Virus record (IMG/VR): IMGVR_UViG_3300012227_000062
Length of the DNA stretch: 14,729 nucleotides
Reading direction: 5' to 3' (one strand)
Origin: a virus
Shown here: positions 1-14,729 of the stretch, piece by piece
Position numbering within the stretch: the first letter of the stretch is position 1
Layout of the letters: every line of letters begins with the position of its first letter
Program-made: the position numbers and the translations under genes
The notes under the pieces: model-generated
The model's input: only the letters and a program-made list of their open reading frames with translations
What the model was told of the DNA's origin: nothing
Databases searched by the model: none

Positions 1-1
1 G

Positions 2-604
2 CAAGCGCTGCGCAACGGCTACCAGGGCGAATCGACTGCCGGGCGCGCGTCGTTCATCTCCGGCAAGAAACCGAACGGCGCCGCTGGCGAAGACTGGCAG
101 CGCTCGCAACCGACTGAGGAGGATGTCGCCTACAGCCAGCTCGTGTTCGGCTGGATCAAAGAAAGCACGGACCCGAGCGAATACATGTACAACCTCCGCG
201 TCGCTGCCGCGCAATTCGGCGTGACCGGGCGCACGGAGGGCCTCTTGGCTTCCGCGATTGGCGCCTACCAGCGCGACGTCGAGAAGAAGATCGCCGCGCA
301 AGCGAAGCCGAAGACCGAAAGCGCCCATGTGGGCGAGATCGGCGCCCGTCTCGTATTCCGCCTCACCGTCCTGCGCCGACTCACCGTCGAAACCGCGTAC
401 GGCGGCCTCACGATTCACGTGCTGGAGGATGCGAGCGGCAACGTGTTCGTTTGGAAAACTGGCAGCGCCTACCTCGACTCCGGCAAGACCTACGACGTTA
501 GAGGCACCGTCAAGAAGCACTCTGACTACAAGGGCCGCAAGCAAACCGAGCTCTCGCGTTGCACAGTAGTGCTCGCCGCGTCCGAGCAGGAGAAATCAGC
601 ATGA
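2..604 (+). CDS. Hypothetical protein, 5'-partial; the reading frame is open from the window edge. The C-terminal region looks OB-fold-like.
   Basis: Frame 2 is open from nt 2 with no stop, and the first ATG is at 143. Stop TGA at 602-604 overlaps the next gene's ATG at 601 (ATGA). Amino-acid composition is protein-like. The C-terminal stretch 'TIHVLEDASGNVFVWKTGSAYLDSGKTYDVRGTVKKHSDYKG' looks like a beta-rich OB-type domain. I recognise no family. Confidence 0.55.
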   Translation, partial: QALRNGYQGESTAGRASFISGKKPNGAAGEDWQRSQPTEEDVAYSQLVFGWIKESTDPSEYMYNLRVAAAQFGVTGRTEGLLASAIGAYQRDVEKKIAAQAKPKTESAHVGEIGARLVFRLTVLRRLTVETAYGGLTIHVLEDASGNVFVWKTGSAYLDSGKTYDVRGTVKKHSDYKGRKQTELSRCTVVLAASEQEKSA

Positions 605-1197
605 ACGGCGACTACAAAGAAGACGATTTCACCACTGGGCCGAAGCCCAAGCTTGCGGAGGTCATCACGCTCGCCGACCGGCGCTCCCCGCCGCAAGAAG
701 AACCTCTGTCAGGTCCGGTTCGAGCCTACCAGGCTGCACTCTGTACCGAGATGGATCGCCAGCGCGAGCAGAGCAAACACCACACGATCGGTGCGAAGTA
801 CGTGCAAGGTAGAGACGTTGCCGAGGTGGCACGTTTGCTGCGCGCGGACATCGCGGAAGCAATCAGGATGTCGGAGCTCCCGAAGGGGCTCAAGTGCTCG
901 GTCCGTATCGCGCGCTACGCGGGGGGGCAGAGTCTCAACCTGGAGGTGACGGCGTTACCGGCTGAGCTGGCGCTGGCCAACCCGGCGAGGGTGCTCTTCG
1001 ATAAGACGCACCCGCATCGCCCGCACCCCGCGGGGATGGGCCTCTACAGCGACGAAGCGACACAGCTTGTCGCCAAGCTCGAGAAGTTAGCCAACGCCTA
1101 CAACTACGACCGATCGGACTCGATGACCGACTACTGGGACGTCAACTTCTATCTGCACGTCGAATTCTCGTTCGCAGTGCGCCAGGCAACCAAATGA
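601..1197 (+). CDS. Hypothetical protein, 198 aa
   Basis: ATG at 601 with AGGAG 11 nt upstream and an ATGA overlap with the previous stop. The alternative start at 559 lacks an RBS. The stop overlaps the next gene's start at 1194 (ATGA). No recognisable motif. Confidence 0.6.
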   Translation: MNGDYKEDDFTTGPKPKLAEVITLADRRSPPQEEPLSGPVRAYQAALCTEMDRQREQSKHHTIGAKYVQGRDVAEVARLLRADIAEAIRMSELPKGLKCSVRIARYAGGQSLNLEVTALPAELALANPARVLFDKTHPHRPHPAGMGLYSDEATQLVAKLEKLANAYNYDRSDSMTDYWDVNFYLHVEFSFAVRQATK

Positions 1198-1631
1198 AGA
1201 TCCCGGAATATCGAATCAGCCTCGTTCGTGAGCGCGTGCTCAGCTACCGCAAGCTCGACAGCTCGCGCAGTACGGCGGCGGTCCTTCATGCGATGCTCGA
1301 CGACGCCGACCGCGAGAAGATCGTGACGCTCTACGTCAACGGTGTCGGGGAGCTCATCGGCGCGGAGATCGTGGCCATTGGCAGCATGCACCAATGCGGG
1401 GTGGTCGCGAAGGACGTGTTTCGCGGGGCCATCGTCGGCGGGGCAGCGGCCATCATCCTCGGGCACAATCACCTGTCGGGGGATCCGACGCCAAGCTCAG
1501 CGGACATCGATGTCACCAAGATGCTGAGCGCCGCGGGCGCCCTGCTTGGTTGCAAGGTGCTCGACCACGTGATTGTCAGCCCGAACGGGCGCGACAAGTC
1601 GATGTTTGATTTGGGGCTCATCGAAGCGTGA
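1194..1631 (+). CDS. RadC-like JAB/MPN domain protein (UPF0758 family)
   Basis: The motif 'AIILGHNHLSGDPTPSSADIDVTKMLSAAGALLGCKVLDHVIV' matches the RadC/JAB signature HNHPSG..PS..D...T..L......LLgi.vlDHiIv. It is translationally coupled (ATGA) to the upstream gene. Confidence 0.85.
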   Translation: MKIPEYRISLVRERVLSYRKLDSSRSTAAVLHAMLDDADREKIVTLYVNGVGELIGAEIVAIGSMHQCGVVAKDVFRGAIVGGAAAIILGHNHLSGDPTPSSADIDVTKMLSAAGALLGCKVLDHVIVSPNGRDKSMFDLGLIEA

Positions 1632-1649
1632 AAAAAACTCAGGGTGACT

Positions 1650-1694
1650 CCTTTGAACGAGGTCGGGGCCTGGCGCCCCGGCTTGGTTCAAGGG
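1650..1694 (+). terminator. A strong imperfect 20-bp stem with a 5-nt loop. It is probably a terminator, attenuator or RNA-processing hairpin between the RadC-like gene and the next gene.
   Basis: cctttgaacgaggtcggggc / ctggc / gccccggcttggttcaaggg. Of 20 positions, 16 are Watson-Crick, 3 are G-U wobbles and 1 is a mismatch. A modestly T-rich tract (ctttctctct) starts about 8 nt downstream, so this is not a canonical intrinsic terminator. Confidence 0.35.
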
Positions 1695-1742
1695 AGTGGA
1701 CCTTTCTCTCTGCTGCATTGTTGATTGGAAAGGGGTTCGGCA

Positions 1743-2135
1743 ATGAATCGATTCTATGAATGGCTCGTGCTCTACACGTCGTGCGATACCGAATGGCAAA
1801 TCGTCGCACTGCTCAAGCGCACCTACGCGGGTGAGTTCGGCCTGGTGGTGAAGCACTTCTTTTTCGAGGCGGACACGTTCGCCCACGGCGTCGACAAGTT
1901 CTTCGTCACGCAGCAGGAAACGATTGCCGATCTCGGTTACTCGGCGCGAACCTTTCAACGCGGACTCGACGGCGACGACAGCGAGGGTGAGGACATCATC
2001 ATTGACGACAGCGAGAGCGAGCTTGTCGCGGCCGGCGTGCCTGTTCGTGGCGCGGTCGCGCAGCGTCTCAACGGTTGGCTGCGTCTCGCGGTCGGGTTTC
2101 CGGACCGACGTGAGCATCTCGAGGTGAAACCGTGA
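1743..2135 (+). CDS. Hypothetical protein with a helix-turn-helix-like segment and an acidic C-terminal region
   Basis: ATG at 1743 with AAAGGGG 8 nt upstream; the ORF track's TTG at 1725 is less likely. 'QQETIADLGYSARTFQRGL' resembles an HTH recognition unit. An acidic stretch DGDDSEGEDIIIDDSESE follows. The stop overlaps the next start (GTGA). Confidence 0.55.
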   Translation: MNRFYEWLVLYTSCDTEWQIVALLKRTYAGEFGLVVKHFFFEADTFAHGVDKFFVTQQETIADLGYSARTFQRGLDGDDSEGEDIIIDDSESELVAAGVPVRGAVAQRLNGWLRLAVGFPDRREHLEVKP

Positions 2136-2398
2136 GGCGCCGCATCTACCGACTCGTCGTCGAGACCTACGATGTCGATTTCAACGAGTGGGAAGCTCAC
2201 GGCTCGGTTCTCTTGCCGTACGGCGCGTGTCCGCGCGAAGTGGAGCACGCCTTGGCGTCGCTCGGGTTTTACTGCCCGCGTGGCGCCGACCGCCTGTCCT
2301 GGGCGGGCAACGTCGGAGCCTTTGCGCTCGCCATCATCAGCGATGGCAATGACCGTACCTTCTTGCGGCTCGTGCGAGCCGAAAGCGAGGCCGCTTGA
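2132..2398 (+). CDS. Hypothetical small protein, 88 aa, GTG start
   Basis: GTG at 2132 overlaps the upstream stop (GTGA) with GAGGTG just upstream. The stop overlaps the next gene's TTG (TTGA). GC is high at third codon positions. Confidence 0.45.
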   Translation: MRRRIYRLVVETYDVDFNEWEAHGSVLLPYGACPREVEHALASLGFYCPRGADRLSWAGNVGAFALAIISDGNDRTFLRLVRAESEAA

Positions 2399-3219
2399 AC
2401 GACAGCGAAAGCGCAGAACTCGCGAGACGCTACACGATCCCCGAGCTCGTCGCCGCGTGGCGCGAAGCCGAGGCCGTCGTGCGGCTCTCGTTTCGGACGC
2501 TGGTGGAGGCCGAGCAGCGCATCAACGCCGTCTACACGCTGAATGGCAGCTATCCGATTCGGGTGACGGCAAGCCGCTACCATCCGAACGAGATTGACTT
2601 CAAGGACATCGATAGCGCTCTCGAACGCATGGCGCGCGACTGCTGGGGAACCATTGTCGCCAAGTGCGAGCTCCACCGGATGATGAGCATCCAGCGCGCC
2701 CATGAGCTCGACGAGCAACTGAAAAAAGGTGAATTGCCACCGATCACAGAGGAGAACGTGGCCAACTTCATCCAGGGCTGTCTCGATAACCTACCCAAGA
2801 TGCTCGAGGAAGCGGTCGGCGAAGTGTTCGATTGGCTACGGCCTTGCCACACCGATTACAAAACCAACAGCAAGCTCGAGATCGGTCCGAAGGTCGTCCT
2901 CACGTACATGGTGGAAGAGGGCTACGGCGGGGAAAGTTTTCGGCTGAACTACAACAAGAGCCAGCACGTGATGGCTATGGAGAATGTTTTTAGCGCGCTC
3001 GACGGCAAGGGGCAGATCGCGAAGGCGAACCGAAGCGCGCTCGAGACGGCCATTGGCGCGTCGGGGCCGTCGGGCCGCGGGGAGACGCCGCTCTTCAAGT
3101 TTCGGGCGTTCAAGAATCGGAATCTCCATTTGGAGTTTCGGCGTCTGGATCTGCTCAAGAGATTCAACATGATCGCCGGTGGGCGCAACCTCCGACCGGC
3201 AGCAAAGGAAGCGTCATGA
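2395..3219 (+). CDS. Hypothetical protein, 274 aa, TTG start. It may belong to a DUF family seen in ICE/prophage accessory regions; the DUF4942 guess comes from memory only and is unverified.
   Basis: Long ORF with protein-like composition. It is coupled at both ends (TTGA upstream, ATGA downstream at 3216), with GAGG 4 nt upstream of the TTG. Confidence 0.6.
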   Translation: MNDSESAELARRYTIPELVAAWREAEAVVRLSFRTLVEAEQRINAVYTLNGSYPIRVTASRYHPNEIDFKDIDSALERMARDCWGTIVAKCELHRMMSIQRAHELDEQLKKGELPPITEENVANFIQGCLDNLPKMLEEAVGEVFDWLRPCHTDYKTNSKLEIGPKVVLTYMVEEGYGGESFRLNYNKSQHVMAMENVFSALDGKGQIAKANRSALETAIGASGPSGRGETPLFKFRAFKNRNLHLEFRRLDLLKRFNMIAGGRNLRPAAKEAS

Positions 3220-3689
3220 AGTTCAAAACTTCTTTGATTCTGGAACGGGCGTACAACTCGCCTCGTGCCTTCCGCACGAAACGACGTTCCCTGGTAGCTC
3301 CCATCAAAACGTTTCGCAGTGTCGGCGGGCGAGAGTTCACCGTCGGACGTGGCGAGCACGAGGAACGCTGCAAGGGTGACCCGCTTTGGTCCGACACGTG
3401 GCCCCTTCTTCACGAAGGGCGACCTGCGGGAAAACTGTTCCGTAGTCTGAACTATGGGACCACTGCAGATGGTGCGCCGCGCTGGCAGGCGAGCACCCGC
3501 GAGCTCTTCTGGTCCAAGGCTTCGGACGCGCCGACAGGTATCGGTTTCGACGTGGCCGCGTTCGATACGCCGGAGCAAGCGCTGGCGGCGTGGGGACGCA
3601 GCGCCGACGAGATCCTCGACTGGGCCGCTGGCAAGCCGGTGCGGAGCATCTACTCGAAAACCGGCGTCTTCCAGAAGGTGGCCCGATGA
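3216..3689 (+). CDS. Hypothetical protein, 157 aa
   Basis: ATG at 3216 with AAGGAAG upstream. ATGA overlaps at both ends. Confidence 0.55.
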   Translation: MKFKTSLILERAYNSPRAFRTKRRSLVAPIKTFRSVGGREFTVGRGEHEERCKGDPLWSDTWPLLHEGRPAGKLFRSLNYGTTADGAPRWQASTRELFWSKASDAPTGIGFDVAAFDTPEQALAAWGRSADEILDWAAGKPVRSIYSKTGVFQKVAR

Positions 3690-3901
3690 CCAGAAGAAGA
3701 ACGGCCGCGGAAGAAGCGGCAACGGCCAAGGATTGCGCAGACACGCGTGCCATGTGGGATCGCATGAATGCGCGCGATAGTAAACGCTTGGAGGAAGCCA
3801 AGGCGTACTTGGTCGCCCATGCCGGTAGCTACGGACAGATCATCCTCGAGCATGTGAAGGCTCTCGAGTTGCAGCTCGCGAAGGCAAAGAAGAAGAAATG
3901 A
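3686..3901 (+). CDS. Hypothetical small protein, 71 aa, with a lysine-rich C-terminus
   Basis: ATG at 3686 with AAGGTGG upstream and ATGA coupling at both ends. The ORF track's longer 3590 start lies inside the previous gene and is unlikely. Confidence 0.5.
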   Translation: MTRRRTAAEEAATAKDCADTRAMWDRMNARDSKRLEEAKAYLVAHAGSYGQIILEHVKALELQLAKAKKKK

Positions 3902-4503
3902 AAACGACCACCGTCGGAACCTGCATCGTCTGCAACCGCGAGATCGCTGTTCGACAATTGGGGCCGCAGACCTCGCATCCTGATGCAAAAGGAAGCACCG
4001 TTCTCGTGCATCACGGCTACCAGCGCCCCGGCGACGGGGCCATCCGCGGCGACTGTTTCGCGGTCGACCTTCCGCCGCATGAGCTGTCGGCCAATGCGGC
4101 GCAGGACTACCAGCGGCATTGCGAAACCACGCTCGTTGCGCTCCGTAAGGCGCTCGTCCAACACGAGCGTAACGGAGTCGACGTCTACAACCGAATGGAG
4201 CGCGTGCCGGTGCCGACAACGGCCGAGCGACCGACTTCGGTTTTCTATGGCAGCGTTGGCCGCGATCCGGGCTGGGAGGAAACCTTCGTGTCCTACCGGC
4301 GGGATGAGTCGGACGAGCGGCGCAGGCGCGTGTTCGCGGACCTGCAGGCTGATGCCATCGTGCGGACCAAGCACGGCATCGACTGGAACGAGAGGGAGAT
4401 CGCCCGGATGATCGTGGCGATCGACACGTGGGCGCTGAAGCCGCTCGGTAAGCGCGTCGAGACGCCGCCAACGACGCGGCGGCGAAGGAGGAGATTCGGA
4501 TGA
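3898..4503 (+). CDS. Hypothetical protein with an N-terminal CxxC/His cluster, putatively Zn-binding
   Basis: 'CIVCNREI...HHGYQRPGDGAIRGDC' is a candidate zinc-ribbon. ATGA coupling at both ends. Confidence 0.6.
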   Translation: MKTTTVGTCIVCNREIAVRQLGPQTSHPDAKGSTVLVHHGYQRPGDGAIRGDCFAVDLPPHELSANAAQDYQRHCETTLVALRKALVQHERNGVDVYNRMERVPVPTTAERPTSVFYGSVGRDPGWEETFVSYRRDESDERRRRVFADLQADAIVRTKHGIDWNEREIARMIVAIDTWALKPLGKRVETPPTTRRRRRRFG

Positions 4504-4841
4504 CCATCGAATTTAAAATGGACAGCGTGCATCTCGGACCGAAGGTTCTCATGTCGAGCCGGGCAGCGATCGAGGTGCTCGAGGTGCTCGGCTACACGTG
4601 GCGCGGGCTCGGCACGACGGGCGACAAGCTCGAGTCGCTCGACGTCGTTCGTCGCTGCGACCGGTACCTGATCAACAGGCAGACGGTGCAGAGTGCGCTC
4701 GCCAAGTTCGAGCTCCGTCAGGGGGGCAGCGCTAGAGGCGCCACGTCGCACGTCGACGCGGTGCTCATCGACATGGCGGAGCTTCGCTGCTTCGCACAGA
4801 AGGCGCTTCACGCGGGGCGCGCGATCCGGTGGTGCCCATGA
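4500..4841 (+). CDS. Hypothetical protein, 113 aa
   Basis: ATG at 4500 with a strong AAGGAGGAG RBS. ATGA coupling at both ends. Confidence 0.6.
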   Translation: MTIEFKMDSVHLGPKVLMSSRAAIEVLEVLGYTWRGLGTTGDKLESLDVVRRCDRYLINRQTVQSALAKFELRQGGSARGATSHVDAVLIDMAELRCFAQKALHAGRAIRWCP

Positions 4842-5137
4842 AACGTATGCATTTCCCAAGTATCAAAGACGTGGCGAGCGTGCTCGCCGTCATCAACCGG
4901 GGCACCGAGAGTGTCGAGAGCGACCCCATCGACGTGCGGTTGCAAGTGTACGACAACGGCACGTGGGCCGTTCGCACGGGCGATCCGCAGTACGACCTCG
5001 ATCACAGTGGCTATTGGGGCGCGTCGAGTCTGCCTGGCGTTTACGAGGGCAAGGTGCGGCGGTGCAATACGCGCGACGTCGCACGCGATCTACTCGAGCA
5101 GTGCAGAGAGATGCATGCCACGTCGAAGCTTGCGTAA
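4838..5137 (+). CDS. Hypothetical protein, 99 aa
   Basis: ATG at 4838 overlaps the previous stop (ATGA). The ORF track's GTG at 4829 is the less likely start. Confidence 0.5.
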   Translation: MKRMHFPSIKDVASVLAVINRGTESVESDPIDVRLQVYDNGTWAVRTGDPQYDLDHSGYWGASSLPGVYEGKVRRCNTRDVARDLLEQCREMHATSKLA

Positions 5138-5140
5138 CGT

Positions 5141-5156
5141 GTACGATCGTACTAGT
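5141..5156. promoter_or_regulatory. Palindromic motif GTACGATCGTAC-TAGT. This is copy 1 of a motif shared with 11001-11016.
   Basis: A perfect 12-bp palindrome (gtacgatcgtac) sits in the 33-bp gap before gene 12, immediately upstream of the AGAAGGAG RBS. A 16-bp match with 2 mismatches lies at 11001-11016. Confidence 0.45.
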
Positions 5157-5170
5157 AGAAGGAGTGACAC

Positions 5171-5896
5171 ATGGTTGACGTTGTGATTTCTGAGGAAGAA
5201 GCGCGTGGCTGCGGACACCGCAAGCCCGCCAAGGATGGCGTAGGCGTCTACCTCGTCGGACCGAGCGAAGGGGCGCCGTGCGGACGGCTGCCGTACGAGC
5301 TCCACGCGTGCCCGACGTGCAGCGGCGGCATCAAGCCGGCGCGGGGGTGGAGCTGGATAGAGCCACGAAACCTATTTGTGGATGCGTCCCGCTTGACGAT
5401 TGAGCCCGTAAACCTGTTTCTGGATGCAGGGGTGTGCTCGGTATCAGTTCCTGCGTTGCGAGCCGCCTGCCAGTCTTGTCCGCTCGGGCTCGGCATGCCG
5501 GAGGGGCGCCACGGGCTCATCTGGGTCGGCGAAGGGCACTACGCGGCGCCCGGCGACTTCATGACAGAGGCGCATCGCATGGGCGTCAGCCGCAAGATCA
5601 AGGCGGTGCCGAAGGGTTTCGAGCTCGGCAAGACGGTCGTTTACCTCGCGCACCGGCACACGCCGCTCAAGGAGTTCGACGTGGAGACGGGCTTGGCGAA
5701 GCTCGGACCTGCCATCTTCTCGGTGTTCAAGCCGACAGGGATCGACCTCGTCATCGCTGACGAGAACAAGGTCCCGGAGAAAGCCGAAAAGCTCGCCGAG
5801 AAGTACGGGGCGCGCATCGTGAAGGTGATTTCGAAGCTGGCCGAGCAGCCTCCCGAGGCGGAGGCGGTACAGCGTTCGCTGCCGATGGTGCCATGA
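5171..5896 (+). CDS. Hypothetical protein, 241 aa, with an N-terminal 4-Cys zinc-ribbon-like cluster and an internal 14-aa tandem repeat
   Basis: Strong RBS agaaggagtgacacATG. 'CGHRK..CGRLPYELHACPTCSGG' suggests a Zn ribbon. The repeats IEPRNLFVDASRLT / IEPVNLFLDAGVCS are encoded by 26-bp direct repeats at 5360-5385 and 5402-5427. The stop overlaps the next start (ATGA). Confidence 0.65.
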   Translation: MVDVVISEEEARGCGHRKPAKDGVGVYLVGPSEGAPCGRLPYELHACPTCSGGIKPARGWSWIEPRNLFVDASRLTIEPVNLFLDAGVCSVSVPALRAACQSCPLGLGMPEGRHGLIWVGEGHYAAPGDFMTEAHRMGVSRKIKAVPKGFELGKTVVYLAHRHTPLKEFDVETGLAKLGPAIFSVFKPTGIDLVIADENKVPEKAEKLAEKYGARIVKVISKLAEQPPEAEAVQRSLPMVP

Positions 5897-6474
5897 AATT
5901 GCGTATCCAAAACTACACGGCGTATCGAACGGTCGATCTGCGCCGGTTCTTTACGGCGGGCCTGCGGGCGATGGTTGTCACGCGGTCAAAGACGATCGAG
6001 GTGCGCTACCGGTCGGGCCGGCTGACGTGTTCACGGGCAACGCTCGGCGCGTTCGAAGAGGTCAGCGCCGTCGATGCCGATGGGCTGCCGTCGAAGAAAT
6101 GGCGGCTCGATGAGGGGCGCTGGATTCGTATGCTCATTGGTAAGCCGAGCCCGTCAGGTCCCGACCTGCGCCGGTTCGCGCGCGTGTTCGAGCACGAGGT
6201 GCTTCACAATAAGGGCGTCGGGCATCGTGAGATGACACCGGCACAGTGGCGCTGCGATGAGCCACTGCCGAAGTGGGCCGATGGCCTGGTAATCCGATTG
6301 AAGGAGGTCAAGGCGAAGCCGACCGCGGCGGACAGAGTGGCCGGCCGCGCAGAGCACGCGCGGGAGATGCTTGCGGCGTACGAGCGCAAACAGAAGCGCG
6401 TTGCGACGCTCCTCAAAAAGTGGCGGGCGAAGGTGCGCTACTATGAGCGACGCGCAGCAGCGAAGGCTCTTTGA
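5893..6474 (+). CDS. Hypothetical protein with an HEVLHNKGVGH (HExxHxxGxxH) zincin-like motif and a basic coiled-coil C-terminus
   Basis: ATG at 5893 (ATGA coupled). The motif matches HExxHxxGxxH exactly, but there is no other family evidence. Confidence 0.55.
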   Translation: MKLRIQNYTAYRTVDLRRFFTAGLRAMVVTRSKTIEVRYRSGRLTCSRATLGAFEEVSAVDADGLPSKKWRLDEGRWIRMLIGKPSPSGPDLRRFARVFEHEVLHNKGVGHREMTPAQWRCDEPLPKWADGLVIRLKEVKAKPTAADRVAGRAEHAREMLAAYERKQKRVATLLKKWRAKVRYYERRAAAKAL

Positions 6475-6600
6475 AATCTAGTGGTACAAGTGGGTACATT
6501 TTCAAGCGATTAGCTACCGTTTGAAAGCGTGCACATGAGGTCAAAGAACGGGAAAGCCTAGCCTCACCACTAGATTTGAAAGAGCTGCAAAAGGGACCTC
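6469..6600. promoter_or_regulatory. AT-rich intergenic island that probably holds a promoter or operator for genes 14-15
   Basis: A 15-bp inverted repeat (6471-6485 ttgaaatctagtggt / 6566-6580 accactagatttgaa) has 1 mismatch and flanks about 80 bp. TTTGAAA occurs three times, at 6470-6476, 6520-6526 and 6575-6581. A candidate sigma70-like pair is TTGAAA (6471-6476) and TACATT (6495-6500) with an 18-bp spacer. GC is about 45% against about 65% background. Confidence 0.4.
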
Positions 6601-6954
6601 ATGGAAACGAAGCGGTATGGAACGGTCGACGTGGATTGGGAGTGGGAGCAGTTCGAACCCGTGGCTGAAGAGCAAGCCGAGGATATCTACGAAGAGCAAG
6701 CCGACATCGTGATTTTCGATCCACGTCGCTGTCCGCGCCATCCCAACGTCCAGACGTCGAGCGATGATGGCATGTTCGATGCGCCCTGCGGCGAGTGCGA
6801 GTATGAGTCCGACAGCTGGGCTGAACGCTACGAGTGGGAGCGACCGGACCGGCCAATCGCCCGGTGCGGGCTCGGCTACCGGTACTGGGGTTATGATCCC
6901 AAGGGTGAGCTAGTGAGCTGCTTGGCCACGCTGAACGACGAACTGGTGTTCTGA
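6601..6954 (+). CDS. Very acidic small protein with a Cys cluster, 117 aa
   Basis: RBS aaaagggacctcATG. About 29 D/E residues against about 12 K/R. Cys-containing motifs CPRHP, CGEC and ARCG. Confidence 0.6.
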   Translation: METKRYGTVDVDWEWEQFEPVAEEQAEDIYEEQADIVIFDPRRCPRHPNVQTSSDDGMFDAPCGECEYESDSWAERYEWERPDRPIARCGLGYRYWGYDPKGELVSCLATLNDELVF

Positions 6955-14447: not shown

Positions 14448-14729
14448 ATGCCGGCCGTCACGAACACCCGCCGCTTCACCGAGAGCTGCGAGCAGGCCCG
14501 CAAGGCGGCCGTTGCAGGGGATGCGGCGCGGGTGCAGCGCGCGATCGGTGAAGCGTGGCGCCTGCTCGAGGAGCTCCGCGTAGAACTGAGGGGGCGCGGC
14601 GAACTCGGTCAGCTCGACGAACTCAGGGAAGAGCTGCGACGCACCGTCAAATCTTGTCAGAGCCATTCGGAGATCAACCATGGCGACGAAACAACCCCTG
14701 CGCGTGATTCATGGCAAGAAAACGCGGAC
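14448..14729 (+). CDS. Hypothetical protein, 3'-partial; the ORF runs off the window end
   Basis: ATG at 14448. The frame is open to 14729 with high GC3 and a coiled-coil-like sequence (EELRVELRGRGELGQLDELREELRR). A competing SD+ATG (GGAGATCAACCATGG, ATG at 14680) in another frame may mark the next gene. Confidence 0.35.
   Translation, partial: MPAVTNTRRFTESCEQARKAAVAGDAARVQRAIGEAWRLLEELRVELRGRGELGQLDELREELRRTVKSCQSHSEINHGDETTPARDSWQENAD

Follow-up and report, generated by a model that had tools for sequence, protein, structure and literature searches.

Two short palindromic sequences in a stretch of viral DNA of 14,729 nt (IMG/VR record IMGVR_UViG_3300012227_000062; the whole stretch is called the window here) are probably copies of one shared protein-binding operator, to judge from their comparison with related phages. 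The operator would be a palindrome of about 20 bp embedded in the promoter regions of two operons, that of gene 12 and that of a homolog of the major vault protein (MVP), in such a way that a dimeric phage-encoded DNA-binding protein would most likely bind the box and block RNA polymerase, and that these two operons and several others elsewhere in the genome would be under one switch. The best candidate for this regulator is a predicted helix-turn-helix protein of 92–110 aa of the XRE (Cro/C-protein-like) type, whose putative target is GGTACGATCGTACC-containing DNA.

In this way a look-alike pair becomes a defined cis-regulatory element, with 27 instances, a consensus and a testable candidate regulator. 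The MVP operon, the Tad2-like gene divergent from it and the widespread, unannotated gene-12 family would have one control signal in common, and such a signal offers a practical means of finding genes regulated together in metagenomic phage contigs and an aid in the design of expression experiments with phage vault proteins. The understanding of such systems is unchanged, because the logic is the familiar one of a phage repressor and its operator.

Two palindromic boxes in the window

Box 1 (ACGTGTACGATCGTACTAGT, 5137–5156) is a 20-bp imperfect palindrome upstream of gene 12, and box 2 (GATGGTACGATCGTGCTACT, 10997–11016) lies between the divergent Tad2-like and MVP genes, neither box being assigned to a strand. 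The preliminary description had reported two 16-mers within them, GTACGATCGTACTAGT at 5141–5156 and GTACGATCGTGCTACT at 11001–11016, which have an exact 10-mer in common and are identical at 14 of 16 positions, and a palindromic core that extends to a perfect 12-mer at the first site (GTACGATCGTAC, 5141–5152); all of this was confirmed by re-reading the sequence, and so was their placement, the first just before a ribosome-binding site and gene 12 and the second between the divergent starts at 10989 and 11051. Site 1 lies within the 33 nt that separate the stop of the upstream gene (5137) from the ATG of gene 12 (5171), with the AAGGAG ribosome-binding site directly 3' of it, and site 2 is within a 61-nt gap between the start of the Tad2-like gene (10989, minus strand) and that of the MVP gene (11051).

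The first gene 3' of box 1, gene 12 (5171–5896, plus strand), encodes a Cys-rich protein of 241 aa that belongs to no Pfam or PHROG family. Downstream of box 2, the first gene of the operon is the MVP homolog (11051–13603, plus strand; 850 aa), with matches to PF11978 (MVP_shoulder, E=1.8e-29) and PF17795 (Vault_3). The Tad2-like gene (10339–10989, minus strand; 216 aa; PF11195, E=4.2e-11) is divergent from it.

Judged from the window alone, the resemblance of the two sites could be a coincidence. Pairs of 16-mers with at least 14 matches number 179 (97 distinct) in the whole window versus about 98 in dinucleotide shuffles, repeated 10-mers number 366 versus about 273, and when only the intergenic DNA (1126 nt) is taken, at least one such 16-mer match is present in 23% of the shuffles. 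The assertion that the similarity is far beyond chance in 14.7 kb does not hold, as the pair, 10-mer and intergenic-only statistics are all non-significant against the shuffles, and the apparent significance of a pattern-specific test within the window is a post hoc one, since the two sites had themselves supplied the pattern. It is by the independent sequences of related phages, and only by these, that the motif is recognized as non-random.

Two further places in the window were not counted as boxes. The first is a possible degenerate third site at 14415–14434 (plus strand; ACGGGTGCCGTGG, with a −10-like TATCTT), ahead of the gene start at 14448. The region 14415–14447, 5' of that gene, is homologous to position 12810 of locus L087 and position 9310 of locus L090 (L numbers denote the compared loci), which carry CACGATCGTG and CACGACCGTG followed by TACCAT and TAGCAT, respectively. 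The window counterpart has decayed to ACGGGTGCCGTG followed by TATCTT and, because of this decay, it may be a lost or diverged operator. The second place, at 6471–6500 upstream of the gene at 6601, is TTGAAA-18-TACATT, the only promoter given by a consensus scan between 4900 and 11300, and contains GGTAC-N6-GTAC in its spacer and −10; it was rejected as a further box because relatives have no box at the homologous place.

The box in related phages

The loci compared were those around gene-12 homologs, from eight other lineages that together with the window make nine. The gene-12 proteins of the eight are 63–86% identical, and their synonymous sites around 50–60%. The palindrome was found upstream of gene 12 in every lineage with at least about 64% protein identity and an intergenic gap at that place, as AAAGGTACGATCGTAATAGT in L087, as ACAGGTACAATCGTACTAGT in L085, L086 and L002, and as perfect 20-bp palindromes in L088–L091 (ACAGGTACGTTCGTACCTGT) and in L098 (ACTAGTACGATCGTACTAGT); in L195 two boxes are present. 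On the MVP side, L087 and L090 have GATGGTACGATCGTGCTACC at the same place, identical to the window box at 19–20 of 20 positions, and L185 has GCTAGTACGATCGTGCTAGC ahead of its MVP operon, with a 12-bp core identical to that of the window. The MVP proteins of these four lineages (window, L087, L090 and L185) are 64–83% identical, with 42–61% identity at fourfold third positions; taking the flanking genes in both alignments together, protein identity is 64–86% and that of fourfold third positions 42–64%. The box is the sole conserved block in the intergenic alignments on the MVP side (alignment A2, four lineages) and upstream of gene 12 (alignment A3, six lineages) and, being conserved amid diverged synonymous sites, it therefore constitutes a phylogenetic footprint.

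The palindrome is also present at three or four further gene starts in the relatives. In seven non-redundant relatives (around 105 kb), the window-derived 10-mer GTACGATCGT occurs 17 times, at 12 distinct sites, versus 0.16 expected from shuffles, and every occurrence falls in a gap between called genes; such gaps make up about 7% of the L190 sequence (summed from its gene table). The preliminary description had suggested searching related genomes for enrichment upstream of genes, and had named scattering through coding regions as evidence against its proposal; the enrichment is there, and the distribution is the opposite of such scattering. Its proposal of a common dimeric regulator for the gene-12 operon and the MVP locus is thus supported by the comparison, with the box at both homologous positions and also at the starts of other genes, one of them a candidate regulator gene. 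L087 and L190 are one contig, on which the boxed XRE gene is found along with the boxes of gene 12 and MVP.

From the 27 sites of the nine lineages a consensus was derived, GCTAGTACGATCGTACTAGT, a palindrome of about 20 bp with the half-site (G)GTACG and the core ACGnnCGT, in which A7, C8, C12, G13 and T14 are invariant in all the sites. The central positions vary (GATC, GTTC, AATC, GAAC), and the outer arms are symmetric yet lineage-specific, in such a way that the two perfect 20-bp palindromes mentioned above have different outer arms. Double sites occur in L098, with boxes 14 bp apart, and in L195, with boxes 17 bp apart.

Pattern searches were also carried out. A scan of IMG/VR with GGTACGATCGTRCTAC gave six matches, all in one coding sequence of an unrelated virus of 45% GC, and that with TAGTACGATCGTAC gave 51 stretches on 50 contigs, two of the stretches on a 182-kb relative; five low-GC contigs with the full 16-bp palindrome were inspected and were not related-looking. 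In the literature, the motif strings matched unrelated primer sequences only.

Promoter-like hexamers and alternative explanations

The position of the boxes with respect to promoter-like hexamers was read from the sequence. At window site 1, a putative −35 (TTGCGT, 5130–5135, plus strand) overlaps the stop codon of the upstream gene and is followed after 17 nt by a putative −10 (TAGTAG, 5153–5158, plus strand), a geometry found also in L087 (TTGCGC-17-TAGTAG). For the rightward promoter, that of the MVP operon, the putative −35 is TTGCCG (10989–10994, plus strand), the TTGC of which is invariant in alignment A2, and the putative −10, 18 nt after it, is TACTCA (11013–11018, plus strand), weak because it has no T at position 6. 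On the minus strand, TACCAT (10998–11003), inside box 2 and 8 nt before the ATG of the Tad2-like gene, might serve as the −10 of a leftward transcript that is almost leaderless. We infer the promoters themselves, as we do repression as opposed to activation and the identity of the regulator. A sigma-70 consensus scan gave no promoter at either window site, nor at the box sites of L085, L090 and L187, because the −10 hexamers match TATAAT at three of six positions and several of them are without the final T.

The register of the box relative to these hexamers is variable. It lies in the spacer in L085 and L090 (TTGACA-16-TAAGCT/TAATCT), in the window and L087 upstream of gene 12 (TTGCGT/TTGCGC-17-TAGTAG) and at the MVP sites (TTGCnn-18-TACnnn). 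At the 3' end of the SNF2 helicase gene it covers the −10/+1 region, in an arrangement conserved in four lineages (TTGACA-17-TAG(G/T)TACGATCGTA..ATG), and L194 has TTGCGA-18-TAGTAC at that place. At the XRE gene of L190 and L191, the box is beside a divergent promoter-like element, TTGACA-17-TAGCGT.

This geometry bears on the alternative that survives best, and that we nonetheless consider unlikely, namely that the box is the promoter element itself, for instance as a TAGTAC module of the −10 or extended −10 kind, or as the sequence recognized by a sigma or transcription factor that the phage encodes. Every box is at a gene start, and at several box sites of relatives, namely the post-SNF2 sites and position 19030 of L098, belonging to several lineages, the half-box provides a TAGTAC or TAGGTA hexamer 17–18 nt after TTGACA, TTGACG or TTGCGA and 10–13 nt before the ATG. 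However, the register differs from site to site with respect to the −35-like hexamers (spacer, −10/+1, upstream of the −35), a separate −10-like hexamer is found 3' of the box at window site 1 and in L085 and L090, and the two-fold symmetry is kept and co-varies between lineages, something that a directional element does not need. The variable register and the maintained symmetry are therefore better fitted by an operator for a dimeric protein than by a promoter element.

An operator might be bound by a host protein, such as a LexA-like or another global regulator recognizing a GTAC-N4-GTAC box, an explanation by analogy to which we would give little weight as well. LexA boxes are of the types GAAC-N4-GTTC and RGTAC-N3-DGTWCB, with GTAC arms in the cyanobacterial consensus. 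The architecture found here, GTAC-N4-GT(A/G)C, has likewise two arms of 4–5 bp with 4 bp between them, and we take it to resemble the Gram-positive and cyanobacterial-type LexA boxes, which would speak for such a protein. The same can be said of loci with more distant gene-12 homologs (51–54% GC; positions 7066, 8401 and 12420 of L073 and 19257 of L070), where AGTAC-N4-GTAC(T) palindromes abut TTGAC(T/A) hexamers, as in TTGACT-17-TACTAT, where spacer and −10 contain the box; these sites may represent either a family of related operators or a box of LexA type. By contrast, a C at the D position departs from the cyanobacterial consensus, no LexA or S24 protein is implicated, and the strict box is found solely in the clade with the XRE homolog, being absent from around 115 loci with more distant gene-12 homologs. 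The box is even at the XRE gene itself, in full form in four of five lineages. Because of this co-occurrence with the XRE gene, a phage-encoded factor is favoured over a host regulator.

The preliminary description had offered a shared RNA hairpin (GUAC-GAUC-GUAC) as another possibility. The palindrome would then act in the leaders on translation or stability. The perfect 20-nt palindromes do fold stably, with −15.8 kcal/mol in L088 (z = −5.2) and −11.1 kcal/mol in L098 (z = −3.3), and read-through from gene 11 would include site 1 in a transcript. The window regions, in contrast, fold no better than shuffles (z = +1.57 for site 1 and +1.04 for site 2), and the minimum-energy fold of site 1 bypasses the palindrome. 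Moreover, the palindromy runs through the centre, so that there is no free loop sequence, several boxes precede the inferred transcription starts or serve genes of either strand, and Rfam gave no match at 5130–5170 or 10990–11050, its only match, elsewhere, being below threshold. We regard a hairpin as very unlikely on these grounds.

Finally, that the two intergenic 16-mers resemble each other by chance, or that they are a Dam/PvuI site (GATC/CGATCG) with no regulatory role, is scarcely credible, as chance fits the window-only statistics but is ruled out by the presence of the conserved box at the homologous places of eight other diverged lineages and by the approximately 100-fold enrichment in relatives, and the Dam/CGATCG reading fails because, common as CGATCG is in the window (16 copies versus 15 expected, the other 14 without GTAC arms), the GATC of the homologous gene-12 boxes is replaced by GTTC (L088–L091, L195) or AATC (L085, L002) with the arms conserved, so that with this varying central dinucleotide neither GATC nor CGATCG is a conserved feature.

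Candidate regulator, known systems and phage context

The search for the protein that would bind the shared operator led to the 182-kb relative (IMGVR_UViG_3300037483_001670; L098/L179/L187), in which one box is directly upstream of a gene for a 100-aa protein with a helix-turn-helix signature. XRE-like homologs of 92–110 aa were found in the five lineages whose compared sequence covers that region (L187/188, L185/186, L190, L191 and L194), in all five adjoining the SNF2 helicase gene, at a divergent junction with a Cpn10/ThyX/SSB module. A full box is directly upstream of the gene in the first four of these lineages, and in L194 the box is degenerate (TAAAATCGTA). The L190 protein has 92 aa (MTDFETVHIGEIIRQWREGG...) and, L190 being the contig of L087, it belongs to a close relative with both window-type boxes. 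According to the synteny with L190 (Tad5, three small genes, SNF2, XRE), in the phage of the window the XRE gene would be expected around 3.4 kb to the right of 14448, outside the window.

The assignment of these proteins to the XRE type is drawn from sub-threshold Pfam scores and from structural matches with weak E-values. In Pfam, HTH_31 scored 20–22 bits, with a cut-off of 27 (E=2e-4 to 9e-4), and HTH_3 was also below threshold (E=6e-3 to 2e-2). An AF2 model built on two sequences predicts five helices with a pLDDT of 71.6, and its leading Foldseek matches in the PDB, with E of 8e-3 or worse, are mostly XRE-family helix-turn-helix proteins (5woq, ClgR 3f51, C.AhdI 1y7y, HipB and lambda cI 1lmb). 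Extension of the XRE family and its SNF2 neighbourhood in IMG/VR returned the same 182-kb contig only, and a protein search with the XRE sequence returned two clusters only.

The XRE-like gene is the leading candidate because of the full box in its own upstream region in four lineages, a position that suggests autoregulation. That its product is the regulator that binds the box is a tentative proposal, made through guilt by association, to which we would give somewhat less than an even chance. In L098/L188 a gene with a GerE-type helix-turn-helix is located between two boxes, and its product might be the regulator there instead; it was placed lower than the XRE gene because homologs are missing from the other box-bearing loci, as judged by tblastn before L185–L195 were included and by the Pfam gene tables of the latter, which are without GerE. 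The HTH-like gene at 1743 put forward in the preliminary description (1725–2135) had to be discarded as a regulator, as it has no Pfam or PHROG signal and shows no helix-turn-helix in Pfam even at E≤1.

By analogy, the system most likely works like a classical phage Cro/CI-type or C-protein-type repressor–operator circuit, in an uncultured clade of large soil phages. As in the lambdoid Cro/CI operators (OR and OL of lambda, 434 and P22), the sites are pseudo-palindromic, of 14–20 bp there, and present in several copies. The lambdoid operators overlap promoters, and the boxes found here abut or overlap promoter-like hexamers; there one operator set separates the regulator gene from a divergent promoter, and here, in relatives only, a box adjoins the XRE gene, beside a putative divergent promoter in L190 and L191. 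The candidate also has a predicted five-helix XRE/Cro-CI fold, with 1lmb among the structural matches. The differences are the absence of sequence similarity in both operator and protein, a candidate without S24 peptidase or C-terminal dimerisation domain, and sites spread here over at least 40 kb at many operons, versus two clustered tripartite operators.

The controller (C) proteins of restriction–modification systems, such as C.AhdI, C.Esp1396I and C.BclI, are also small XRE helix-turn-helix proteins (around 70–100 aa) with palindromic boxes just upstream of their own gene, and they are among the best structural matches of the candidate (1y7y, 2b5a, 3clc). Their boxes, however, are of the GACT...AGTC type, different from that described here, which is in addition found at many unrelated operons. 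According to the gene tables of the relatives, no restriction or methylase genes are beside the XRE gene, whose neighbours are the SNF2 helicase and the Cpn10/ThyX/SSB module. In the Cluster A mycobacteriophage L5, one small repressor, gp71, acts on many stoperator sites dispersed across the genome, which are asymmetric 13-bp sequences, often within transcribed regions and orientation-dependent. The likeness would be in one small repressor with many dispersed sites, whereas the sites found here are palindromic and at gene starts.

In a wider reading, a phage-wide regulon, early or counter-defence, would be defined by the box, and in it one small XRE repressor would gate the MVP shell operon, the Tad2-like and Tad5 genes of anti-Thoeris type, a TnpB/Cas12f-like gene and the gene-12 module. 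We consider this reading possible but doubtful. If true, the regulon would belong to large soil phages (up to about 180 kb) of a clade not characterised before, and the operator would give a handle on a whole co-expressed counter-defence programme and on the timing of viral vault protein production. The TnpB/Cas12f-like gene (PF07282) of the 182-kb phage (L133 95–1885, equivalent to L098 from 19049 onward; L187 18527–20143) is directly downstream of a double box, and this nuclease of transposon type therefore appears to share that control.

With respect to the origin of the window, positions 1776–14729 (L001) are identical to a soil-metagenome contig (ENA ERZ27267714). Its genes include those for RadC, DUF4942, an ice-binding-like protein, a ResIII helicase, the Tad2-like protein and MVP, and the start of the gene from 14448, the positional counterparts of which in L087 and L090 carry PF25190 (Tad5). 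The gene-12 family has 236 database relatives, all of them unannotated, and 34 relatives of gene 12 are on IMG/VR viral contigs of up to 182 kb; the context of the window is therefore taken to be that of a large phage. A search of genome contigs with gene 12 gave only three distant relatives, none of them pointing to a host. Members of the family are Cys-rich with invariant CG.R...C..C...C..C motifs, also with no Pfam or PHROG family.

The MVP homologs of the window, L087, L090 and L185 have 845–863 aa, with conserved small genes after them. The gene next to MVP in the window (13613–13963) has a homolog in L098 that is directly downstream of a box, and no MVP is called in that neighbourhood (L188 gene table). 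Viral MVPs have already been described in gut phages (bioRxiv 10.1101/2023.11.10.566534).

Other features of these regions were also recorded. The ice-binding-like protein (7793–8650; PF11999, E=3.6e-71) is encoded inside the phage region, and the N-terminal segment of its translation is hydrophobic. A long ORF at 10085–10975 (minus strand) overlaps the Tad2-like gene in another frame and is probably spurious, since no family matches it and the gene caller of the source did not report it. Just 3' of the RadC gene, at 1653–1691 of the window and around 7560–7610 of L088, there is a conserved hairpin, ttgaacgagg-[GC-rich stem-loop]-cttggttcaa, whose outer arms TTGAAC/GTTCAA are kept and whose inner stem differs between the window and L088 with the pairing preserved; it has no T-run and may be an RNA element or a terminator-like structure. 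Two other repeats of L088 are unrelated to the GTAC box: a long inverted repeat, GGATACATAAG...CTTATGTATCC, in a divergent control region at 2880–2960, and a leader repeated before two genes at 3185 and 3515, tcgcaggRtgcctga..tcaggcctcccgcgaaacgaaa.

Follow-up and report, generated by a model that had tools for sequence, protein, structure and literature searches.

The locus between gene 13 and gene 14 raises the question of why a long array of tightly packed genes is interrupted by an AT-rich, non-coding island, and what the long inverted repeat within it might do. The window, meaning the whole stretch of DNA that was analysed (14,729 nucleotides, IMG/VR record IMGVR_UViG_3300012227_000062), is a phage-like element from a metagenome, in which small genes follow one another on the same strand in long arrays. 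This phage-like context is indicated by an IMG/VR contig, by contigs of 177 kb and 45 kb composed of small same-strand genes, by PHROG matches, and by a Pam3_Gp34 neighbour, and the relatives look like large phages. Neighbouring genes include RadC, DUF4942, and a Tad2-like gene, and the search for tRNA and tmRNA genes in the analysis found none. Intergenic DNA accounts for 7% of the window, and the spacer between gene 13 and gene 14 is the largest gap within the tightly overlapping block from 1776 to 7575. The original prediction took it for the only substantial break in the operon, but two further plus-strand gaps exist, namely at 1632-1775, which contains a 22-bp terminator-like hairpin, and at 7576-7792 (217 nt).

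The inverted repeat is not a product of chance. Its arms are 20 nt long, complementary at 19 of 20 positions and separated by 80 nt, with G6473 and G6578 forming the lone mismatch. When 6440-6620 was shuffled 300 times with its dinucleotide composition preserved, 20-nt inverted repeats matched at 16 of 20 positions at most. The near-perfect 15-bp repeat around about 80 bp that had been noticed earlier is the inner part of this longer structure. A second copy of the arm sequence was not found in the window, the other gaps included (further matches expected within three mismatches, 0.00), and each arm has just a 7-bp internal dyad. The GC content is 0.455 for 6469-6600, in agreement with the earlier estimate of about 45%, and 0.450 for the 120-bp element at 6466-6585, compared with 0.625 for the window. 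The sole open reading frame in the element is a mini-ORF of 8 codons. The 120-bp unit is flanked by AAG on the left and TGC on the right, without a duplication. The heptamer TTTGAAA lies, as described before, at 6470, 6520, and 6575, and it occurs four times in the whole window against 0.85 expected; these copies are not independent, since two of them belong to the two arms, while the third forms the 3' side of an inner hairpin by pairing with TTTTCAAG at 6499-6506. The tetramer CTAG is found 11 times in the window against 21.8 expected, an approximately two-fold depletion, and three of the 11 sites fall within the 120 bases. The features of the locus are collected in Table 1. Two similarities elsewhere in the window, CTC(C)TTTGAA, which the hairpin at 1647 has in common with the island stem, and GCTCTTTGAA at 8846, are compatible with chance.

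Table 1. Features of the spacer between gene 13 and gene 14 and of its flanks (window coordinates).
Feature	Position	Strand	Remarks
Gene 13	5893..6474	+	193-aa protein with conserved HExxHxxGxxH motif (metzincin-like)
Left arm of inverted repeat (5' side of stem P1)	6466..6485	+	GCTCTTTGAAATCTAGTGGT; contains gene 13 stop and -35-like TTGAAA
Sigma-70-like promoter candidate TTGAAA-18-TACATT	6471..6500	+	predicted start near 6507
Gene 13 stop codon TGA	6472..6474	+	within left arm of inverted repeat
Extended -10-like motif TGGTACAAG	6482..6490	+	form shared with TGGTAYAAC of relative L040 and with TGGTAY at 10999 and 14426
Inner hairpin P2	6490..6536	+	predicted; pairs about 6491-6508 with 6518-6535; three G-U pairs; middle TTTGAAA on 3' side
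Near repeat GGGTACATT of TGGTACAAG	6492-6500	+	
Alternative pairing	6534..6542 with 6595-6603	+	predicted; CATGAGGTC with GACCTCATG, the latter spanning the start codon of gene 14
Inner hairpin P3	6537..6565	+	predicted; GAGGU...CCUC, weak
Right arm of inverted repeat (3' side of stem P1)	6566..6585	+	ACCACTAGATTTGAAAGAGC; ends 15 nt before gene 14 ATG
Shine-Dalgarno-like AAGGGA and gene 14 ATG	6590..6603	+	
Gene 14	6601..6954	+	117-aa cysteine-rich protein; first gene downstream of the element

In folding models, the long stem P1 is thermodynamically real on plus-strand RNA, as had been proposed for read-through transcripts. The RNA of 6455-6610 is predicted to fold into a three-way junction at -53.7 kcal/mol (z = -4.78), and the junction is kept in a context of 261 nt (z = -4.41). 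The 3' end of the stem, at 6585, lies about 5 nt upstream of the AAGGGA, and not about 10 nt before the ribosome-binding site of gene 14 as first supposed. The minus-strand RNA has a weaker predicted fold (z = -2.31); this strand asymmetry amounts to three G-U pairs versus one A-C pair and is not significant. The interior alone gives z = -1.95 on the plus strand and -0.24 on the minus strand. P1 is also predicted in DNA folds of both strands, with z = -2.18 for minus-strand DNA. The alternative pairing with the start codon region is predicted only if the left arm is missing from the RNA, and its z-score of -0.69 is not significant. No intrinsic terminator was reported at 6466-6600. The stem is followed by TGCAAAAGGG and has no U tract, and is therefore not a classical intrinsic terminator, so that this reading was dropped. 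Rfam gave no match in a scan of the whole window, and in a permissive search of small regions the best model over the element was a miRNA hairpin with 16.6 bits against a threshold of 70.

A scan for sigma-70-like promoters returned two matches in the 14.7-kb window. The only one on the plus strand is the pair already suggested in the original prediction, with TTGAAA at 6471-6476 as the -35 hexamer and TACATT at 6495-6500 as the -10 hexamer. It matches 9 of 12 positions, and an equally good pair appears in 4.7% of local-composition shuffles. The pattern TTGAAA-N16-19-TANNNT is found twice in the window against 0.04 expected, both times in the island, where promoter-like motifs are arranged as mirror images on the two strands at 6471-6505; the minus-strand motif TTGAAA-19-TAGATT runs from 6505 to 6475. 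The scan misses the other obligatory promoters of the window, and the sigma-70 consensus may not be the type used by the host. A second line of evidence comes from TGGTAY, which occurs six times on the plus strand and not once on the minus strand of the window. Three of the six sites are intergenic, each upstream of a plus-strand gene, with a post hoc P of about 0.007. Motifs were also compared with two relatives that carry gene-14 homologues, in a design made post hoc, when the data had already been seen: TTGAAG-N16-TGTATC is found in five spacers of L041, including the one immediately before its gene-14 homologue, and about 12 spacers of L040 contain a motif ending in TGGTAYAAC. The island holds the only true match to TTGAAR-N17-GTAYMT in the window, but the upstream element GTGYARGAT of L040 is not matched in it at the right spacing. 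In two further relatives (L021 and L022), non-coding gaps precede the gene-14 homologues. From these motifs we infer a transcription start within the island, and the internal promoter of the original prediction gains indirect support from the plus-strand scan match, the excess of TTGAAA-N16-19-TANNNT, the motifs of the two relatives, and the TGGTAY sites. At about 100 nt, the predicted 5' leader would be far longer than the leaders of the relatives.

The best explanation, which is put forward tentatively, is that the island is a composite control spacer. On double-stranded DNA, TTGAAA-18-TACATT and/or the extended -10-like TGGTACAAG would act as a rightward promoter, with a predicted transcription start near 6497-6508 that would serve genes 14 and 15. 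Read-through RNA from the 13 upstream genes would contain both arms, which would pair and close a three-way junction of 120 nt that extends from the stop codon region of gene 13 to a point 15 nt upstream of the gene 14 ATG. The stem would, we infer, attenuate or insulate the long transcript or mark it for processing. RNA started at the internal promoter would lack the left arm, so that the stem could not form in it.

Part of this reading rests on analogy to the PeSLs (promoter-early stem-loop regulatory cassettes) of T4-type phages. In these spacers of about 100 bp, the upstream stop codon is followed by a sigma-70-like promoter rich in AT and by a stem-loop, which may overlap either the -35 or the -10 hexamer, and then by a Shine-Dalgarno sequence and an ATG; they sit at the boundaries of shuffled modules (PMC2839356, PMC4122927). 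The island similarly provides a stop-to-ATG spacer of about 100 bp, its sigma-70-like promoter motif is overlapped by a predicted stable stem-loop, and it lies at a boundary of shuffled modules. However, PeSLs are short G-run/C-run hairpins of conserved sequence with about 50 copies per genome, whereas the island is present once in 14.7 kb, where only TGGTAY recurs. Its stem also differs, as it is formed by 20 bp of long-range pairing around the -10 motif and 80 nt and lacks a U tract, and both host and phage lineage are unrelated and uncultured. In T7 early mRNA, each intercistronic RNase III site consists of one hairpin, about 60 nt in length and interrupted by an internal loop, and cleavage there is proven. 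Like these sites, the island would, by prediction, place an extended RNA duplex between two cistrons of a polycistronic phage mRNA; it differs from them in its predicted three-way junction. The spacer is real but fairly ordinary. If the combination of promoter and stem is correct, it splits a long phage array, in which some genes are anti-defence-like, into two expression units. It would also offer a handle on the promoter form of an uncultured phage lineage (TTGAAR-N17-GTAY, TGGTAY) and suggest that promoter/stem-loop linkers at module boundaries, described so far for T4-type phages, are more widespread.

The element is without detectable relatives in the collections searched. It is absent from all loci homologous to gene 13 (eight from metagenomes and one viral), and the order of genes around gene 13 is different in every relative. 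Outside this contig, the junction of gene 13 and gene 14 is present only in a Logan contig identical to it (L020). Conservation of the repeat in homologous loci, on which the original prediction had relied as a test, is answered in part: the repeat is missing from every locus recovered, but the junction itself is not conserved there, which makes the element an orphan without showing it to be inert. A profile search of genomes with gene 13 gave no match, nor did tblastn of gene 13 and of an MVP-like gene against phages and plasmids. In the same comparison, the helicase matched only distant phage helicases, at about 30-35% identity and from many hosts. BLAST of the element found nothing in plasmids and only 23-nt chance matches in Sulfolobus viruses among the phages. 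Three pattern scans of IMG/VR with the arms or the left end were without a match, and GTDB species representatives contained no second copy beyond matches to the arm core. The open frame through the element, translated and compared with 1.84 billion proteins, yielded repeat-protein noise only. In viral contigs, the hypothetical uninterrupted palindrome was matched at chance level and only in AT-rich genomes and phages. A proposed homology of the right boundary (6586 onward) to L024 was dropped, as the downstream proteins are unrelated (E = 0.2).

The main rival to a composite control spacer is a MITE-like non-autonomous insertion, which is rather improbable on present evidence. Either a 120-bp AT-rich element would have inserted at the 3' end of gene 13 and would now supply its stop codon, or an 88-nt CTAG...CTAG element would have entered the centre of a pre-existing 28-bp palindrome, any effect of promoter or stem being a by-product, as it is for the Correia elements of Neisseria. 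MITEs are small and non-coding, with terminal inverted repeats and flanking direct repeats, and the duplications decay with age (PMC10969869). The island is well below 500 bp and without coding capacity, its terminal repeats (19/20) lie in the size range of about 4-30 bp, and its GC content of 45% stands in an element of 62.5% GC. The accumulation of CTAG in the 120 bases despite the general depletion suggests a foreign composition. Moreover, the similarity of gene 13 to its relatives stops at the AAG codon at 6463-6465, precisely where the left arm starts, and the element is missing from all related loci. Correia elements and other MITEs such as ERIC and RUP are similarly AT-rich, 100-160 bp long, and bounded by terminal inverted repeats of 20-26 bp (PMC2649163, PMC10969869). 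The Correia elements of Neisseria carry promoters and RNase III sites (PMC2649163). In architecture they are comparable to what is predicted for the island, being intergenic and co-transcribed as a long hairpin that forms an RNase III-type substrate and can have promoter hexamers at an end. They differ from it in their copy number, which ranges from tens to hundreds, in their TA duplications, and in their defined consensus. For the island, multiple dispersed copies are lacking in the collections searched, with no second copy in the window, the plasmid and phage BLAST, the IMG/VR patterns, the GTDB representatives, or the translated protein search. Also against an insertion, the 120-bp unit has no flanking duplication, and the inner 88-nt unit, which does have CTAG on both sides, is then left with a terminal repeat of just TGGT/ACCA. 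There is no empty site to compare, the junction of gene 13 and gene 14 being unique, and the viral matches to the uninterrupted palindrome, confined to AT-rich genomes, are as expected by chance. A MITE-like origin, if true, would add another small mobile element that rewires expression, in this case inside a phage; current understanding is unchanged either way, whether the insertion or the promoter and stem prove correct.

The insertion is also favoured by repeats found in Alphaproteobacteria. An arm-core scan of one genome per species revealed a genuine repeat family bounded exactly by CTAGTGGT...ACCACTAG, with members of about 100-110 nt at the loci L012 and L014-L017. The family was recovered using the window's own 10-mer arm core, so that the shared ends are partly a matter of ascertainment, and the nine arm-core matches are fewer than the approximately 17 expected by chance. 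L016 comprises two copies 2.8 kb apart, which are identical at 105 of 110 positions and have unrelated flanks, and L014 and L017 are 76% identical. The window element resembles the family in its terminal 8-mers and its size class, and the 14-nt CTAGTGGTACAAGT is common to the window and L012. L014 is enclosed in a perfect palindrome of 29 bp; in the window, the inner 88-nt unit (6482-6569), with CTAG on both sides, would likewise lie at the centre of a longer one. In contrast, the interior of the element is not significantly similar to any family member, and its right end lacks the terminal consensus of about 16 nt. Rfam gave no match for the alphaproteobacterial loci, the 8-mers led only to miR-203 primers in the literature, and we know of no published name for these repeats. 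It is conceivable, but distinctly improbable, that the inner 88 nt belong to a class of small mobile elements, not yet described, whose ends are TGGT...ACCA and which targets CTAG at palindrome centres and is common to the phage-like element and Alphaproteobacteria; in that case, the 12-bp arms outside the unit would be what is left of a pre-existing 28-bp hairpin split by the insertion. Two other identities were rejected: an integron attC site, as no RYYYAAC/GTTRRRY cores were seen by eye, and an ISL3-type end (GGCTCTTT), as there is no 8-bp duplication.

Three further explanations are less likely than either the composite control spacer or a MITE-like insertion. The first combines a promoter and two operators in double-stranded DNA, where a regulator would bind both arms, whose centres are 100 bp apart, and perhaps four TTTSAAA dyads, and would thereby occlude the promoter or loop the DNA. 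The left arm does cover the -35 motif and reaches into the -10-like TGGT, and the mirror-image motifs at 6471-6505 would suit such a site. TTTGAAA/TTTTCAA dyads are centred near 6473, 6503, 6523, and 6578, at spacings of about 30, 20, and 55 bp, which are roughly whole helical turns, a phasing noticed post hoc. Yet no repressor-like gene is identifiable in the window, the arm sequence is found nowhere else in it, and no conservation defines the site. This reading has a low probability, and the operator half-sites of the original prediction, unlike its promoter, are unsupported, with no identifiable regulator gene and dyads of only 7 bp.

A structured RNA acting in its own right is equally improbable. 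Three forms are conceivable: a cis switch, in which ribosomes terminating at the gene 13 stop codon would melt P1 and thereby change how accessible the start of gene 14 is; a small RNA released by processing; or a decoy among anti-defence genes. The strong plus-strand fold with three G-U pairs in P2, the location of the stop codon inside P1, and the presence of RadC, DUF4942, and the Tad2-like gene nearby are in line with such a role. In the absence of the left arm, the minimum-energy fold pairs 6534-6542 with the start codon region. However, this alternative fold is no better than in shuffles, and the difference between the strands is not significant. The free-standing small RNA considered in the original prediction finds no backing, with no Rfam family match even in the permissive search, no terminator to delimit it, and no homologues, hence no covariation.

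The least probable explanation is a Frpo-like single-stranded DNA promoter. Frpo candidates are defined by a template-strand fold together with promoter motifs (PMC11541004). Here, a hairpin of the entering minus strand, if it arrives as single-stranded DNA, would mimic a duplex with TTGAAA-19-TAGATT as the non-template motif, and transcription would begin where P1 has its base, at about 6583-6588 and just upstream of the ribosome-binding site of gene 14. Such a geometry is possible in principle, as the minus-strand motif lies on the correct arm and P1 is predicted in DNA of both strands. Arrays of RadC- and DUF4942-type genes on one strand are also reminiscent of establishment regions. Nevertheless, the template-strand DNA fold is modest, and the mimic duplex would be broken by the 19-nt spacer, the junction, and a side hairpin. 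Frpo and ssi sites belong beside oriT, in the leading region of conjugative elements. The window has no relaxase, type IV secretion, oriT signal, or conjugation genes, and its relatives resemble large phages.

Gene 13 and gene 14 are separated by a gap of 126 nt, counted from stop codon to start codon. At its core is a 120-nt unit (6466-6585) whose 20-nt ends, GCTCTTTGAAATCTAGTGGT and ACCACTAGATTTGAAAGAGC, form an inverted repeat; these arms enclose 80 nt and are complementary at 19 of 20 positions. When 6440-6620 was shuffled 300 times with dinucleotides preserved, inverted repeats of 20 nt reached 16 of 20 at best, and thus the repeat is not a product of chance. It is longer than in the original prediction, which gave it arms of 15 bp, and the predicted drop in GC content to about 45% was also found (0.45 in the element, 0.625 in the window). 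The three TTTGAAA copies of that prediction exist but do not count as separate observations: the arms themselves account for two, and the third forms the 3' side of an inner hairpin, opposite TTTTCAAG on the 5' side. The left arm encloses the gene 13 stop codon (6472-6474), and the gene 14 ATG lies 15 nt past the end of the right arm. The element is real, non-random and well delimited, without detectable relatives; its simplest description is a palindromic, promoter-bearing spacer located where modules of a phage-like element join.

On the + strand, RNA covering 6455-6610 folds into a three-way junction of the stem P1 and the inner hairpins P2 and P3, with -53.7 kcal/mol compared with -36.6 ± 3.6 for shuffles (z = -4.78). 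This shape is retained in a 261-nt context (z = -4.41). The complementary strand folds more weakly (z = -2.31), and for the interior alone the + strand gives z = -1.95 and the - strand -0.24. In P2, the + strand has three G-U pairs and a single A-C mismatch, which leans toward this strand, albeit not significantly. With DNA parameters, P1 is kept on both strands. Without the left arm, 6534-6542 pairs with the region of the start codon (6595-6603) in the fold of minimum energy; this alternative was not built upon because it does not outperform shuffles (z = -0.69). No tRNA was found, and no terminator-like site was reported at the element.

The proposed sigma70-like pair, TTGAAA-18-TACATT (6471-6500), proved to be the sole + strand match of a sigma-70 scan of the window. 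TTGAAA-N16-19-TANNNT matches twice in the window (0.04 expected), both times at the element and once per strand; matches as good as 9/12 arise in 4.7% of shuffles of local AT-rich composition. Independent hints come from two phage-like contigs with gene-14 homologues, in which almost all spacers carry a conserved motif. The motif of L040 (1-5309), GTGYARGAT-N10-TGGTAYAAC, occurs in approximately 12 successive spacers of ~60 nt, ~25-35 nt ahead of each start codon; that of L041 (1-5285), TTGAAG-N16-TGTATC, occurs in five spacers, including the one immediately before the gene-14 homologue. These motifs are likely phage promoters. The element holds TGGTACAAG, followed by GGGTACATT, and is the only true match of TTGAAR-N17-GTAYMT in the window. 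All six TGGTAY copies in the window are on the + strand. Half of them (6482, 10999, 14426) fall into intergenic sequence, which makes up 7% of the window, and each of these three precedes a + strand gene: gene 14, the MVP-like gene and the last gene, respectively. The excess corresponds to a Poisson P of ~0.007, computed post hoc, and TGGTAY may serve as an extended -10 in the phage lineage. A non-coding gap also precedes the gene-14 homologues in loci L021 and L022.

PeSLs are cassettes of ~100 bp described for T4-type phages, in which an upstream stop codon is followed by a sigma-70-like promoter rich in AT, a stem-loop and lastly a Shine-Dalgarno sequence and ATG. The stem-loop, which can overlap the -35 or -10, attenuates upstream transcription, and the cassettes sit at the boundaries of shuffled modules (PMC2839356, PMC4122927). 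The element may be a composite control spacer of like kind, combining a promoter with a read-through stem; this is the explanation we favour, with a confidence somewhat short of even. From the candidate promoter, transcription would begin near 6497-6508 and serve genes 14-15. As both arms are needed, P1 would form only in transcripts reading through from upstream; with its 20 bp stacked on a hairpin of 18 bp, the stem would be as large as substrates of RNase III. Repeat, fold and motifs are observed directly, and we infer that initiation, cleavage and attenuation may occur at the element; the stem could also serve as a barrier or stabiliser. An 8-codon mini-ORF (MRSKNGKA*, 6535-6561) is present inside the putative 5' leader, overlapping P2 and P3.

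Coordinates of features in the window and of members of the alphaproteobacterial repeat family
Feature	Sequence	Coordinates	Strand	Remarks
RadC	window	1194-1631	+	
DUF4942	window	2395-3219	+	
Gene 13	window	5893-6474	+	193 aa; HExxHxxGxxH conserved in family
P1	window	6466-6485 / 6566-6585	+	pairing of the two arms
P2	window	~6490-6536	+	hairpin
P3	window	6537-6565	+	weak hairpin
Gene 14	window	6601-6954	+	117 aa
Major-vault-protein (MVP) domain protein	window	11051-13603	+	850 aa; MVP shoulder and repeat domains
Ice-binding-like protein	window		+	
Phage-type helicase	window		-	
Tad2-like gene	window		-	
Family member	L016	3951-4060 and 6802-6911		two copies
Family member	L014	4603-4713		
Family member	L017	993-1103		
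Family member	L012	288-387		
Family member	L015	3682-3781		

Conservation of the repeat in homologous regions, one of the points raised with the original prediction, is not seen: the element is absent from nine loci encoding gene 13 relatives (0/9), but the gene order around gene 13 is different in each, and hence none offers a true empty site. Gene 13 resembles its relatives as far as the AAG codon 6463-6465, and this likeness breaks off exactly at the start of the left arm. A right boundary marked likewise by locus L024 was rejected because the downstream proteins are not homologous. The locus of the closest gene 13 relative (L002, 1762-1835) contains a 22-nt inverted repeat, 95% complementary with 30 nt between its arms, which is unrelated in sequence to the element.

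Size, terminal repeats and AT-richness would fit a MITE-like insertion (feature list in PMC10969869), as would the gene 13 stop codon provided by the element and its foreign CTAG content. CTAG is about two-fold under-represented across the window (11 found, 21.8 expected from dinucleotides), and three of the 11 lie in the element (6478, 6558, 6570). However, such an origin is unlikely, as it fails on copy number (PMC10969869) and no duplication flanks the 120-bp unit. No copy was detected by BLAST of plasmid and phage collections, in pattern scans of IMG/VR, or by translated search of the one open frame. Being a statement on origin, it would be compatible with promoter and stem function, and Correia elements are a precedent for insertion origin alongside function (PMC2649163).

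One genome per species was scanned for ATCTAGTGGT-N65-95-ACCACTAGAT, yielding nine matches, below the ~17 estimated by chance. Five of them are alphaproteobacterial and form a genuine repeat family of ~100-110 nt, bounded exactly by CTAG...CTAG, with the exact ends CTAGTGGT...ACCACTAG; its hosts are Defluviicoccus, Acetobacterales, BAL199 and uncultured genomes. The L016 copies, 2.8 kb apart, are identical at 105 of 110 positions (95%) with unrelated flanks, and the L014 and L017 members are 76% identical. The L014 member holds an internal third CTAGTGGT hairpin and is centred in a perfect 29-bp outer palindrome (L014 4572-4744), which may point to one insertion nested in another or to palindromes being preferred as targets. 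The family looks like an undescribed MITE targeting CTAG, a target also of IS630 and IS5 group elements. The window and L012 have 14 nt in common (CTAGTGGTACAAGT). Two findings speak against a relation: the element interior shows no significant similarity to any family member, and the right end of the element is devoid of the family's terminal consensus. A relation to the family is a lead; if true, the mobile unit would span 6482-6569 with duplicated CTAG (or TA) on its flanks, and it would have split a palindrome already present, whose halves are the outer 12-bp arms.

The arms are improbable as a pair of operators, since neither a regulator gene nor a conserved site stands behind the half-sites once proposed. 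A small structured RNA with its own function, also suggested originally, has an equally low probability: homologues and defined ends are absent, and Rfam returned zero family matches to the element. A Frpo-like single-strand promoter is highly improbable, as the element is phage-looking and not conjugative, although the geometry works on the - strand (criteria in PMC11541004).

The window is a metagenomic contig with a + strand run of small, mostly overlapping genes. The gap before gene 14, originally regarded as the only substantial break, is the largest within the tightly coupled block 1776-7575, but others exist at 1632-1775 and 7576-7792. The former, directly after RadC, contains a 22-bp hairpin with a U-rich tail (1647-1697; ACTCCTTTGAAC...GTTCAAGGGAGT with a GC-rich apex, then CTTTCTCTCTG; RNA fold z = -4.98). 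This is probably an intrinsic terminator, which would already interrupt the + strand "operon" there; the latter gap shows no special fold. The relatives look like large phages: one is a 182-kb IMG/VR contig, and contigs of 177 kb and 45 kb consist of small same-strand genes. Phage signs include a Pam3_Gp34 neighbour and several PHROG matches. An anti-defence-like gene cluster at 559-3219 and 10339-10989 comprises RadC, DUF4942, the Tad2-like gene and a domain with a match to phrog_1926, a phage protein "released upon host infection". The MVP-like protein is 71-78% identical in L003, L004 and L006, where its gene sits just downstream of the gene 13 homologue. The gene 13 family, ~30 metagenomic proteins, shares an invariant HExxHxxGxxH, resembling the zinc site of metzincins, and conserves a C-terminal KWRAKVRYYERRAAAK; gene 13 itself has no Pfam match, and a precomputed Pfam domain (PF13582) is present in only one homologue. 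Gene 14 contains a 14-nt perfect direct repeat, GAAGAGCAAGCCGA, at 6667-6680 and 6691-6704, 24 nt apart, which codes for a duplicated EEQA(E/D) segment.
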